This document shows, in pieces, positions 1 through 64,000 of a stretch of 64,000 nt of DNA; positions within the stretch are counted from its first letter, which is position 1, and every line of letters begins with the position of its first letter. The DNA is from Candidatus Buchananbacteria bacterium. GTDB lineage: Bacteria; Patescibacteriota; Patescibacteriia; Buchananbacterales; UBA6539. The DNA is taken from assembly GCA_013359225.1 (NCBI GenBank), contig JABWCG010000004.1, positions 1,550 through 65,549 on the forward strand, given 5' to 3'. The notes below the pieces were generated by a model. It was given only the letters and a program-made list of their open reading frames with translations, ran no database searches and was not told the DNA's origin. The position numbers and the translations under genes are program-made.

Positions 1-1
1 G

Positions 2-118
2 CCATTTTTGATTCAAACCGGGTTTCTGAAACGCACACCCAAGGGCCGAATGGCAACCGAACTCGCCTATCGCCACCTTGGACTTGACGATACTAAAAAC
101 CGACACAAGCTGCTATAA
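2..118 (+). CDS. ruvB: Holliday junction branch migration helicase RuvB, 3' end (partial)
   Basis: Frame from base 2 reads [27 protein letters not shown]...*, the conserved RuvB C-terminal motif. Confidence 0.9.
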
Positions 119-125
119 TTAAATT

Positions 126-371
126 ATGGAGATTTCACTTTCACTATTCTATTTCATCTACCTAATCTTTGTTGTCATCTTTTTATTTTTCACATTTGCT
201 AACGTTTATCACCTCCTGCGCTTTGGTTTTCTCAGCGTTAGTAATCTGGTACTGGTGGCATTTTATATTCTAGGATCAGTTGCAATTCTCGCCATCTCAT
301 GGGGCTATATCGGTCAAATTGACTGGACTCAAATGATTCCCATTATGACTCAGGTACAAGTATCATTATGA
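126..371 (+). CDS. Small membrane protein (2 TM helices)
   Basis: 81 aa hydrophobic ORF, 7 nt after the ruvB stop and overlapping the next start. Confidence 0.75.
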   Translation: MEISLSLFYFIYLIFVVIFLFFTFANVYHLLRFGFLSVSNLVLVAFYILGSVAILAISWGYIGQIDWTQMIPIMTQVQVSL

Positions 372-934
372 TCAAATTTTTTATTCCTCACCGCAAAGAC
401 GGCGAAAAAATTATTTTTTTCCTGCGACGCCACCCATTTACGATTGCCATTAAAATCGTCTTTTGGGCGATTGTCGCTATAATGCCATTAGCATTTCATC
501 TTATCCTGGAAGACACCGTATCGTCGTTATTAACCAACCAGTATATCGCGCCGATTATTATTTTGTTCTTGAGCCTCTACTACCTCTACGTCTGGCTATT
601 CATGTTCCATAGTTTTGTCGACTACTACCTGGATGTTTGGATTGTTACTAATCACCGAGTTATTAATATTGAACAAAAAGGATTATTTTCTCGGACTGTC
701 TCCGAACAAAAAATGTACCGCATCCAGGACGTGACTTCGGAACTTAAAGGATTGTTTGGAACATTCCTGGATTTTGGAACGGTCTATATTCAAACCGCCG
801 GTGAACAAGCCAGGTTTATCTTTAAACAAATTCCCCAACCACAAGAAGTGGCCCGAAAAATTAACCAGCTAGTTGAAGAAAACAAAAAATATCACGAGCT
901 AGAGATACAAAAAAACGGCCGTGAGGCCGACTAA
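368..934 (+). CDS. Membrane protein with bacterial PH (bPH_2-like) domain
   Basis: Two TM segments followed by WIVTNHRVINIEQKGLF...IQDVTSE..GLFGTFLDFGTVYIQTAG. Confidence 0.8.
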   Translation: MIKFFIPHRKDGEKIIFFLRRHPFTIAIKIVFWAIVAIMPLAFHLILEDTVSSLLTNQYIAPIIILFLSLYYLYVWLFMFHSFVDYYLDVWIVTNHRVINIEQKGLFSRTVSEQKMYRIQDVTSELKGLFGTFLDFGTVYIQTAGEQARFIFKQIPQPQEVARKINQLVEENKKYHELEIQKNGREAD

Positions 935-946
935 CCAACGCTTAAT

Positions 947-977
947 AAAAATATGGCAAACATCGTGCCATATTTTT
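947..977. terminator. Bidirectional intrinsic terminator
   Basis: AAAAATATGGCA / TGCCATATTTTT inverted repeat between convergent genes. Confidence 0.7.
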
Positions 978-1074
978 GTTTTTGTTTTGGTTGTACGCTC
1001 GAAAAGAACAAATATATGATCGCCAATGATTTAAAGTATCGCCGGACCGGCGAACACGACTGGCGTTATTTGTA

Positions 1075-1353
1075 TTAAAATCGAAAATAACCCTGGCTAA
1101 GCTTTTCACTTACAAGCTGCCCCGGCAAATACGCTGCTGACTGTTCAATCAAAGGAGCCGCCTCAACAGTTGACTGGTTACTCAGCAAATTAGTCGACAA
1201 ACGCAGCAGCAAACCAACTGCTATAACAATAAAAAAAGCACTGATTAAACTCACCAGGAGCTGGCGCGAAATCAGGCTTTGAGGCAGGGCTTTATTATAC
1301 TGCACCATCCCAAACAGAGACAGCACATCATGACCGGATTGAATTTTTGACAT
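1075..1353 (-). CDS. Hypothetical single-TM protein
   Basis: 92 aa ORF with ATG start, one hydrophobic helix and a consensus promoter upstream. Confidence 0.55.
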   Translation of the reverse strand: MSKIQSGHDVLSLFGMVQYNKALPQSLISRQLLVSLISAFFIVIAVGLLLRLSTNLLSNQSTVEAAPLIEQSAAYLPGQLVSEKLSQGYFRF

Positions 1354-1438
1354 ACAATTTGCTTTTTATTTTTGTTTTTTGGCTTGAACCGGAAAATGCG
1401 GTTCAAAAAAGAGAGTCTGTCTTGAGCTCTCTAAAATC

Positions 1439-1467
1439 AGTATAGCACATCTAAAAAATTTTGTCAA
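1439..1467 (-). promoter_or_regulatory. Sigma70 promoter with extended -10
   Basis: Minus strand TTGACA-N17-TATACT with TGn before the -10. Confidence 0.75.
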
Positions 1468-1519
1468 TAAAAACCCATAAAACTTTGTATATTTACCAAA
1501 ATTAAGATATTATCTTAAT

Positions 1520-2959
1520 ATGAGCGAAGTCCAAAAAATTGCCCATAACACGATTATTCAACTAATCGGCAAGGCGCTAACAATCGGTTTAGCGCTGATT
1601 ATTTTTGGTTTCATCGCCCGCTATTTAGGGCAAGGCGGTTTTGGTCACTACTCAACCATCTACGCCTATATGGCAATCTTCGGTATCCTGGTGGACCTCG
1701 GGCTGCAGATGACTACTACTAAAATGATTTCCGATCCGGCCGAAAATGAAAATACAATCATTAATAACGCGCTGGCAATCCGATTTATCAGCTCGTTTCT
1801 GTTTTTAACGCTCGCGGCGTTTATTGCCGTGCTCATGCCGTATGGAACGATTGTTAAACTGGGCATCATTATTGCCGTTGCCGGTTTTACTGCTTCGGCC
1901 CTCACCACGGTTTTAACAAGTCACTTCCAAAAAAACCTTACCACCCATCAAATGGTTATTGCCGAACTAGCCGGTAAAACCGCTACGCTGACGTTAGTCA
2001 TAATGGCAATCAAACTCAATGTTGGGTTACTGGGCGTAGTCAGCGCCACCATGCTTGACAGTGTCATCGTCTGTGCTGCTGCCTGGGGCTTTGCCAACAA
2101 AACACTCCGGCTTCGTTTAGCCTTTGACCCTGAAGTCTGGCAAAAAATTTTTTCAGCCACTTGGCCAATTGGCATAACTATTGCGTTAAACCTGATCTAT
2201 TTCAAGGGAGACATTTTTATTATGTCGCTGATTAAAACCCCAAACGATGTCGGGCTGTATGCTGCTCCCTACCGGGTGCTGGAAGTATTAATCAACTTTG
2301 TGTATCTAATTCTCGGCCTACTTTTGCCGCTTTTAGCGGCCGCTTGGGCAGTCAAAGACCTAGCTAAATTAAAACGGGTAATCCAGGGCGGATTTGACTT
2401 TCTAATCAGCATTAGTGTTCCCATGATCGTTGGCGGCTATTTTGCCGGCGAAAGCTTAATGACCCTTGTCGCTGGTAAAGATTTTATTATTTCCGGACAA
2501 ATCATCAAAATTTTACTGATCGCCACCGGACTGATTTTTATGGCGGGATTGTTTGGCTACGCTATCGTCGCTATTGGCGAACAAAAAAAGATGATCAAGT
2601 TCTATGCCGGCAACGCCATCTTTGCTATCGTCGGCTATATTTATTTTATCAATCGTTATTCCTATTGGGGTGCGGCCTGGATGACTGTGGCCACCGAACT
2701 GATTATGTTGCTCTCAACAATATATATCCTTAAAAAACAAATCAGTTTCTTACCACGGATTACTATTATTTATAAAGCGCTGGGGGCTAGTGTTGTTATG
2801 GCTTTATTCTTGGCGTACATACCATTAGCTAATTTCGTACTTTTAGTTCTGGCAGGCGCAACCATCTATGTAATTTGTCTATACATCTTTGGTGGATTTG
2901 ATAAAAAAATAATTCAAGAAATTATCAGCGTTAAAAAACATGAAGGCATTAGTCATTAA
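1520..2959 (+). CDS. Wzx/MOP-family oligosaccharide flippase
   Basis: 479 aa polytopic protein; ARYLGQGGFGHY, LVDLGL, DIFIMS...VGLYAAPYRV motifs. Confidence 0.85.
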   Translation: MSEVQKIAHNTIIQLIGKALTIGLALIIFGFIARYLGQGGFGHYSTIYAYMAIFGILVDLGLQMTTTKMISDPAENENTIINNALAIRFISSFLFLTLAAFIAVLMPYGTIVKLGIIIAVAGFTASALTTVLTSHFQKNLTTHQMVIAELAGKTATLTLVIMAIKLNVGLLGVVSATMLDSVIVCAAAWGFANKTLRLRLAFDPEVWQKIFSATWPIGITIALNLIYFKGDIFIMSLIKTPNDVGLYAAPYRVLEVLINFVYLILGLLLPLLAAAWAVKDLAKLKRVIQGGFDFLISISVPMIVGGYFAGESLMTLVAGKDFIISGQIIKILLIATGLIFMAGLFGYAIVAIGEQKKMIKFYAGNAIFAIVGYIYFINRYSYWGAAWMTVATELIMLLSTIYILKKQISFLPRITIIYKALGASVVMALFLAYIPLANFVLLVLAGATIYVICLYIFGGFDKKIIQEIISVKKHEGISH

Positions 2960-3932
2960 TGACAAAATTTACGGCCGTTTTACTATCACTGAACCGGTGC
3001 TAATTGAGCTCATCACTTCCCCTTCCCTCCAACGTCTTAAAAAGATTGAGCAGCACGGAACCTGGCAGTTCCATAAAACGTATCGACACCAATTTAACCG
3101 TTATGAACATTCAGTTGGCGTCATGCTGCTATTACGGCACTTTCAGACCTCGCTTGATGAACAAGTCCACGGCTTACTGCACGACATTTCACATACCGCT
3201 TTTTCCCATGTTTCTGATTTTCTATTTGGGTCCGATTCGATGAAGCACGACTACCAAGATAACCGAATCGCCAAGGCTTATGAACTACAAGGCATTAATA
3301 AGATTCTAAAAAAACACGGAATTGATTCACAATATATTTTAAATGAAAAAAATTTTCCGCTGGCCGAAAACTTGCTGCCCGACCTTTGTGCTGACCGGAT
3401 TGATTATACCCTACGCGATCCCTGGGGCCGTGATCTAACCGCTGTTGATCCAAAACTGATTTTCAAAAATTTGCGCGTCGTTAACCAAAAATTTGCCTTT
3501 ACTTCAAAAACCTGGGCAAAAAAATTCGCCAAACTCAACTTTTTACTCAACCAAAATGTTTGGTGCCACCCAATGCAAGTATCAATCTATGTTTTGTCAG
3601 CCAACATGCTACGTGAGGCGCTAAACCAAAAAATTATCACCAAAAAAGATCTTTATTTGACCGACAAACAAGTAACTACCAAACTCAGACGAGCTAAAAA
3701 TCCAATGGTTACCTCCTACCTAAAACAGATCCAGGCCCTAAAAGTAAAGGAAGTTAGCCGACATCACGCCGATTTTGTTCGTTCATCAAAACCCCGGATT
3801 GTTAACCCCTTTTTCATTAATGGCCAAAAGCTAACCCGGCTCATGGATGTTGACGCTCAATACAAGAAACAGACCGCTACTTGGGTCAAAAAAGTCAAAA
3901 GAGGCTTTAATATAAAAATTATTAATTCGTAA
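2940..3932 (+). CDS. HD-domain phosphohydrolase
   Basis: LQRLKKIEQ, RYEHSVGV, GLLHDISHTAFSH, LCADRIDYTLRD motifs. Confidence 0.85.
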   Translation: MKALVINDKIYGRFTITEPVLIELITSPSLQRLKKIEQHGTWQFHKTYRHQFNRYEHSVGVMLLLRHFQTSLDEQVHGLLHDISHTAFSHVSDFLFGSDSMKHDYQDNRIAKAYELQGINKILKKHGIDSQYILNEKNFPLAENLLPDLCADRIDYTLRDPWGRDLTAVDPKLIFKNLRVVNQKFAFTSKTWAKKFAKLNFLLNQNVWCHPMQVSIYVLSANMLREALNQKIITKKDLYLTDKQVTTKLRRAKNPMVTSYLKQIQALKVKEVSRHHADFVRSSKPRIVNPFFINGQKLTRLMDVDAQYKKQTATWVKKVKRGFNIKIINS

Positions 3933-3934
3933 TT

Positions 3935-5218
3935 ATGTTTTGGTTTGATTTTGCCTGGGACATCCAACATGTTTTAAACCAGTGGTGGTGGCAGATTAAT
4001 TTTTTGCTATTAATCGTTTTTGTTCTACTAATCCGGCTCACCTGGAAAAAACCAATTAACGGTCTAGCATTAACCATTGTACTCTTACCCACCTACCTAA
4101 TACGGTCGCAGATTTGGTTTTTACCTTTTACTTACTTAGAAATTTGTATCTGGGCAGTGTTTCTGACTTGGTTCATTAAAAATCTGACCACTAAAAACAG
4201 CCTACAATATTTCAGTAATCCGTATCGGGCGCCAATCATCCTAATCATAATCGCGGCCACTATTTCACTATTTATCTCGCCAGAAGTTCGGCAAGCGGCC
4301 GGCCTATGGAAAGCGTACTTCATTGAACCAATCATGCTGTTTACCGTTGCGGCAAACACTATTAAAAATAAATCTGACAAAGAAACTATACTTTGGGCCC
4401 TGGGATTATCCACTCTCACCATCTCTTTGTTGGCAATCTACCAAAAATTCAGCGCCTTTGGCATTTTCCAACCAGCCTGGGTTGCAAGCGACCATCGCCG
4501 GGTTACCTCAATCTTTAGTTCGCCAAACGCCGTTGGACTGTATCTCGGGCCAATTATTATACTGTACAGCACTTGGATTATTAATGATTTTAAAAAAATT
4601 AAAGCCACTGTTTTAAAATTTATCATCATGTTGCCCGCTTTATTGGCCGTATGGTTTACCGTATCACAAGGTACTTGGCTTGGCTTGGCGGCCGCAACAG
4701 TTTTTTTGGCATTTTTTGGTTGGGATAAAAAGAAGACGATTTTGTTAGTTATCGCTGGCGGGCTTATTCTCTTTGCTACGCCCGTAATTCGCGAAAAGGC
4801 TTGGCCGATCCTAACTTTTGCCGACGCTTCGGGACAAAACCGTTTAATTCTAATTAGTATGAGCGCTGATTACCTTGGCACCAGCGCCAAAAATTTTCTG
4901 CTCGGCGCAGGTATCCTGGGATTTGCCGACATCCAAAATCAATTACGAGATCCGCTAAAACTTGAAGCGCTTCTCTACCCTCACAACATTGTTTTAAACT
5001 TTTGGCTGGAAATTGGCCTACTGGGGTTAATTGGCTTTGGCTGGATTATTGCGAAATTCTACTACAAAGGCTTAAAACAACTGCAAGCCAGCCCGGACTG
5101 GATTACCCTTGGCGTTTTAGCCGCCATGATCACTGTTCTAATCCACGGACTAATTGACGTTCCCTATTTTAAAAATGATCTGGCGGTTTTGTTTTGGTTA
5201 ATTGTGGCACTGCTTTAA
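3935..5218 (+). CDS. O-antigen ligase/Wzy-like (Wzy_C) membrane protein
   Basis: Polytopic; RVTSIFSSPNAVG, SQGTWLG, YPHNIVLNFWLEIGLLG, IHGLIDVPYF motifs. Confidence 0.85.
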   Translation: MFWFDFAWDIQHVLNQWWWQINFLLLIVFVLLIRLTWKKPINGLALTIVLLPTYLIRSQIWFLPFTYLEICIWAVFLTWFIKNLTTKNSLQYFSNPYRAPIILIIIAATISLFISPEVRQAAGLWKAYFIEPIMLFTVAANTIKNKSDKETILWALGLSTLTISLLAIYQKFSAFGIFQPAWVASDHRRVTSIFSSPNAVGLYLGPIIILYSTWIINDFKKIKATVLKFIIMLPALLAVWFTVSQGTWLGLAAATVFLAFFGWDKKKTILLVIAGGLILFATPVIREKAWPILTFADASGQNRLILISMSADYLGTSAKNFLLGAGILGFADIQNQLRDPLKLEALLYPHNIVLNFWLEIGLLGLIGFGWIIAKFYYKGLKQLQASPDWITLGVLAAMITVLIHGLIDVPYFKNDLAVLFWLIVALL

Positions 5219-5230
5219 AAAAGACAAAAC

Positions 5231-5264
5231 AAAAACCCGGTCGCCTAACACGACCGGGTTTTTT
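5231..5264. terminator. Bidirectional intrinsic terminator
   Basis: AAAAACCCGGTCG-loop-CGACCGGGTTTTT between convergent genes. Confidence 0.8.
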
Positions 5265-5270
5265 ACATTC

Positions 5271-5945
5271 TTATCGTCGGAAGAAACTGTCGACAATTTC
5301 TTTGGCTCGATCTTTGCCGCCGAGACCAAAGGCAATGCCTCCGGCCAAAGCAATCATGAAGACCAAGCCGGTAAACAATATCTGAATTAGTTCTGTAGCA
5401 ACGCGCAATTGAATCAGCGCGGCCATTGAGGTAAACACCAAAATAGCCCACTGGGCAATGTTAGCCAACACCTGTGCTTCTTCGATTTTAGCCGCCGTCG
5501 CCGTTTCACGAACCAGCGTGTGAACAAAATTTCCAACAATAATACCAACAATTAGTATGACAATGGAAATAATCACATGTGGAATGTACAGCACGACTGA
5601 CTGCAAAAACTGAGAAATTTGATTCAATCCCAGGATATCGGCCGCGGCCACCAAAGCAATTGCATACAGAAACCACGTCACCAATAGACCAAGCGCTTCA
5701 CTGACTGCCAGCTTAAAGCCGATCTTTTCCAAGATTTTTTTCAAGCCGGTGGTCTCCATGGCCCGATCAACATAAATTTTTTTCAAGCCGGTTGCAACTA
5801 ATTTGCCAAGCGATGAAGCGGCAAACAAAATAACAATAAAAACAATCGCCGCACCAATAATGCTTGGAATTAAATTAACAAACTTGAACCAAATTTCGAC
5901 AAAGGAAGCAGTCAACACTTCTCCCCAGTCGGTTAATGATGACAT
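5271..5945 (-). CDS. TM-helix repeat membrane protein (CmpX/MscS-associated type)
   Basis: Start MSSLTDW at 5945; two repeated modules (LIPSIIGAAIV / YIPHVIISIVI) and ALAGGIAFGLGGKD C-terminus. Confidence 0.8.
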   Translation of the reverse strand: MSSLTDWGEVLTASFVEIWFKFVNLIPSIIGAAIVFIVILFAASSLGKLVATGLKKIYVDRAMETTGLKKILEKIGFKLAVSEALGLLVTWFLYAIALVAAADILGLNQISQFLQSVVLYIPHVIISIVILIVGIIVGNFVHTLVRETATAAKIEEAQVLANIAQWAILVFTSMAALIQLRVATELIQILFTGLVFMIALAGGIAFGLGGKDRAKEIVDSFFRR

Positions 5946-6006
5946 AGGATATTCTCCTGTTTTTGCCTGATGGCAAAGCGTTAAATCTTTTAAGCACGCT
6001 CCTAGA

Positions 6007-6366
6007 TTACTGAGCGCCGGTGGCCACAATCAACTGAGTAATGACGAAGCTGGCGATGGCGTACGAAACGAAGATGATAACCAAACCGATAATACCGGCG
6101 GTAATAATCTTTTTAGCCTGACCAACTTTTTCTTCGTTACCGGCTGAAGTCAACCAGACGAAACCTCCATACAGAATAATAACGATTGCAATAATACCTA
6201 AGAATCCGAGCAAGACGTTGATGATAGCCATGATACCTTCGCGCAAGTCTTTTGTTCCAAGACCGGTGTAGGTGCCGTATTCCAAGCCGACATTTAATGC
6301 CAATGCTGGAGTAACTGTCAAAGCAAACATCAAAACTGTCAAAGCAATTAATAAAACTTTTTTCAT
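6007..6366 (-). CDS. VirB2/TrbC-like (T4SS_pilin-type) pilin, putative major pilin copy 1
   Basis: Signal peptide (TPALA), two hydrophobic helices, GGFVWLTSAGNEEKVGQAKKII motif; strong SD AAAGGGGGTGA. Confidence 0.85.
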   Translation of the reverse strand: MKKVLLIALTVLMFALTVTPALALNVGLEYGTYTGLGTKDLREGIMAIINVLLGFLGIIAIVIILYGGFVWLTSAGNEEKVGQAKKIITAGIIGLVIIFVSYAIASFVITQLIVATGAQ

Positions 6367-6528
6367 ATTCTCACCCCCTTTCATGACTAATTTATTTAAA
6401 AATACCTTAGATATACTATACCATAAAACAACCTTAGACACCAAATTATTTACAAATGTCAACACTAAATGCTAAAATTAAACCACGAAAAACACTATTA
6501 ATAAAGATAAACGAAACCAAAAACAAAC

Positions 6529-8745
6529 ATGCGACATCATTATCCAACAACTATTCTAAAATTAAGCCTGGCCACCGTGGCTTTTTTCATCTTGGGCGGG
6601 GTTACAGCCCAAGCCAGGACGTTTGATCCAAGCAACATTATCACCGACGATGATTTGATTAACAAAAGTGCGCTGTCAAAAACTGCCATACAAAAATTTT
6701 TGGAGCGCGAAAATAGCGTTTTATCGCGCTACAGCCAAATTGTTAACGGTCAAACGCTTAAAGCGTCAGAAATCATCTGGCAAATCAGTCAAAATCACAC
6801 TATCAATCCAAAATTCCTTTTGACGACACTTGAAAAGGAACAAGCATTAGTCAGTAAAACACAGGCCACGGAAAAAGCGCTGGACTGGGCAACCGGTTAC
6901 AGCTGCTACGGCGGCGGGTGCAATGAAAAGCACCGGGGGTTTTACAACCAAGTTGATGCCGCGGCTGAAACTCAACAAATCTACTGGCAGAAAGCGGGGC
7001 AGTTTAATTTTAAAGTCGGACAAACCACTAAAAGTTTTGACGGCTACCCCGTTACGCCGGCCAATCAGGCAACGGCTAATTTGTATATCTACACTCCGTA
7101 TGTCGGCTATTCGCCGGAACTGGGTGTCACGGCGCCGTATGGTGGCAACCGGCTCTTCTGGCGAATTTGGAACCGTTACTTTACCGACCAAAAATTCTTA
7201 GACGGTCAAATTTTAACTGACGGTTCATCATATTGGTTAATTGAAAAAAATCAAAAACGAAAGTTTGCTTCAAAAGAAATTTTCTTCCAAGACCACACCA
7301 GTGACCAGGCAATCCGAGTTGGCTCGACGGATCTTGCGGCTTATCCTGATGGCCCGGCCGTTAGTTTTGCCAACAACACACTGGTAAAGTCAGATGCTTC
7401 GGGGCAAATTTATCTGCTGTCTGATGGCACTAAGCGGGCCATCGTCGACAATGCCGCCCTGGCTTTACTAAACGACTTTCGCATTGCTATAAGTGAAAAT
7501 GAAATTCCAACCGTTTCTGAGCGGCAGCTTGATAACTACCCACTAGGAAGTTTAATTTTTAGCACTTCGGTGTACCCACAGGGTAAATTGTTCAAGGACG
7601 AAACCGGAACAATTTGGCAGGTAAAAGATGGTTTAAAACACTTTGTTGACACACCGGTCTGGCAAAATCGTTTTGATTCCGAAGCCCCAGAAGACACTAC
7701 TGCTTCAACGCTAGAAAAATACCCGACTGGCGCACCAGTCAAACTTAAAGACGGCACGTTTACCCTCAGTACTAATACCGGCATCTACTACCTGATTTCA
7801 GACGGCGCGCGCATGAAAATTGAAGACTTAACAATTTTTGATCGTATTTTTGGGCCCGAAAAAAAGAACAGCGCCCTGCGCGTTTCAACCGAGCTACTTG
7901 AAGCTCACGACGCCGGTGAAGTAATCGACTATGTTGATGACACCGTTAAAGACACTGATGTACCAAACTCTGGGCCCACGCCCCCAGCCCCTGCCGGCGC
8001 TTATGCCGGAACGTTTGCCACCATGCTGCCCGAAGGGTTAATTATGATGACCGGACAAAAACAAACAGTTACGGTTACCTTCAAAAATACCGGTTCAACC
8101 CCCTGGCAACAAGGCAATGTGTGGCTTCAGGTTACTGATAAGGATAAAACCAGCTCAACGTTTGGTGTTGTCAACAAAATTGACTTTGCCGAAAACTCTG
8201 TTTCAACTAGTCAGCTAGCAACATTTACGTTTGAATTAGCTGCCCCGACTGAACAAAGCGGATTATTAAGCCAGGAATTTGGTATCTACTACAGCAAAAA
8301 TGGCGTGCCAACCAAAATTGCTTCTATTGGCAAATTCGTGATTGTAAAGCCGGGTGCGGCGGCGCAAATTGTTGAACATAACATCCCAGTTGCTGTCCGT
8401 AATACTTGGCGGCCGATTCAAATTACCATGAAAATCCAAAACAACAGCACCGACATCACTTGGTTAGCTAGAAAAACAGCTCTTGAAATTACCAACGACG
8501 ACGGTTCAACTAGTTATTTTCATGACCCTAATGACTGGATCAACAAAACTACCGCGGCAGCGGCCGTCAATAAAACATATATCAAACCTGGTGAAATCGG
8601 GGAATTTAAATTCACCCTTGACCCGCGCGGTATTAAGCGCGGAAACTATATCCTGAAATTCGGGCTCAAATTACTTGATCAAAATGGCAAAGAAATTTTC
8701 TTAAATGGCGAGCAAAACTGGAGACGAGAAATTAGAGTTGATTAA
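6529..8745 (+). CDS. Secreted multidomain surface protein (putative glycoside-hydrolase-like N-domain, beta-repeats, two Ig-like domains)
   Basis: Signal peptide AQA; INPKFLLTTLEKEQ, ANQATANLYIYTP; repeated G-T-L-V-K/IYL..DG.KR modules; VTFKNTGSTPW Ig-like motif. Confidence 0.7.
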   Translation: MRHHYPTTILKLSLATVAFFILGGVTAQARTFDPSNIITDDDLINKSALSKTAIQKFLERENSVLSRYSQIVNGQTLKASEIIWQISQNHTINPKFLLTTLEKEQALVSKTQATEKALDWATGYSCYGGGCNEKHRGFYNQVDAAAETQQIYWQKAGQFNFKVGQTTKSFDGYPVTPANQATANLYIYTPYVGYSPELGVTAPYGGNRLFWRIWNRYFTDQKFLDGQILTDGSSYWLIEKNQKRKFASKEIFFQDHTSDQAIRVGSTDLAAYPDGPAVSFANNTLVKSDASGQIYLLSDGTKRAIVDNAALALLNDFRIAISENEIPTVSERQLDNYPLGSLIFSTSVYPQGKLFKDETGTIWQVKDGLKHFVDTPVWQNRFDSEAPEDTTASTLEKYPTGAPVKLKDGTFTLSTNTGIYYLISDGARMKIEDLTIFDRIFGPEKKNSALRVSTELLEAHDAGEVIDYVDDTVKDTDVPNSGPTPPAPAGAYAGTFATMLPEGLIMMTGQKQTVTVTFKNTGSTPWQQGNVWLQVTDKDKTSSTFGVVNKIDFAENSVSTSQLATFTFELAAPTEQSGLLSQEFGIYYSKNGVPTKIASIGKFVIVKPGAAAQIVEHNIPVAVRNTWRPIQITMKIQNNSTDITWLARKTALEITNDDGSTSYFHDPNDWINKTTAAAAVNKTYIKPGEIGEFKFTLDPRGIKRGNYILKFGLKLLDQNGKEIFLNGEQNWRREIRVD

Positions 8746-8758
8746 GCGTAGCTAAAAT

Positions 8759-8793
8759 AAAAAATCGGCTTATCATGATGAGTCGATTTTTTT
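8759..8793. terminator. Bidirectional intrinsic terminator
   Basis: AAAATCGGCTTA...TGAGTCGATTTT hairpin flanked by A and T tracts between convergent genes. Confidence 0.6.
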
Positions 8794-8800
8794 AATTATA

Positions 8801-9445
8801 TCAAACAAATTTTAAAAACGGTTTTTTCTTTCTAGCAATAACACACAAATCCTCCTTGATTCGATTATGCGTAAACGGTTCAACTGACAAGGGATCATCA
8901 ACTGCCAGTTGCCGAATGGCAACAAATTGTTTTGCTCTTTTAAGTTGGTACAAAAGACCTTCAAGATCATAACACCACTTATGTGCCTCATGGGGCAAGC
9001 TGTGTGCAAAAATGGAAAAATAAAAGCTGGCCGGAGCATCTTTAGGAATGCGATGATGCGCCCACCATGAAAAACCTTTGAGTTCAGAGTAGCTGTTAGC
9101 TAAATACTTTTGAATATGCACTCTTAAATCAGGAACGGTGATTAAAATATAGCCGCCAGGATTTAATAGCTTGGCACAATTTTCCAAGCAACGCTGACCT
9201 TCTTCCATGGATAAGTGTTCAAACACGTGCTGCAGACGAATAAAATCAAACGTCCCAAGAGCTGCAACAGTTTCATCAGACAAGTGAGCGATATCGGCCT
9301 GGGTGTAACGGTCTTTGAACTCCTCGGGAACCTCATGGATAGAAAATAAATCCAAATAATGAAATCCATCCTCAAAGCGATCACCACAACCAACATCAAG
9401 CCAGCGAATCTTTTTTGACACTAGTAATTGTTCTTTCAAATTCAC
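8801..9445 (-). CDS. Class I SAM-dependent methyltransferase
   Basis: WLDVGCG motif I, FDFIRLQHVFEHL, LLNPGGYILITVPD. Confidence 0.85.
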   Translation of the reverse strand: MNLKEQLLVSKKIRWLDVGCGDRFEDGFHYLDLFSIHEVPEEFKDRYTQADIAHLSDETVAALGTFDFIRLQHVFEHLSMEEGQRCLENCAKLLNPGGYILITVPDLRVHIQKYLANSYSELKGFSWWAHHRIPKDAPASFYFSIFAHSLPHEAHKWCYDLEGLLYQLKRAKQFVAIRQLAVDDPLSVEPFTHNRIKEDLCVIARKKKPFLKFV

Positions 9446-9449
9446 GTTT

Positions 9450-9636
9450 TTATTCTCCTAAATAAGTAAATCGCGGCACCGTCGCATGGTTAATTTCTAT
9501 TTGCCCTAAAAACATCTTAGCCGGCCGAACCCAAAGCCGTGACGTTTCATTGTTATATAACGCTTCATACACCACTAAATCTTCCAAGGTCTCGCTGTGC
9601 TTGGCCAAACCAATCACCCGGTACTCTTTTCCGGTG
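9450..9636 (-). pseudogene. DUF1653 family gene, 5' end truncated by the foreign segment
   Basis: TGKEYRVIGLAKHSETLEDLVVYEALY...LWVRPAKMF...PRF is DUF1653-like, but the usual N-terminal G-x-Y-x-H-Y-K lead-in and a proper start are missing. Confidence 0.75.
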
Positions 9637-9692
9637 TTATGTTTTTTACGAGGTAAGAACGAAAACGCTGTAAACAGCAATAAATCGGTATA

Positions 9693-9736
9693 GAAAGGCC
9701 ACTACTTCCAAATTATTGGAATGTGGTCTTTTTTTG
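9693..9736 (+). terminator. Intrinsic terminator of a truncated upstream foreign gene
   Basis: AAAGGCCAC-TAC-TTCCAA...TTGGAA-T-GTGGTCTTTTTTT hairpin with U-tract. Confidence 0.6.
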
Positions 9737-10277
9737 ATACTATAAGTTTATTTCAATGATGCTATATCAGTAAAACTACCTCTACAATATTTCTCGTCTT
9801 TTCATTTCCCCAAAATTGATTTTCCTCAACTTTGTAATATAAGACCACCATTAATTTACTTAGCAAGCAGTAAACTCTTGGTAACACAGTAACATTGTCT
9901 CAAAGTGTGACAAATCAATGTTTCCGTAAATAGTAAAATGTGACTAGTGAGACAGGACTACTGGACGATTTTCACTTTTGCATGTAAACGATATAATAAA
10001 AATGTAAATTTAAGGATTTATTAAATGACCGTTACTAGAGGATGGAAGCCATATATTGATTTTAATATATGTTTCTGTCTATTTTTTACTTAAAATATTC
10101 AGAATATAGCTACTATAGTAAATTGTACATAAAATTAATGTTGATGTAACTCTATTGTAACCGATATGACTTATGCTGATAGCATACTTATGCCTCCATT
10201 ATAGTAATTATCGAACGATTGTTCACTCTACTCTTCATTACAACTTATTTATTGTATTGGGAAATATTTGGGAAATA

Positions 10278-10308
10278 TGAAACCTTTGGAACACTTTTAC
10301 AGTCTAAT
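10278..10308 (+). promoter_or_regulatory. Putative ECF sigma promoter for the subtilase
   Basis: TGAAAC-N17-AGTCTAAT; the same -10 and spacing occur upstream of the BsuPI gene. Confidence 0.5.
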
Positions 10309-10370
10309 ATTTCAGAGGACAATTTAAAGTCCTCCGATAAACATAAGAAAAGTAAAGGGAGGTGGGTGCC

Positions 10371-10427
10371 ATGCTACATATTAGGTCGCCGGACAAACTC
10401 ATAGAACATGCTGGACAAAGAAAATAG
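10371..10427 (+). CDS. Short upstream ORF / leader peptide MLHIRSPDKLIEHAGQRK
   Basis: Strong SD AAAGGGAGGTG shortly before the ATG; lies in the structured leader of the subtilase. Confidence 0.5.
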   Translation: MLHIRSPDKLIEHAGQRK

Positions 10428-10588
10428 GCTCTCGCATATCATAAAAATCTCAACACCTCGAAAGTCGGCGATTTAAGGATATTTAAGAGCCTATAGCCCT
10501 ATTATACATCAGCATTTTTGCTGAATGCAACAAAGTTTTATAAGTGTTATAAAGCGATTTGGCTACAAATGAAAGGAGTTGTTTTTCA

Positions 10589-12394
10589 ATGAAAAGAAAA
10601 GGACTTTCGATTTTATTGACATTTGCATTGGTATTCTTTATGTTTGGTAGTACTGTTAATGCAGATAATGTAAAAAAGCCGTTACCTGATTTCACAAAAG
10701 CAAGTACTGTGGAAAAGAAATCTGTATCTACCACTGGAGAAAATGAAAAAAGCATAGAGCTTAAACTTGAAGGTCCAGTTAAATCAATGGCATGGGAAAC
10801 CCAAAAAATCTATCCTGATTTGCAAAAGCATTTAGACAGCCTTAAACCTGATGAGACCATAAAAGTTGACGTGTGCTTGGATTATAATTCGGACGTAACA
10901 GTAGATACATTTGTAAACAAGATTGTGTCCCAAGAAAAAGGTACATTTGGTAATACTAAAATTGAAAAACGCACGGCATTCCATTTCCTTACGGATGTCA
11001 ATAAACAACAAATTGATGCCCTGTCTAAAATGAAAGAAGTAAAATATATCAAGCTACCAGCAGTAAAGCAACAAATTAGCACTCCTAAAAAGACGAATGG
11101 ATTATTAAGCGACAGTGGAATCATCCCAATGATTAATGCATCAACTGAGATGACCGGAGCCAAAAAAGCACGCCAGGATTATGGCGTCACAGGGAATCGT
11201 GATGGAAATGAAACAAGTTACAGCAGCAATGATGTAGTAGTAGCCATCATTGATACTGGGATTGACAATACCCACGTTGATTTAGACGGCGGAAAAGTTA
11301 TCGGCTGGAGAGACTTTGTAAATAATAATGCAACCCCCTATGACGATAATGGACATGGTACGATGGTATCAAGCATCGTGGCGGGAACGGGCGAAGGAGA
11401 TCCGGGCATTGAAGTCGGTTTTGCACCTGGTGCAGCATTGGTTGGAATAAAAGTTGCTGATAGCACGGGAGGTTGGACAATTGATGATCTGGTTGACGGT
11501 ATTGATTGGGCTGTCGCAAACAGAACTACTTTAGGGATAAGAGTCATTAATATAAGCTTGGGTGCATACGGCAACAGCTCTAGTGAAATTGACGCCGTCA
11601 ATACTGCAATTACGAATGCAAATAATGTAGGAATTGCAGTAGTAGTAGCAGCGGGAAATGATGGCCCAGAGTATGATAATATGAGCCAATTGGTTTCATG
11701 TGATGATCCAATAGTAGTTGGTAGTATGGCTGACCCATATGAGGGTGGCTGGTATCCTAGTCTTTTCTCTTCACGTGGGACAGGCACCACAGGTCCTCTC
11801 ATTATGGCTCCTGGAGAAAATATAAGGGCAGCTGAGGCTAATTCGACAAATGAGTATGTTACCGAAAGTGGAACATCTTTCTCAACTCCAGCAATATCAG
11901 GAATTATTGCATTAATGATGGATGCAAGTAACGGAAGCTCAACCCTGAACTTCTATATCGAAGACTTTGGTAAATCAGGCTTCGATCCTGTTTGTGGCAA
12001 TGGTGAGGTTTTGGCTTACGATTCCATCAAGGCAGCTGGAGGATACTCATCAGGCTCCTTTAATGATTATCGAGATCATATTCGCGCTTCTGACACCATG
12101 CAGCAAGGAGATATACATGCTTACGACATTAACGTTTATGCAACAAGTTCCAATTTATATTGGGCAACAACCCTTATTATGACTGATGAGGACAGTGATG
12201 ATTTTGACCTATATATTTGGAATCCAGGGAGTGATCCTTCTGTTGATCCTCCGGATTACTCAAGCACATCAGTCGATCCCCAGGAAGTTATAAGTTTTAA
12301 ACCTACTACTACCGGAGTTTACACTGTTGCTGTTCATGCATTCTCAGGCAATGGTAACTATGCTTTAGACTTTTCTGGCCAAATTCGTCCTTAA
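10589..12394 (+). CDS. Secreted S8 family subtilisin-like serine protease with C-terminal PPC-like domain
   Basis: SD GAAAGGAG; signal peptide VNA; catalytic IIDTGID, NGHGT, AAGN, GTSFSTP. Confidence 0.93.
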   Translation: MKRKGLSILLTFALVFFMFGSTVNADNVKKPLPDFTKASTVEKKSVSTTGENEKSIELKLEGPVKSMAWETQKIYPDLQKHLDSLKPDETIKVDVCLDYNSDVTVDTFVNKIVSQEKGTFGNTKIEKRTAFHFLTDVNKQQIDALSKMKEVKYIKLPAVKQQISTPKKTNGLLSDSGIIPMINASTEMTGAKKARQDYGVTGNRDGNETSYSSNDVVVAIIDTGIDNTHVDLDGGKVIGWRDFVNNNATPYDDNGHGTMVSSIVAGTGEGDPGIEVGFAPGAALVGIKVADSTGGWTIDDLVDGIDWAVANRTTLGIRVINISLGAYGNSSSEIDAVNTAITNANNVGIAVVVAAGNDGPEYDNMSQLVSCDDPIVVGSMADPYEGGWYPSLFSSRGTGTTGPLIMAPGENIRAAEANSTNEYVTESGTSFSTPAISGIIALMMDASNGSSTLNFYIEDFGKSGFDPVCGNGEVLAYDSIKAAGGYSSGSFNDYRDHIRASDTMQQGDIHAYDINVYATSSNLYWATTLIMTDEDSDDFDLYIWNPGSDPSVDPPDYSSTSVDPQEVISFKPTTTGVYTVAVHAFSGNGNYALDFSGQIRP

Positions 12395-12447
12395 AAGCAT
12401 ACTTGCCAAGAATAAATCCAAGTCCAATCTTGGCTCCTTACCTACAG

Positions 12448-12485
12448 TTAAAAGGATTGGTGGATTTCTCCATCAATCCTTTTAA
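12448..12485. terminator. Bidirectional terminator
   Basis: TTAAAAGGATTGGTGGA-TTTC-TCCATCAATCCTTTTAA between convergent genes. Confidence 0.75.
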
Positions 12486-12599
12486 TATATTCCATAAAAT
12501 CAAACCCATGCTTTTCTGTCCAAAGTGATGGATGGTTTTCATGGAGTATGTTCGGTAATGTTTACACATAGAAACTGGTCATATCGTCATTAAGATTAC

Positions 12600-13319
12600 T
12601 TATTTGACTTCAATATCCTTTACTGCCATTAATTCATCAGGGCTTATGTTTTTTCCATTTTTAAGCTTTGGAAGCAATTTCACTGTAATGGAGTATTTTC
12701 CCGGTGGAACTCTGTTACCATTATTGTCCGTGTAACCCCAGACTTCAGAAAATGAAAGTTTTTCATATTTTTTTAATTCGATTTCTATGATGGACATTAG
12801 AAAACCTTTGCCATGGGACCATCTATACACTTCATCTCCATTACTGTCTGTAATAAAAATATCAAACTTTTGACTTGAACGGAAATAAAGAGCCAGGTCT
12901 TTGTCAGAAATATTATGTAGGGAAAAGTCAAGCTTGACCCCGCTGTCTTCCTGTTTAATATCCATTTCTGTATCGAAGACCCCTGTTACAGACTTTTGAG
13001 ATTCCTCTTTTATCTGCTTTGTCCGTTCCATAAATTCAGGGTCTGTTTTTTTTATTGCCGGCAAAGAATTAGTTTCAACGGAAGCCGGTACAGGTTTTAT
13101 TTCAATCGTGCTGTTATCCTGTGGTGTGTCTCGTTGTGTTGGTGACATGCTGATTGGCATCATGCTATTTAATTGACTGACTGTATTTTTAGCGTTAAGC
13201 ATATTTTTGGTTTTGTAGTCAAATCCAAAAATATTCTTATTTAATGAACCCAATAATATTGCCGTACAGCATAAAACCAAAACAGCGATGACTTTCTTGG
13301 TTTTTTTTATAACCTTCAT
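12600..13319 (-). CDS. Exported/membrane-anchored protein with BsuPI (intracellular proteinase inhibitor-like) domain
   Basis: SD GAAAGGA; basic plus hydrophobic N-terminus; C-terminal FSLHN.SDK.L.LYF.SSQKFDI.I.D..G.EVYRWS.GK.F...W......VPPGKY motif. Confidence 0.8.
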   Translation of the reverse strand: MKVIKKTKKVIAVLVLCCTAILLGSLNKNIFGFDYKTKNMLNAKNTVSQLNSMMPISMSPTQRDTPQDNSTIEIKPVPASVETNSLPAIKKTDPEFMERTKQIKEESQKSVTGVFDTEMDIKQEDSGVKLDFSLHNISDKDLALYFRSSQKFDIFITDSNGDEVYRWSHGKGFLMSIIEIELKKYEKLSFSEVWGYTDNNGNRVPPGKYSITVKLLPKLKNGKNISPDELMAVKDIEVK

Positions 13320-13358
13320 AATATTACCCATCCTTTCTTCAAATTCATTTTTCATTTT

Positions 13359-13387
13359 ATTAGACGTAGAAGCTGTATCATTTGTTC
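13359..13387 (-). promoter_or_regulatory. Putative ECF sigma promoter for the BsuPI gene
   Basis: GAAC-N17-CGTCTAAT on the minus strand. Confidence 0.5.
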
Positions 13388-13472
13388 TGTATAAGTTCAA
13401 TTTTCTACATCTCCTAAAACTTTTCGACCTGTGCAATAATAGCATAAACATATTTAAACTATCTAAACTAAC

Positions 13473-14453
13473 TTATATATTTTCCAGCCATACCCGAAAT
13501 TCCTCCAGCGTCATGTCCCCTTTTAGGCACAATTCCCGTTTTTTTCTTGCCTCCTCCGCCCATTCGTAAAAAGCTTCCTTCGTGATTTTTCCATACTTAA
13601 TCCATGCAAACCGTTTTTTGTAGGCTTTACTGTATGCTTTTAAAGCCGGTGTGTCGGCTTTCTTTTTCTCCCATAGGCGAAGCGCCCCCATTTCCTTACA
13701 GGTGCGTCCAGTGCTGTCAAAGGGCCTGTCGCAGTATTCCGTGTTGATATGTCCGGTCAGGGCAAAGAATTGATTACAGTGCTTGCAGACACGGAAGCGT
13801 ATCTCCCGTTTGATACATTCGCGCACAAAAAAATCAATGATATCGTAAATGCTTTTTGGGTATAGGACTTCGGTAAAGGTCATTGAATCAACCACTTCAA
13901 AGCTCATGCGCAGGGGTTGAAATTCAAATACTTCCGGGTCACTCAGCCTTCTATCCCTTTTGGGGTTATAGTAATCTGCCATTTTCTTTTGTATGGGTTC
14001 ATCGGGAGAGAGGATATCCAGCACATGGTTCCATAAAGCCATAAGCTGACGTTGCATGGTGGAAAGGTTCATGGGTAGGTGGGTTAGCTTCTTGCGGGGA
14101 AGCAAATCCAGAACATCTTTAAAGCCTTGTTTTTCAGCCTGTTCCAGCTTGTCCAGCCATTCCAGGCGAAGGAATTCAAAATAGACATGTACTTTTGAAA
14201 GCGTGTTTAAATCATCCTTAATCTCCTCCACCAGTTTCAAGTCTTTATCGGGATACAGGTTATAAAGGTTTTCCCCCATCCGATTAAATAACTCACTATA
14301 AGGCCAAATGTCAAGGTATAGAATATCCATCAGGCTTTGCGAAAATGCGAAGCTCTTTTTTGTTGTCTTCTGCCCGTCCCCATATTCAAAATATTCTTTT
14401 CCATCGGATATATACACTTTATAGCTACATGCCAGCTTAATCTCTAAAAGCAT
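13473..14453 (-). CDS. DUF6076-like protein with Cys-rich zinc-finger-like C-terminus; 5' end uncertain or chimeric
   Basis: RVCKHCNQFFA...EYCDR...TCKEMGA and F.EW..EA..KR motifs; the first residues MLLEIKL may be host-derived. Confidence 0.7.
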   Translation of the reverse strand: MLLEIKLACSYKVYISDGKEYFEYGDGQKTTKKSFAFSQSLMDILYLDIWPYSELFNRMGENLYNLYPDKDLKLVEEIKDDLNTLSKVHVYFEFLRLEWLDKLEQAEKQGFKDVLDLLPRKKLTHLPMNLSTMQRQLMALWNHVLDILSPDEPIQKKMADYYNPKRDRRLSDPEVFEFQPLRMSFEVVDSMTFTEVLYPKSIYDIIDFFVRECIKREIRFRVCKHCNQFFALTGHINTEYCDRPFDSTGRTCKEMGALRLWEKKKADTPALKAYSKAYKKRFAWIKYGKITKEAFYEWAEEARKKRELCLKGDMTLEEFRVWLENI

Positions 14454-14457
14454 AGTT

Positions 14458-15195
14458 TTAACGACTACCAATAATTAACGCACCCGAAACCCCATTAACG
14501 GTAAAATCAATTTTTTTAAAATAAATTCGGCGTCCAGTTTCTCTAATCAACGCCCTAACTTTTGAGACAGCTGGCAACCTGACCGCCAAACTAACATACG
14601 GAGGTTTTTGCGACGAACCATACAGTTCGTTGCCGCGAATATCAGCAATGCGGCGCGGATAGGTATCCAGTGCCAACAAATTCTGGCCATACCGTGCCGG
14701 GCAATAGTTTCGAAAGGGTCGATAATACGGGGCTTCATATTTTTCCCACATTTTAATTAGCTGAGTCGGCGTATGCAAATTCCCTCGACAATTTAAAGCG
14801 CCGCAGCGACAAATGTGCTCCCGGCACTCCCCCGCCCGACATAACAAAACATCATACAAATAGTTAACGGTCAACTCTTCGCCCGGAAAAATTCGTCTCA
14901 GGGCAAAATAAATCACGTGACCCCGATACGAATGCATAGCGCAATTCGGGGCACACGCGTGATTAATTAAATGAATGCCAATTTGTTTTGGGTCGGGCAG
15001 CACAATCAATTTGTCGGTGCAGTGCATGGCGTAAAAACTTTTTTCGTTTTCTTGCCCTTCGCGCTGTTCAGAAATGACCGTGCCCAAATAATCACCGATC
15101 ACCGTACCGGGGTTAATTTCTTTTTTAGCAAAAACCCCACGGCCCTTACCTTTAATTTTTTTGACCTGCCAATAATCGGCAGAAAGTAAAAACAT
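14458..15195 (-). CDS. SET-domain protein-lysine methyltransferase
   Basis: Start MFLLSAD at 15195; GKGRGVFA, INHACAPN, GEELTVNY and post-SET CRCGALNCRG. Confidence 0.88.
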   Translation of the reverse strand: MFLLSADYWQVKKIKGKGRGVFAKKEINPGTVIGDYLGTVISEQREGQENEKSFYAMHCTDKLIVLPDPKQIGIHLINHACAPNCAMHSYRGHVIYFALRRIFPGEELTVNYLYDVLLCRAGECREHICRCGALNCRGNLHTPTQLIKMWEKYEAPYYRPFRNYCPARYGQNLLALDTYPRRIADIRGNELYGSSQKPPYVSLAVRLPAVSKVRALIRETGRRIYFKKIDFTVNGVSGALIIGSR

Positions 15196-15207
15196 ATAGT
15201 TTAATGC

Positions 15208-15426
15208 TGGCGGAGAGGACAGGATTTGAACCTGCGAGGACTTGCGCCCATCCCGTCGTTCACGAACGACTGGACGAGATCCCACATTAATCGGAAGGGG
15301 CGAGATTCGAACTCGCGAGACCGTTGCCGGTCTACCGCTTTTCGAGAGCGGCGCTTTCGACCACTCAGCCACCCTTCCGATTAATGTGGGACAAGCCGTC
15401 GCCTTAAACCACTCGGCCACCTCTCC
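15208..15426 (-). tRNA. Interrupted Ser-type tRNA body (outer), anticodon arm disrupted by insertions; intron-containing or pseudo-tRNA
   Basis: 5' half GGAGAGGTGGCCGAGTGGTTTAAGGCGACGGCTTG (15426-15392); 3' part ...GGGCGCAAGTCCTC-GCAGGTTCAAATCCTGT-CCTCTCC-G-CCA (15250-15208); 7-bp acceptor stem, G73 and encoded CCA. Confidence 0.65.
15292..15378 (-). tRNA. tRNA-Ser(CGA), nested inside the outer tRNA; no encoded CCA
   Basis: GGAAGGG/CCCTTCC acceptor stem, D arm, CCGCT-CT-CGA-AA-AGCGG anticodon arm, long variable arm, GCGAG-TTCGAAT-CTCGC T arm, G73. Confidence 0.93.
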
Positions 15427-15508
15427 ATTGCTTATTATTAACACATTTAATCAGTTTTTACAATTTAGCGTTTTTTTGTTATAATTTAAAACAGAATTGT
15501 TAAAAAAT

Positions 15509-16375
15509 ATGTCAAAAATTAGAAAAGTTGTTATCCCGGTTGCCGGCCTTGGCACTCGCTTCCTGCCCGCAACCAAAGCCCAGCCGAAAGAAATGTTACC
15601 GGTGGTTGATAAACCAATCATCCAATACATTGTCGAAGAGGCGGTCGCGGCCGGCATTACTGACGTAATTTTAGTAACCGGCTCAACCAAACGCGCGATT
15701 GAAGACCATTTTGATCGCAATGAAAACCTGGAAAACCATCTTAAAAAAAATGGCAAATCTAAATACTACCAGGCTGTCAAAGAGGTTGCTGAACTGGCAA
15801 ACTTTATTTTTATTCGACAAAAAGGGCCCTATGGCAACGGCACACCGGTACTTAATACTAAAGCAGTGATCGGCGATGAGCCATTTGCCGTCGTGTGGGG
15901 AGATGATATTTGGGATTGCCCAAGCCGGCCCCACATTAAACAGCTTATTGATGTTTATGAAAAATATGGCGACCCGGTAATCACCGCTTATAAGACCGAC
16001 GCCGAAGGCACATCAAAATACGGCATTATTGAGGGCACGGAAGTTGAACCAAACGTCTATCAGGTCAAATCAATCGCCGAAAAACCAGGTCCTCAAAAAG
16101 CTAAAAGCCGCATCGCTTCATTTGGCGGCTACATTTTTACGCCAGACATTTTTAATGAGCTGGAAAAAACCCCTCTGGGCAAAGGCGGCGAGCTGTGGCT
16201 GGTTGATGCAATTGCCCGACTACTCAAAAAACGCCCGATTTACGCGAAGATTATCGATGGCCAGCTCTACGACACCGGCTCAAAGCTTGGTTGGTTGAAA
16301 GCGAATGTTGAGTTTGGTCTCAAAGACAAAGAAATCAATAAAGAATTCAAAAACTTTTTGAAACATAAGCTATGA
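15509..16375 (+). CDS. galU: UTP--glucose-1-phosphate uridylyltransferase
   Basis: VIPVAGLGTRFLPATKAQPKEMLPVVDKP signature. Confidence 0.93.
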   Translation: MSKIRKVVIPVAGLGTRFLPATKAQPKEMLPVVDKPIIQYIVEEAVAAGITDVILVTGSTKRAIEDHFDRNENLENHLKKNGKSKYYQAVKEVAELANFIFIRQKGPYGNGTPVLNTKAVIGDEPFAVVWGDDIWDCPSRPHIKQLIDVYEKYGDPVITAYKTDAEGTSKYGIIEGTEVEPNVYQVKSIAEKPGPQKAKSRIASFGGYIFTPDIFNELEKTPLGKGGELWLVDAIARLLKKRPIYAKIIDGQLYDTGSKLGWLKANVEFGLKDKEINKEFKNFLKHKL

Positions 16376-17754
16376 AAATAAAAACGAAACTTTATCTTTT
16401 AATTTTATTAGCCGTGGTGGCGGTTTCTTCCGGATTCAGCTGTAAATTTATTACGCCGTCGCAAAAGGAGTTGCTAGAACCGATTGAATTAACTTGGTGG
16501 GGTGTTACTGATGAGCCGGAAAATTTCTACGAGGTCATCGGCGATTACCAGGCCGCACACCCAAACATTAAAATTACTTACCGAAAATTACGCCTAGAAG
16601 AGTTCGAAAATGAGTTGCTGGAGGCCTTGGCCGAAGACCGCGGTCCGGATATTTTTTCCATTCATAACACCTGGGTAAATAAATATTTATCAAAAATTGA
16701 ACCCCTGCCGGCCAAAACCACCCTGGCATATCAAGTTACAAAAACCAGCCTCGGCATCAAACAAGAAACACTCATTGAAGTCCGAGACGTTCCGGCCATT
16801 ACCGCACCACAACTCAAAGAAACATTCTTAGACGTTGTCTATAATGATGTTGTGCGCGACAACAAAATTTACGGCCTGCCGCTGAGCGTTGATACGTTAG
16901 TCCTATTTTATAATCGTGACCTGCTCAATAATGCCGGCATTCCTCTGCCGCCCAAGACCTGGAATGAATTGCAAGAACAAGTTAAACGCTTGACCTTCCA
17001 AAATCAAAACGGCGACCTCATCCAATCCGGTGCTGCTCTGGGAACTGCCGAAAATATTGAGCGCAGTTCTGATATTGTTTCGCTGTTGATGATGCAAAAC
17101 GGTGCGGAAATGATTACCGGCCGAAACGTCACGTTTGGTGTTGTTCCATCCACATTCCCCGACCAAACCTATAATCCAGGTCCTGAGGCAGTCCGCTTTT
17201 ACACCGACTTTGCCAACAGTAGTAAAGAAGTATATTCATGGAATAAAACTTTTTCCAACTCCATTGACGCCTTTGCCGAAGGAAGAGTTGCCATGATCTT
17301 TGGTTATAACTATCACATCCCTATTTTAGAATCCAAACGCCAGGGCAAGCTAAACTATGGTATTAGTAATATGCCGCAAATTGAGGGCCGGACCGAAGTC
17401 AACTTTGCCAACTACTGGGTTAACACCGTTTCCAAAAAAAGCGCTCACATTAATGAAGCGTGGGATTTTATTCAATTCATAACAACTAAAAAAGCGGAAA
17501 CTGAAAAGTACCTAGCCAAAACCCTCCGGCCTACGGCACTACGAACACTGATTCAAGATCAAACCAACAACGATGCGTTAGCAGTATTTGCCAAGCAGCT
17601 TCTCACCGCTAAAAGCTGGTACCGCGGCGCTGACGCCGTGGCAGCGGAAAATGCTTTAAACGAAATGATTGAATCAATTTTAGCCGGTAACGATCTGCAA
17701 GAATCGGTAAATTTAGCCGCTCTAAAAATTCAACAAACACTTCAAACGCTATGA
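16372..17754 (+). CDS. Extracellular solute-binding lipoprotein (sugar-binding family 1)
   Basis: Lipobox-like GFSC; GPDIF, IYGLPLSVDTLVLFYNRDL, FAEGRVAM, AWDFIQF. Confidence 0.85.
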   Translation: MKIKTKLYLLILLAVVAVSSGFSCKFITPSQKELLEPIELTWWGVTDEPENFYEVIGDYQAAHPNIKITYRKLRLEEFENELLEALAEDRGPDIFSIHNTWVNKYLSKIEPLPAKTTLAYQVTKTSLGIKQETLIEVRDVPAITAPQLKETFLDVVYNDVVRDNKIYGLPLSVDTLVLFYNRDLLNNAGIPLPPKTWNELQEQVKRLTFQNQNGDLIQSGAALGTAENIERSSDIVSLLMMQNGAEMITGRNVTFGVVPSTFPDQTYNPGPEAVRFYTDFANSSKEVYSWNKTFSNSIDAFAEGRVAMIFGYNYHIPILESKRQGKLNYGISNMPQIEGRTEVNFANYWVNTVSKKSAHINEAWDFIQFITTKKAETEKYLAKTLRPTALRTLIQDQTNNDALAVFAKQLLTAKSWYRGADAVAAENALNEMIESILAGNDLQESVNLAALKIQQTLQTL

Positions 17755-18218
17755 AAAAAATTATTATAATATTTTTACTGGCTATCCTCGGATTGACCCT
17801 GGGCAGCCCTGCCTTAGCCCAAGAAAATAAAAAACCTTGGGTTGAAGAAATTTTAGGCGGTCCGCTGATTCCCTCCGGGTGCACCGAAAGCCAAGCTAAT
17901 GCCGGTTCTAGCCAAGTAACCAAATGCGGCCTTAATGAAATGCTGCAGGTTGGTATTAACTTTTCAAAAATCCTGCTCGCCCTAACCGGCAGCGCTGCTT
18001 TATTGATGTTTGTGTATGGCGGCGCGATGTTTATCATGGCGGCCGGCAAACAAGAAATGGTACAAAAAGGTAAAGCGGCGATGACTGCCGCCGTCATCGG
18101 CATTGTTATCATTTTAGGGGCCTATCTAATTGTCAACTTTACCATTCTTGCCCTGACTAAAGGCGAAGTCGGCGGCAATGCCACCATCTTTGGCCAACCT
18201 TTCAATCAAACTCCATAA
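17751..18218 (+). CDS. VirB2/TrbC-like pilin with Cys-containing variable region
   Basis: Signal peptide PALA; YGGAMFIMAAGKQEMVQKGK..MTAAVIGIVII motif. Confidence 0.8.
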   Translation: MKKIIIIFLLAILGLTLGSPALAQENKKPWVEEILGGPLIPSGCTESQANAGSSQVTKCGLNEMLQVGINFSKILLALTGSAALLMFVYGGAMFIMAAGKQEMVQKGKAAMTAAVIGIVIILGAYLIVNFTILALTKGEVGGNATIFGQPFNQTP

Positions 18219-18351
18219 GATTGCCGCTAAAACATCTGGGGTTTTCATTGACACTAGCAACCAGTATTTATTATAATTTAGATAAGGTTATTTAAAATTA
18301 AGGCTGCAAGCGAAAGCAACACAGCTTCCAACCGTGAAAGGGGGTGAGAAA

Positions 18352-18711
18352 ATGAAAAAAATTGCGATTTTAACAACTTTAGGCGTAATCTTTGCCTTGA
18401 GTGCCATGCCAGTTTTGGCGATTGACACCGGCTTAAATTACGGCACTTACACTGGTTTGGGAACAAAGGACTTACGAGAAGGTATCATGAACGTCGTCAA
18501 CGTCTTGCTTGGATTCTTAGGCATTTTAGCAATCATTATTATCCTGTGGGGAGGTTTCCGCTGGCTTACTTCGGGCGGTAACGAAGAAAAAGTTGGTGAA
18601 GCTAAAAAGATTATCACCGCCGGTATTATCGGTTTGGTCATTATCTTTACGGCCTACGCCATCGCCAGCTTCGTCATCGTTCAGTTGATTCAGGCCACTG
18701 GCGCTCAATAA
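18352..18711 (+). CDS. VirB2/TrbC-like pilin, putative major pilin copy 2
   Basis: Close paralogue of 6007-6366; SD AAAGGGGGTGA; GGFRWLTSGGNEEKVGEAKKII. Confidence 0.87.
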   Translation: MKKIAILTTLGVIFALSAMPVLAIDTGLNYGTYTGLGTKDLREGIMNVVNVLLGFLGILAIIIILWGGFRWLTSGGNEEKVGEAKKIITAGIIGLVIIFTAYAIASFVIVQLIQATGAQ

Positions 18712-18752
18712 TAACTAGTTTGAGTTTCAACGGTTATTAGATACATTCAAGC

Positions 18753-18786
18753 TGGGGAGACCTTCATAACTTTGGGGGTCTCCCCA
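18753..18786 (+). promoter_or_regulatory. Strong hairpin after the major pilin gene (partial terminator or mRNA stabiliser)
   Basis: TGGGGAGACCTTCA-loop-TGGGGGTCTCCCCA, with no long U-tract. Confidence 0.6.
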
Positions 18787-18790
18787 ATTG

Positions 18791-19207
18791 ATGAAAATTT
18801 ATAAAACCATGAAAATTTTAATTACCACAATCGTTATATTTTCAATCTTATTTTTGGTAGTCGCGCCAGATATACTACTAGCCGCCTGCCAAGGAACTGA
18901 CTGCGTCACCGCCGGACTGGAAGTAACTACCGAAAAAGCCGGGCTTGACACCGGTGCCAACGCCACCAACCTGCCCCGAATCATTGGTCGCGCCATCAAT
19001 GCTCTATTTGGCATTATCGGCGTTATTTTTCTAACCGTCGTCTTAATTGGCGGCTACGAATGGATGACATCCGGCGGCAGTGAAGAAAAAATCGCCAAGG
19101 GCAAAAAATTTATCATCAACGGCATCAACGGCATGATCGTTATTTTTTTGGCCTACGCCTTAGTCTACGTCATAATGTTTTCTCTAAGTCGCGCTACGGG
19201 CAGTTAA
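18791..19207 (+). CDS. VirB2/TrbC-like pilin
   Basis: GGYEWMTSGGSEEKIAKGKK motif; alternative start at 18809. Confidence 0.83.
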   Translation: MKIYKTMKILITTIVIFSILFLVVAPDILLAACQGTDCVTAGLEVTTEKAGLDTGANATNLPRIIGRAINALFGIIGVIFLTVVLIGGYEWMTSGGSEEKIAKGKKFIINGINGMIVIFLAYALVYVIMFSLSRATGS

Positions 19208-19208
19208 C

Positions 19209-19622
19209 ATGAAATTTACTTTTTTACAAAAAAATTTTTTGGTTGTCAGCTTATTGATACTGACGACGTTTTTAATGACAACTCATTTTGTCGCCGCCAG
19301 CACCATGGACCAGGTTAACAGCGGTTTTGCCCAGACTGGTGAAGAAGCAGGCTTTCCAACTCAAGGTGGCAAACCAAAAGTGGAATTTAGTCAGGCTTTT
19401 ATCAACTACGTCAACAGCATGATTGGCCTCATGGGTTTACTGTTTATGGTTTTAGTCATCTACGGCGGTTGGCTTTGGATGTCTGCGCGCGGCAGCGAAG
19501 AACAGGTTACTAAAGCCAAAAAACTTATTATTAACGCGGTCATTGGCTTAGCGGCGGTCATTGGCGCGCGCCTGGTGGTAGAATTAGTTATTATTTATTT
19601 GAGCCGAACTTTTGTCAGTTAA
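19209..19622 (+). CDS. VirB2/TrbC-like pilin
   Basis: YGGWLWMSARGSEEQVTKAKK motif. Confidence 0.83.
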   Translation: MKFTFLQKNFLVVSLLILTTFLMTTHFVAASTMDQVNSGFAQTGEEAGFPTQGGKPKVEFSQAFINYVNSMIGLMGLLFMVLVIYGGWLWMSARGSEEQVTKAKKLIINAVIGLAAVIGARLVVELVIIYLSRTFVS

Positions 19623-19623
19623 C

Positions 19624-20025
19624 ATGAGTATGTTACAAAAAACTTTTTTTATTGCCCTGGTTCTGACGCTTGTTTTTCACGGTGTCGGGGTATTAGCTGC
19701 CGGCACACCTATTGGCGAACAAATGGGCGGCGGCCTGAACACCGCCATTGACGAAGTTTATGGCAGAGACGTTACGGTTGATCAAACCACATTTAACAGC
19801 GGTTTAATTACAATTATTAACACCCTGCTAACGTTTACCGGCATCATTTTTTTGCTACTGATCATTTATGCCGGGTACTTATGGATGACCGCACGCGGCA
19901 ACGAAGAACAGGTTGACCGGGCAAAAAAAATTACCCGCGAGGTAGTAATTGGTTTACTGCTAATACTGCTGGCCCGAATTATTACTGAATATATTTTGAT
20001 TCAAATTGGCAAAGCCACTAACTAA
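19624..20025 (+). CDS. VirB2/TrbC-like pilin
   Basis: YAGYLWMTARGNEEQVDRAKK motif. Confidence 0.83.
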   Translation: MSMLQKTFFIALVLTLVFHGVGVLAAGTPIGEQMGGGLNTAIDEVYGRDVTVDQTTFNSGLITIINTLLTFTGIIFLLLIIYAGYLWMTARGNEEQVDRAKKITREVVIGLLLILLARIITEYILIQIGKATN

Positions 20026-20030
20026 AAAGT

Positions 20031-20426
20031 ATGAAAACTATTTACACACTCTTATTACTCAGCATCATTACTGCCGCCCTAGCAACACTAACGCCGGTAC
20101 TGGTCCTGGCACAGGGCGGTGATATTACTCAACAAATGCAAAACAGCCTAGCAAACGTCAGCTTGCCAAGCACTAACAAAGACGAGGGTCGGGTTGAAGT
20201 CATTGTCGGGAAAGTAATCGGCGCATTTTTGAGTATTTTTGGTATTATTTTCATGGTATTAATTATTTTTGGCGGCTATAAATGGATGATGGCTTCCGGC
20301 CGTGAAGAAGAAATTTCCAAGGCCAAAGCTACGATTCGCTCAGCGGTTATCGGCTTAATTATTGTTTTAGCGGCCTACGCTATCACCTTCTTTATTACTA
20401 ATGCTCTACAACAAGCCGTTGGCTAA
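20031..20426 (+). CDS. VirB2/TrbC-like pilin
   Basis: GGYKWMMASGREEEISKAK motif. Confidence 0.83.
   Translation: MKTIYTLLLLSIITAALATLTPVLVLAQGGDITQQMQNSLANVSLPSTNKDEGRVEVIVGKVIGAFLSIFGIIFMVLIIFGGYKWMMASGREEEISKAKATIRSAVIGLIIVLAAYAITFFITNALQQAVG
20347..20386 (+). repeat. 40-bp exact direct repeat, second copy at 20751-20790
   Basis: TTATCGGCTTAATTATTGTTTTAGCGGCCTACGCTATCAC in two adjacent pilin genes. Confidence 0.9.
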
Positions 20427-20431
20427 AATGT

Positions 20432-20848
20432 ATGAATGACACACTTAAAAAAGCGACAATTTTTTTCACCGTTATTGCGCTGCTTCTGGCCTTAAACATT
20501 GGATCGGTTTTAGCCCAAGGCACGCTTGACTTGACCGGTAAACTGAAAAACGTCGGCGGTAACGCTGGCTATTCCGCCGAGGTAACTGAAAACACGCTTC
20601 CTAACACCGTCGGAAATATTATCAAGGCCCTGCTATCCCTTTTGGGTATTATTTTTATGTCTTACATTGTGTACGCAGGATATCTCTGGATGACCGCGGC
20701 TGGCAACGATGAAAAAATCACCAAAGCTAAAGCGATTCTTCGCGGCAGCATTATCGGCTTAATTATTGTTTTAGCGGCCTACGCTATCACTCAATTTGTG
20801 CTCGTTTCAATAACTGAGGCAACCGGGTATAGCTCCGCAGGAAGCTAA
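20432..20848 (+). CDS. VirB2/TrbC-like pilin
   Basis: YAGYLWMTAAGNDEKITKAK motif. Confidence 0.83.
   Translation: MNDTLKKATIFFTVIALLLALNIGSVLAQGTLDLTGKLKNVGGNAGYSAEVTENTLPNTVGNIIKALLSLLGIIFMSYIVYAGYLWMTAAGNDEKITKAKAILRGSIIGLIIVLAAYAITQFVLVSITEATGYSSAGS
20687..20727 (+). repeat. 41-bp exact direct repeat, second copy at 21130-21170
   Basis: TGGATGACCGCGGCTGGCAACGATGAAAAAATCACCAAAGC in two adjacent pilin genes. Confidence 0.9.
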
Positions 20849-20862
20849 TAAACTTCAACTTT

Positions 20863-21303
20863 ATGTTTAGTAAACTTTACCGCTCAATTATTCTGACCCT
20901 TTTGCTACTAGCCGTCGTTGGCATCACGTTCTCATTTGGTGCTATAGACACCAATGCCCAGGAAGGGTTAAGTCTTGATGAAATGACCAAACAAGCGGCC
21001 GGCGCTGCGGGCTACAGCGAAGAAACCAACGAAACCACGTTTGCCAAAATTGTTGGTACGGTAGTTCGGGTATTTCTTTCGTTGCTCGGTGTCATTTTTA
21101 TCTCTTACACTGTATATGGCGGGTTCTTATGGATGACCGCGGCTGGCAACGATGAAAAAATCACCAAAGCAAAGCACATTATCCGCGACGGCATTATCGG
21201 CTTAATCGTCATTCTGTCAGCAGCCGGCATCTACTACTTTATAGCCGAGTTTTTAATTGACACCTCTGGCACTTCCGGCGGCACTATTCCTGGCGGAGGT
21301 TAA
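20863..21303 (+). CDS. VirB2/TrbC-like pilin
   Basis: YGGFLWMTAAGNDEKITKAK motif. Confidence 0.83.
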   Translation: MFSKLYRSIILTLLLLAVVGITFSFGAIDTNAQEGLSLDEMTKQAAGAAGYSEETNETTFAKIVGTVVRVFLSLLGVIFISYTVYGGFLWMTAAGNDEKITKAKHIIRDGIIGLIVILSAAGIYYFIAEFLIDTSGTSGGTIPGGG

Positions 21304-21314
21304 AAGACAAATCT

Positions 21315-21734
21315 ATGAATAAAAAAATAAAATTTTTACTGACCTTTCTGCTGCTACTAGGCATTTTAACCCTGAACGTGACGCCGGTTTTGGCGCAAGG
21401 CCTCCAGGACCCGGCTAAACAAAAACTTGATGCTCAAAACGAAGCTTTTTTGGCTGAAACCGGACTTGGAACTCAGACGAGTTTGTCACTGATGGTAAGC
21501 GCCATCATCCGAGTATTTCTGTCTTTTCTGGGAGTAATCTTTGTTGTTTTAATTATCTACGCCGGTTTTATGTGGATGACGTCAGCCGGCAATGAAGATA
21601 AAATCAGCAAGGCCAAAAAAATTATGGCTTCCGCCATTATTGGTTTAGCAATCGTACTGGCGGCATACGCCATCACCTACTTTGTACTTGATCAGCTACT
21701 TGAAGCAACTAAGGGCGGCCAAGGACTCGACTAA
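21315..21734 (+). CDS. VirB2/TrbC-like pilin
   Basis: YAGFMWMTSAGNEDKISKAKK motif. Confidence 0.83.
   Translation: MNKKIKFLLTFLLLLGILTLNVTPVLAQGLQDPAKQKLDAQNEAFLAETGLGTQTSLSLMVSAIIRVFLSFLGVIFVVLIIYAGFMWMTSAGNEDKISKAKKIMASAIIGLAIVLAAYAITYFVLDQLLEATKGGQGLD
21570..21610 (+). repeat. 41-bp exact direct repeat, second copy at 22832-22872
   Basis: ATGTGGATGACGTCAGCCGGCAATGAAGATAAAATCAGCAA in the two pilins flanking the lipoprotein gene. Confidence 0.9.
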
Positions 21735-21754
21735 TCAATCTTGATAAAATAAAT

Positions 21755-21797
21755 AGAGGGTGCACTATTTTTTCCGTTCTGGAAAAGTGCACCCTCT
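21755..21797. terminator. Bidirectional terminator
   Basis: AGAGGGTGCACT...AGTGCACCCTCT inverted repeat between convergent genes. Confidence 0.7.
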
Positions 21798-21825
21798 TTG
21801 AAAAAACAAAGGCTCGCTAGGCTCG

Positions 21826-22404
21826 CTAGGGAGCGACGATTGACCAGTCGCAGGTAAAACCCTCAACTTGGTTATCCGCTTCCACGGTGTCGATATCGCG
21901 CCAACCTCGCAGATAAGCGCTGCTTGATCCGGCGCGATAGAGTTGCACGTAGTACCGATCAGCCGGCAAAAACGTCCACTCTTTAGCACCAGGACCAATG
22001 GTTCGAACCAGCGCGAACTGGCCATAACTGACCTCAAACCGTACTGGCCGGCTTGAAGCGTTATAAAGGACCCCCCGATAGAACTTAAAGGGTCCTCGCG
22101 GCAATGTCGCTGACGGATCAGCATTCAAATCTGGCAAAGCCTTCCAGTAGCTTTCGCCCTGAAGCTCCCAGAATTGCCGCACCGCTTCGTCGCGGTTGGC
22201 GCGCGCCTTCATCCAAGCCTCGACGAAATTCTGGTTGGAGTCGGTATAATGCTCTACTCCTCCCACGTGCAGCTCAGCAGCCTGATAGCCGACCCAATAC
22301 TTGCTGTCTGCGTTCTGCTTTGCCACCAAGGCCGCTCGACCAGTTGGCGTCACGGTACTGCAACCAACCGCCAGCAGCAACACTATTGCACAAATCTGTT
22401 TCAT
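21826..22404 (-). CDS. Hypothetical lipoprotein (GC-rich solo gene inside the pilin array)
   Basis: MKQICAIVLLLAVGC lipobox; SD AGAGGAG; own promoter. Confidence 0.75.
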   Translation of the reverse strand: MKQICAIVLLLAVGCSTVTPTGRAALVAKQNADSKYWVGYQAAELHVGGVEHYTDSNQNFVEAWMKARANRDEAVRQFWELQGESYWKALPDLNADPSATLPRGPFKFYRGVLYNASSRPVRFEVSYGQFALVRTIGPGAKEWTFLPADRYYVQLYRAGSSSAYLRGWRDIDTVEADNQVEGFTCDWSIVAP

Positions 22405-22477
22405 CGTAAAACCGCTCCTCTTGGTTATCGGCCGCTAGGCCTAATTTTTCAATTCAAAGGGCACTAAAGAACTTTGA

Positions 22478-22506
22478 ATATTAACATAAATTAGCAAATT
22501 TGTCAA
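22478..22506 (-). promoter_or_regulatory. Sigma70 promoter with extended -10
   Basis: TTGACA-N17-TAATAT with TGn. Confidence 0.65.
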
Positions 22507-22570
22507 TAAATATTCCCCTAAAAACAGATAAAATGGTATAATTACCTTACTTAACTTTTAAAATACCTGT

Positions 22571-22990
22571 ATGACCAAAACAGCTTACCTATTTTTACAT
22601 GCCCTAATGGTTTTTACGCTCTTGCTCAGCCTAGTACCGGTTAATGCTCTGGCAGTTAGTGGCGACATTACTGATTTAATGAAAGATCAGCTCGAACCAA
22701 TTGAAGAAGTCTATGATCCGCGCGACGACGTTACCCCATCAACTTTTTCTAAAAACGTTGCTCAAATGATTAATGTCGTGCTTGGATTTCTAGGAATTGT
22801 TTTCCTCATTTTAATCCTCTACGCTGGCTGGATGTGGATGACGTCAGCCGGCAATGAAGATAAAATCAGCAAAGCCAAAAAAACAATGGTTGCCGCCATT
22901 ATCGGAGTGGCGATCATTTTAGCAGCGTACGCCATCTCCTACTTTGTTATTAATCAATTATTGATTGCTACCAAGGGCGAAGGATTATAA
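22571..22990 (+). CDS. VirB2/TrbC-like pilin
   Basis: YAGWMWMTSAGNEDKISKAKK motif. Confidence 0.83.
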   Translation: MTKTAYLFLHALMVFTLLLSLVPVNALAVSGDITDLMKDQLEPIEEVYDPRDDVTPSTFSKNVAQMINVVLGFLGIVFLILILYAGWMWMTSAGNEDKISKAKKTMVAAIIGVAIILAAYAISYFVINQLLIATKGEGL

Positions 22991-23000
22991 ATGGTCTCTA

Positions 23001-23039
23001 AAAACAACCCGGCGCCATACGGCTTTCGGGTTGTTTTTT
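23001..23039 (+). terminator. Intrinsic terminator
   Basis: AAAACAACCCG...CGGGTTGTTTTTT. Confidence 0.75.
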
Positions 23040-23065
23040 ATTAACTAAAAAACTACAATAAGTAC

Positions 23066-24997
23066 ATGAAGCCGTCTGTAATCCAATCATGGATCACCAC
23101 CCACAACCGGCAAATTCTTTTTGCGGCAATCGCGCTATATAGCGGATTATTTTCGCTAATCGCTATCTGGAAATACCACAACTTCTACTATACTGCCATT
23201 GATCTGGCAATTTTTAATCAAACTTTTTTCAACTCGCTTTTGGGAAACTGGTTTGGGCTAACCATTCATCCGCCAAGCTACCTAGGCGATCATTTTTCAC
23301 CATTACTCATACTATTACTACCGTTTTATGCCCTGACCAAAAATCCGGAAAGTTTGCTGATACTGCTGGCAACAATCAACGGCCTAAGTGCTTGGCCACT
23401 ATATCTGATTGCCAAAAAAGCGCTGGGTGCTAAACTGGCGCTGCCAGTTGCCCTGGCCTGGTTGCTAAACCCGGTAGTACAAAACACCACGCTGTTTGAA
23501 TTTAATTTTTTGTCGTTTGCCGTGTTCTTTTTGTTCTGGGCGTTTTATAGCTACCAAAGAAAAAAATTCCTGCCGGCAGTCCTCTTTTTACTATTGGCGA
23601 TGCTTGCCCGCGAAGACGTTAGTCTAGTAGTCTTAATGTTTGGCATTGTTGCTTTAGGTCAAAAAAAATCATGGCGTTGGGTTGTTACGCCGTTGATTAT
23701 GGGTTTGGTCTATTTTAGCGCCGCAGTTTTTGTAATAAAAGTCTTCGCCCCGGCCGATGAATATAAATTTTTTATCTACTACCCCTGGATTAATCACCTA
23801 ACAACCCAGCCATGGCTACCGATTATTTATCTGCTACGACCCAATAACATTATCTACCTTATCGGTCTTGGGTTAACGGTAGTTTTTTTACCATTAATAA
23901 GCCCGCTCTTTTTATTACTTGGTGCCATTATAGCGCTACAACTCCTGCTTGGCGGGTCGGGTGGCGGACAACTCCTGCTGGAAACCCACTACTCCAGCCT
24001 GTTATTGCCAGCACTATTTATCGCCTCAATTTATGGCTTAAAAAAAATTTTTGACCCAAACCAGAAACCAACCATTATTAAGCTTGTCAACCAACACCGT
24101 GCACTACTTACTACACTCTTAGTCTTTGGCGTTTTCTATGCTAGCGTAACACTGGGCCCGGCCTCCGGCATTTGGCAGCACCGACACCGAACCGACAACA
24201 GTAAAGCGCGCGCCACCATGCTTCGGCAAATTCCCGACGACCAAGCCGTTGCTAGTAGCTACCAATTTTTACCGACGCTATCCTCGCGAAAAAATATTTA
24301 CTCTTTTAATTATGCCTTTTTAGGCAAGCAGCAATTTTTACGTAGCGACTACAAACTGCCCGAAGACACTACCTGGATCGCTTTAGATTTTTCCGATCTA
24401 ATCACCTACCAAATCCAATACGGCTTCAATCCTTATTACCAAAATCAATACCAGGCCGCGCTTAAAACGTGGCCAAAACTGCTTGATGATTTTGGGCTGG
24501 TGGCCATTACTGATAGCTACGCCCTATACCAACGCAATGCAACTGCAGCCTTTGAACTAGTAAAAATTTTAGACACGCCACCAATTAATGCCAATGCTGT
24601 TTCCCTAACCAACGGGGTGATATTTTTAGGTTACCAAAAAGAAGCCGGACAATATCAACTACTTTGGCAACTCATGCTGCCGCAAGAAATACCTTATCGC
24701 ATACGCCTAGAATTGATTAAAGACGGTAAAACCGTATACCAAAAACTGTATCCCTTTGGATATGATTTATTACTAAACGCACCAGCGGGGCCAGCAAATG
24801 TCCAAACTAATTATTGGTTTAACCCCGACCATCGCGTAGCTCCCGGAACATATGACCTAAAGCTGACGCTGGTCAAGATAATTGATGGCGGTATTGAGGT
24901 TGATGAAATTCGGTCCACTAAAAATGTGATTGATCAGGAAGAAATTATAGGCGAAATATTAAAAACAAAATTTATTGTACCACTTGATACACTGTAA
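23066..24997 (+). CDS. DUF2079-like membrane protein (putative GT-C glycosyltransferase)
   Basis: DLAIFNQTF, SYLGDHFSP, FEFN, LAREDV motifs; polytopic with a soluble C-terminus. Confidence 0.75.
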   Translation: MKPSVIQSWITTHNRQILFAAIALYSGLFSLIAIWKYHNFYYTAIDLAIFNQTFFNSLLGNWFGLTIHPPSYLGDHFSPLLILLLPFYALTKNPESLLILLATINGLSAWPLYLIAKKALGAKLALPVALAWLLNPVVQNTTLFEFNFLSFAVFFLFWAFYSYQRKKFLPAVLFLLLAMLAREDVSLVVLMFGIVALGQKKSWRWVVTPLIMGLVYFSAAVFVIKVFAPADEYKFFIYYPWINHLTTQPWLPIIYLLRPNNIIYLIGLGLTVVFLPLISPLFLLLGAIIALQLLLGGSGGGQLLLETHYSSLLLPALFIASIYGLKKIFDPNQKPTIIKLVNQHRALLTTLLVFGVFYASVTLGPASGIWQHRHRTDNSKARATMLRQIPDDQAVASSYQFLPTLSSRKNIYSFNYAFLGKQQFLRSDYKLPEDTTWIALDFSDLITYQIQYGFNPYYQNQYQAALKTWPKLLDDFGLVAITDSYALYQRNATAAFELVKILDTPPINANAVSLTNGVIFLGYQKEAGQYQLLWQLMLPQEIPYRIRLELIKDGKTVYQKLYPFGYDLLLNAPAGPANVQTNYWFNPDHRVAPGTYDLKLTLVKIIDGGIEVDEIRSTKNVIDQEEIIGEILKTKFIVPLDTL

Positions 24998-26639
24998 CGC
25001 CCTGAGACGAAAACACTTCGTGCAAATACTTATGAAGGGCCGGGTTAAAGCTACCCAGCTCTTTTTCGTAATCACTGTATATGAGGTATGAGATATTATT
25101 AGCCAACAAAAACTCATGCTTTTTATCGGCATAGTCGTTGTCTAAGAAAAACCACTGAATATAGGCTGCCTTGGAGCCAAAAAATAGCGTTTCGTGAGCA
25201 TGGGCCGCATATACCGCATGCCCGGAAAATCCTGGCGCAAATTTAAGCGGAATATCAGCGCCAAACACCACTCCGGCCCGAGACTGCTGGGTCGCCAGCC
25301 AAGCATAGGCGTCAAATAAACCATTGGGCAAAAACAGTTTGGTGGTAATAGCAGGACTGTTGCTGAAAATAAAATAAAAATCGCGGCCAACACTATACAA
25401 ATTTGACGGCATCAGCCAAATCACAAACAACAAAATCAGTAGCACGCTATTATTAATCCAGAAATCATACGTTGCCGGCTTGAGCCGAGTTCGCAGATAT
25501 GCCCCCAATTCGCTTAGACCAATAACCGTAAAAATCACTAAAATAATATGTAGACCCTGCGTATAGCGGCTATGGAAAGGAAACGGCGAATAAATCAAAA
25601 CAATATCAACAATAAACCACGAAAGCAACAACCAGTGACGGCGATCAAACTTTTTTTGGTGCCACAAAAACCATAAGCCCAAAATAAACCCCAGCCACAA
25701 CAGACCGTAACCTAATACCACAAAAATAAAAGGTGAGATATTAGTGACATTTTGAATCGCCCGCTGACCAATCACCGGACTAGCGCCAATCAGCCAAAAA
25801 TGATAAATCACCGACGGTAATGATATTAAAAATACCACTATTAAATAGCCGGCTTCACGCCATAAAAATCGATTAGCCCGCAGCATTAAACCAAACAAAT
25901 AAAGCCCTAAAACACCAAAAATAACCGGAAAATAATATGGGTGAAAATTAAAATAACACAAAGCCAAAACACCACTTACAGCCGCATATACCATTTTTCT
26001 CCTACTTTCAAACGCTAGCGCCATCAGTAAAAAAATAAGAATCATCAGCGTAATTGAGGCGATAAAATGCGACGTTTGATAAAGCGTGTTAAAAGTATTT
26101 GCCTCAGTTAACCATAAATCAATTGGCCAGCGGTAGGGGTCGGGTCCTTCAATGCCCAGCGCGTCAATTGGTGCGGCAACATAAAAACCAAGGCCGCTAG
26201 AAAAAAGTAAAAAGATAAGTGCGGTTAGTCGCACCGCGCGGTCGGAAAAAAAGTAAGCGATAAAAATATAAGCTACTGTTAAAAAAACAGGAATCATAAT
26301 CAGCCGCGAAAGTTGAAACGCTAAAATAACCGGCAGATTAAATATGCCCGCCAACTGCCCAATCCAAGCCCACCATATATTCAAGGTTCCGAATGCTTGC
26401 GGTTCAGGAGTTAATAAGTTTTTTACGAATATTTCGCCGCTACGGGCCTGATTGATATATGAATAATAAACAGGAATATCTCCGGGACTTAACGCGTGCA
26501 AACCATTATAGGTAAAACCATTAGGTGCAAAAAAATACCCCGCCAAATATGGCAGGCCGGTAATAATAATCATCACTAGCGCCAACAACCAAACCAAGCG
26601 CCATTCTTGTTGACTGATAGTGGCTAAAATTTTTTTCAT
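24972..26639 (-). CDS. Polytopic membrane protein, putative GT-C glycosyltransferase (paralogue A)
   Basis: PGDIPVYYSYINQA, FSSGLG, WPIDLW.TEA, FHPY, AHAHET. Confidence 0.7.
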   Translation of the reverse strand: MKKILATISQQEWRLVWLLALVMIIITGLPYLAGYFFAPNGFTYNGLHALSPGDIPVYYSYINQARSGEIFVKNLLTPEPQAFGTLNIWWAWIGQLAGIFNLPVILAFQLSRLIMIPVFLTVAYIFIAYFFSDRAVRLTALIFLLFSSGLGFYVAAPIDALGIEGPDPYRWPIDLWLTEANTFNTLYQTSHFIASITLMILIFLLMALAFESRRKMVYAAVSGVLALCYFNFHPYYFPVIFGVLGLYLFGLMLRANRFLWREAGYLIVVFLISLPSVIYHFWLIGASPVIGQRAIQNVTNISPFIFVVLGYGLLWLGFILGLWFLWHQKKFDRRHWLLLSWFIVDIVLIYSPFPFHSRYTQGLHIILVIFTVIGLSELGAYLRTRLKPATYDFWINNSVLLILLFVIWLMPSNLYSVGRDFYFIFSNSPAITTKLFLPNGLFDAYAWLATQQSRAGVVFGADIPLKFAPGFSGHAVYAAHAHETLFFGSKAAYIQWFFLDNDYADKKHEFLLANNISYLIYSDYEKELGSFNPALHKYLHEVFSSQGVTVYQVVQ

Positions 26640-28282
26640 AAAACTTGATAAATTATTACTTCGCTGTTGCGATACACCTCCTGTAAATACGTTTTAGAAG
26701 ATGGATCATAATCCCCCAAAGCCCGTTCGTCCGGACCGTAATAAATCAAGGTAATGCCGCGCTGGGTTAAAAATGATTTTTCCGTTTCGTCGGGCCGGTT
26801 AGTTTCAAAAAACCAGTTTACTTCTCCCTGCTTAAAATTAAAAAACGGAGTTTCGACTCCGTGTCCGACATAGACACGCTGATTAGCGAAAGCTGGTAAA
26901 ACATTAATGATGTTTGCCGCTGTGTTTAAAACAACGCCCTCTGGCACCTGCTCCAGCCAGCGGGCCGCTACCACCTTTGACTGTTCCAAATATGACAAGT
27001 TCAGATGATTGGTGTACATATAGTAATTAACGGCAATGTGAAAAACGTTTGAAGTAATCAGTAAAAACCCTAAAGTGAATGAGAGCCCGTACCGCTTTTG
27101 GTATAACATCCTGGCCACTGGATGACGGCTGGTCGTCATCCAAACAGACAGCTGTATTAATGCCACAGTCGCCAAAAGTGCCAACGGAACGTGTAACCCT
27201 TGGGTCATGCGGCGCTGCCATGGCACCGGAGCAAAAATCAACAGTCCCTGAAACACCAACCAGGTTATTAAAAAAATCTCAGTGGTTGATTGCTTGCCTC
27301 TCTTGATATACCACCCCACCGCTCCCGCGGCTAAAATAAGCAACAAACCATAGCTAACCAAAACAATCCACCACGGTGGCGTTAGGGTCAAATTCTGCAA
27401 TGTTTTTTGACTAATAACCGGATCAATCTTGATTAATAACAAATAATAAAACACTGACGGGAAAGCCAGCACGCTAAAAATAAAATAGTACCAAAATAAC
27501 GGCCAATGCCAAGCCCGATCGCGCACTACCAGCACTAGAAAAAAAATCAAGATAAAACCATAGATGGTTAAAACGTGAAAAGGATGAAAAGAAAAAAGCG
27601 CTAACCCGATTAGTCCGGCGACAACAGGATACCAATAATTAGCCTGAAGCGTAAACAAAAGCGTTAACCAGAAAATAAGTAAAATCAGAATTGATGAAGC
27701 AATAAAATGCGGCGAATAGTGCAAAGTCAGATAGGTAAAGGCTTCCGGCACCCATAAATCAAGCGGCCAATTGAATTGCCCGTTGGAAAAATTATTCGGA
27801 TATCGAATAAGGCGGTCAATTAAAAGCAACCCCAGCCCAGAACTGAAGCTCAACATAATAATGCTCAGCTTCCTTTTAACTAAATCCGAAAAAATAGTTG
27901 CAATCAATAGATACGCCGTCGCCATAAAAACCGGAATCAACATAATACGAGCGGCCTGAAACGCCACAAATGCCGATAGATCAAAAATTCGAGCCAGCCA
28001 GCCGACCGCTAACCAACAGATATTCAAGGTTGGCAGCTGATGGTCGGCTGAAAACAAATTATCAAACAAAATTTTACCGCTTTTAGCCTGATTGATGTAT
28101 GAATAATATACAAACCAGTCATTAGGGGCCGAAAAATGCACCCCCATAAAAACCTTGTCGGAAGGCGTAATTAAAAAACCATAGACCAACGGTGCGGTAG
28201 TAATCACAATCAAAAATAAACTTAAAAGAATGACCAGGCGCCATTCCTTTTTACTAATTGATCGAAAAATTTGCTTAATCAT
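26636..28282 (-). CDS. Polytopic membrane protein, putative GT-C glycosyltransferase (paralogue B)
   Basis: PNDWFVYYSYINQA, FSSGLG, WPLDLWVPEA, FHPF, GHGVET; tandem paralogue of the previous gene. Confidence 0.7.
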   Translation of the reverse strand: MIKQIFRSISKKEWRLVILLSLFLIVITTAPLVYGFLITPSDKVFMGVHFSAPNDWFVYYSYINQAKSGKILFDNLFSADHQLPTLNICWLAVGWLARIFDLSAFVAFQAARIMLIPVFMATAYLLIATIFSDLVKRKLSIIMLSFSSGLGLLLIDRLIRYPNNFSNGQFNWPLDLWVPEAFTYLTLHYSPHFIASSILILLIFWLTLLFTLQANYWYPVVAGLIGLALFSFHPFHVLTIYGFILIFFLVLVVRDRAWHWPLFWYYFIFSVLAFPSVFYYLLLIKIDPVISQKTLQNLTLTPPWWIVLVSYGLLLILAAGAVGWYIKRGKQSTTEIFLITWLVFQGLLIFAPVPWQRRMTQGLHVPLALLATVALIQLSVWMTTSRHPVARMLYQKRYGLSFTLGFLLITSNVFHIAVNYYMYTNHLNLSYLEQSKVVAARWLEQVPEGVVLNTAANIINVLPAFANQRVYVGHGVETPFFNFKQGEVNWFFETNRPDETEKSFLTQRGITLIYYGPDERALGDYDPSSKTYLQEVYRNSEVIIYQVL

Positions 28283-28970
28283 GGTAATTAAAACGATAAA
28301 CAATCAACAACCATAATGCCTTACATCCATCAATCCAGCTGATTTTTTTACCTTCATTAAATTGTCGTGGCCGGTAGCTGATTGGCAGCTCTAAAATCTT
28401 AATTCCCTGCCTTAGAACTTTTGCCGTTACCTCAACCTCAAATCCAAAATCATTTTGTCGTAACGACAGCTGACGTAACAATGGGCCGCTAAAAACCTTA
28501 TAACACGTTTCAACGTCCGTAATCTGCGCCCGATATAAAACCTGAGCCAGCCACGAAATTAGCTTATTGCCCAAATAATAACTCAAATGCCCGACCGGAT
28601 TTTTGCTAATCATCCGCGAACCGTACGCCACCTTTGCCTGCCCCCGAACTATCGCCTGAACCAATGGTTCAAGATCAGGGGGGCTATATTCCAAATCAGC
28701 ATCCTGAATCGCCACAATATCACCGGTAGTGTGTTTAAATCCCTGCCGCAAGGCCGCACCCTTACCCTGATTGTGTTCGCTGAAAATAACACGCCAGTTT
28801 GGTCGGTTGATCATTTTTAACAAATCAATCGTGCCGTCAGTTGAACCGTCATCGACAATTACCACCTCTTTATCCAAGCCGGTAATCTCCAGCCGGTCCA
28901 CCTTGTTTAAAATTTCCGCAATGTACTTTTTCTCATTATAAACCGGGATAACAATAGAAAGCGTTGGCAT
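28275..28970 (-). CDS. Glycosyltransferase family 2 (DPM/DPG-synthase-like)
   Basis: LSIVIPVYNE, VDDGSTDGT, NQGKGAAL, QDADLEY. Confidence 0.9.
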   Translation of the reverse strand: MPTLSIVIPVYNEKKYIAEILNKVDRLEITGLDKEVVIVDDGSTDGTIDLLKMINRPNWRVIFSEHNQGKGAALRQGFKHTTGDIVAIQDADLEYSPPDLEPLVQAIVRGQAKVAYGSRMISKNPVGHLSYYLGNKLISWLAQVLYRAQITDVETCYKVFSGPLLRQLSLRQNDFGFEVEVTAKVLRQGIKILELPISYRPRQFNEGKKISWIDGCKALWLLIVYRFNYHD

Positions 28971-28974
28971 ACCC

Positions 28975-29685
28975 TTAACGAGATTTTTGATTCCTTAGTT
29001 TTAAAACTTTCCAAAAACTTTCGATGATAATTTTGATGCTAAATTTAGACTTGCCTTCGGCTCGTTCCGTAAAAATAATAGGAATCTCAACAATTTTATA
29101 CCCGGCTAAATGAACCTTATACGTGGTTTCAATTTGAAAGTTGTACCCCACCGAACTAAAATCAGCTAAACCAATTTTCTCTAAAACGGTCCGGCGATAA
29201 CACTTAAATCCTCCCGTCAAATCGTGATATGGTAGCCCTAAAACAGCTCGGGCATACAAATTACCAAAACGGCTAATCAACCGACGGCTCCAATTCCAGT
29301 TAGTTACTCCGCCGCCGGCAATATAGCGAGAACCAAGCACTAAATCGGCCGATTCAATCGCACGTAAAAAGTCTGGGATATATTTAGGATCATGGGAAAA
29401 GTCAGCATCCATCTCAAAAATATACTCCGCACCAGCCCGTAATGCATGCTCAAATCCGGCCAGATAAGCCCGCCCAAGCCCGTCTTTGGTCTGACGGCTC
29501 AGCAGCTCCAGATTGGCAAAGCGAGACTGAAGCGACGTAACCAGTTCACCGGTCCGGTCCGGAGAATTGTCGTCAACAATCAAAACATGCACATCATTAA
29601 TCCCTAAGGCAAAAATTGTTTCAAGTAGCCTTTGGACGTTTCCTCGCTCATTATATGTTGGAATAACTAAGTATGTTTTAGCCAT
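28975..29685 (-). CDS. Polyprenol-monophosphomannose synthase (Ppm1/Dpm1-like, GT2)
   Basis: VIPTYNERGN, VDDNSPDRTG, GLGRAYLAGF, EMDADFSHDP, DLTGGFKCYRR. Confidence 0.9.
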   Translation of the reverse strand: MAKTYLVIPTYNERGNVQRLLETIFALGINDVHVLIVDDNSPDRTGELVTSLQSRFANLELLSRQTKDGLGRAYLAGFEHALRAGAEYIFEMDADFSHDPKYIPDFLRAIESADLVLGSRYIAGGGVTNWNWSRRLISRFGNLYARAVLGLPYHDLTGGFKCYRRTVLEKIGLADFSSVGYNFQIETTYKVHLAGYKIVEIPIIFTERAEGKSKFSIKIIIESFWKVLKLRNQKSR

Positions 29686-29687
29686 AT

Positions 29688-30398
29688 TTACATAAGTCTT
29701 TTTCGCAACTCCAAAACGTGTTTAAGATACGCCAGTGCCAGTGACCACGGCTTAACGCGACTTTTATCTGACCCTTCGCGCGGATCTTGCCAAATCACCG
29801 GTATTTCTTTAATGCGATAGCCCTGATGGGCGGCCAAAATTAAGAGCTCCGAATCAAAAAACCACTGGTCATTTTGCACGTGGGGTAATAAATTTTCTTT
29901 AATTTTACTATTAATTGCCTTAAACCCACAAGGCGCGTCTTTAACTCGCAGACCAACCAATAATCGCAAAGCCAAGCGATAGCCCAAAGAAAATACCCGG
30001 CGCGTTAACGATCTTTTCACCAGCGAATCAGGGTGGTACCGGCTGCCGACCGCTAAATCATACCCGCTGGCCAAGCCGTCGATTAAAGCGGGCAAAGCAG
30101 CTAAATCGGTAGCCAAATCGGCGTCCATAAAACAATATACGTCGGCTGAAAAATTATTCCAGCCCGCTCGAATAGCCGCACCCTTGCCCCTCACTGGAAC
30201 CATTAAATATTTAACCTGAAAAAATTTTGCCGCCAACGATTGAACAATCAAAGCGGTCTGATCTGTTGATTGGTTGTCAGCGACGACTACCTCCCAATCG
30301 ACTGTTAGATTTTTTGAAGCAAAGCTAACCACACGCTCAACCGTTGACTGAATGAGCGTTTCCTCATTATAAGCAGGAATAACGATTAAAACTTTCAT
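29688..30398 (-). CDS. Polyprenyl-phosphate glucosyltransferase-like GT2
   Basis: VIPAYNEE, ADNQSTD, GKGAAI, MDADLATD, DAPCGFK, WFFDSELL. Confidence 0.88.
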   Translation of the reverse strand: MKVLIVIPAYNEETLIQSTVERVVSFASKNLTVDWEVVVADNQSTDQTALIVQSLAAKFFQVKYLMVPVRGKGAAIRAGWNNFSADVYCFMDADLATDLAALPALIDGLASGYDLAVGSRYHPDSLVKRSLTRRVFSLGYRLALRLLVGLRVKDAPCGFKAINSKIKENLLPHVQNDQWFFDSELLILAAHQGYRIKEIPVIWQDPREGSDKSRVKPWSLALAYLKHVLELRKRLM

Positions 30399-31759
30399 AT
30401 GATTTTAAACTTGTTTTCCCGACGGACGAAATAATAAAAGCCAAAAACCAATGTTGGGATAATCATTGCCACTGGCATTAAAACCGACGAATATGGCGAG
30501 ATGATAACAAAGCCGGTCAAAAAAACCGCGGGCAAATAAAAAAATTTTTTTGATAAAAACATTAACGGTATCAACCAAATCAAATATTTCGGATAAAACC
30601 AAAACTTGGCCAGCAGCAAAAACCAGCTTAAAATGATCACGCTGCTGTACACCATGGTTGACGCCGTCATCTCCATAACGCGCCAAAACCGATACAAAGT
30701 CAACGCATAAATGGCGACAAAAAATAATTCAAAAATCACCTTCAAAGAATACCATTCCAAAGTCGGACTGACAAAATAAAATATAATGCTAACTAACCCC
30801 GGAAATGAATTAACATCAAAAAATCGCCCGACCCAAACTACCCCATCTAGCGTGCCGGCCCCCTGCCAAAACGGGGCAAAAAATCCAAGCGTCATCAAGA
30901 CCAGGGTTGCTGTTTGATATGCAGCCACTTTTAACTTAGCTCCTGTAGTCGACTGACGACGCCAAAAATATATCAAAAAAATTGGTACTAATAAAATAGT
31001 GACATACTTAATCAAAACCGACAAACCAAGAGCAGCAATCGCTAAAACGGGTCTTTCTTTAATCGCCAAATACACCGCCGCCAGCAGCCAAAACACCAAT
31101 AAGATATCAGTGCCACCTCCGGCAAACGTACCAAACAGTATTAACGGATTCCACGCACACAGCAAATAAATAAAAATAGCCTTGGCAGGATCAAACTGCC
31201 GGGCAATCTGATATGCCAGCCAAGCTGACAGCGCCGTAAATACGGCAAATATAACTTTGTATAAAAAAATCCCAATAACAATGCTCCCCTGGCTTAACCA
31301 GGCTGCCGGTACTGTCAATAAAAACCGTGCTGGGCCGTGCTGGGCCGGTAAAAACTGCCAGCCACTCAAGACTGCCAGCGGCTCGTGCGGCACATTAAGT
31401 GGGGCAACAAAATACGGATTTTGCTGGTACTTAACAATCACGATATCTTCAAAAAAATAATGGTAAAAATCATTGTATTCCCCCGGCACCATCAACACCA
31501 TGATCAGTATAAAAACAGCTCCAAAAAATAAAATGGTTTGAAGCTCGTCACGTTTCCAAGAATGATTTTGATAAAATTGAAACAACAAAAAATAAACTAC
31601 ATACAACCCCAATAAGGCCATTGAGGTTATGACATATGCTGAATCTAAATAATCAAACCGATTAATAATCAGAGCGAGGACGAAATAAAAAAAGGCCGAA
31701 ATCAGCCCCCACATCACCAATGGCTTGTTAAATAAAAAATTTTTAAACATGTTATTCAT
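30395..31759 (-). CDS. GT-C membrane glycosyltransferase (GT87/MptA-like)
   Basis: DFYHY, NPYFVAP, HGP, AWNPL, SVLIKY motifs; alternative start at 31750. Confidence 0.72.
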   Translation of the reverse strand: MNNMFKNFLFNKPLVMWGLISAFFYFVLALIINRFDYLDSAYVITSMALLGLYVVYFLLFQFYQNHSWKRDELQTILFFGAVFILIMVLMVPGEYNDFYHYFFEDIVIVKYQQNPYFVAPLNVPHEPLAVLSGWQFLPAQHGPARFLLTVPAAWLSQGSIVIGIFLYKVIFAVFTALSAWLAYQIARQFDPAKAIFIYLLCAWNPLILFGTFAGGGTDILLVFWLLAAVYLAIKERPVLAIAALGLSVLIKYVTILLVPIFLIYFWRRQSTTGAKLKVAAYQTATLVLMTLGFFAPFWQGAGTLDGVVWVGRFFDVNSFPGLVSIIFYFVSPTLEWYSLKVIFELFFVAIYALTLYRFWRVMEMTASTMVYSSVIILSWFLLLAKFWFYPKYLIWLIPLMFLSKKFFYLPAVFLTGFVIISPYSSVLMPVAMIIPTLVFGFYYFVRRENKFKII

Positions 31760-33314
31760 TCAACCGATATATCTTTGCCTCTTGATTACTAAACACTTCC
31801 TCAAACAACGGCTCGTCCGCCAAATGGTTGGCAAAAGATTCATTTTGCTTAATGTCAACAAAAACATACCGAGCATTATACAAATTCTTGATTTTAACAT
31901 ACAAATCCTGATCATCGTGTCCCGTTACAATGTCAACCCAGCGCTGATGTAGCCCCGGATCATATTCATACATAAACGTCGGGTCTAAGCCGACCAAATA
32001 ATAATTTTGGTCGTTATGATAAAACAAAATCGGAAATTCATCCCAATCACTGTGAAATACCACGTCACCAGGCTGACTATTTTCCTTCAACCAGCGCGCC
32101 GGCTCTTCAAATTTATTAAAAGCAAAACCGCGGCGGTAAAAATCCTTGACCGATGCTAAGTCGCGGGCCGCCACCGGTATTAACCCAATCACGATAACGG
32201 CAAAAAGCAGCCAAAGATATTTGCGCGAAATCAGGCGAACAATTTCTCCTTCAAATTGACGCACCAATACGTTAAGGCTCAGTGCCGAAAAAATTAAAGC
32301 CAGGGGGATAAAATACTCAACATAACGACGCGATTTTAAGGTGAGGGCAAAAAACAAAAAACTGACCACTAGAAAAAACCAAGAGTTCATCGGCTGCTTG
32401 TCATAAAAAATAATGAACGCTAGCAAGGCAATCAACACTAGGGCAAAAAAAGGAATTGCACTAGCCAATAAATCTAGCGGGCTGTATGGGTACCACTCAG
32501 CGCCAACATCAATAATATACTGATAATTAACCACAGCGATCTTAAATGACTGCTGCCAATAAAAATTAAGGTTGGTTGGAAAATAGGGGCTAAAGAATAA
32601 CCCGGCAGCAAGCCCGATTACAATACTTAAAAGCAGCCAGGCGTTCTGCCAATGCAATTTTAACCGGTCAAGCTTGAACTTGAACCAGCCGCGCTGTGAT
32701 ATATTCCAAAACCAGTTAACTGCCGCGTATAAAAATCCCAATAATAGCAATAAAGGCCAACCAGCATACGACCAAACGTACACACAGGAAACCAAAATCA
32801 GCCCGATATAATTACGTCGCAACAAGAAAAATAAAAATAAAAACAGCAGCAGCAGCACAACCTGCTGGGCTTTTGCCAGGCTCAAGCGAAATACAAACGG
32901 GTTAACAGTAATTAGAAACAAAGCATACCAAAATGCTCCCCTAACCTGCAGGCTGCGTAAAAACCAAAATAGTGCCAAAATAGTCAGGCTAGAAAAAATA
33001 ACCGTAAACACCTTAAGCCCAATCAAAGGTGTTAACAACAAAACAAACGGCACCAAAAGAATATGGTATAAAAAGTGATGGTCAATAAATCCACGCGCCA
33101 AGGTTGTCACCGAAAGCCATGGAAATTCGGTAATTGCTCCCTTGGTAATTAAAAACTCGGTTAGCTTAGCATGATAAAAAGAATCCGGATCAGCAAATGT
33201 CTGATCAAAATGCAGATAACCAAAAATACCAAGGCCAATGATAAATAAAAGGCAATATAAAATATACGGCCGATGATTCAAAAAAGTAACTATACTATTG
33301 ATGGCTCGTCCCAT
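31752..33314 (-). CDS. Polytopic membrane protein, putative GT-C glycosyltransferase
   Basis: DPDSFYHAK, FPWL, DHHFLYH, VGAEW, HSDWDEF, GLDPTF motifs. Confidence 0.7.
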   Translation of the reverse strand: MGRAINSIVTFLNHRPYILYCLLFIIGLGIFGYLHFDQTFADPDSFYHAKLTEFLITKGAITEFPWLSVTTLARGFIDHHFLYHILLVPFVLLLTPLIGLKVFTVIFSSLTILALFWFLRSLQVRGAFWYALFLITVNPFVFRLSLAKAQQVVLLLLFLFLFFLLRRNYIGLILVSCVYVWSYAGWPLLLLLGFLYAAVNWFWNISQRGWFKFKLDRLKLHWQNAWLLLSIVIGLAAGLFFSPYFPTNLNFYWQQSFKIAVVNYQYIIDVGAEWYPYSPLDLLASAIPFFALVLIALLAFIIFYDKQPMNSWFFLVVSFLFFALTLKSRRYVEYFIPLALIFSALSLNVLVRQFEGEIVRLISRKYLWLLFAVIVIGLIPVAARDLASVKDFYRRGFAFNKFEEPARWLKENSQPGDVVFHSDWDEFPILFYHNDQNYYLVGLDPTFMYEYDPGLHQRWVDIVTGHDDQDLYVKIKNLYNARYVFVDIKQNESFANHLADEPLFEEVFSNQEAKIYRLNE

Positions 33315-33316
33315 AC

Positions 33317-34396
33317 TTAACGCTGTCTATCAAGCTGACGTTTAAAGTAATCAACCCACGGAATAAGGTTTGGATTAATATTATTAAGCAATGCTAAATA
33401 AAAAGTGGCATAACTGCCAAGCGATAAAATCTCTAACGCCTGACCCAACCGATCTTGCGCAGTGACAGTATACGACAGCTGTTTAATGGCATTCTTACGG
33501 ACTACCTGTTTAGTCACTGAGAATCGCAACTGGTTTTTGGGGTAGTAAAGCTTTGACTCAAAAAACATAAACAGCAGACTGGTCCGATTCGTTTTTGGAT
33601 TTTTTAAACTTTCTAGTAGATGGTGGTTAAGTTCGGGAATGGCATAATAGGTTGAAAACGTTTTACCGGTTTCATTAGTTTGATTGGCAAAAATATGGGC
33701 GGTGCCAACCAGATGTTCCGACGCCACTATCACCGCCGCATTGCCGGCCAAAGCTAGCGCCATCTTTTTTGCCGGATTCTTAGACTGGGTGACAGAAAAA
33801 CCAAAGCGCTGGTTACATTTTTTCAGTAAAGCTAATTGCTGCTTGATATCAAAGTCGGTTATTCGTAAGAGCCCTAGTTTATTAAACAGTGCTAGCTGAG
33901 CCGTCAGCGAATAGCCCAACCCTAATCGCGGCTGACCGGACGGATTAGCAACCGGGTCAAAAACAAAACCAGGGATTTTACCGGAAGTAATCAGCTGCCC
34001 AAGCTTGCCCCCGGCGGCAATGCCAAAAATTTTAGCACCACGACGCCTGGCTTCGGCGATTGTCGCCAACGGTTCTTCTGTATTACCCGAATAACTTGAA
34101 ACGATATATAGGGTTTTATTATCTATATAGCCTGGCAACTCATAGCTGTTCACAATCACAAACGGCTTTTGTAGCTCTTTGAAATAAACCGAGGACAATA
34201 AATGCGCCCCTAATTGAGAGCCTCCCATCCCATTAAGCACAATTTTATTAATCTGCCGATATGATTTTGGCACACTCACTTTCTTAAAATCGCGCCAGGC
34301 AGAGGCCACTTGTTCTCCCAGCTGCGCTACCGCCTCAAGCGCGTGCCCCGGGTCCAGTTTGGCAACTATTTTTTCATCATCTAAACGACTAGTCAT
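33317..34396 (-). CDS. Bifunctional phosphoglucose/phosphomannose isomerase (SIS domain)
   Basis: GMGGS, SSYSGNTEE, GQPR, NETGK, PELNHH motifs. Confidence 0.88.
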   Translation of the reverse strand: MTSRLDDEKIVAKLDPGHALEAVAQLGEQVASAWRDFKKVSVPKSYRQINKIVLNGMGGSQLGAHLLSSVYFKELQKPFVIVNSYELPGYIDNKTLYIVSSYSGNTEEPLATIAEARRRGAKIFGIAAGGKLGQLITSGKIPGFVFDPVANPSGQPRLGLGYSLTAQLALFNKLGLLRITDFDIKQQLALLKKCNQRFGFSVTQSKNPAKKMALALAGNAAVIVASEHLVGTAHIFANQTNETGKTFSTYYAIPELNHHLLESLKNPKTNRTSLLFMFFESKLYYPKNQLRFSVTKQVVRKNAIKQLSYTVTAQDRLGQALEILSLGSYATFYLALLNNINPNLIPWVDYFKRQLDRQR

Positions 34397-34524
34397 AATA
34401 ATAATTTATTTTTTATCGTTACTAAATTATACCACAAAAACTAAATAATCGCCATTGAAAAAAGGTTAAAAAATTGTTATAGTTACTAACGTAATTAATA
34501 AAAAATAACCAAAAAAGTCTTTGT

Positions 34525-35238
34525 ATGTCTGGACACAGTAAATGGCACCAAATCCATCGACAAAAAGGTGTCGCCGACGCTAAACGTGGGGCAATCTTCA
34601 CTAAACTAGGCAATAACATTACCGTTGCCGCCAAGCTTGGCGGCGGTGACCCTGATAGCAATTTTCGCTTACGCCTAGCTATTGACCAAGCCAAGGCCGC
34701 CAATATGCCCAAAGACAACATTGAGCGGGCAATTAAGCGGGGTACTGGTGAGCTAAACGACGGCAAAAAAATTGAAACTGTTAACTACGAGGGATATGGG
34801 CCGGATGCCACGGCTTTCATCATTGAAGCGCTAACCGACAATCGCAATCGCACGAGTTCAAATATTAAACACATCTTAAACAAAGCAGGTGGTCTCTTAG
34901 CCGGACCAAACAGTGTAGCCTGGATGTTCGAACAAAAAGGAGTAATTCGGATCAAAAACCTTGCCGAAGACCTTGAACTCCCCCTAATTGATGCTGGGGC
35001 ACAAGACATTGTTAAAGAAGATGGCGGCGTCACCATTTATACCGACCCAAGTAGTCTAAAAAAAGTAAAGGAGTTATTAGAACAACATGGCGTTGAAATT
35101 GATTATGCTGAAACCGAGCAAGTAGCTAAAGACAAAAAGGCGGTCAGCGAGGAGCAAAAAGAAAAAATCCAAAAACTTTTTGATGATCTTGATAACGACG
35201 AAGACGTCAGCAATTATTACACGAATGCCGAAATCTAG
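34525..35238 (+). CDS. yebC: YebC/PmpR family protein
   Basis: MSGHSKW, NMPKDNIERAI, YEGYGP, TDNRNRT. Confidence 0.95.
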   Translation: MSGHSKWHQIHRQKGVADAKRGAIFTKLGNNITVAAKLGGGDPDSNFRLRLAIDQAKAANMPKDNIERAIKRGTGELNDGKKIETVNYEGYGPDATAFIIEALTDNRNRTSSNIKHILNKAGGLLAGPNSVAWMFEQKGVIRIKNLAEDLELPLIDAGAQDIVKEDGGVTIYTDPSSLKKVKELLEQHGVEIDYAETEQVAKDKKAVSEEQKEKIQKLFDDLDNDEDVSNYYTNAEI

Positions 35239-35728
35239 TACAACGCCATTAGTCATTCTGGGCATTGACCCGGGCCTAGCCGACACTGGTTTTGGGGTTG
35301 TTCACCAAAGTGGTAATAAACTGAAAATGGTTGATTACGGTTCAATTAAAACTAAAGCTGGATTACCACTTGAAAAACGACTGCTAGAAATCCACGAATC
35401 GCTAGTGACATTAATTAAGGCTCACCGGCCAAGCGCCATTTCAATTGAGAAGCTGTTTTTTTGTAAAAACTTAAAAACGGCAATTGACGTGGGGCAGGCC
35501 CGAGGCGTGGTCTTACTGACCGCCGGACAATACCAGTTACAAATTAGCGAATTTACCCCTCTGGAAATAAAACTAGCACTAACCAGCTATGGCAAAGCCA
35601 GCAAAAATCAAATAAAACAAATGGTTAAAAATATCTTGCAACTGGAGAAACTGCCTAAATCCGATGACGCAGCCGATGCATTAGCTTCCGCCATTTGCTG
35701 TGCCCACTCATTAACAAAAATAAAATAA
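35225..35728 (+). CDS. ruvC: Crossover junction endodeoxyribonuclease RuvC
   Basis: ILGIDPG, IEKLFF, QARGV, DDAADALA. Confidence 0.95.
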   Translation: MPKSSTTPLVILGIDPGLADTGFGVVHQSGNKLKMVDYGSIKTKAGLPLEKRLLEIHESLVTLIKAHRPSAISIEKLFFCKNLKTAIDVGQARGVVLLTAGQYQLQISEFTPLEIKLALTSYGKASKNQIKQMVKNILQLEKLPKSDDAADALASAICCAHSLTKIK

Positions 35729-35734
35729 CCTTTT

Positions 35735-36670
35735 ATGAACAAATCTGAAATTCGCAAAGATTATATTCAAGATAAATATGTTATTATTGCGCCGCGACGC
35801 AACAATCGCCCGCACGACATTGAAAAACCAGTCCGACAGCCAGTCCCTAAAAAGGATTGCGTATTTTGTCCGAAAGCAGTCGATAAAAACAACACCGTTT
35901 TAGCCACCACTAAAAAAACAGCTGGGGCAAAAGAGCCCTGGGCCGTTAAGGTTATTGCTAATAAATTTCCGTCAGTAACTACTGACAACCCCAAAGCATA
36001 CGGCCGGCAAGAAGTTATTGTGGAAACCCCTAATCACCAGCATGAAACCGAAGAACTTTCCGACAGCCGGGTGGTTGAGATTTTAAAAACCTACGCCGAT
36101 CGGACCAAAAAAATATCTGAGGACAAAAAAATCGACTACATCTTGATTTTTAAAAATAACGGCGGCGCCGCCGGGGCATCGCTTCAACACGCCCACTCCC
36201 AAATTTTTGCCACCGAATTTTTGCCACCGAATTTACGGGATAAATCCGACAAAATCCATGATTACAAAATCAGAACCGGCCGGTGCGTCTTTTGCGATGT
36301 AATTAAAAAAGAAAAGACCGGGCCGCGGCTGATATTTCAGGACAAACATATGATTGCATTTTGCCCATATGCTTCGCGACACAACTATGAGGTTTGGCTC
36401 ATGCCTAAAAGACATCTGGATAACATTACTTTAATTAACGAACAAGAATTAAAAAGCTTCGCCCGATTTCTTAAAAAAATTCTTAAAAAAATTAATAAAT
36501 TAGGTTTGCCGTACAACTATTACTTTCATCAAGTAATCAAAGACGAAGACCAGCATTTTTACATGAAAATTACCCCGCGAGGTTCTGTTTGGGCTGGAGT
36601 GGAAATTGCCGCCGGACTCATTATCAATCCCATTGCTCCGGAAGAGGCGGCGAAATTTTATCGCCAATAA
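35735..36670 (+). CDS. galT: Galactose-1-phosphate uridylyltransferase (GalT/HIT family)
   Basis: R..RP, CVFC, NKFP, EVIVE, FKN.G..AGASLQHAHSQI. Confidence 0.8.
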   Translation: MNKSEIRKDYIQDKYVIIAPRRNNRPHDIEKPVRQPVPKKDCVFCPKAVDKNNTVLATTKKTAGAKEPWAVKVIANKFPSVTTDNPKAYGRQEVIVETPNHQHETEELSDSRVVEILKTYADRTKKISEDKKIDYILIFKNNGGAAGASLQHAHSQIFATEFLPPNLRDKSDKIHDYKIRTGRCVFCDVIKKEKTGPRLIFQDKHMIAFCPYASRHNYEVWLMPKRHLDNITLINEQELKSFARFLKKILKKINKLGLPYNYYFHQVIKDEDQHFYMKITPRGSVWAGVEIAAGLIINPIAPEEAAKFYRQ

Positions 36671-36697
36671 AAATTTTAATCTTTTAACTACACCACC

Positions 36698-39619
36698 ATG
36701 CCAATCCCCGGCCTTTCAACTAAAACCACCTCCCCGCAAAACTGGAGGAAACCAAGCCGACGACTGCGGCAGCTTGGCGGCAGCGGCTTTAAAAAATTTC
36801 CCATTTACACCGGACGAAGCCGCGGACCAAAAAAACTGCCGGAAAATTTCACCAAACTATTGCTCACTTTTGGCGGCATTTTTCTTGCCGGGCTAGGAAT
36901 TTTTAGCATTATCTTATTGGCCTGGATTGCCAAAGATCTGCCAAACCCCAACCGAATTATTGATCGCTCCATTGCTTTGAGCACAAAAATTTACGACCGC
37001 ACCGGCGAAACCTTACTGTATGATGTGCACGGCGAAGAAAAAAGAACGTTTATTAAACTGGAAGAGATCCCGGCCAATTTAAAAAATGCCACCTTGACTG
37101 CCGAGGATCGAAAATTTTACGAACATAAAGGCATTAGTGTGACTGGTATTATACGGTCGTTTATAAAAAACATTACTACCGGTTCAAAAGTTGGCGGTTC
37201 AACACTAACTCAACAGTTGGTTAAAAATGCCATCTTAAGTCCGGAAAAAAAATACACTCGCAAAATTAAAGAGATTATTTTATCCTACCAAATTGAAAGG
37301 AAATTCTCTAAAGATGACATTCTGCAAATGTACTTTAATGAAATTCCGTACGGTTCTGTTGCGTACGGGGCAGAAGCCGCCTCGCAAACATATTTTGGCA
37401 AAAGCGTTAAAGACCTAACTTTAGCAGAGTCAGCGGTGCTCGCAGCTTTACCACAGGCGCCAACCTACTACTCACCATACGGCAGCCACACTGACGCTTT
37501 ATTCTCTCGGCAACACTGGATTTTAGACAGCATGGCAGAGCTTGGATATATTACTCAAGAAGACGCCAACAAAGCCAAGGAAGAAAAAATTGAATTTAAA
37601 AAACGTGACGAAAATATTACTGCCCCTCATTTTGTCATGTACGTTCGGGAGTATTTAACTGAAAAATACGGCGAGTTGGCGGTTGAACAAGAAGGGTTAA
37701 CCGTTATTACTACGCTTGATTTATATAAACAGAAAATTGCTGAAGAGGCCGTAAAAGAGGTCGCTCCCAAAAACGCCGAACAATACAACGCCCACAATGC
37801 AGCACTAGTCGCACTCGACGCCAAAACCGGCGAAGTCTTAGCTATGGTCGGTTCAAAAGACTTCTTTGCCGACCCCTATCCCGAAAATTGTACTCCGGGC
37901 AAAGATTGCTTATTTGATCCTCAGGTTAACGCTGTGTTGCGGCTGCGGCAGCCCGGATCATCATTTAAGCCAATTGTCTATACGGCCGCCTTTAAAAAGG
38001 GCTACACTCCGGAAACAGTTTTATATGATGTTAACACCAAATTCCTCAACTATGACGGCCGCGATTATGAACCAAAAAATTACGACCTTGGTGAACGAGG
38101 CCCCCTTACTATCAGAAAAGCACTCCAGGGCTCACTCAACATCCCGGCAGTTAAGGCAATTTATCTAACGGGGGTGGACAACGTTATTGATTTGGCCGAA
38201 GATCTTGGCTACACCAGCTTTAGTGATCGCAGCCGTTTTGGCCTGTCGCTTGTATTAGGCGGCGGCGAAGTAAAAATGCTTGAACACGTCAGCGCCTTTG
38301 CAACACTAGCTCGCGAAGGCGAATGGCACGCGCCGGCCCTTATTCTCGAGGTGCGCGATAAAGACGGAAATGTCTTGGAAAAATTTGAGAAAAAAGAAAA
38401 AAAAGTTCTAGAAACCCAAATCGCCCGCCAAATCAATAACGTTCTTTCTGACAATGCGTCACGAGCCTATATTTTTGGCGAAAGTAATTACCTCACTCTT
38501 GGTGCGCGGCCAGTGGCGGCCAAAACCGGCACAACTAACGATTACCGCGATGCCTGGACCATCGGCTATACTCCGTCGCTGGCGGCCGGCGTATGGGTTG
38601 GTAATAATAACAACGGTGAAATGAAGCGTGGCGCTGACGGTAGTATTGTGGCAGCACCAATCTGGAATAAATTTATGAGCCGCGTCCTCGGCGACACTCC
38701 AGCCGAAGGCTTTAAAGAACCAGATCCGATTGATACTGATAAGCCGGTACTTAACGGCTCCATTGCCGAAGGCATTAAGGTTAAAATCGACAAAACATCC
38801 GGCAAGCTAGCAACGGAATTTACTCCTGAAAGCCAAATTGAAGAAAAAACATTCCGACAAATTCATTCCATTCTTTACTATATCAACAAAGATGACCCGC
38901 GTGGCGATACTCCGCCTGATCTAAACAGCGAACAATACAAGCGCTGGGAAGAGGCGGTCCAGGCGTGGGCACAAAAAAACAATTTTGTTTCCGAAGATCC
39001 ACCAACTGAATTAGACGATGTCCACACTCCTCAGGATCAACCCAGCATTTCTATCACCAGCCCAAGCAGCAACCAATTAATTACTAGTCGGAATTTCAGC
39101 GCCTCCGTGAACGTCAGCGCACCCCGAGGCGTCAGACGAGTTGAATACTATCTTAATAATAAATTAATCAAAGAGGTTACAGTGTCTCCATTCAACCTTG
39201 AGGTTTTTATTGAAGATCCCTCCATTAAAACTGGCTTTTACACCCTTAAAGCCGTGGCATATGATGATATTGATAACAATAAGAGCGACGAGGTTGAGCT
39301 CAGTTTTAAACTCCCGGCAGCACCAGCAACCCTTACTTGGATTAACCCGACTGCCAGCGCGACGGTTAAAACGTCAGCCTTTCCTCTAACTATCAAAGCA
39401 ACGCTGAGTAGTTTGACCGCTATTGATAAAATTGACCTGTTTTATACCCATAACGGCCAAACAAACTACATCAATACCGCTAGGCAATTTCCCAGCAACC
39501 AGCTAAGCCTTCAATGGCTCCAGACACCCGAACCGGGTTCGTATCAAATTTTTGCCTCAATCACCAACCAAGACGGTTTTACCTACCAAAGCGGGTCGCT
39601 TGATATAGCTATTGAGTAA
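36698..39619 (+). CDS. Class A penicillin-binding protein (PBP1A family) with C-terminal Ig-like domains
   Basis: AEDRKFYEH, GGSTLTQQLVKN, RQPGSSFK, SLN, KTG motifs. Confidence 0.93.
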   Translation: MPIPGLSTKTTSPQNWRKPSRRLRQLGGSGFKKFPIYTGRSRGPKKLPENFTKLLLTFGGIFLAGLGIFSIILLAWIAKDLPNPNRIIDRSIALSTKIYDRTGETLLYDVHGEEKRTFIKLEEIPANLKNATLTAEDRKFYEHKGISVTGIIRSFIKNITTGSKVGGSTLTQQLVKNAILSPEKKYTRKIKEIILSYQIERKFSKDDILQMYFNEIPYGSVAYGAEAASQTYFGKSVKDLTLAESAVLAALPQAPTYYSPYGSHTDALFSRQHWILDSMAELGYITQEDANKAKEEKIEFKKRDENITAPHFVMYVREYLTEKYGELAVEQEGLTVITTLDLYKQKIAEEAVKEVAPKNAEQYNAHNAALVALDAKTGEVLAMVGSKDFFADPYPENCTPGKDCLFDPQVNAVLRLRQPGSSFKPIVYTAAFKKGYTPETVLYDVNTKFLNYDGRDYEPKNYDLGERGPLTIRKALQGSLNIPAVKAIYLTGVDNVIDLAEDLGYTSFSDRSRFGLSLVLGGGEVKMLEHVSAFATLAREGEWHAPALILEVRDKDGNVLEKFEKKEKKVLETQIARQINNVLSDNASRAYIFGESNYLTLGARPVAAKTGTTNDYRDAWTIGYTPSLAAGVWVGNNNNGEMKRGADGSIVAAPIWNKFMSRVLGDTPAEGFKEPDPIDTDKPVLNGSIAEGIKVKIDKTSGKLATEFTPESQIEEKTFRQIHSILYYINKDDPRGDTPPDLNSEQYKRWEEAVQAWAQKNNFVSEDPPTELDDVHTPQDQPSISITSPSSNQLITSRNFSASVNVSAPRGVRRVEYYLNNKLIKEVTVSPFNLEVFIEDPSIKTGFYTLKAVAYDDIDNNKSDEVELSFKLPAAPATLTWINPTASATVKTSAFPLTIKATLSSLTAIDKIDLFYTHNGQTNYINTARQFPSNQLSLQWLQTPEPGSYQIFASITNQDGFTYQSGSLDIAIE

Positions 39620-39635
39620 TAATTAACTTTTCCGA

Positions 39636-40652
39636 GTGAAAAAATTTTTTCTCATTTTGCTGCTGAGTAGTGTTATCGTTACAGTTTTTTTATTATGGTC
39701 AAACAACACCAAACTCACACCCCAAAGCGGTGAACAAACACTGCTGCATAACGGTATTACACGAACCTACGTTGTTCATCTGCCAAAAGACAATGAGAAA
39801 AAACAAAACCTGCCGCTAGTGATTGTTTTACATGGTGGTGGCGGAGACATTGAATCAATACAAACCATTACCTCCTTTAATCAGGCGGCAGACAACAACG
39901 TCTTTGTCGCGGCATATCCACAGGGCACAGGTGTTACCTACTTAGGCAAAACGTTTGGTACCTGGAATGCCGGCACCTGTTGTCCCCCCGCCACCACTAA
40001 TGATAGTGACGACGTTGGTTTTATTAAAGATCTAATCAGTGAGCTGCATAAAAAGTATGCAATTGATTTACGCCGCGTCTATGTTACCGGCCTATCCAAC
40101 GGCGCCCAGCTTAGTTACCGTCTTGCCTGTGAACTTTCCGACCACATTACCGCCATTGCACCCGTTAGCGGGATTGCTCCTTTTGATGGATTAAAAAAGT
40201 GCCAGCCCCAAAAGCCGGTGCCTATTTTTCATATCCACGGCACTAATGACCCCTGCGTCTTTGTTGCCGGTGGCAACTGTGGCGGCTGTTTTGCCAGCCT
40301 TACCAGCGCACTCGGTTTAGAGTCTCAACCACACATTTGGCTCTGTTCCGACCTTGATAGTTACCTAAAAGCCTGGGCCACAATTTATGACTTAGATATT
40401 AATCAAACCAAAACATACCACACTGATTCTCTAGATTGTCTAACATACACCGACGCAACCAATAACCACCCCATAACAAAATGCTTGGTGTCTAATAACG
40501 GTCACACCTGGGCCGGTGGCAATTATGGCCCGGCCTGCAAACAGCCTGATTCAAAAATTTGTACTGTAACTAAAGAGGTGCTCGGACCACTAAACTCAAC
40601 CGTCAACACTACTCAATTGATTTGGGATTTTTTTTCACAATACCAAAAATAA
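39636..40652 (+). CDS. Secreted PHB-depolymerase/LpqC-like esterase (alpha/beta hydrolase)
   Basis: LHGGGG, YPQG, WNAG.CC, DDVGF, GLSNGA, HGTND, GHTW. Confidence 0.85.
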   Translation: MKKFFLILLLSSVIVTVFLLWSNNTKLTPQSGEQTLLHNGITRTYVVHLPKDNEKKQNLPLVIVLHGGGGDIESIQTITSFNQAADNNVFVAAYPQGTGVTYLGKTFGTWNAGTCCPPATTNDSDDVGFIKDLISELHKKYAIDLRRVYVTGLSNGAQLSYRLACELSDHITAIAPVSGIAPFDGLKKCQPQKPVPIFHIHGTNDPCVFVAGGNCGGCFASLTSALGLESQPHIWLCSDLDSYLKAWATIYDLDINQTKTYHTDSLDCLTYTDATNNHPITKCLVSNNGHTWAGGNYGPACKQPDSKICTVTKEVLGPLNSTVNTTQLIWDFFSQYQK

Positions 40653-40656
40653 AGTA

Positions 40657-40697
40657 ATAAAAAAGACGGTTACATTTTGCAACCGTCTTTTTTATTA
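40657..40697. terminator. Bidirectional terminator
   Basis: AATAAAAAAGACGGTT...AACCGTCTTTTTTATT. Confidence 0.8.
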
Positions 40698-41837
40698 CTA
40701 CTGCTTAATCGGCATAATAATATACAAGTAGTCTTTATTTTTTCCGCCCGGCCGCAACACACAAGGGCTGCTCCCATCTATTATCTCAACAGCAACTTGT
40801 TCATCACCAATGTTTTGCAGGCCGTCTAAAAGATACCGATAATTTACGACAATTTTATTATTACTGCCGCTAATTTCCCCGGATAATCGTGAAAAATTTT
40901 CTCCCAGCTGATTATTAGCCGACGAAACCACAATTTCTTTTTTGTTAGGTAAAAACTCCAAGCTCACATCATAAATTCCGCTTCTGGTAAAAAGACTAGT
41001 TGTTTTGGTTGCTTTAATAAATTCCGAACTAACAAGGTTTGTTGTGGTATTAAATTGGTTTGGTATTATTTGCTGATAGTCGGGGTATTGTCCTTCAACT
41101 AGACGAGAGATCAACTCAATATTACCAAGAACAAATAAAATTTGATTTTCCGCCAAATAAATTTCTACATCCTCAAGATCAGAAATAGCGGCCGGATCCT
41201 TAAAACTTCCTAAAATTCTTTGTAACTCCTGTAAGGTTCGGGTGGGAATAATTATTTTTTGCGGAACACTGCTTGATTTTTTATTTAATATCACCGTTTT
41301 TTCCGCCAAACGATAACTATCAGTAGCGGCTAAAATCAGCTTATCACCCACAAAGTTAAAAAGTACCCCATTAATTTCAGGTCTGGTTTCACTAATAGAA
41401 ACCGCAAAAGTCACCTGACTAAGGGCTTGCCGTAAACTTTGACTATTTAAAATATAAGGGTTTTTTCGGTCGATTTGAGGAATTAAAGGAAAATCAGCAG
41501 CACTCTGGCCTTTAATTTTTGTTGAGTTATTTTTACACGCAACCTGTAAAACAGTTTCATTCTCAACTGTTTCTAAATCAACTCGATCACGTGGTAAAAG
41601 GCCAACATAATCAGCCAATAACCTTGATTGAACCGTAAAATCTCCTTCAGCTTCAACCTTGCCGCGAATAACACAACTAACTCCAATTTCTAAATTAGTT
41701 GAAGATAATGTAATTGAGCTTTCTGCCGCCTTAATTAAAATATTATTTAAAATTGGTAGCGCGGTATTTTTAGAAGCAATGTGACTAACAACGAACAAAC
41801 CCTGATTTAAATTTTCTTGAGTGCAGGAAATCTTCAT
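40698..41837 (-). CDS. dnaN: DNA polymerase III beta sliding clamp
   Basis: LPILNNILI, TNLE, RPEINGV, ATDSYRL, SRLVEGQYPDY, IMPI; downstream of dnaA. Confidence 0.96.
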   Translation of the reverse strand: MKISCTQENLNQGLFVVSHIASKNTALPILNNILIKAAESSITLSSTNLEIGVSCVIRGKVEAEGDFTVQSRLLADYVGLLPRDRVDLETVENETVLQVACKNNSTKIKGQSAADFPLIPQIDRKNPYILNSQSLRQALSQVTFAVSISETRPEINGVLFNFVGDKLILAATDSYRLAEKTVILNKKSSSVPQKIIIPTRTLQELQRILGSFKDPAAISDLEDVEIYLAENQILFVLGNIELISRLVEGQYPDYQQIIPNQFNTTTNLVSSEFIKATKTTSLFTRSGIYDVSLEFLPNKKEIVVSSANNQLGENFSRLSGEISGSNNKIVVNYRYLLDGLQNIGDEQVAVEIIDGSSPCVLRPGGKNKDYLYIIMPIKQ

Positions 41838-42121
41838 ACGTGTTATTTTATTTCTTAATTTATATATTAATAGTAATAATAAGGGATGAGGATAAGTAGA
41901 ATAAGTCGTATAAATGTTTTTATTAAGCGACTTTTTAACATCGGTGCTGGGTAAAAGATATACAGTAAACTGTTGAAAACTTCTTGATAATTATTCCTCA
42001 ACTATTTTGGGGTAAAAGATATACAGGTTTGATCACAAGTTTTTCCCAATACTTATCCAAAATAGTTTCCCCACCACCTCTAGTAATTGTAAACAACTTA
42101 TCCGGTGTACGTCTGTAAAAA
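41838..42121. promoter_or_regulatory. Putative oriC unwinding region (dnaA-dnaN intergenic)
   Basis: Minus strand TTATCCTCA box (41887-41895) followed by CCC, TAT-TAT-TAC-TAT trinucleotides and an AT tract; further degenerate boxes; 17-bp direct repeat. Confidence 0.7.
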
Positions 42122-43483
42122 TTAATTGTACAATTTTTCTTTGATTAATCTGATGTCCTGATTTATTTTTTCATCCTCATCTATTAATTGAGCAATCTTT
42201 AAGTGAGCGTGCATGGCAGTAGTATGATCGCGATTACCGATCTCCTGGCCGATTGATGGAAAAGAATTTTTAAGTTCCTCGCGCATTAAATACATCACAA
42301 TTTGTCTAGGAACAGCAAGGTTTTTTTTCCGCGAAGCACCTAAAATTTCATCTAGCTTAATGTCGTAAAACTCGCAAACAATATTAATAATTTGTTTAGG
42401 GGTTACCGAACGTTTTCTTTGAGTTGAAGAAATCGTTGAAAGAATTTTTTTAACATTATCAATCTCTGGTTCAACGCCGTGCAGCTGGTGGTGAGCAATA
42501 ATTTTATTTAAAGCCCCCTCAAGCTCACGAATATTGTCTTGAATGTTGGTTACAATGTAGTTAATGACTTCATCTTTAAGCTGGTAGTTTTTTTCTTTGC
42601 ATTTATATCGTAGAATTGCTGAACGTGTTTCCATGTCGGGAGTTGAGATGTCGGCAATCATCCCCCATTCAAACCGCGATACAAGCCTGCTTTCTAGAGC
42701 TGGGATGGCTTTAGGTGGACGATCGGAAGTTAACACCACTTGTTTATTCGCTTGATGGAGATCGTTGAAAGTGTGAAAGAAAGCCTCTTGGGTTCCTTCC
42801 TTGCCGGCCAGAAATTGGATGTCGTCAATTAGCAACACATCAACACCGCGGTAGGTTTCTTTAAATTTTTCTGCCCGATTACTAGAAATTGATTTAATAA
42901 AATCGTTGGTAAATTTTTCGCACGAAACGTATAAGATCCGTTTGTTGGGAGCGGTTTGTTTAATTTGGTTGCCAATCGCCTGCATTAGGTGAGTTTTACC
43001 AAGACCGACGCCGCCGTAGATAAACAGCGGGTTGTACACTTCCCCGGGTTTTTGAGCCACCGCGGCGCTCGCCGCTTGGGCTAGTTCATTTGCTTTACCA
43101 ACGACGAAACTGTTGAAGTTATATTTTGGATTTAACCCAAACTCATTCAGGCCAGGCGTTTCTACAACCTCTTGCATCACCACCACTGTTTCTGGCTCAG
43201 CTTGGGCTTCGTTAACTTCGCTGCCGGCCTTTACTTTAGCCTCTACGCGGTAAATAAGAGTTTTAACCCGATTACCAGTGATTTTTTGCAGCGCCTTTAG
43301 GATGGCGGAATGGTATTTTTTTTCCAGCCAGGCTTTAGTAAAGGTATTGGGTACCCCAACCGTGATTGCATCTTCGTTGTATTGAGAGATAAAGGTATTT
43401 TTAAACCAGGTGGTAAAATTAGCCCGGCTAAGGGTTAATTCGAGTTCTCCAAGGGCAGCTTGCCAGATTTTTTCCTCTTCCAT
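42122..43483 (-). CDS. dnaA: Chromosomal replication initiator DnaA
   Basis: YNPLFIYGGVGLGKTHL, DDIQFL, FFHTFN, RELEGAL, RDHTT. Confidence 0.98.
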   Translation of the reverse strand: MEEEKIWQAALGELELTLSRANFTTWFKNTFISQYNEDAITVGVPNTFTKAWLEKKYHSAILKALQKITGNRVKTLIYRVEAKVKAGSEVNEAQAEPETVVVMQEVVETPGLNEFGLNPKYNFNSFVVGKANELAQAASAAVAQKPGEVYNPLFIYGGVGLGKTHLMQAIGNQIKQTAPNKRILYVSCEKFTNDFIKSISSNRAEKFKETYRGVDVLLIDDIQFLAGKEGTQEAFFHTFNDLHQANKQVVLTSDRPPKAIPALESRLVSRFEWGMIADISTPDMETRSAILRYKCKEKNYQLKDEVINYIVTNIQDNIRELEGALNKIIAHHQLHGVEPEIDNVKKILSTISSTQRKRSVTPKQIINIVCEFYDIKLDEILGASRKKNLAVPRQIVMYLMREELKNSFPSIGQEIGNRDHTTAMHAHLKIAQLIDEDEKINQDIRLIKEKLYN

Positions 43484-43553
43484 GTTGGCAATATATTATA
43501 ATTTTTAATTAAATTGGGTAAATTGTGGCGATTTTCATTATAGCATAATCGAG

Positions 43554-43616
43554 TTATCCACAAAACCGTTCTAGCCAGCCCTAAATGTTTTTAAGCTGTT
43601 AATTACATGTGTATAA
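43554..43616. promoter_or_regulatory. DnaA boxes upstream of dnaA
   Basis: TTATCCACA at 43554-43562 and TGTGTATAA at 43608-43616. Confidence 0.8.
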
Positions 43617-43649
43617 CACCTTAATTCCCCTTGCTGCTGGGTAGGCCCT

Positions 43650-43678
43650 TTGACTAAGTCGTAAAGTTCTGATATTAT
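43650..43678 (+). promoter_or_regulatory. Sigma70 promoter for the rpmH operon
   Basis: TTGACT-N17-TATTAT with TGn. Confidence 0.6.
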
Positions 43679-43701
43679 AGTTGAGTAATTATAAGTAGAA
43701 T

Positions 43702-43839
43702 ATGCCAAAAAGAACCTATCAACCAAAAAATCGAAAGGCTAAGAAGAAGCACGGTTTTCGATCCAGGATGAGCAGTCCGGGTGGTAAGAATGTGCTAAAA
43801 AGCCGACGAGACAAAAAGAGAAAAAGAATTTCTCTTTAG
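43702..43839 (+). CDS. rpmH: 50S ribosomal protein L34 (not in the ORF track)
   Basis: [45 protein letters not shown], divergent from dnaA. Confidence 0.96.
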
Positions 43840-43843
43840 GTTT

Positions 43844-44182
43844 ATGTTGCCGACAAGCTATCGATTAACCCAAGAAAAAGACTTTCGAAGAATTACTGTT
43901 TCAGGCAAGTCTTTTTTTTCACACTTTTTTAGGCTTCGTTTAGCTAAAAATAACCTTAAAATTAGTCGATTTGCCGTGGTAATTTCCAGCCGTGTCAGTA
44001 AAAAAGCCGTGATGCGAAATCGCCTCAAACGTCAACTGCGCGAGATAATTAGGCTTAATTTAGCCAAAATTAAAGGAGGTTTTGATGTGGTGGTATCTAG
44101 CAACAGTAAAGCTTTGGACGCAAATTACCAAGAATTAGAGCAACAATTATTACAATTGCTACGTAAATCCCATTTACTATGA
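43844..44182 (+). CDS. rnpA: Ribonuclease P protein component
   Basis: [26 protein letters not shown] (RNR motif); synteny. Confidence 0.93.
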
Positions 44183-44433
44183 ACGTTGTTAGCATGGCGG
44201 CTCGAGTGACCGCGCTTAAGCTTATTAGAATTTACCAGAAAAGCCTGTCGTTTGATCATGGTATATTCAGCCGGCTGTTTCCTTATGGGTATTGTCGGTT
44301 TCACCCCACCTGTTCTGAATACGGCTACCAAGCGATTGAAAAGTGGGGTATTGTTAAAGGGGGTTATATGACCATCGGCAGAGTTTTTCGTTGCAATCCC
44401 TGGAGCAAGGGTGGGTATGACCCGGTTAAATAA
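44179..44433 (+). CDS. yidD: Membrane protein insertion efficiency factor YidD
   Basis: [23 protein letters not shown]. Confidence 0.95.
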
Positions 44434-44447
44434 ATAATTTAATATTC

Positions 44448-45197
44448 ATGATTGAACTATTTAATACCATATTATTTCAGCCGCTGTTTAATTTGTTGGT
44501 ATTTTTTTATAACTTAGTGCCCGGTAATGACTTGGGCGTAGCGATTATTTTACTGACGGTTTTAATTAAGGTAGTGCTGTATCCCCTTTCGTTGCAGTCA
44601 ATCCGATCACAAAAGGCGTTGCAAGAGCTGCAGCCGAAGATGGATGCGATTAAAAAGCAGTATAAAGACAATAAAGAGGCCCAGGCTAAGGCGTTGATGG
44701 ATCTATATAAACAGGAAAAGATTAACCCGTTATCATCCTGTTTGCCGTTGCTGGTCCAGCTGCCATTTTTAATCGCCGTGTTTCATGTTTTCAGTCGTGG
44801 GTTGAGCTCCGAAAGTTTAGATTTGTTGTATCCATTTATTCAAAATCCAGGCCACTTAAATCCAATCTCGCTTGGATTCTTTGATTTATCAAAACCAAAC
44901 ATTATTTTGGCGGTATTAACCGGTTTAGCACAATTTTTCCAGAGCAAAATGCTGGTGAGCACTAAACAGCCAAAAGTGCCCGGCGCGAAGGACGAAGACA
45001 TGATGGCGGCGATGAATAAGCAGATGCTATATTTTATGCCGTTAATGACAGTGGTAATTGGTGCTTCTTTGCCAGCCGGTCTTTTGGTGTACTGGTTTGT
45101 AACAACGGTATTAACTGTATTGCAACAGCAACTAATTTTTGGCCGTAAGAAAATAAAGCCGGCCGAAACTACAAACAACGATGAAAATCTCAAGTAA
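44448..45197 (+). CDS. yidC: Membrane protein insertase YidC/Oxa1 (short form)
   Basis: LQPKMDAIKKQY, INPLSSCLPLLVQLP, PAGLLVYW. Confidence 0.95.
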   Translation: MIELFNTILFQPLFNLLVFFYNLVPGNDLGVAIILLTVLIKVVLYPLSLQSIRSQKALQELQPKMDAIKKQYKDNKEAQAKALMDLYKQEKINPLSSCLPLLVQLPFLIAVFHVFSRGLSSESLDLLYPFIQNPGHLNPISLGFFDLSKPNIILAVLTGLAQFFQSKMLVSTKQPKVPGAKDEDMMAAMNKQMLYFMPLMTVVIGASLPAGLLVYWFVTTVLTVLQQQLIFGRKKIKPAETTNNDENLK

Positions 45198-45462
45198 TGA
45201 TTTAATCAATCTACCGGTGTACACTGAGGCCGGACAACATTTGGGCCGCATTATTTCTTTTGATATTAACATTGATAACTATCTGATTGAGAAATTTTAT
45301 GTGAAAACCGGACTGATTCAGGGGCTGTGGCATGAGCAGTTGATTATTAATCCATCTCAAGTAGTCTCAATTACGAAAGAAAAAATGGTGGTAGATAATT
45401 CGGTGGAGGCTGGCGAAACAGAAGGATTAAAGAAGGTAAGCCTGTCTCCGGCCACTAAGTAG
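45181..45462 (+). CDS. PRC-barrel domain protein
   Basis: LINLPVYTEAGQHLGRIISFDIN...I...QVVSI....VV pattern. Confidence 0.75.
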   Translation: MKISSNDLINLPVYTEAGQHLGRIISFDINIDNYLIEKFYVKTGLIQGLWHEQLIINPSQVVSITKEKMVVDNSVEAGETEGLKKVSLSPATK

Positions 45463-45478
45463 TTGGTTAGATAATCCA

Positions 45479-45506
45479 AAAACAAGGGTGTTTTCACCCT
45501 TGTTTT
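45479..45506 (+). terminator. Intrinsic terminator
   Basis: AAAACAAGGGTG-TTTT-CACCCTTGTTTT. Confidence 0.8.
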
Positions 45507-45603
45507 AATTAGGGATGCAGGAGTAAAATTACAATAGCCAGTATTTAGAGTTAGCATATATTTTTGGCCAAGGAACATTGACAACCAAGAGGAGGGCAAG
45601 ACG

Positions 45604-46113
45604 GTGAGCCAGAACAAAGACCGTAGCCGCTTGAAACCAATGCAGCTAACCGATCATCATATGATTCCTCGGTCCCGACTTGGACCGGAACGAAGGAACA
45701 CGCTTGGTCGGCGTAACATTAAGCGGGTGCAATGGCAATACCATGATGCCTGGCACTGCTTATTCTTGAACATGACGCCCTATGAAGCGGTAATCTGTAT
45801 CATTGAGCGCCTAGCTCCCCCAGACTATTTTTCGAACGTCAGGTTGAAAGCCGTTTGGGGCGGTGCCGAGTATGAGTACAGTCTTCGGGCAGAGCGTGAG
45901 CCGATTTTGATGATCGATCACTACCGCACCAAGAAGGATTGTGATCGATTTTTGAAGACGTTGTTTGCCGGTAAGGATTGGCCGGCGATAATTTCGGAAG
46001 TGGTGACCAGCTGGTCGCCAGAAGGATATTGGCAAACCGCCGTAGTGCGGACGCACCAACGCGGACGCAGGAGCTCTTTTATGTATCAAAACCAAGAGGC
46101 CGTTTCTGCCTAG
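45604..46113 (+). CDS. Hypothetical protein with HNH-like motif (GC-rich solo gene)
   Basis: SD AGAGGAGG and GTG start; TDHHMIPRSRLG...NI.......HDAWH. Confidence 0.65.
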   Translation: MSQNKDRSRLKPMQLTDHHMIPRSRLGPERRNTLGRRNIKRVQWQYHDAWHCLFLNMTPYEAVICIIERLAPPDYFSNVRLKAVWGGAEYEYSLRAEREPILMIDHYRTKKDCDRFLKTLFAGKDWPAIISEVVTSWSPEGYWQTAVVRTHQRGRRSSFMYQNQEAVSA

Positions 46114-46134
46114 AGAGGAACGGGCCTTATTTTT

Positions 46135-46899
46135 TTAGAACAAGCGATTTTTGCCGACGATGATCTGGAGTTTTTTGGGGACGATTTCAATTTGGACGGG
46201 AGTTTTTAAAACCTTTTGGCCGTCGGTGAAAATGGGCACCGACTGGGAGCTACGGATGAATATTTTTTTAAACGGGATAATGCTACTGTTTAATGAGGTG
46301 GTTTTTTTGAAAAAATTAAAAAATCCCGAAGCAATTGGCTGTACTAAAATTTCTAGCAAGCCATCTTTTGGGTTGAAATAGTTGGTTTGTCCGAGATTGG
46401 AAGCTAATAACGGTTTAAAATTGCAGATACTAACTTGATCCTGGGCTTGGGTAGTCAAGCGGTATTGATCTTCGCATTCAATCGTGACTCCCTCGCTAGA
46501 TAATGTGATGCTGGACAGAAAAAAAGTATCGTTAGCCTTACCTAGGTCGATACGTTCAACAATTCGGCCAGCTAAAATATTGCACGCTTCTTCCGGGGAC
46601 GGGATGCCAAGCATTTGAGCAATTTTGTTGTCCGGTCCGACGGGAATAATTCCCATGGTGATATTGAATCTCGCCGCCACATTAATAACCTGGCTGACGG
46701 TTTTGTCATTACCAACCGCCACAACGGTTTTAATGCCGTTTTTTACCTCATCGCGGAGCAGCTCCTCAATGTTACGCAGCGGGGACAGACGAAAAATTTT
46801 TCCCCCGACACCTAAATCGGTTAACCGGGTTTCGATTTTTGCCACCAGTGAGCCGTACCGCTTCTCATTCAAAAAAGAATCGTATAAATACAAATACAT
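46135..46899 (-). CDS. Diacylglycerol kinase catalytic-domain family protein
   Basis: VVAVGNDKT, GIIPVG..N..A..LGI, IDLGKAN, DGLLEI, DG motifs. Confidence 0.8.
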   Translation of the reverse strand: MYLYLYDSFLNEKRYGSLVAKIETRLTDLGVGGKIFRLSPLRNIEELLRDEVKNGIKTVVAVGNDKTVSQVINVAARFNITMGIIPVGPDNKIAQMLGIPSPEEACNILAGRIVERIDLGKANDTFFLSSITLSSEGVTIECEDQYRLTTQAQDQVSICNFKPLLASNLGQTNYFNPKDGLLEILVQPIASGFFNFFKKTTSLNSSIIPFKKIFIRSSQSVPIFTDGQKVLKTPVQIEIVPKKLQIIVGKNRLF

Positions 46900-46903
46900 A
46901 AAA

Positions 46904-47344
46904 CTATTTTACCTTTTCAACCAGCGGGGTGAGTGGCTTTTCTTTTGGTTTGATATTTTTATCTACTTTTTTATAATCTTCAACTTTTTCAAAACGCGAT
47001 TTTTTTTCTTCACCAGCGCTGCACTTGCCGTGCAGGACCGCGCCTGAACCAATGGTTAAAACGGTGGCTCGGACATCGCCAAAAACTTTAGCCGTGCCGG
47101 TTAATTCTAGGCTGCCGTCAACCCGGACATTGCCCTGCACCTCGCCGGCAATTAAAGCATTGGCGGCTGAAATGTTGGCAAAGATTTTAGCCTGTTCGCC
47201 GACCCGTAAATTTTTTTCCGTTTGGATATTTCCGGAAACCACCCCTTCAATAATAATGTCGCCGTTAGCAATAAAATTTCCTTCAACTTGTACGGACGGA
47301 CCAATAATGGTTTCGATCTCGCCGCTTTCTTCTTTTCTAAACAT
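46904..47344 (-). CDS. Bactofilin (polymer-forming cytoskeletal protein)
   Basis: TIIGPSVQVEGN...IIIEG...GNI, IAGEVQGNV, GDV....L.I..GA.L.G. Confidence 0.9.
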   Translation of the reverse strand: MFRKEESGEIETIIGPSVQVEGNFIANGDIIIEGVVSGNIQTEKNLRVGEQAKIFANISAANALIAGEVQGNVRVDGSLELTGTAKVFGDVRATVLTIGSGAVLHGKCSAGEEKKSRFEKVEDYKKVDKNIKPKEKPLTPLVEKVK

Positions 47345-47479
47345 AATATTAAGAGGGTTAGTGAGTTATTTTACTTTTTTATTCTAGGCCGTTTTGGCGT
47401 TACTGTCAATTTGAAATTATCTCTTGATTTATTTAGTTGGTTGTGTTATGGTAAGGTCTGTTACTATTTATTTTAACTT

Positions 47480-47749
47480 ATGCCAGTAAAGAAAGCAGCT
47501 TTTAAAGCGCTACGACAAAGCAAGCGTAAGGCTAATATCAATCTTAAAGTTAAAAGCGACATTATCGCTTTAACTCGCCGAATTAATAAGGCGATTTTGG
47601 CGAAAGACGAAGCTAAAGCCAAAGATTGGTTAAAACAGCTCATCAAGAAAGTCGATAAAGCGACTCAGAATAAGGTGATGAAAAAAAATACTGCCGGCCG
47701 CAAGAAATCTCGCTTAACCAAAGCAGTCAACGCGCTTAGTAAAAAATAG
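47480..47749 (+). CDS. rpsT: 30S ribosomal protein S20
   Basis: KAAFKALRQSKR, VDKA....VMKKNTAGRKKSRL. Confidence 0.95.
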   Translation: MPVKKAAFKALRQSKRKANINLKVKSDIIALTRRINKAILAKDEAKAKDWLKQLIKKVDKATQNKVMKKNTAGRKKSRLTKAVNALSKK

Positions 47750-47751
47750 AT

Positions 47752-48741
47752 TCAATTTTTAATTACTAACAAGTCAAACAACAGCTCGGCGCTCGTTTGG
47801 CTTGTTTTTAATTGGTAATCAATTACCAGCAGGTGGCGGTAGATTTTTTTCAAGTTCTCAAGCTGATAGTGCCGGCAGGCCTCGGCGGTTTTTTTAATCA
47901 CAAACGGGTGAAGTCCGATTTGGTAGCTGAGGCGTGCAGGCGGGTAACTCGCGCCGTGGCGTTCCATAAAGTCTTTGACGAGCAGCAGATTTTTGAATTG
48001 CCAGGTAATTTTAGCCAGTAGTTCGGTTGGCGCGGTTCCGGACTGTAATTGGTCGGCGATTAATTTTAAAGCTAATGATTTACGGCGTTGGCCAAGCGCA
48101 TCGGTGAGTTTAAAAATATCATCGTCAAGCCTGGTTTTAACCAATAGCTCAACGTCGTTGGTGGTGATTACTCTTGCTTTGGCGTAGTTGATTAATTTAT
48201 CAACCTCGCCGTTTAGCTGCCACAAATCGTTTCCGGTGAGGTCAACAAGCAAGCGTAACGCACCCGGTTCAATTTGAGCACCCCGCCGCTTAATTTCATC
48301 GGCCGCAAAGCGAACGACGTCTGATGTGTTTAGCAGTTCAAACTCCTGCGCATATTTTTCTTTTTTCAACTTAGCCAATAGGTTTTGTTCTCGGCTGGTG
48401 GTGGACTTGGTTTTTTTGGCCTTCGCGGGTCCGATTTCGCTTTCCCAAAATACTAAAATAGTGTCGGTGATTATTTTATTATTTAAAATATCAAGAATTT
48501 CTTTTTGGATTTTAGGGCTTTTATTTTTAGAGATTAAATCCTCGATAATCACCAGTCTTTTTTTAGCCAGAAATGCTGGCGCAAAGACCGCATTTTCAAA
48601 CTCGGCCGGGTCCAGCTTGGCACCAGATAGCGTTTGCACATTAAGCCCTGATTTATCGATTTCACGGATAAATTTATCTTTGATTTGTGACAGTTTTTGG
48701 CGAGACCGAAACGTGTCTGGCCCGTATAAGAAGATAATCAT
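47752..48741 (-). CDS. holA: DNA polymerase III delta subunit
   Basis: IFLYGPD, FLAKKRLVII, GNDLWQLNGEVDKL, IFKLTDAL, HPFV; next to rpsT. Confidence 0.9.
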   Translation of the reverse strand: MIIFLYGPDTFRSRQKLSQIKDKFIREIDKSGLNVQTLSGAKLDPAEFENAVFAPAFLAKKRLVIIEDLISKNKSPKIQKEILDILNNKIITDTILVFWESEIGPAKAKKTKSTTSREQNLLAKLKKEKYAQEFELLNTSDVVRFAADEIKRRGAQIEPGALRLLVDLTGNDLWQLNGEVDKLINYAKARVITTNDVELLVKTRLDDDIFKLTDALGQRRKSLALKLIADQLQSGTAPTELLAKITWQFKNLLLVKDFMERHGASYPPARLSYQIGLHPFVIKKTAEACRHYQLENLKKIYRHLLVIDYQLKTSQTSAELLFDLLVIKN

Positions 48742-48807
48742 AGGCGAGGTTTATTGTAGCAAAAAACCTCGTTGGTTTAAAGCCTGGCAAAATGCTACAA
48801 TAATTTT

Positions 48808-50214
48808 ATGTCAAAAACCTCAGTTGATTACTATTTATTAGAACAGGAGCGCTTGGCCGAATATCGGCGCACCCAGCCGGAGCTGGTAACGCCCAGGCGT
48901 AAACACACCTATGAAGAAATTTTAAAACACATTGGTATTGAGTTTGATTTTGGTTATTTACCCCAAGGTTATTTGAACTTATACCCCCAAGATTTTATTG
49001 TGGAAGAGCTCGATTTGGCCGGCGGTGTTAGTACTATTGAACCAAATCAACAGGAAACCGTTCCGGCTAAGCCGTCCGGGAGGTCGACGCTTTATGCCGA
49101 CTTGGTGAAAGTCGGCTTTTCTAGTATTGAGGCGGTTCAGACGCTCGCCGCCGGCCTTGGTGTTGACGTCAAAGAAATTGGCTATGCTGGAATTAAAGAC
49201 AAGGTAGCGATTACGAGCCAAAGAATCTCGATACGAAATTTTGAGATTGAAAAATTAAAGCAGTTCCATGGAGAGGGGGTTTTTCTTAAGAACTACACTT
49301 GGGGTAAGGGTGTTGTTGGGCGTGGCGCTATTTCGGGAAATCGTTTTACGATTACCGTGCGAACGCCGGTGACGCTGGGTCAGGGATGGCTAGACACATC
49401 CCTTAAAAAGTTAGAAAACGGCTTTTATAATTTTTATTTTTTGCAGCGGTTTGGCTCCCCTCGCCTACTAAGTCACGCTTTAGGCCGAATCATTCTACAA
49501 CAAGATTATGAACAGGCCGTTAGAGTGTTTTTGTCGGATCAAGGAGTGCAAGATGTTGGGCTACTTAATCGCGTTCGCGAACAGGCCGCGCGCGATTTTG
49601 GCAAATGGGCAGAACTGGAACAGGCGTTTTCGCTACTCCCCTACACTTTTCGGTTAGAACTTGCGTTGGTACGATATCTTAAAAATCATCCCGCCGACTT
49701 TCGGGGGGCGTTAAAACAAATTGACGACCAAGTAACACTTTGGGTGTATGCGTATGCAAGCTATTTGTTTAATAAACACCTGTCCAGTTTGATTGCGCGA
49801 GCCGAAAATTTGCCGGCTGAGCTGCCCTTGTTGTTAAACCCCGCTTATAAAACGGTTGATACGTATGTTGCAAACCTTGAACGTGACGGCATTACTGACT
49901 TGGGAAAAAGCGTGATTAAAATTTTTGGTCATAATGTGTTGCAATCTAAAAATAGTACTGCCACAGTTCATCCCGCCAAGATCAATGTGGTTAAGATTAT
50001 TGAGGGTGCGGTAGTGATTAATTTTGATTTGCCGAAAGCGGCTTACGCCACAACATTTTTAACCCATATGTTTTCGCTTTTTCGGGGCCTGCCCTTGCCG
50101 GAATGGCTGAATAAAGAAAAGGTGGATGGTAAAAAAATTCTGGGTCTTGGCTCGGTTGAGGATTGTGAGCAAGTTTTGGGGGACTATATTTTTACACCTC
50201 ATCTAGAAGAGTAA
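48808..50214 (+). CDS. truD: tRNA pseudouridine(13) synthase TruD
   Basis: PQDFIVEE, YAGIKDK.AIT.Q, GNRFTI, NFYFLQRFG, F.LPKAAYAT. Confidence 0.88.
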   Translation: MSKTSVDYYLLEQERLAEYRRTQPELVTPRRKHTYEEILKHIGIEFDFGYLPQGYLNLYPQDFIVEELDLAGGVSTIEPNQQETVPAKPSGRSTLYADLVKVGFSSIEAVQTLAAGLGVDVKEIGYAGIKDKVAITSQRISIRNFEIEKLKQFHGEGVFLKNYTWGKGVVGRGAISGNRFTITVRTPVTLGQGWLDTSLKKLENGFYNFYFLQRFGSPRLLSHALGRIILQQDYEQAVRVFLSDQGVQDVGLLNRVREQAARDFGKWAELEQAFSLLPYTFRLELALVRYLKNHPADFRGALKQIDDQVTLWVYAYASYLFNKHLSSLIARAENLPAELPLLLNPAYKTVDTYVANLERDGITDLGKSVIKIFGHNVLQSKNSTATVHPAKINVVKIIEGAVVINFDLPKAAYATTFLTHMFSLFRGLPLPEWLNKEKVDGKKILGLGSVEDCEQVLGDYIFTPHLEE

Positions 50215-50233
50215 AATTATTGAAACAAAAGGA

Positions 50234-50275
50234 AAGAGGCTCGACACAGACTGTTAGGTCTTGGTCGAGCCTCTT
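50234..50275. terminator. Terminator hairpin between convergent genes
   Basis: AAGAGGCTCGAC...GTCGAGCCTCTT. Confidence 0.65.
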
Positions 50276-50297
50276 GTTGTGCGTGCAGGTTGGACCG

Positions 50298-50918
50298 CTA
50301 CTCGTCGACTTCGTCGACGTGAGCGGTCACGGGGACTGCGCACAGTTCGTGGTTACGCACCACGAGAGCGTTTTCGGGGTCGCGATACTTGCCGGCTCCG
50401 TCATCCCACTGGCGTCCGACGAGGTTGATTGTCGCCGTCTTGTCCGGATTGCTCCAGACATGGGCATACTGCCAGGTGGTGTTGGCGAGTTCGCGCAGGG
50501 CGCGGGTGGTTCCTTCCGGCAGGTCGGCCGACGTCGTCGCTTCGCGGTCAAACGTGAGGCACACCATGTGCTTGGGTTTGTGGCCGCGCTGCGCCGGGGG
50601 TTTGGTGAAGTAGTGGGCGTCGGTGAGACGATACCCGTTATTCACCAGTCCGCGCCGGATCATCGCCGTCTGGACCATGCCCAGGTTCTGGATCACCGGC
50701 GTGCCGGTGTCCACCCTGCCTTCGCGGTGGCGTCCGATTTGGGCCTCTTCCGTTTGCCCAGACTGGACCGCCGAAACCATGTGAGTGGCATCTACCACGT
50801 GGTCGGCTTCCCGCTTCTTTACGGGGATTCCGTTCGGGATATGTTTGTCGTTGGTGAACGCGAATTTCACGATCACTCGCGACGGACCGTTCCCATTCAA
50901 ACTCAAACATTGCTGCAT
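50298..50918 (-). CDS. Hypothetical protein (strongly GC-rich solo gene)
   Basis: Probable start MQQCLS with SD AGAGGAG; own promoter upstream; C/G-ending codons on this strand. Confidence 0.65.
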   Translation of the reverse strand: MQQCLSLNGNGPSRVIVKFAFTNDKHIPNGIPVKKREADHVVDATHMVSAVQSGQTEEAQIGRHREGRVDTGTPVIQNLGMVQTAMIRRGLVNNGYRLTDAHYFTKPPAQRGHKPKHMVCLTFDREATTSADLPEGTTRALRELANTTWQYAHVWSNPDKTATINLVGRQWDDGAGKYRDPENALVVRNHELCAVPVTAHVDEVDE

Positions 50919-50993
50919 GGCCGTTTCTCCTCTATTGTTGGCCCTATAAACCCGTTGTTTATCGCCCCATTCCCGTGAAAAGAGCAATAAATT

Positions 50994-51022
50994 ATCATAG
51001 CATATTTGGCTTAAAAAGTCAA
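50994..51022 (-). promoter_or_regulatory. Sigma70 promoter with extended -10
   Basis: TTGACT-N17-TATGAT with TGn; TGCTCTTTTCAC follows the predicted start site. Confidence 0.6.
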
Positions 51023-51032
51023 TATATTAAAC

Positions 51033-51060
51033 AAAAAATGGCCTTATTCAGGCCATTTTT
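51033..51060 (-). terminator. polA terminator
   Basis: AAAAAATGGCCT...AGGCCATTTTT. Confidence 0.7.
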
Positions 51061-51095
51061 GATAATCTTAGTTTAAATTTAGCTCAGTTTAGTAA

Positions 51096-53825
51096 TTAAT
51101 CAAAACTGGCAAGCTCGCCCCAGTTCTCCCCGGCTTTCAGGTGGGTTTCCACTGGTGCGCGGAGCTTATAAATTCCTTCCATGGCAGTTTTAACAAACAC
51201 TGCTACTTGTTTAAGGTCAGCCTCGGGTACCTCAAAGACTAATTCGTCGTGGACTTGTAAAAGCATGCGGGCATCAGGACAGATGTTAGGCAGACCCTGA
51301 TGGATCTCAATCATCGCGAGTTTCATTAAGTCGGCGGCGGTGCCTTGGATAGGGTGATTAATTGCCGCGCGTTCGGCAGCGGCACGAATTTGTTGGATGT
51401 TGGAGTTAATTTCCGGAAAATACCGACGGCGGCCAAACCAGGTTTCAACGTATCCTTTGTCAGACGCAAGTTCTTTGGTTTTGTCTAAGAAATCTTTAAT
51501 GGAGTGGTGAATTTCAAAATAGCGGTCAATAAAATCCATAGCGCGTTGACGACTAATACCGGTGCCGGCGGCTAGACCCCACGCTCCCTGGCCATAAATA
51601 ATACCAAAGTTAACGGCTTTGGCGGCGTAGCGCATTTCTTTAGTAACTTTTTCCAGCGGCACCTCGTTGATTTCGGCAGCGGTGCGAGCGTGAATGTCCT
51701 CTCCCTTTTTGAATGAAGCAATCATTTTTTCATCATTAGCGAGTGACGCGATAATACGTAGTTCAATTTGGGAATAGTCAGCCGACAACAGTCGGTAGCC
51801 CTTAGGCGCCACAAAGGCTTTACGAATTTGATTGCCTAGTTCGGTGCGAATGGGAATGTTTTGGAGGTTTGGTTCGGACGAACTCAAGCGACCGGTAGCC
51901 GCTACCGTTTGATTAAAACTGGTATGTAGTCGAGCGGAATTATCAACTAGTTTAGGTAAGGCATCAAGATAGGTTGATTTTAATTTAGTCAGCTCGCGAT
52001 ATTTAATAATATGATCAATAATTTTGTGAGACCCCTGGAGTTTTTCGAGTTCAGCCGCGGCGGTTGAAACACCAGTCTTGGTATGAGCCAGGCCTTGCGT
52101 TGAAATATTTAATTTCTCAAATAAAATTTCTTTCAGCTGCAAGGGTGAAGCAATGTTAAACGTTGTGCCGGCCAGTTTGTAAATTGTGTCTTCAAGCGTT
52201 TTAATGTCTTTGGTCACCGCTTTGCTCATTTGATTTAGAAACTTAGTATCAAGTAATACGCCATTTTTTTCCATATTGGCTAACACCGGCACCAAGGGCA
52301 TTTCAATTTTTTCAAACAAGCCGAGATTATTTTTAGTTTCTAATTCCACGCGCAGTGGTTCAACCAGCCGCCAAGTAAAATCGGCGTCTTCACAAGCATA
52401 GTCAGATACTTGATCAAGCGGCACGTCTTTAAGGGTAATCTGTCCCTTGCCCTTGCCAATTAGGTCGGTAATCGGCTGCATTTGATAGCCTAATTCCGTA
52501 AACACCAGTCCGTCTAAATTGTGTTGACGACTGCCGGGGTTAACAAGATAGGAGGCAATCATGGTGTCAAAGTGGACACCCCTAACATTAATGCCGGCGT
52601 GATCCAGGCTTTCTAAGTCAAACTTGATATTGTGTCCGGCTTTTTTGATGGTAGCGTCTTCAAGAATCGGTTTGATTTGGTTCAGCCATTCAGGTTTAGC
52701 AACCAGATAATAGGCTTTGCCGGCTTGCCAAGCGACACTAATACCAAGTAGTTCGCTTTGAAACGGGTCAAGGCCGGAAGTTTCAGTGTCCAGCGCAAAT
52801 ATTTTTTGGGCAGTAAGTTCTTTAAAGAATTTTTTAAAGTCGATGTCGGTGTTGACTAAGCGATAATCGAATTTTTTTGATTTGGTTTTAGCCGACGATT
52901 CAAACCTAAAGCTGTCTTGGCCCTTGGGTGTGCCTTTGGCTAACTCTTTTGGTAGTTTGGCAATTAGTGATTTAAATTCCAGTTCCTGAAATATGTCTAA
53001 TACCCGGTTGATATCGTAACCTTCAACTTTGGAATCGGTAAGCGAAAAGTTAATCGGTACGGTATCGACCAACTGAGACAATTCTTTTGACATGAAGGCT
53101 TCTTTTTTTTGTTCAGATAACAGCTTACGGTAGCGTTCGGTAATTTTTGGTGAGCCCAAATTATTATAGAGGTTTTCTAATGTCTTAAATTGTTGTAGCA
53201 AGCTGATCGCGCCTTTTTCGCCGATGCCGCGAACACCCGGAATATTGTCGGATGGGTCACCGCGCAATGCTTTATAATCAACGATTTGTTCCGGGGTGAG
53301 GCCATCAAAGCGTCGACGGACTTCATCGGGCGTGTAAATCAAGGTATCAGAAATGCCTTTATGCATGGTTAAAACTTCCGTGTTATCATCAACAAGCTGC
53401 AGCGTGTCCATGTCACCGGTAACAATAACGGATTTAATTTTTTCAACGTCAGGGTGGCGCGTCAGGGTGGCAATCACGTCGTCGGCCTCAAACCCTTCCT
53501 GCTCATAGATTGGGATATTAAAAGCCCGAACTATTTCTTTAATCCGGGGGAACTGTTGATAGAGCTCATCAACCTGCTTGGTGCGGGTAGCTTTGTACTC
53601 GGTGTATTGTTTATGGCGAAATGTCGGCGCGGCCAAATCAAAAGTAACAGCCAGGTAATCTGGTTTAAGATCTTTTAGGACTTTTAACAGCGTCATGGTA
53701 AAGCCGTAAACCGCGTTAACAATCTCGCCGTTTTTAGTAGTCATGGTCGGCGGCAGAGCGTGAAAGGCGCGGTGGACTAGGGCGTTACCGTCAATGATGA
53801 CGAATTTTTCTTGTTTTTTAGCCAT
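51096..53825 (-). CDS. polA: DNA polymerase I
   Basis: IDGNALVHRAFHAL, EADD, GDPSDNIPGV, DTET, TGRLSSSEPNLQNIP, DYSQIELR, VHDEL. Confidence 0.97.
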   Translation of the reverse strand: MAKKQEKFVIIDGNALVHRAFHALPPTMTTKNGEIVNAVYGFTMTLLKVLKDLKPDYLAVTFDLAAPTFRHKQYTEYKATRTKQVDELYQQFPRIKEIVRAFNIPIYEQEGFEADDVIATLTRHPDVEKIKSVIVTGDMDTLQLVDDNTEVLTMHKGISDTLIYTPDEVRRRFDGLTPEQIVDYKALRGDPSDNIPGVRGIGEKGAISLLQQFKTLENLYNNLGSPKITERYRKLLSEQKKEAFMSKELSQLVDTVPINFSLTDSKVEGYDINRVLDIFQELEFKSLIAKLPKELAKGTPKGQDSFRFESSAKTKSKKFDYRLVNTDIDFKKFFKELTAQKIFALDTETSGLDPFQSELLGISVAWQAGKAYYLVAKPEWLNQIKPILEDATIKKAGHNIKFDLESLDHAGINVRGVHFDTMIASYLVNPGSRQHNLDGLVFTELGYQMQPITDLIGKGKGQITLKDVPLDQVSDYACEDADFTWRLVEPLRVELETKNNLGLFEKIEMPLVPVLANMEKNGVLLDTKFLNQMSKAVTKDIKTLEDTIYKLAGTTFNIASPLQLKEILFEKLNISTQGLAHTKTGVSTAAAELEKLQGSHKIIDHIIKYRELTKLKSTYLDALPKLVDNSARLHTSFNQTVAATGRLSSSEPNLQNIPIRTELGNQIRKAFVAPKGYRLLSADYSQIELRIIASLANDEKMIASFKKGEDIHARTAAEINEVPLEKVTKEMRYAAKAVNFGIIYGQGAWGLAAGTGISRQRAMDFIDRYFEIHHSIKDFLDKTKELASDKGYVETWFGRRRYFPEINSNIQQIRAAAERAAINHPIQGTAADLMKLAMIEIHQGLPNICPDARMLLQVHDELVFEVPEADLKQVAVFVKTAMEGIYKLRAPVETHLKAGENWGELASFD

Positions 53826-53908
53826 AGAAGCATTATAACATCTTTGTTTTAGATAAAGAAAAAGCGCACCAATATTTCTAATAGGTGCGCGTGACAATAA
53901 AGATCGGA

Positions 53909-54325
53909 TTAGCTTTGCGCCAAAATTGTGGCGCGGCGGTCTGGGTGTTGTCCGCTGACAAAACCCTTGCCGTCGGCGGCCAGGAGTAGGCCTCTCACGA
54001 ATACCGGTTGGGTAAAAACGTTGTTGGCGCCAGCGGCAATGCAGCGTTCGGCTAATTGCCTGTAGAGTTCCTCGGTTGCCGTCAGGGCGACAACCGTTTC
54101 AGCCGTTCGCAATTTTCGCGTCCGGCTGATTAGTTCCACGTCGTCGGCGTTTTCTAACCGGATAATCAACGGCTTGAGGCCGTGTTGAGCTGTCCAGTCG
54201 GCCAAGTGATCAACATCCGAAAAGACTTGAACGCGGATGTTAAAATCGCTGATTTGGACTGCCAGGGCGTGCAAGGCATCATTGAGGTTACCTAGCAGGC
54301 AAATCGTTTGATGGTTAGTAACCAA
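53909..54325 (-). CDS. Atypical receiver (CheY-like) domain protein
   Basis: VVALTA...CIAAGANNVFTQP resembles the receiver C-terminus but the phospho-acceptor context is degenerate; SD AAGGAG. Confidence 0.55.
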   Translation of the reverse strand: MVTNHQTICLLGNLNDALHALAVQISDFNIRVQVFSDVDHLADWTAQHGLKPLIIRLENADDVELISRTRKLRTAETVVALTATEELYRQLAERCIAAGANNVFTQPVFVRGLLLAADGKGFVSGQHPDRRATILAQS

Positions 54326-54337
54326 TCAGTTACTCCT

Positions 54338-55396
54338 TTAGCCAAGCTGTTGTCGGACATTGATTCCGTAAAACGCTTCCAACCGGGAAAACGTTTCCGG
54401 GGCGTTATGATGAACTTCATCCAAAGCTTGCCGGCAGGCAGCCTCGGCTGAATCATCAACCGGTCCAAGCGGCGGCCGCATGGTACCGGTATCAAGACCA
54501 AGGATGCGCATCATGGTTTTGATGGCGCAGGGGTTGGGCCACTTGTCGGTGACGTGGCTTTGGGGATCGTGGTTAGTTCGCGGTCCGGCTGAACTGACGC
54601 CAACTTTACCAAACAGCGGGTTGAGTTGTTGGTTAAGTTGGCGGCCAAGCGCACAGTTGCGACGAAGAATGGCCTTAACCATCCGGTCAATCGGGTTTGG
54701 GATGATGTTACTCATCACCGAAATCACACCGTCGCCGGCAATGCCGTCGGCAATCATCATGTCAGCAGTGATGGCGTCATCGCCGCTGAAAATCTTGAAA
54801 TGCTCAAGGATCCCAATTTCGTTTTGGACCAAGAAGCGCGTCCGGCGCATGTTTTCAAGATCGCCTGTTGCCTCTTTGACCGCACGAACGTTGGGGCACT
54901 CTTGCGCCAAGATCGCCAGGTCAAGCGGCTCAAGCTTGCAGCAGGTGCGTCCCGGGATGATGTAGGGCACGACCAGACATTTGGGGTTGGCGTGGTAGAC
55001 GGCTCGCGCAATCGGTTGGTGGTAGTGTTGGCGCAATTGAGCCGAAGCTGGCTTGTTGTAATAAGGCTCAACCAGCAAAACCCCGTCCGCGCCATCTTCG
55101 GCCGCCTCAATGGAGGCTTTGAGGGCTTCGGCGGTGTTATTGCTGCCAGTGCCGGCCAGAACAAAGACTCGACCCTTGGTCCAAGAGATCACGCGCCTGA
55201 TTAGGCGGTAGTGTTCTTCCCAGGTTAGGGTTGGGCTTTCGCCGGTGGTGCCGCAAGGCAGTACGCCAGCCACGCCTTGGCTGATTTGAAATTCCAGGTT
55301 GCGCTGCAGGCGCTCCCAATCAATTTCGCCGTTTTCGGTGAACGGCGTCACCAGGGCGGTGGTTACGCCCACCAGTCGCGACTGTGGTTTTTCCAT
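54338..55396 (-). CDS. dapA: 4-hydroxy-tetrahydrodipicolinate synthase
   Basis: TALVTPF, CGTTGESPTL, AGTGSNNT, PYYNKP, Y.IPGRT, VKEA, SGDD. Confidence 0.9.
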   Translation of the reverse strand: MEKPQSRLVGVTTALVTPFTENGEIDWERLQRNLEFQISQGVAGVLPCGTTGESPTLTWEEHYRLIRRVISWTKGRVFVLAGTGSNNTAEALKASIEAAEDGADGVLLVEPYYNKPASAQLRQHYHQPIARAVYHANPKCLVVPYIIPGRTCCKLEPLDLAILAQECPNVRAVKEATGDLENMRRTRFLVQNEIGILEHFKIFSGDDAITADMMIADGIAGDGVISVMSNIIPNPIDRMVKAILRRNCALGRQLNQQLNPLFGKVGVSSAGPRTNHDPQSHVTDKWPNPCAIKTMMRILGLDTGTMRPPLGPVDDSAEAACRQALDEVHHNAPETFSRLEAFYGINVRQQLG

Positions 55397-55470
55397 GACT
55401 TAACCTCTGGTTGTGTTTGGCCAAATTTTACAGGGCAAAAACTTGAAGCAGAAAAAAACTACTTCTGCTA

Positions 55471-55499
55471 AACATAGTAAAAATGTTGTTTTTTGTCAA
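55471..55499 (-). promoter_or_regulatory. Sigma70 promoter for dapA
   Basis: TTGACA-N17-TATGTT. Confidence 0.5.
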
Positions 55500-55526
55500 T
55501 TATTTTGGTAAAATAATTCTAAGTTT

Positions 55527-57896
55527 ATGTATCTTCATAAGATTGAAATTCAGGGCTTCAAGTCATTTGCCCAAAAAACCGTCATCGAATTTCCACGACC
55601 CGGCTCCGGGTCTCCTTTAATTAAAAACGGTTTGACTCATAAAAATGAACCGCAACTCCCCCAAGGGGTTTGTGGGATTGCTTGTATTGTGGGCCCAAAT
55701 GGTTCGGGTAAGTCTAATATTGTGGACGCCATCCGTTGGGTACTAGGTGAACAAAGCCTGAAAAGTTTACGGGGCAAAAAGTCACAGGATGTTATTTTTG
55801 CTGGTTCAGAGCAAAAGAATAAATTGAGCTTAGCCCAAGTATCGTTGCACGTTAATAATGAAGACGGCGCGATGCCGGTTGATTATCAAGAAGTCGTGGT
55901 GTCACGAAAGATTTTTCGAAATGGCGAAAGTGAATATCGAATTAACAACAGTAAGGTTCGGTTACAAGATGTTTTATTGTTACTTGCCCGGGCCAATTTT
56001 GGGCAAAAGAGCTATAGTATTGTATCGCAGGGTTCCATTGATCAAGTAATCATGGCTAGCCCCAATGAACGCAAAGATTATTTTGATGAAGCGGTCGGCG
56101 TTAAACAGTTTCAGCTTAAGCGTGATCAGTCGTTAAATAAATTGGAGAATGCCTGGAATAATTTACGCCAGGTGGACGCCCTCTTAACTGAAATTACTCC
56201 CCGCCTTAACTCTTTGACGCGTCAGGTCAAGCGGTTGGAGCGCCGGGAAAAAATTGAACATGAATTGCGCGAGATGCAGCAGCAGTATTATGGTTGGATG
56301 CATACGAATCTGGAAAATCAGATCAACGAGTTAAAACCAAAATTACAAACAATTGAACAAGGTCTTAAGAATAAAGAATCAGAACTACGAGAATTACAGC
56401 AGCAGTTGCGTACTTTAGAAAAGCAAGAATCGCGCACTAGCGTTTTTAGCGAACTGCAGCAGAAGTATCAGCAAGCGTTGGAGCAAAAGAACAAGCTTCG
56501 CGAAGAACAGTTGATGCTGCAAAATAAAATTGAAATTGCCAAAAATCGCATTGTTGATAAAGCCGTGGCTATGCCAACCTCCGAAATTATTAGCCGACTA
56601 AAAGAAATTGAAAAGTTGCAGGAAAGTATCGCGACTAATGTGGCGTCAGCCGAGCCGGCCGCCATGGCCCAGGCGCGCGAAGATATCCGAGAGTTGGCTC
56701 GGTTGATTAAAGAATTGGTTAGTCAGCTGGAAAATCCACGCAGCAAAGAGCAGACCAAGGCCGAAGTTGATCCGCAGCTACTTGAAGATTTGCGGGATGT
56801 TGAGAAAGATTTGCAGGCAATTGAGTCCCGAGTGGGTGCCGCACAAAAAGATATTGAGAATTTTAATCAGCAAGAAGAAAAACAGAAAGGGAAATTCTTT
56901 GATCTGCAGCGGCAGATTACCAAATATCAAGACGAATATAACCGCTTTAGCAATGAGGTGTCAGGTCTACGGGTGGAAATGGCTCGGCTAGAAACCAGGC
57001 AGCAAGACCTGCGCTCAGAAATCAAGGAAGAAATGCACGGACTTGATTGGCTAAAAGAATATACTGCTCGTCGGATTGATGAAGCTGAATTGCGGTCGGA
57101 GATGCTTAAACTAAAACGCCAGCTGGAGTTGATTGGCGGCGTGGACCCCGAGACCGTAAAAGAATACGAAGAGACAAAGGAGCGGTTTGATTTTCTAAAT
57201 ACCCAGGCGGAAGATTTGCGTTCGTCCATTAATAGTTTGGAGCAAGTGATTAACGATTTGGATGATAAAATCCAGATTCAGTTTGACCATGCATTCAAGA
57301 GTATTAATCGAGAATTCACTCACTTTTTTAATATACTGTTTGGTGGCGGTAAGGCGGAACTGGTTTTGATTAAGGAAGATGAGGCCGAAAAAGAAAAAAC
57401 CAAGACAGCCGCTTCGGTCGCCGAGAGTGAAAATAGCGAAGATGGTGGTCAGCCAGTTAGCATTTTACAAACTTTAACTGAAGCGGAAGAAAACTTAAGC
57501 CCAAAACGATTTTTGAAGAAGAAGACCGGTAAAGTTATTACCGGCATTGATATTGTTGCCACTCCTCCCGGTAAAAAAGTTTCCTCAATCAATATGCTGT
57601 CTGGCGGCGAGCGCTCGCTTGCCTCAATTGCTTTAATTTGCGCAGTGATTGCCAACAATCCTTCACCGTTTGTAATTTTAGACGAAGTTGACGCGGCATT
57701 AGACGAAGCTAACTCTCAGCGTTTTGCTAAAATTATTTCTGAACTTGAGCATAAGACTCAATTTATCGTGATTACTCACAACCGTGCGACCATGCATCAG
57801 GCCGATATTTTGTATGGTGTGACTATGGGCGAGGATGGCATTTCCAAACTAATCAGCTTGAAACTGGAACAGGCCGAAAAGATTGTTCGACAATAA
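55527..57896 (+). CDS. smc: SMC-family ATPase, short form (789 aa)
   Basis: GFKSFA, GPNGSGKSN, DAIRWVLGE, Q-loop SQG, LSGGE, LDEVDAALD, ITH; coiled-coil centre. Confidence 0.88.
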   Translation: MYLHKIEIQGFKSFAQKTVIEFPRPGSGSPLIKNGLTHKNEPQLPQGVCGIACIVGPNGSGKSNIVDAIRWVLGEQSLKSLRGKKSQDVIFAGSEQKNKLSLAQVSLHVNNEDGAMPVDYQEVVVSRKIFRNGESEYRINNSKVRLQDVLLLLARANFGQKSYSIVSQGSIDQVIMASPNERKDYFDEAVGVKQFQLKRDQSLNKLENAWNNLRQVDALLTEITPRLNSLTRQVKRLERREKIEHELREMQQQYYGWMHTNLENQINELKPKLQTIEQGLKNKESELRELQQQLRTLEKQESRTSVFSELQQKYQQALEQKNKLREEQLMLQNKIEIAKNRIVDKAVAMPTSEIISRLKEIEKLQESIATNVASAEPAAMAQAREDIRELARLIKELVSQLENPRSKEQTKAEVDPQLLEDLRDVEKDLQAIESRVGAAQKDIENFNQQEEKQKGKFFDLQRQITKYQDEYNRFSNEVSGLRVEMARLETRQQDLRSEIKEEMHGLDWLKEYTARRIDEAELRSEMLKLKRQLELIGGVDPETVKEYEETKERFDFLNTQAEDLRSSINSLEQVINDLDDKIQIQFDHAFKSINREFTHFFNILFGGGKAELVLIKEDEAEKEKTKTAASVAESENSEDGGQPVSILQTLTEAEENLSPKRFLKKKTGKVITGIDIVATPPGKKVSSINMLSGGERSLASIALICAVIANNPSPFVILDEVDAALDEANSQRFAKIISELEHKTQFIVITHNRATMHQADILYGVTMGEDGISKLISLKLEQAEKIVRQ

Positions 57897-57949
57897 GCGT
57901 TTTAGCATAACCAGTGATCCGTCGCGATGGCTGGTTCATTTTTTTAAAA

Positions 57950-59953
57950 ATGAAACTAAAGAAAAAATTAAAAATTATTGCCGTTATTCCGGCTCGCTAT
58001 CAGTCATCCCGATTGCCTGGCAAGCCGTTGGCGTTGATTGATGGCAAGCCAATGATTCAGTGGGTCTATGAACGAACCAAGGCTTTTATAGATTTTGAAG
58101 ATGTGATTGTCGCCACTGATGATCGGCGGATATTTGATACAGTGTCGGCTTTCGGTGGCAAAGTTGAAATGACCAGCCCGGGCCACCTAACTGGTACGGA
58201 CCGGGTGGCTGAAGTGGCCGCCAGACATCCGGATGCTGATGTGGTTGTTAATGTGCAGGGTGATCATCCGTTTGTGGACAACAGCTTGTTTGAAAGACTG
58301 ATTGCGCCTTATTTTATGTATAACCCACCGGCGGTAGTAACGCTTGCCAGCCCTTTGGTGCTTAGTGATTTTACCAACGACAATGTGGTAAAAATTGTTT
58401 GTGATAACCGCGGTAGAGCGATTTCATTAACCAGAACATTAATATCCACTGACCAGTATCGGGCTAGTCGGCATATCGGGCTGTATGCCTTTAGGGCTAA
58501 GTCTTTACGTATTTATACAACATTAAAACAAAAACCGTTGGAGCTTGAACGGCACATTGAGATTTTAAGATTTTTAGAATATGGCTACCCCGTTTTGGCT
58601 ATCAGGGTTGAGGATGCCGGGTTAGCGGTCGACACCCCCCATGATTTAATTGCCGCCAATGATTTTGCCAAACAGGTAAAAACTAAAACGATAAAAAGAA
58701 TTATTTGTTGTCAGAGTACTCATGGTTTGTTAGCAGCGTTAGCCGCAGCTAAATTTATTGAATCTAAAACCACCGATCGGGTGGAATATGTAAATTATTT
58801 GGTGGTGTATGGATTAACCTGGCGACTAGACTTAGACGCACGAGACCAGGAAGTATTTTTGATGATTAAGCAGATGGCACAGGCAGTAATGCCGTGGGCA
58901 GCTGTGGCATATCTTTCAAATCGGACGTTTACTGAAGCATTAACTAAAGATTCAACTGTTAATTTAACGCAGCTGATATATAGTATTGTGGGAACCGAAA
59001 GTGCAAACGAAGTTTATCTGTGTCGTAATCGGGATTTTTTTGGTAGCCGGTTGTTACAGGCATACAATTCGGCAACAAAAGTATGTTACGGCGACGGGCT
59101 TGGTATTTACCACGATCAAGATGTTGTGACACACGAGTATTACCGAGAAAGCATTATGCAAAGTCTGGTTACCTTCCGTTGGTGGCGGCTGCTTAAATTG
59201 CTGATTCGCTGGGTTGACGTGTCATTAATCGATCGTGAACGCTTCCAAAATTTAACTTCCGGTTATCCGATTTTAAACAAAGCAAAGATTCGGCCGTATT
59301 ATCGCTATGCGTTTGATTTTGGGTGCTATCTTTTCCCCGATGGCATGGGGTTTGGTTCCGGGGACACTATTAGAAAATATCAATTGTCGCCAGATATCTT
59401 TGTGAAACTTATTGATATGATAGCCCAGTCATTTGATTATAGTTTTTTGGCGGATCTAAAAAATAAAATGATTGGCCGCAATGTGGTAGTATTCTTGTTG
59501 ACTGATTTTTCGCCCGGCCGAGAGCTTCAGCTGGCAGACGAAATCGCTGCTTATGGGGAATTTCTAGATAAAAAAGTTGATAAAAAGTCTTTGGTGCTGC
59601 TTAAGGTTCACCCAAAGACTGAGCAGTATAAAATTGATAAGCTAAAAACGTTTTTTATGCAAAAACACCCGGATGTTATGATGATTGATTACCGGCAATT
59701 TTTATATATGCCGTTTGAAATAGTATTTCAGGCCTTGTTTGCAGATTTGTTGGCTCAAAAAAAATGTAGAGTGCAGCTAGTTGCTTTCCGTACTTCAACG
59801 TTGGGAGTAGCAAAAATTTTTGGTGTTTCTTCGGCCATCGGCTTTGGCTCACAATTGGTGTTAAAATATTTTAACAAATCAAATATTTTGCATCGTCTGT
59901 GGGAAGAACACCTTACGAAAAAAGCCCTCCAAAAGATTATGGAGTCACGGTAA
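57950..59953 (+). CDS. kdsB: Fusion of a CMP-Kdo synthetase-like N-domain and a putative (poly)sialyltransferase-like C-domain
   Basis: IPARYQSSRLPGKPL, VATDD, TGTDR, NVQGD, HIGLYAF, AVDTP; C-domain YGDG and KVHP motifs. Confidence 0.75.
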   Translation: MKLKKKLKIIAVIPARYQSSRLPGKPLALIDGKPMIQWVYERTKAFIDFEDVIVATDDRRIFDTVSAFGGKVEMTSPGHLTGTDRVAEVAARHPDADVVVNVQGDHPFVDNSLFERLIAPYFMYNPPAVVTLASPLVLSDFTNDNVVKIVCDNRGRAISLTRTLISTDQYRASRHIGLYAFRAKSLRIYTTLKQKPLELERHIEILRFLEYGYPVLAIRVEDAGLAVDTPHDLIAANDFAKQVKTKTIKRIICCQSTHGLLAALAAAKFIESKTTDRVEYVNYLVVYGLTWRLDLDARDQEVFLMIKQMAQAVMPWAAVAYLSNRTFTEALTKDSTVNLTQLIYSIVGTESANEVYLCRNRDFFGSRLLQAYNSATKVCYGDGLGIYHDQDVVTHEYYRESIMQSLVTFRWWRLLKLLIRWVDVSLIDRERFQNLTSGYPILNKAKIRPYYRYAFDFGCYLFPDGMGFGSGDTIRKYQLSPDIFVKLIDMIAQSFDYSFLADLKNKMIGRNVVVFLLTDFSPGRELQLADEIAAYGEFLDKKVDKKSLVLLKVHPKTEQYKIDKLKTFFMQKHPDVMMIDYRQFLYMPFEIVFQALFADLLAQKKCRVQLVAFRTSTLGVAKIFGVSSAIGFGSQLVLKYFNKSNILHRLWEEHLTKKALQKIMESR

Positions 59954-59970
59954 ATTGGCCCACTTTTAAG

Positions 59971-61197
59971 CTAAAGGGTAAATATGCCGTCTTTGTAGAT
60001 GGTTTTTTGTTTGCCATTTTTGAGAGTGGCAATTACCTCTCGCTTGGCTGTTGAGATAATGTCGGTGTGGACAGTGCTGTCATTAAAGCCTAAACGTTTC
60101 CAGCCGGCTTTAGTGACTTTAGCCGCCGCACCGTCGTACGCATCGTGGTACGACGCCCCGAGCGCAATGTGAGTGTTGCCGTGCGGGCCGCCGATGTTTT
60201 CATCAAACAAAGTTTCGGCCATAAATTTAGTGATATGAGAAAATCGTTTGTCGGTTAGTGAAAACTCCCCCACCTTATCGGCATTGGGAGTGGCGATCAT
60301 GTTTTTTAAGAGTAACTCATTTTTTTTCGCCTTGCTTTTAATGACGTGGCCGTTTTTGAATTCCAGTTCAATGCCCGTAATTAAGTTGCCGTAGCGGTAG
60401 AGCGGTTGGTTAAATTTAATCCAGCCATTAGTTCCTCGCCAATCCGGCGAGGTAAAAATTTCAAAACTTGGAATGTTGTTTCCACGTCCTCCGAGGAAGC
60501 GGCGTTGGTCACCGATTGTGATATGTAAATCCGTATCCGGACCGACAACATGAACTTTTTTGATTTGTAATTTGTTTAGTTTATTGATGGTAACTTGAAT
60601 TTGTCCGGCGACGGCCTGCCATTTTTTGACTGGTGCGCCGTCGGTCAAAAAGCAGGCCTTGATAATTTGCTGCCAGTATTCTTCTAGGCTTAATCCGGCT
60701 TCGTCCGCCATCGCCTGGGTACCATAGAGCCCAAGCGTCCATGAAAACTTACCTTCGTTTTCTTTTCGTCGTCGCCAGTCTAGGTATGGCTTAAACGCCA
60801 GACCGCGCTGCATAATTTTTTGTGGATCAACTCCTTTAAGAGCGTGTTTGTCCGTTTCGGCGATAATGTAGATCATGTGATCAACCTGGTTGATGAGTCC
60901 GCGCATGTATTGTTTGGGGAAAAACGTCAACTGTTGATCGTTGGCCAGAACATAAAATTCCTTTTCAAATGGATAATCTTTGTCGGAATCAGGCCGGTAA
61001 TCGGTAATCACATGCCCGCCGGATTTCAACACCGCGCGGCGAATTGCCATGAGCAGTGGCTTGGCGGCTTCGCTGATCGTTAAATAGGCTGTCTCGTTTG
61101 GCCTAATCCCCTGGCCTTGATTGAGGGCAAAATTCACCAAGACGTCAGCGTAATTTTCTAAAATTTTGTTTGATGGTGTGTAGATCGTGTGTTTCAT
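59971..61197 (-). CDS. Aminopeptidase, peptidase M29 (AmpS/T) family
   Basis: NIPSFEIFTSP, GEFSL, TLFDEN, HIALG, S.VHTDI. Confidence 0.9.
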   Translation of the reverse strand: MKHTIYTPSNKILENYADVLVNFALNQGQGIRPNETAYLTISEAAKPLLMAIRRAVLKSGGHVITDYRPDSDKDYPFEKEFYVLANDQQLTFFPKQYMRGLINQVDHMIYIIAETDKHALKGVDPQKIMQRGLAFKPYLDWRRRKENEGKFSWTLGLYGTQAMADEAGLSLEEYWQQIIKACFLTDGAPVKKWQAVAGQIQVTINKLNKLQIKKVHVVGPDTDLHITIGDQRRFLGGRGNNIPSFEIFTSPDWRGTNGWIKFNQPLYRYGNLITGIELEFKNGHVIKSKAKKNELLLKNMIATPNADKVGEFSLTDKRFSHITKFMAETLFDENIGGPHGNTHIALGASYHDAYDGAAAKVTKAGWKRLGFNDSTVHTDIISTAKREVIATLKNGKQKTIYKDGIFTL

Positions 61198-61376
61198 AGT
61201 ATTGGTATTATAGCAGTAGATTATCGGCTTGACTATTGGGTTAAAATATGCAAGAATAAAGCAACCTTACCTATCTATTGATAAATAAGGAATAGTCGAC
61301 GCTCGCGGCTCCGGCGATAAAATGGAGCCATTATTAATTCACTAGGTATTTTTTTATACCCTAAAAATATTACCCT

Positions 61377-61751
61377 ATGCTAAAAATTAGATTAGCCCGC
61401 GTGGGCAAGAAGAAACGACCGGCCTATCGATTTATCGTTTCAGAAAGCGCCCGCGACACCTACGGCAAAGCTTTGGAAATTCTTGGGCACTATAACCCCT
61501 TTACCAAAGTAACCGAGGTTAAAAAGGACCGCATTCTCCACTGGATCAGTAAAGGTGCTCAGCTTTCGCCAACGGTTCACAATATGTTGATTGATCAGAA
61601 CGTGATCAAGGCCGAAAAAGTTAAGGCGTCAAAATCAAAGAAGAAAGGCGCTGACGCAGAAAGCACTGCCGCCCCGGCGGCAGCTGAAAAACCGGCTGAG
61701 ACGCCCGCGGCAACTGAAGAAAAAAAGGAAGAAACTCCGGCCGCCTCATAA
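61377..61751 (+). CDS. rpsP: 30S ribosomal protein S16 with Ala/Glu-rich tail
   Basis: MLKIRLARVGKK.RP.YR, EILGHYNP, WISKGAQLSPTV. Confidence 0.96.
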   Translation: MLKIRLARVGKKKRPAYRFIVSESARDTYGKALEILGHYNPFTKVTEVKKDRILHWISKGAQLSPTVHNMLIDQNVIKAEKVKASKSKKKGADAESTAAPAAAEKPAETPAATEEKKEETPAAS

Positions 61752-61776
61752 AAACATAGTTTACGAATATAGTGTT

Positions 61777-61811
61777 AAGCACCTCCGACCAGTAATCGTC
61801 GGAGGTGCTTT
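61777..61811 (+). terminator. rpsP terminator
   Basis: AAGCACCTCCGAC-loop-GTCGGAGGTGCTTT. Confidence 0.75.
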
Positions 61812-61826
61812 GATTTGGCGGTGAAT

Positions 61827-61854
61827 TTGACATTTGTCGGTACTTTGCTACGAT
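61827..61854 (+). promoter_or_regulatory. Sigma70 promoter of the serA leader
   Basis: TTGACA-N16-TACGAT with TGn; predicted start site at about 61861. Confidence 0.65.
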
Positions 61855-61860
61855 AGTGAT

Positions 61861-61950
61861 ATGAAATTCAACCTATTAATGAAATCTTGTCAGTCATCAT
61901 CATTGTCATCAGGCCTCTCAAATTCTGGGGGAAGGTTGGTTTTTACCTAA
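61861..61950 (+). CDS. Serine-rich attenuator leader peptide MKFNLLMKSCQSSSLSSGLSNSGGRLVFT
   Basis: 8 Ser in 29 aa (6 TCA, 2 TCT) directly upstream of a terminator and serA. Confidence 0.8.
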   Translation: MKFNLLMKSCQSSSLSSGLSNSGGRLVFT

Positions 61951-62007
61951 ATATAAAAGCAATTTAGTTAGCAATCAGCCTTTCACCTGTTGAGAGGCTG
62001 ATTTTTT
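61930..62007 (+). promoter_or_regulatory. Attenuator: antiterminator and intrinsic terminator
   Basis: Terminator AATCAGCCTTTCA-CCTGT-TGAGAGGCTGATT-TTTT (61973-62007); GGAAGGTTGGTT (61930-61941) can pair with its 5' arm. Confidence 0.78.
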
Positions 62008-62058
62008 AGCGTCAGAAGCTCTTTTCACTTGTTATCTAACGTTAAGGAGGGTGGTTTG

Positions 62059-63264
62059 ATGAAAGCGTTATTGCTGGATGGTCTTGACGGTGTTGCCGCC
62101 AACATTTTTGAAGCCGCGGGCATTGAAGTGACGCTGGCCAAAACAATTGACCGGCCGGATTTGCTTCGGCAGGTCGGCGCTTACCATTTTTTGGGAGTTC
62201 GCGGTGCGACGAAAATTGACCGTGAATTGCTGGATGCGGCCACCACCTTAGTGGCGGTTGGTCGTGGCGGTGCCGGTATGAACGGCATTGATGTTGACTA
62301 CGCGACGCAGCGGGGTGTAGTGGCGTTTAATACGCCCGGCGCCAACGCTGAGTCGGTGGCTGAATGTGTAATTGGGGTAATACTTGACGCCTTACACCGG
62401 TTGCACAAGGGGTCAACCGGCATGGCGCAGCACACTTGGCTCAAGAAACAGTGCAATGGCAATTCGCTTCGTGGCCGAACCGTCGGCGTTGTCGGTTTCG
62501 GCTATGTCGGCAAGTGGCTGGCCCGGTTGTTGGAACCGTTTGGCGTTCGGGTTTTGTCTTATGACATCAATCCGACAGCTGAACTGCCTTGGGTACCGTT
62601 TGTGCCGCTGCCGGCACTGCTGGCTGAGTCTGATGTCGTCAGTTTGCATTTGCCGCTGACTTCATCAACCCGCGGCCTGGTCAATGCCGACTTTCTAAAT
62701 CAGCTTAAACCCGGCGCGTTACTGGTGAATTTCGCCCGCGGTGAGCTGATTGACGAAGCAGCTGTGGTGGCGGCACTGGCCACTAATCAACTGTTTGGCT
62801 ACGCCACCGACGTATACCCTCAGGAACCGCCAACTGCTGAATACTATGCGGCTAGTCCGTTGTTTAGCCGGCCCGAGCTTTTTACCGATGGTCGACTGAT
62901 TATGACGCCGCATCTCGCAGCCAGTAGCGAAGAAGCACAGCAAACAGTTTCAGAAGCATTGGCCAAGCGCGCCGTCGCCTACCTGAAGGAAGGCAAAATC
63001 CCCTGGGGTGCTAATTTCCCGATTTTCTACCTAGCGAGCGTGGCTGATGCGCGGCTGATTGTTTTTCATCCCGACGAGCAAGGGATGGAAGCAGCGGTCC
63101 TGGGAGAGGTTAAGGGGTTTGCCAACATCGCCGCCAGCATTAATCAGCGCGTCGCACCGGGCGGCGTTGCCTATACCGTGATTGATGTTGACGGTGCACT
63201 TTCTCGTGAACTGATTAATCGGGTCAAGCATCTTCCCGGCGTTATTGCTGTTCATTGTGCTTAA
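62059..63264 (+). CDS. serA: D-3-phosphoglycerate dehydrogenase with C-terminal ACT-like domain
   Basis: SD AAGGAGG; VRGAT, R.GAG..GID, NTPGANAESVAE, GVVGFGYVG, LHLPL, NFARG, DVY..EP, TPHLAASSEEAQ; ACT-like tail. Confidence 0.85.
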   Translation: MKALLLDGLDGVAANIFEAAGIEVTLAKTIDRPDLLRQVGAYHFLGVRGATKIDRELLDAATTLVAVGRGGAGMNGIDVDYATQRGVVAFNTPGANAESVAECVIGVILDALHRLHKGSTGMAQHTWLKKQCNGNSLRGRTVGVVGFGYVGKWLARLLEPFGVRVLSYDINPTAELPWVPFVPLPALLAESDVVSLHLPLTSSTRGLVNADFLNQLKPGALLVNFARGELIDEAAVVAALATNQLFGYATDVYPQEPPTAEYYAASPLFSRPELFTDGRLIMTPHLAASSEEAQQTVSEALAKRAVAYLKEGKIPWGANFPIFYLASVADARLIVFHPDEQGMEAAVLGEVKGFANIAASINQRVAPGGVAYTVIDVDGALSRELINRVKHLPGVIAVHCA

Positions 63265-63322
63265 GGGCATTACGGCTTGTTAATTTGATTAGCAAGCCGT
63301 TTTTATATTGTTACTAATCACG

Positions 63323-63350
63323 TTGACAAATCAAATATTTATGCTATAAT
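63323..63350 (+). promoter_or_regulatory. Consensus sigma70 promoter for khpA
   Basis: TTGACA-N16-TATAAT with TGn. Confidence 0.75.
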
Positions 63351-63499
63351 AGGTATGTTCCTTTCTTAATCCAAGGAACTTTACCAGACTGTTTTTCGAC
63401 AACCATCTTGGTTGTTTGTAAGGTCGGCAGTACTGGTTGCTATCGAAGTAATCGTTTTGTTGGTTAATGCTAATAAAACGAGGAACGAAATCTTGATAT

Positions 63500-63817
63500 A
63501 TGGCTGAAAAGTATTCCGATCAAGAGTTTGTCGAATACGTTGTTAGAGCGATTGTCGCTAATCCTAACGACGTCAAGACAGAGCGCAGCGTTGATGAGAT
63601 GGGTGTGTTAATCACCCTTCATCTTAACCCAGCTGATATGGGTTATGTTATTGGCCGACAGGGCCAAACAGCTCGTGCTATTCGAACCCTGCTTAAAATT
63701 GTAGGTGCTAAGAATAACGCCCGAGTTAACCTAAAGATCCATGAACCAGAAGGTTCACGACGATCTTCAAGATCTGCTGACGCTGACACTTCAGTTGTCG
63801 ACGATCTCAAAATCTAA
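63500..63817 (+). CDS. khpA: KH-domain RNA-binding protein KhpA
   Basis: DMGYVIGRQGQTARAIRTLL; near rpsP. Confidence 0.9.
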   Translation: MAEKYSDQEFVEYVVRAIVANPNDVKTERSVDEMGVLITLHLNPADMGYVIGRQGQTARAIRTLLKIVGAKNNARVNLKIHEPEGSRRSSRSADADTSVVDDLKI

Positions 63818-63831
63818 CCTATTAGATTTTT

Positions 63832-63865
63832 AACAAAACCCCGCCTTTGGGCGGGGTTTTGTTTT
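63832..63865 (+). terminator. Intrinsic terminator
   Basis: AACAAAACCCCGCC-TTTG-GGCGGGGTTTTGTTTT. Confidence 0.85.
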
Positions 63866-63892
63866 AGTTTTATAAAATGATAAGATAAATAA

Positions 63893-64000
63893 ATGACTCA
63901 GCTAACCGAAAATCAACTTGAAACTCCAGTCGCCTTTTTTATCTATCGCCGAGCGAGCCTGACGGCTAAGTCGTTTGCCGCCATCAGTGAGGTTCGACCA
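63893..64000 (+). CDS. Putative GT-A glycosyltransferase, 5' end (partial)
   Basis: MTQLTENQLETPVAFFIYRRASLTAKSFAAISEVRP resembles TPV.F.IFNRP..T..VF..I...P starts. Confidence 0.6.
   Translation, partial: MTQLTENQLETPVAFFIYRRASLTAKSFAAISEVRP

Follow-up and report, generated by a model that had tools for sequence, protein, structure and literature searches.

Group I introns in the anticodon loops of tRNA genes have reportedly been found in Patescibacteria (in a 2025 preprint by Nakagawa et al.), and they resemble the locus described here in that a tRNA gene is interrupted by an insert in its anticodon arm. A logic of disruption and complementation has been shown experimentally for phages: in tRNA-dependent lysogeny, as set out in Guerrero-Bustamante and Hatfull 2024 (PMC10865867), a host tRNA gene is broken and the element carries a tRNA of matching isotype. 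REP and REPIN sequences, which are accompanied by RAYT transposases, are described in PMC3733652 and PMC3116915 as short non-autonomous palindromes with a four-base tag at one end, predicted to form single-stranded hairpins. Finally, tiny single-domain GIY-YIG genes of the Ssn nucleases accompany hairpin repeats termed NTS or SRM (PMC11893778); the main text of that paper mentions tRNA and Patescibacteria 0 times.

Here we describe, in a 64,000-nt stretch of Candidatus Buchananbacteria DNA (the window), a tRNA-Ser gene that is split by a 116-nt hairpin holding a complete second gene for the same tRNA. The genome (G000) is assembled into 5 contigs that total 1.01 Mb, at a completeness of 97%. 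We think it probable that this gene-less hairpin is a non-autonomous mobile element, which destroyed the cognate tRNA-Ser(CGA) gene and now supplies its function. A literature search, outside most subscription papers and supplements, returned no description of tRNA-carrying hairpins or of nested bacterial tRNA genes.

Anatomy of the nested locus

The sequence of the minus strand from 15426 to 15208 matches the tRNA-in-tRNA nesting of the original prediction. ARAGORN and Rfam make a single call across it, the inner tRNA-Ser(CGA) at 15378-15292 (RF00005, 60 bits). The features of the locus are as follows.

15396-15426, minus strand: 5′ half of the resident (outer) tRNA-Ser(CGA), with acceptor strand, D arm and first 4 anticodon-stem bases; it matches the uninterrupted Ser(CGA) at 31/31 positions in G008, G003 and G019, and at 28/31 in G017
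15392-15395, minus strand: CTTG, four additional bases on the insert's 5′ side that either belong to the element or are a decayed target copy; missing in the uninterrupted allele, and many relatives' cassettes are preceded by CTTG or a similar 4-mer
15379-15391, minus strand: 5′ arm of the inverted repeat, 13 bp; 13/13 pairs with 15292-15280, and related arms surround Ser genes of relatives
15292-15378, minus strand: inner complete tRNA-Ser(CGA), 87 nt, CCA-less, the only intact Ser(CGA) of the assembly (ARAGORN, RF00005); 61-64 of 87 identical to outer-type genes
15280-15291, minus strand: 3′ arm of the inverted repeat, its first pair supplied by G73 (sequence, allele comparison and folding)
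15275-15279, minus strand: outer bases 31-35 (TCTCG), remains of the CGA anticodon loop; equal to bases 31-35 of four reference genes, and G014 and G021 resume likewise
15251-15274, minus strand: second, empty 24-nt hairpin repeat in place of outer bases 36-44; near-identical copies occur in G010, in G015 and, at C3:381-404, next to this genome's 5S rRNA gene
15208-15250, minus strand: 3′ part of the outer tRNA, with variable arm, T arm, acceptor strand, G73 and CCA; 42/43 identical to G008
15434-15463, minus strand: weak sigma-70-like site, candidate promoter for the nested transcript, with a consensus match of only 9/12
15497-16375, plus strand: galU, divergent neighbour and synteny marker (TIGR01099 above cut-off); present at 17/25 relatives' Ser(CGA) loci
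14458-15195, minus strand: SET-domain gene directly downstream, outside the element (PF00856, E 8.6e-19); a SET match occurs at only 1/25 related loci

Relative to the uninterrupted allele, the order is outer bases 1-30, CTTG, arm, inner tRNA, arm, outer bases 31-35, the 24-nt hairpin standing in for outer bases 36-44, and the 3′ part of the outer gene. The 116-nt unit, composed of CTTG, a 13-bp arm, the CCA-less Ser(CGA) gene and the other arm, sits inside the outer anticodon stem, contains no ORF and has 29 nt that are not tRNA. As had been claimed from the sequence, the 13-nt flanks are perfect inverted repeats (13/13 Watson-Crick pairs) that lengthen the inner acceptor stem to 20 bp, the 87-nt inner tRNA (15292..15378) has no encoded CCA, and the outer gene retains an intact acceptor stem, D arm, T arm, G73 and CCA. 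The further claim that ATTAAT is a 6-bp target duplication does not survive comparison: the motif is absent from the uninterrupted gene and homologous arms have other bases at this place; it belongs to the arm, not to the target. The two hairpins are preceded by the 4-mers CTTG and CTCG; the CTTG position could hold a decayed copy of TCTCG, yet relatives have TTCA, CATG or TTTA there. Folding is far stronger than in shuffled sequence, both for 226 nt as RNA (z = -6.6) and for the 116-nt unit as DNA (z = -8.6), with 0/200 shuffles as good in each case.

The whole unit is spanned by a 522-nt Logan contig of run X1, possibly the source sample, which equals 15113-15634 with 0 differences. Contig X3, from another study, covers 15318-15800 without difference and includes the 5′ junction only. 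Both are contigs, not raw reads. Only the 5′ junction is bridged independently; the 3′ junction is not.

The outer gene and its ancestral locus

When the 236-nt region was searched against 61 genomes, both outer halves proved to be parts of one uninterrupted 88-90-nt gene that six members of the same family carry (G003, G004, G008, G009, G017 and G019) and that is called Ser(CGA) in each. Against the gene of G008, the outer 5′ part is identical at 31/31 positions and the 3′ part at 42/43, whereas the inner tRNA matches this type at only 61-64 of 87 and is therefore not a recent local copy. The outer anticodon, which the original prediction could not reconstruct, is CGA on the evidence of the uninterrupted allele. 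Because galU adjoins 17/25 of the Ser(CGA) loci tested, whether uninterrupted, armed (see below) or plain, this is the ancestral locus, and the outer shell is, as judged by these alignments, the family's ordinary tRNA-Ser(CGA) at its galU-linked site. Nine outer bases (36-44) are missing from the 219 nt, and with them the anticodon stem's 3′ strand; the shell is otherwise hardly decayed, and the locus is likely a young case. The genome also has Ser genes with anticodons TGA, GGA and GCT, and the inner gene (CGA) completes the set. A MAFFT alignment was left unused, since it matched the reference genes to the inner tRNA.

Downstream of the tRNA, positions 10483-15195 of the window hold genes for SET-domain, DUF6076 and BsuPI-domain proteins and for a protease of family S8. 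Their GC content locally falls to 33-39%, and they are possibly a cluster acquired on the tRNA's 3′ side. About ten tandem small pilin-like ORFs, one of them confirmed as T4SS_pilin/TrbC, lie at 17751-22990 and are interrupted by an unrelated opposite-strand ORF at 21826-22404; like the size of the genome, these tandem genes point to a member of the Patescibacteria.

Armed tRNAs in related genomes

We scored arms as the number of pairs in the 13 positions past the acceptor stem and call a tRNA armed when this number is at least 11. Armed tRNAs recur in 5/5 genomes surveyed of this class and are nearly always CCA-less: the armed fractions of CCA-less and CCA-bearing tRNAs are 11/14 and 0/31 in this genome, 4/10 and 0/27 in G001, 8/18 and 0/18 in G013, 6/18 and 1/14 in G021, and 4/25 and 1/7 in G042. 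These counts take in the tRNAs on fetched loci (37/48 Rfam matches in G001, 36/47 in G013, 32/48 in G021, 32/51 in G042 and all in G000) and are descriptive only, because kin are not independent. Among CCA-less control tRNAs, none is armed in Nocardia (0/13), in a Flavobacteriales genome (0/19; 0/32 for these non-CPR controls together) or in a genome of the same phylum and another class (G083, 0/32), and four further genomes of the phylum have CCA on 125/126 genes and no arms.

To lessen circularity, we searched metagenomes and 401 genomes of the phylum with a pattern for the 3′ junction only, which covers one Ser arm family. Besides the genome's own, it gave 61 matches; 27 are without a whole tRNA (chance matches, 3′ fragments and contig ends) and the other 34 represent 28 distinct whole Ser genes, with a complementary 5′ arm in 24/28. 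Of the 4 matches within the 401 genomes, one is this genome's own, one is a genuine nesting (G311), one is a 3′ fragment and one is due to chance; viral contigs gave 0 matches. For 29 non-Ser genes selected on pairs 1-8, pairs 9-13 are paired at 0.86-0.97, with background reached from pair 16. A looser scan for the pattern in contigs returned 120 loci, namely 1 armed Ser gene (L167, left out of the tallies), 1 unrelated tRNA and loci without tRNA, and we draw no distribution from it.

The same nesting, with different sequences, occurs in many relatives. Clear cases, with remains of the outer gene on one or both sides, involve Ser(CGA) in G014, G021 (where it is doubly nested) and G311, and Ser(TGA) in G018, G024 and G027. 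Beyond Ser, they affect Pro and Asp (G013), Ala (G042), Val (G001) and, in this genome, Ile(TAT). Related Ser arms are found across genera and families, and empty versions of the same hairpins occur in dead tRNA copies and other repeats. In this genome, each of the 11 armed tRNAs is the sole copy of its anticodon in the assembly, and these single-copy genes include the only Asn, both Gln, Ala-TGC, Ser-TGA and Ser-GCT.

Several individual loci deserve mention. At C3:21100-21260 of this genome, an armed tRNA-Ile(TAT) lies between the decayed halves of an older Ile(TAT) in a second nesting; besides Ile(TAT), no more than two CAT tRNAs are present in the genome, a hint of AUA reading without lysidine. 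At the 5′ end of a Gly(TCC) gene of G001 (L054), an empty hairpin occupies the 5′ strand of the acceptor stem and its right arm rebuilds the tRNA's first five bases, which makes it a possible intermediate in arm attachment. Outside the window, C2:5794-6075 of this genome holds two odd tandem tRNA-like genes, one with an enlarged anticodon arm; the second is Pro(TGG)-like, with encoded CCA and about 110 extra bases after the start of the D arm, followed by a palindrome. At G042 C1:135600-136200 (L245), atypical tRNA-like matches are densely clustered, and three of these measure 104-133 nt. The assembly of this genome shows no convincing gene for Leu(TAA), Leu(TAG) or Gly(GCC), and no tmRNA was called; Gly(GCC) and Leu(TAA) occur together in G001, so that an assembly gap may hide them here.

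Anticodon match between inner and outer genes

For 36 armed Ser genes, we compared the bases at which the outer gene resumes with unarmed reference genes. The outer anticodon is the same as the inner one in 14 cases and different in 0, with 1 tie (TGA/CGA) and 21 unreadable junctions. The outer genes are interrupted between positions 30 and 36, in many cases immediately 3′ of CTTG. A looser and noisy remnant test on 65 armed tRNAs of all kinds gave 17 with the same anticodon, 1 with the same amino acid, 10 with another and 37 with none; 2 of the 10 are unmasked neighbouring genes, and at a score of at least 12 there remain 8 with the same anticodon and only those 2 others. The window's own case is unreadable in the one test and 'none' in the other, because bases 36-44 are lost.

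The inner and outer anticodon stems differ in the window's cassette and in L395, L396 and L409 despite the same anticodon, and inner and outer genes are nearly identical in L425, L426 and L436, as would be expected had they arisen in place. Wobble makes Ser(CGA) dispensable, and complementation alone is therefore a weak filter for this anticodon.

Maturation of armed tRNAs

Since each armed tRNA of this genome is the sole copy of its anticodon, the armed precursors must be matured. A gene of the CCA-enzyme family, RNase P RNA and RNase III are all present in the genome; for RNase Z, neither it nor any of 20 relatives (21 genomes) gave a match above cut-off. Pairing of the leader that extends the acceptor stem inhibits RNase P, according to PMC9433436. 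There is thus a processing problem: eleven single-copy tRNAs have to be freed from a 13-bp leader-trailer helix in a genome where RNase Z was not found. Ala(TGC) is 75/75 identical between this genome and G001, and its arms differ and are still paired. Arms are not needed for maturation as such, because many CCA-less tRNAs are unarmed (21/25 in G042 and 32/32 in G083).

Search for a mobilising enzyme

The profiles searched for a mobiliser were PF01797, PF01541 and PF00589, and no enzyme among them could be tied to the cassette. Y1 (HUH) transposase (PF01797) is present in 37/61 genomes and was not found in G000, G001 or G013; footed hairpins, counted with a detector too strict for a census, number 1 in 30 Y1 loci of relatives and 3 in this genome. 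The two tyrosine-recombinase genes of this genome are on contig C3, another contig than the locus.

Tiny GIY-YIG genes are common, and tRNA genes occur at 10/30 of the best GIY-YIG loci compared with 4/30 Y1 loci, often with hairpin-broken partial copies. For these tRNA-linked small nucleases, Pfam shows the GIY-YIG domain only; the Ssn nucleases are of family cd10448. In L364, the order is 5′ remnant, GIY-YIG nuclease gene, armed tRNA-Asn and 3′ remnant. A GIY-YIG neighbour is not enriched at armed tRNAs (5/70, against 11/129 for CCA tRNAs and 6/82 for unarmed CCA-less ones), and the Ssn hairpin (SRM) consensus has 0 matches at the locus and occurs at 1/30 GIY-YIG loci. A tiny stand-alone GIY-YIG nuclease beside hairpin-broken tRNA copies, acting in trans, is our tentative candidate for the mobiliser and the weakest step of the proposal; by analogy, Ssn chemistry plausibly fits a hairpin-directed cutting of single-stranded DNA.

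Stand-alone GIY-YIG genes of 80 residues have an intact tRNA on one side and a partial tRNA copy broken by hairpins on the other in L352, L356, L361, L364, L371, L377 and L378. This genome has a stand-alone GIY-YIG gene directly before tRNA-Trp (C2:42191-42406), with no obvious hairpins.

Alternative explanations

The original prediction had offered an intron-like insert, cut from the RNA to give two tRNAs, and an outer shell that is itself a chargeable tRNA-like carrier or processing scaffold. The outer shell, with its acceptor stem, D arm, T arm, G73 and CCA intact, does fold, as these readings would have it. A 5-bp stem with a 7-nt loop and U33 results from 6 of 960 single cuts, which yield one product apart from a 1-nt variant. 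This sole product with a canonical-shaped arm, however, has C37, a 30-nt extra arm and the anticodon GTC, an Asp anticodon on a Ser body, and it takes its 3′ strand from the 24-nt repeat that is found elsewhere; a canonical CGA arm arises from 0/960 cuts. The second hairpin has replaced outer bases 36-44, and the outer gene therefore cannot be spliced back. Group I and II intron models gave no match at gathering score in the window and none up to E 5 over 14900-15800, and neither the splicing endonuclease EndA (PF01974) nor RtcB (PF01139) was found in the genome. ARAGORN, with introns allowed and lowered stringency, made 258 mostly spurious calls with no outer gene on contig C4, and on excision products it was non-discriminating (644/820 called at -ps90 and 443/1139 at default). 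In relatives, the outer halves decay freely, with every stage seen. Against the loss of bases 36-44, the enzymes and intron models not found and this decay, the intron idea does not stand, and the two readings, insert and charged shell, are together very improbable. Misassembly of two Ser(CGA) alleles is scarcely credible: tRNA genes are frequent assembly breakpoints and the genome is in 5 contigs, but a 522-nt unitig covers the whole unit without difference, a second study bridges the 5′ junction, and the structure recurs with other sequences in many genomes and metagenomes.

A more serious alternative is that the structure was made in place and kept as a processing stem. An empty hairpin would have entered the gene, a local tRNA copy would have been captured by template switching or recombination, and the arms would persist for maturation from the 20-bp stem, the unit never travelling. 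Some cassettes with nearly identical inner and outer genes speak for this, as do unrelated arm sequences that are all about 13-15 bp long, the identical Ala(TGC) of G000 and G001 (75/75) with different but paired arms, and the presence of RNase III where RNase Z is below cut-off in 21 genomes. We nevertheless consider it unlikely, given that the window's inner and outer genes share only 61-64 of 87 bases, that related Ser arms occur across genera and families, and that many CCA-less tRNAs are armless (21/25 in G042, 32/32 in G083). Template-switch repair, too, can keep palindromes perfect without selection. A collapsed prophage or integrative element, left by tRNA-dependent integration with all lost but the tRNA, would follow the same logic as in PMC10865867, and a lower-GC gene cluster does lie downstream (33-43% GC per kb over 9-14 kb, compared with 44-45% around the tRNA). 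The halves are only 116 nt apart, however, with an inverted repeat and no direct att core; both tyrosine-recombinase genes are on another contig, viral contigs have 0 matches to the 3′-junction pattern, and the same compact form is seen at many tRNAs. We regard such a remnant as highly improbable.

Proposed mechanism

The original prediction had as its third option a tRNA that moved into a palindrome within a decaying tRNA gene. Of the three options this one comes closest; the order of events was likely another, in which the tRNA came to sit in the loop of a hairpin unit and the unit then entered an intact gene with the same anticodon, the shell being 31/31 and 42/43 identical to the gene of G008. 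Under the mobile-element reading that we favour, a tRNA folded as a hairpin closed by its acceptor stem (bases 1-73) would enter the loop of a small palindrome, leaving the unpaired CCA behind. The composite could move as one single-stranded hairpin, or spread by recombination via old tRNA halves, and would enter the anticodon arms of tRNA genes. An insertion into a single-copy tRNA gene would be kept if the same tRNA is brought along, and the same-anticodon rule would mainly reflect survival, that is, the retention of insertions that complement the gene they broke. The old outer halves would then gain further hairpins and decay while the arms stay paired, and the inner tRNA would be cut from its 20-bp stem and completed by the CCA enzyme.

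A broader proposal can be framed, which we put forward as rather doubtful: that tRNA genes are replaceable mobile cassettes in one class of Patescibacteria, where gene-less hairpins would home into the gene with the same anticodon, would have taken a quarter of this genome's tRNAs, essential ones included, and would force a non-standard maturation from a sealed 20-bp stem, for example by an RNase III cut, without RNase Z.

Comparison with known systems

The locus shares with tRNA-dependent lysogeny a broken host tRNA and an element-borne tRNA of the same isotype. That system (PMC10865867) involves a whole phage with a tyrosine integrase and an att core of about 10 bp, whereas the unit described here is 116 nt with no protein and no prophage body, its inverted arms are continuous with the acceptor stem, and many different tRNAs are hit. 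With REP/REPIN it has in common the short non-autonomous palindrome, the four bases at one end and the predicted single-stranded hairpin, and with MITEs the terminal inverted repeats, here 13-bp perfect arms. The REP/REPIN tag, however, is GTAG or CGTC in PMC3733652 and CTTG-like here; a search of this genome for a Y1 transposase (PF01797) found none; an entire tRNA is carried as cargo, and the target is a tRNA gene; and in contrast to the high copy number of REP/REPIN, each arm sequence in this genome is single-copy and the 24-nt hairpin occurs twice. The tiny single-domain GIY-YIG genes that accompany hairpin repeats recall Ssn, but the SRM consensus, as given in PMC11893778, does not fit the hairpins here, and the cassette is without a nuclease gene. 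Unlike a group I intron in a tRNA, the insert has no ribozyme core, nor room for one in the 29 nt besides the tRNA; splicing cannot rebuild the host gene, and the insert supplies a tRNA rather than removing itself.

This analysis contributes a comparison with the empty allele, a genome-wide split between CCA and arms with its controls, a test of anticodon agreement, the observation that arms are of uniform length, and an inventory of enzymes. Because annotation tools call the inner gene only, the class is invisible in standard annotations; flanking arms would offer a marker of tRNA gene turnover, and the proposed element a reason for the many CCA-less tRNA genes in this bacterial class. The element acts like tRNA-dependent lysogeny and resembles REP/REPIN and MITEs, yet lacks defining features of tRNA-dependent lysogeny and of REP/REPIN; if our reading is true, it would be about the smallest possible case of 'addiction by replacement', a hairpin plus the tRNA that makes its insertion harmless, with no protein at all.

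Follow-up and report, generated by a model that had tools for sequence, protein, structure and literature searches.

A putative serine-responsive leader-peptide attenuator upstream of serA in a Candidatus Buchananbacteria genome

Background

The classical attenuator leaders include trpL, hisL, leuL, thrL, ilvL and pheL, of which thrL and ilvL carry codons for two amino acids in one run. Serine genes are also preceded by cis-acting RNA control in the Ser T-box riboswitches of Firmicutes and in the alphaproteobacterial serC leader RNA, neither of which has a control ORF. Patescibacteria are usually described as reduced and host-dependent organisms.

The class of leader-peptide transcription attenuators is defined in PMC1183508. 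Mycobacteria possess attenuators formed by polycysteine leaderless sORFs, the 'Cys ribulon' (bioRxiv 10.1101/834739, excerpted text), and in Bacillus subtilis the TCN codons of sinR are described as a serine-starvation sensor (PMC3862929, excerpted text). A serine leader-peptide attenuator, or any attenuator in Patescibacteria, was not found in the full-text literature searched, although serA leaders may be listed in the supplements of PMC2965389 and PMC4833913, and subscription papers on the comparative genomics of attenuation may cover serine. In the accessible portion of its main text PMC2965389 mentions neither serine nor serA, and a term search of PMC4833913 gave no matches.

The locus described here lies in a stretch of 64,000 nucleotides (the window), for which a first-pass annotation had proposed a serine-sensing attenuator before serA. 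Comparative evidence supports that proposal, and we estimate at roughly 80% the probability that the serA leader is a ribosome-mediated, Ser-responsive transcription attenuator. This reading is supported by the conservation of a Ser run with synonymous change and of a near-leaderless start, the conservation of both alternative helices and the match between codon run and downstream pathway.

Results and Discussion

Organisation of the serA locus

The features of the locus are given in Table 1. The genome is 1.01 Mb in size, 97% complete, and holds all four tRNA-Ser genes. The lineage is taken from homologues in one genome of the same family and one of the same order, whose source labels are Patescibacteria group and Parcubacteria.

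Table 1. Coordinates of the leader-serA unit and its borders, counted from the first nucleotide of the window
Feature	Position	Strand	Basis
13-bp hairpin 3' of rpsP	61777..61810	+	fold, -24.4 kcal/mol
Sigma-70-type promoter, extended -10, TTGACA-16-TG-TACGAT	61827..61854	+	10/12 consensus bases
Leader ORF, 29 codons, predicted leaderless, MKFNLLMKSCQSSSLSSGLSNSGGRLVFT	61861..61950	+	homologous ORFs in relatives
Segment 1 (listed codons 1-5; conserved pairing part codons 2-5), partner of segment 2	61862..61874	+	duplex, -10.9
Control codons 9-17, Ser Cys Gln Ser Ser Ser Leu Ser Ser (5 TCA, 1 TCT, 1 TGT)	61885..61911	+	ribosome here keeps 2:3 intact in folding models
Small local hairpin (1:2 of the first-pass annotation)	61915..61931	+	-8.3 with G-rich stretch
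Antiterminator 2:3 (61927-61941 with 61973-61988), stop codon in upper stem (61947-61952 with 61962-61967)	61927..61988	+	
Intrinsic terminator 3:4, six-U tract 62002-62007	61973..62007	+	fold and covariation
Shine-Dalgarno-like AAGGAGG of serA	62044..62050	+	sequence
serA-like type II phosphoglycerate dehydrogenase, 401 aa, C-terminal ACT-like domain	62059..63264	+	NCBIfam, PDB matches
Terminator-like hairpin 3' of serA	63272..63300	+	sequence scan
khpA promoter, downstream of the preceding hairpin	63323-63350	+	sequence scan

The unit is flanked by rpsP (TIGR00002) and by the gene of the KH protein KhpA, as had been claimed for these normally adjacent genes. In the serA-less relatives inspected, one of them of the same genus, rpsP runs directly into the khpA promoter (3/3), and since promoter, leader and serA are missing jointly in all three, they come and go together. 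Judging from its predicted fold, the hairpin behind rpsP is likely to be the rpsP terminator, insulating the leader-serA unit.

The promoter claimed at 61827-61854 is indeed present. Its -10 box ends 6 nt upstream of the ATG at 61861, and transcription is predicted from this spacing to start at or adjoining the A of that codon. The distance from -10 box to ATG is also 6 nt in five of the other serA leaders (six of nine with the window copy) and 9 nt in one, no box having been found in the remaining two. In the G013 locus (L010) no promoter was found upstream of the leader; an inverted repeat containing runs of C and of G reaches there to immediately before the ATG.

The leader ORF holds, as described earlier, eight Ser codons (6 TCA, 2 TCT) inside codons 9-22, together with a single Cys. 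When the ORF body was shuffled, only 3 of 32,251 open shuffles reached eight Ser within 14 codons. Over the whole genome 24 short ORFs lie right behind a promoter-like site and three of them have seven equal residues in 12 codons, namely the serA leader (Ser), one with a Leu run and one with a Val run.

Two of three RNA runs hold small shares of the 64-kb stretch (0.10 and 0.06), as assembled contigs that are uninformative on start, end, level or habitat. One contig of 268 nt falls within serA and another of 176 nt at the start of khpA, the leader being outside both.

The khpA 5' UTR (window 63357-63500) is conserved in sequence in three relatives and gave no match in an Rfam search; it is a candidate structured leader, perhaps autoregulatory.

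Ser leaders in related genomes

A full-length, ACT-bearing serA was identified in six of the 31 genomes of the order (G000, which is the own genome, G007, G009, G013, G017 and G025), and the leader is found upstream of all six; the other serA matches in these 31 genomes are weak, partial, or two-domain dehydrogenases of about 300-340 aa. Among 68 metagenomic loci there are three close relatives, two with a Ser-rich leader. The third, L049, keeps the promoter and the hairpins, with an ORF shortened to 22 codons and a single Ser. All nine serA loci (6 genomes and 3 metagenomic) are placed directly behind rpsP, and because they share one chromosomal slot and are kin these counts are not independent. 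L049:2119-2242 is a natural deletion of the Ser run before serA.

Genome G021 has two Ser leaders, one before an uncharacterised ORF followed by serC and the other before an uncharacterised ORF in the rpsP-khpA slot. In the latter (L150/L176/L249, G021:C37:3357) a 133-aa uncharacterised ORF occupies the place where serA would be.

The first-pass annotation had suggested looking upstream of serA and serC homologues for Ser-rich ORFs followed by terminators, and such leaders were found. In the ten Ser leaders the 147 codons of the control region comprise 73 Ser, 14 Cys, 7 Trp and 7 Gly, to be compared with genome-wide rates of 6.1% for Ser and 1.0% for Cys in the own genome, those for Trp and Gly being assumed values and not measured ones. 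Binomial p-values for these counts are disregarded, the leaders being kin. Gly and Cys had both been named as accompanying the Ser codons: Cys is enriched, Gly is not, and Gly sensing is therefore unsupported.

The Ser codons of the ten leaders are TCA (48), AGC (13), AGT (6), TCT (4), TCG (1) and TCC (1), TCA thus making up 48 of 73 versus 23% genome-wide. This codon usage bears on whether the repeat TCATCATCA is instead read in another frame, as His or as Ile/Val, or is chance low-complexity DNA. The +1 frame of the window does give HHHCH, and the +2 frame gives VIIIVI with a TTG start at 61887. Nevertheless, in relatives AGC and AGT preserve Ser, whereas neither of the two alternative frames is maintained and stops interrupt them (+1 in two of the ten leaders, +2 in four), so that the Ser frame is the selected one and the His and Ile/Val readings are rejected. 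Moreover, this frame alone begins at the promoter-adjacent ATG. A reading in another frame, or none at all, has next to no chance of being correct.

The SerA proteins with a leader (n=8) form three groups in a tree of 19 rows from which the truncated L050 was left out. A swap of different serA lineages behind one leader is not claimed, a single clade not being rejected (p-AU 0.11). At L118 (G145), serA ends a 692-codon open frame without a leader and is probably fused behind a phosphatase-like domain. The single-protein scan of named genomes returned 3 distant dehydrogenases, without leader. The Ser-trained model with strict filters found nothing in 149 other genomes of the phylum, which does not in itself establish absence.

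Alternative RNA helices

The pairing of segments 2 and 3 is as stated in the first-pass annotation, 12 bp with 3 G-U, and is part of a longer hairpin (61927-61988) of -22.5 kcal/mol (z -3.8), 2 of 300 shuffles being as low. The 13-bp 3:4 terminator with its U-tract is also present, two of its 13 pairs consuming the first U's of the tract. Its hairpin (61973-62003) has a predicted energy of -18.4 kcal/mol (z -6.0) that was reached by none of 300 shuffles; a simple terminator scan of the window did not list it. Antiterminator and terminator share segment 3 and are, by folding and covariation, mutually exclusive.

Covariation was assessed on a MAFFT alignment of 30 leader copies that was not fitted to structure; a structure-fitted alignment (A3), holding one antisense self-hit, was left unused. 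For 2:3, 93.9% of 358 cells are paired with 23 double changes, and for 3:4, 85.6% of 355 cells with 25 double changes, a result reached by 0 of 500 shuffles in both cases. In slid controls the pairing drops to 34-63%. In the nine serA leaders alone the covariation score was reached by 10 of 500 shuffles for 2:3, and was no better than shuffles for 3:4 (106/500).

The segment 1 proposed earlier (GGCCTCTCA) did not hold up. It is the 5' arm of the small local hairpin, and in the window copy it pairs better with segment 4 (-16.4) than with the G-rich stretch (-8.3). The conserved segment 1 is instead formed by codons 2-5. In the nine serA leaders 85% of the cells of this 1:2 helix are paired, with 6 double changes, and 5 of 500 shuffles reached its covariation score. 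The best Rfam match of the leader scored 17.4 bits, gathering thresholds being 40 or more.

A modular scaffold with Ser, Leu and Ile runs

A first model, built on the nine serA leaders, matched 16 of 31 genomes of the order and 3 of 150 genomes of the class (own genome included), and a second, R2, built from 30 copies, matched 21 of 31 and 9 of 150. Antisense self-hits were dropped and copies were counted by hand, which gave 53 distinct scaffold copies: 10 with Ser, 20 with Leu and 20 with Ile runs, one Ile/Thr, one with an unclear run, and L049. R2 matched none of 94 + 31 control loci, nearly all of them other 2-hydroxyacid dehydrogenases or serA genes and including three full-length serA genes from other families of the class. 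The own genome has three copies, Ile-cimA (C2:285), Leu-leuA (C2:3509) and Ser-serA.

In 35 of the 53 copies an amino-acid synthesis enzyme is the first or second downstream ORF, and in 34 of these 35 the codon run fits the pathway (Ser-serA 8, Ser-serC 1, Leu-leuA 14, Ile-cimA 11), the mismatch being L049. The leuA products are isopropylmalate synthases of three subfamilies and the cimA products citramalate synthases of two, named by the best NCBIfam model, many below its curated cut-off. Leu-cimA or Ile-leuA cross-pairs were not found among the 35 copies, and all 15 copies outside the R2 training alignment match run to pathway (15/15). Since the copies are related by descent and for the most part syntenic, the counts are not independent trials; that the run tracks the pathway across families and enzyme subfamilies is nevertheless not what is expected of a codon-blind switch. 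Comparison of the copies shows that the serA leader is the Ser representative of a modular family of leaders in this order, in which the middle codon run (Ser, Leu or Ile) is exchanged together with the downstream gene.

Another 17 copies lie directly before ORFs without an amino-acid-synthesis match, the Ser copy L150 included, and one is at a contig edge. These 17 copies, like the single-Ser leader of L049, weigh against the attenuation reading. Among those 17 ORFs are one lone LeuA regulatory domain and one C39 peptidase-like protein. At L230:482-1138 an Ile leader precedes a 219-aa protein with the LeuA allosteric domain as its sole match, which is either a regulatory domain standing by itself or what is left of a cimA.

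Both termini of the leader peptide (MK-x-NL and GG-R-(L/F)-x-F) are kept from copy to copy and Trp stands ahead of the run in 7 of the 10 Ser leaders, features that would suit a switch driven by the nascent peptide, through exit-tunnel arrest in response to a ligand or to a general stress on translation, and not by a shortage of charged tRNA. However, the codons of the conserved ends form the paired segments, so that RNA structure explains their conservation. Furthermore the central part of the peptide gives way to Leu or Ile runs according to which enzyme lies downstream, with run length and order varying freely. We regard peptide-driven arrest as quite improbable and charged-tRNA sensing as the better reading.

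Two copies, L184 (G001:C12:4628) and L230 (G006:C34:70952), share an identical short in-frame palindromic insertion (STALSAG), which suggests a small mobile repeat that keeps the frame.

Proposed switch and folding models

In the attenuation reading, transcription would start at the AUG and the ribosome would load without a Shine-Dalgarno site, as the promoter spacing kept in relatives suggests. When serine is plentiful, the folding model has the ribosome reaching Gly23 to the stop codon and covering segment 2, so that 3:4 would terminate transcription near 62007. When serine is short, the ribosome in this model would stall in codons 9-17, leaving segment 2 to pair with segment 3 ahead of the synthesis of segment 4, and transcription would run on into serA. 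Codons 2-5, whose pairing with segment 2 covaries, may act as its protector. Shortage of Cys-tRNA would probably also stall the leader ribosome and lead to read-through, and Cys thus probably co-controls the serA leader.

The leader RNA was folded with ribosome-masked regions, as the first-pass annotation had advised. For three footprint lengths in silico, the predicted probability of 2:3 before the synthesis of segment 4 is about 1.0 as long as the ribosome has not passed codon 18-20, and it is 0 once the ribosome stands at codon 24 or later. The geometry claimed, in which a stall frees segment 2 and a ribosome at the stop covers it, is thus reproduced in silico, except that the last Ser codon or codons fall outside the switch. 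It is predicted that Ser9-Ser17 and Cys10 would control, with Ser20 marginal and Ser22 outside. In a full-length equilibrium model of the window copy, Ser16-17 are borderline for freeing segment 2.

When the first 18 nt are blocked, mask folding places the switch in or just past the run in most of the 30 copies. If segment 1 is left free, the switch is predicted earlier, inside the run, and the control codons beyond that point would have no effect. The block on these first 18 bases could come from a second ribosome sitting at the leaderless start. For the window copy, read-through is predicted when the RNA is not translated, the terminator having a probability of 0.0; the corresponding value is 0.56-0.99 in 8 of the 9 remaining Ser leaders. 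A ribosome at the stop gives the window copy an equilibrium termination probability of only 0.6-0.8, and both values speak against a clean textbook switch.

The leader ribosome might alternatively act on translation, exposing or hiding the Shine-Dalgarno site of serA as in the mycobacterial poly-Cys leaders, with which the predicted leaderless design would be shared; a hairpin at 62010-62060 (-14.2) can in fact cover this site. Yet the predicted access to the site on stalling rises in only 2 of 9 serA leaders, falls by more than 0.2 in one and is about flat in six, hardly changing in the window copy (0.25 versus 0.23), and a covarying terminator with a U-tract is conserved. Translational control has in our view a very slim chance of being the mechanism, and transcription attenuation is preferred. 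A second, translational layer on top of attenuation is likewise unsupported, as no consistent change in access was seen.

SerA and the missing steps of the pathway

The best NCBIfam models of SerA are PRK11790 (255.9 bits, cut-off 404) and TIGR01327 (253.3 bits, cut-off 454), both below their cut-offs and leading other families by 100 bits. Its best full-length PDB matches are the PGDH of Brucella and of E. coli. The catalytic and serine-binding residues of type II PGDH are listed in PMC6300728 (available portion), and SerA R48, K129, R227, H285, H337, D339 and N356 align to Arg60, Lys141, Arg240, His292, His344, Asn346 and Asn364, the Asp at position 346 being as in M. tuberculosis. Pfam does not call the ACT domain in the window SerA and calls it in three relatives. 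A feedback-resistant SerA is not supported, the ACT residues being kept; the retention of the feedback residues and a start directly with the catalytic domain argue against an exported, deregulated enzyme.

The gene behind the leader encodes a SerA-like first enzyme, and the wider claim that the leader controls serine synthesis is conjectural. In the own genome the SerC model, which matched only 5 of 14 control genomes and would miss divergent SerC types, finds nothing, and SerB is far below cut-off, which makes serA an orphan first-step enzyme. Two class V aminotransferases are read as cysteine desulfurases by inspection, and serine hydroxymethyltransferase is present. The route might be completed instead by two class I/II aminotransferases and one histidine phosphatase. 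Among the 31 genomes of the order a single one, G021, gave a serC match (its SerA match being weak and partial), and none of the 6 with full-length serA did. Matches to aconitase/LeuC, the LeuB family or the IlvE family are missing from the own genome, and aconitase/LeuC from all 31 genomes of the order, 22 of which are at least 90% complete. The enzyme of E. coli also reduces 2-oxoglutarate, according to the available portion of PMC6300728.

With no serC or serB found in the own genome, the window copy might be a decayed relic, either a constitutive read-through or a fixed damper. Leaders that persist elsewhere ahead of unrelated ORFs, the loss of the run in L049, and the read-through predicted for the untranslated window copy would fit such decay. 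Against it, promoter, frame, run and both helices are intact in the window copy and SerA keeps its catalytic and ACT residues. Near-identical SerA proteins do exist (96% and 87%), and the run is held over 29-54% SerA identity. We therefore consider decay improbable and a working Ser-responsive leader the better explanation.

A much wider proposal, to which we accord a minor chance, is that these symbionts run homologous, swappable leaderless attenuators genome-wide, each reporting the cell's own hunger for Ser, Leu or Ile (and Val by other leaders). These would switch on lone committed-step enzymes (serA, leuA, cimA) and small uncharacterised proteins whose products could not be finished in the cell, the output being aimed at amino-acid pathways of the host, which it would push or feed on demand.

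Another first-step enzyme, dapA (window 54338-55396, minus strand, above cut-off), has its own promoter-like site and a 5' hairpin, with no leader ORF seen.

Other leaders and neighbouring genes

Three further promoter-adjacent ORFs of the own genome were noted. The first (L163, G000:C2:2247-2400) carries a run of 7 Val within 12 codons as well as a terminator-like hairpin, and neither scaffold model matches it. It lies between the Ile-cimA and Leu-leuA units and precedes ORFs of 98 and 128 aa without a Pfam match; in several relatives, ORFs resembling these are located downstream of cimA. The second (L187, G000:C2:5662-5790), of 15 codons ending in Pro-Thr-Pro-Pro-Cys-Cys and with a terminator, is placed upstream of an uncharacterised ORF and a prephenate dehydrogenase/dehydratase fusion. 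The third (L247, G000:C1:67779, minus strand), of 28 codons rich in Gln, Asn and Asp and also with a terminator, precedes a 300-aa protein without a Pfam or NCBIfam match. In the window itself, a 679-aa ORF (57914-59953, plus strand) encodes a KdsB-like cytidylyltransferase fused to a polysialyltransferase-like region.

Implications and comparison with known systems

If the attenuation reading is true, serine joins the amino acids sensed by leader-peptide attenuation, and such control exists in Patescibacteria. A single scaffold that occurs with Ser, Leu and Ile runs would then amount to a natural experiment on the change of attenuator specificity. The genes under control encode first-step enzymes whose later pathway steps are missing, and their role in a dependent cell becomes a testable question. 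In addition, the codon run marks 17 genes without a known biosynthetic role as candidate Leu-, Ile- or Ser-starvation responders.

In common with the classical attenuators, as far as the consulted part of PMC1183508 defines them, the locus has a short ORF, cognate codons over segments 1-2, exclusive 2:3 and 3:4 pairings, a U-tract terminator and the first enzyme of a pathway downstream. It differs in that the serA leader is predicted to be leaderless and that segment 1 lies upstream of the control codons and not under them. It would sense Ser (with Cys), which was not found described for the class in the literature searched. Moreover one homologous scaffold serves three amino acids, and serA stands without the rest of its pathway.

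Unlike the Ser T-box and the alphaproteobacterial serC leader RNA, the serA leader has a control ORF and no Rfam match near a gathering score. With sinR, as presented in the excerpted text of PMC3862929, it shares the use of TCN codons, TCA dominating the Ser leaders; sinR, however, has neither leader peptide nor RNA switch in that account, and lowers a repressor instead of allowing read-through.

There is a likeness in design with the mycobacterial Cys ribulon, where, in the excerpted text of bioRxiv 10.1101/834739, a leaderless short ORF also comes first (predicted here), stalling occurs on an amino-acid run and several loci exist per genome. The serA leader differs in having a single Cys and no consistent change of Shine-Dalgarno access. 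Furthermore, according to the same excerpt a ribosome-binding site is what becomes free at the mycobacterial locus tested, and the loci there are said to have evolved independently, whereas the serA family has a conserved terminator and homologous copies with exchanged runs.
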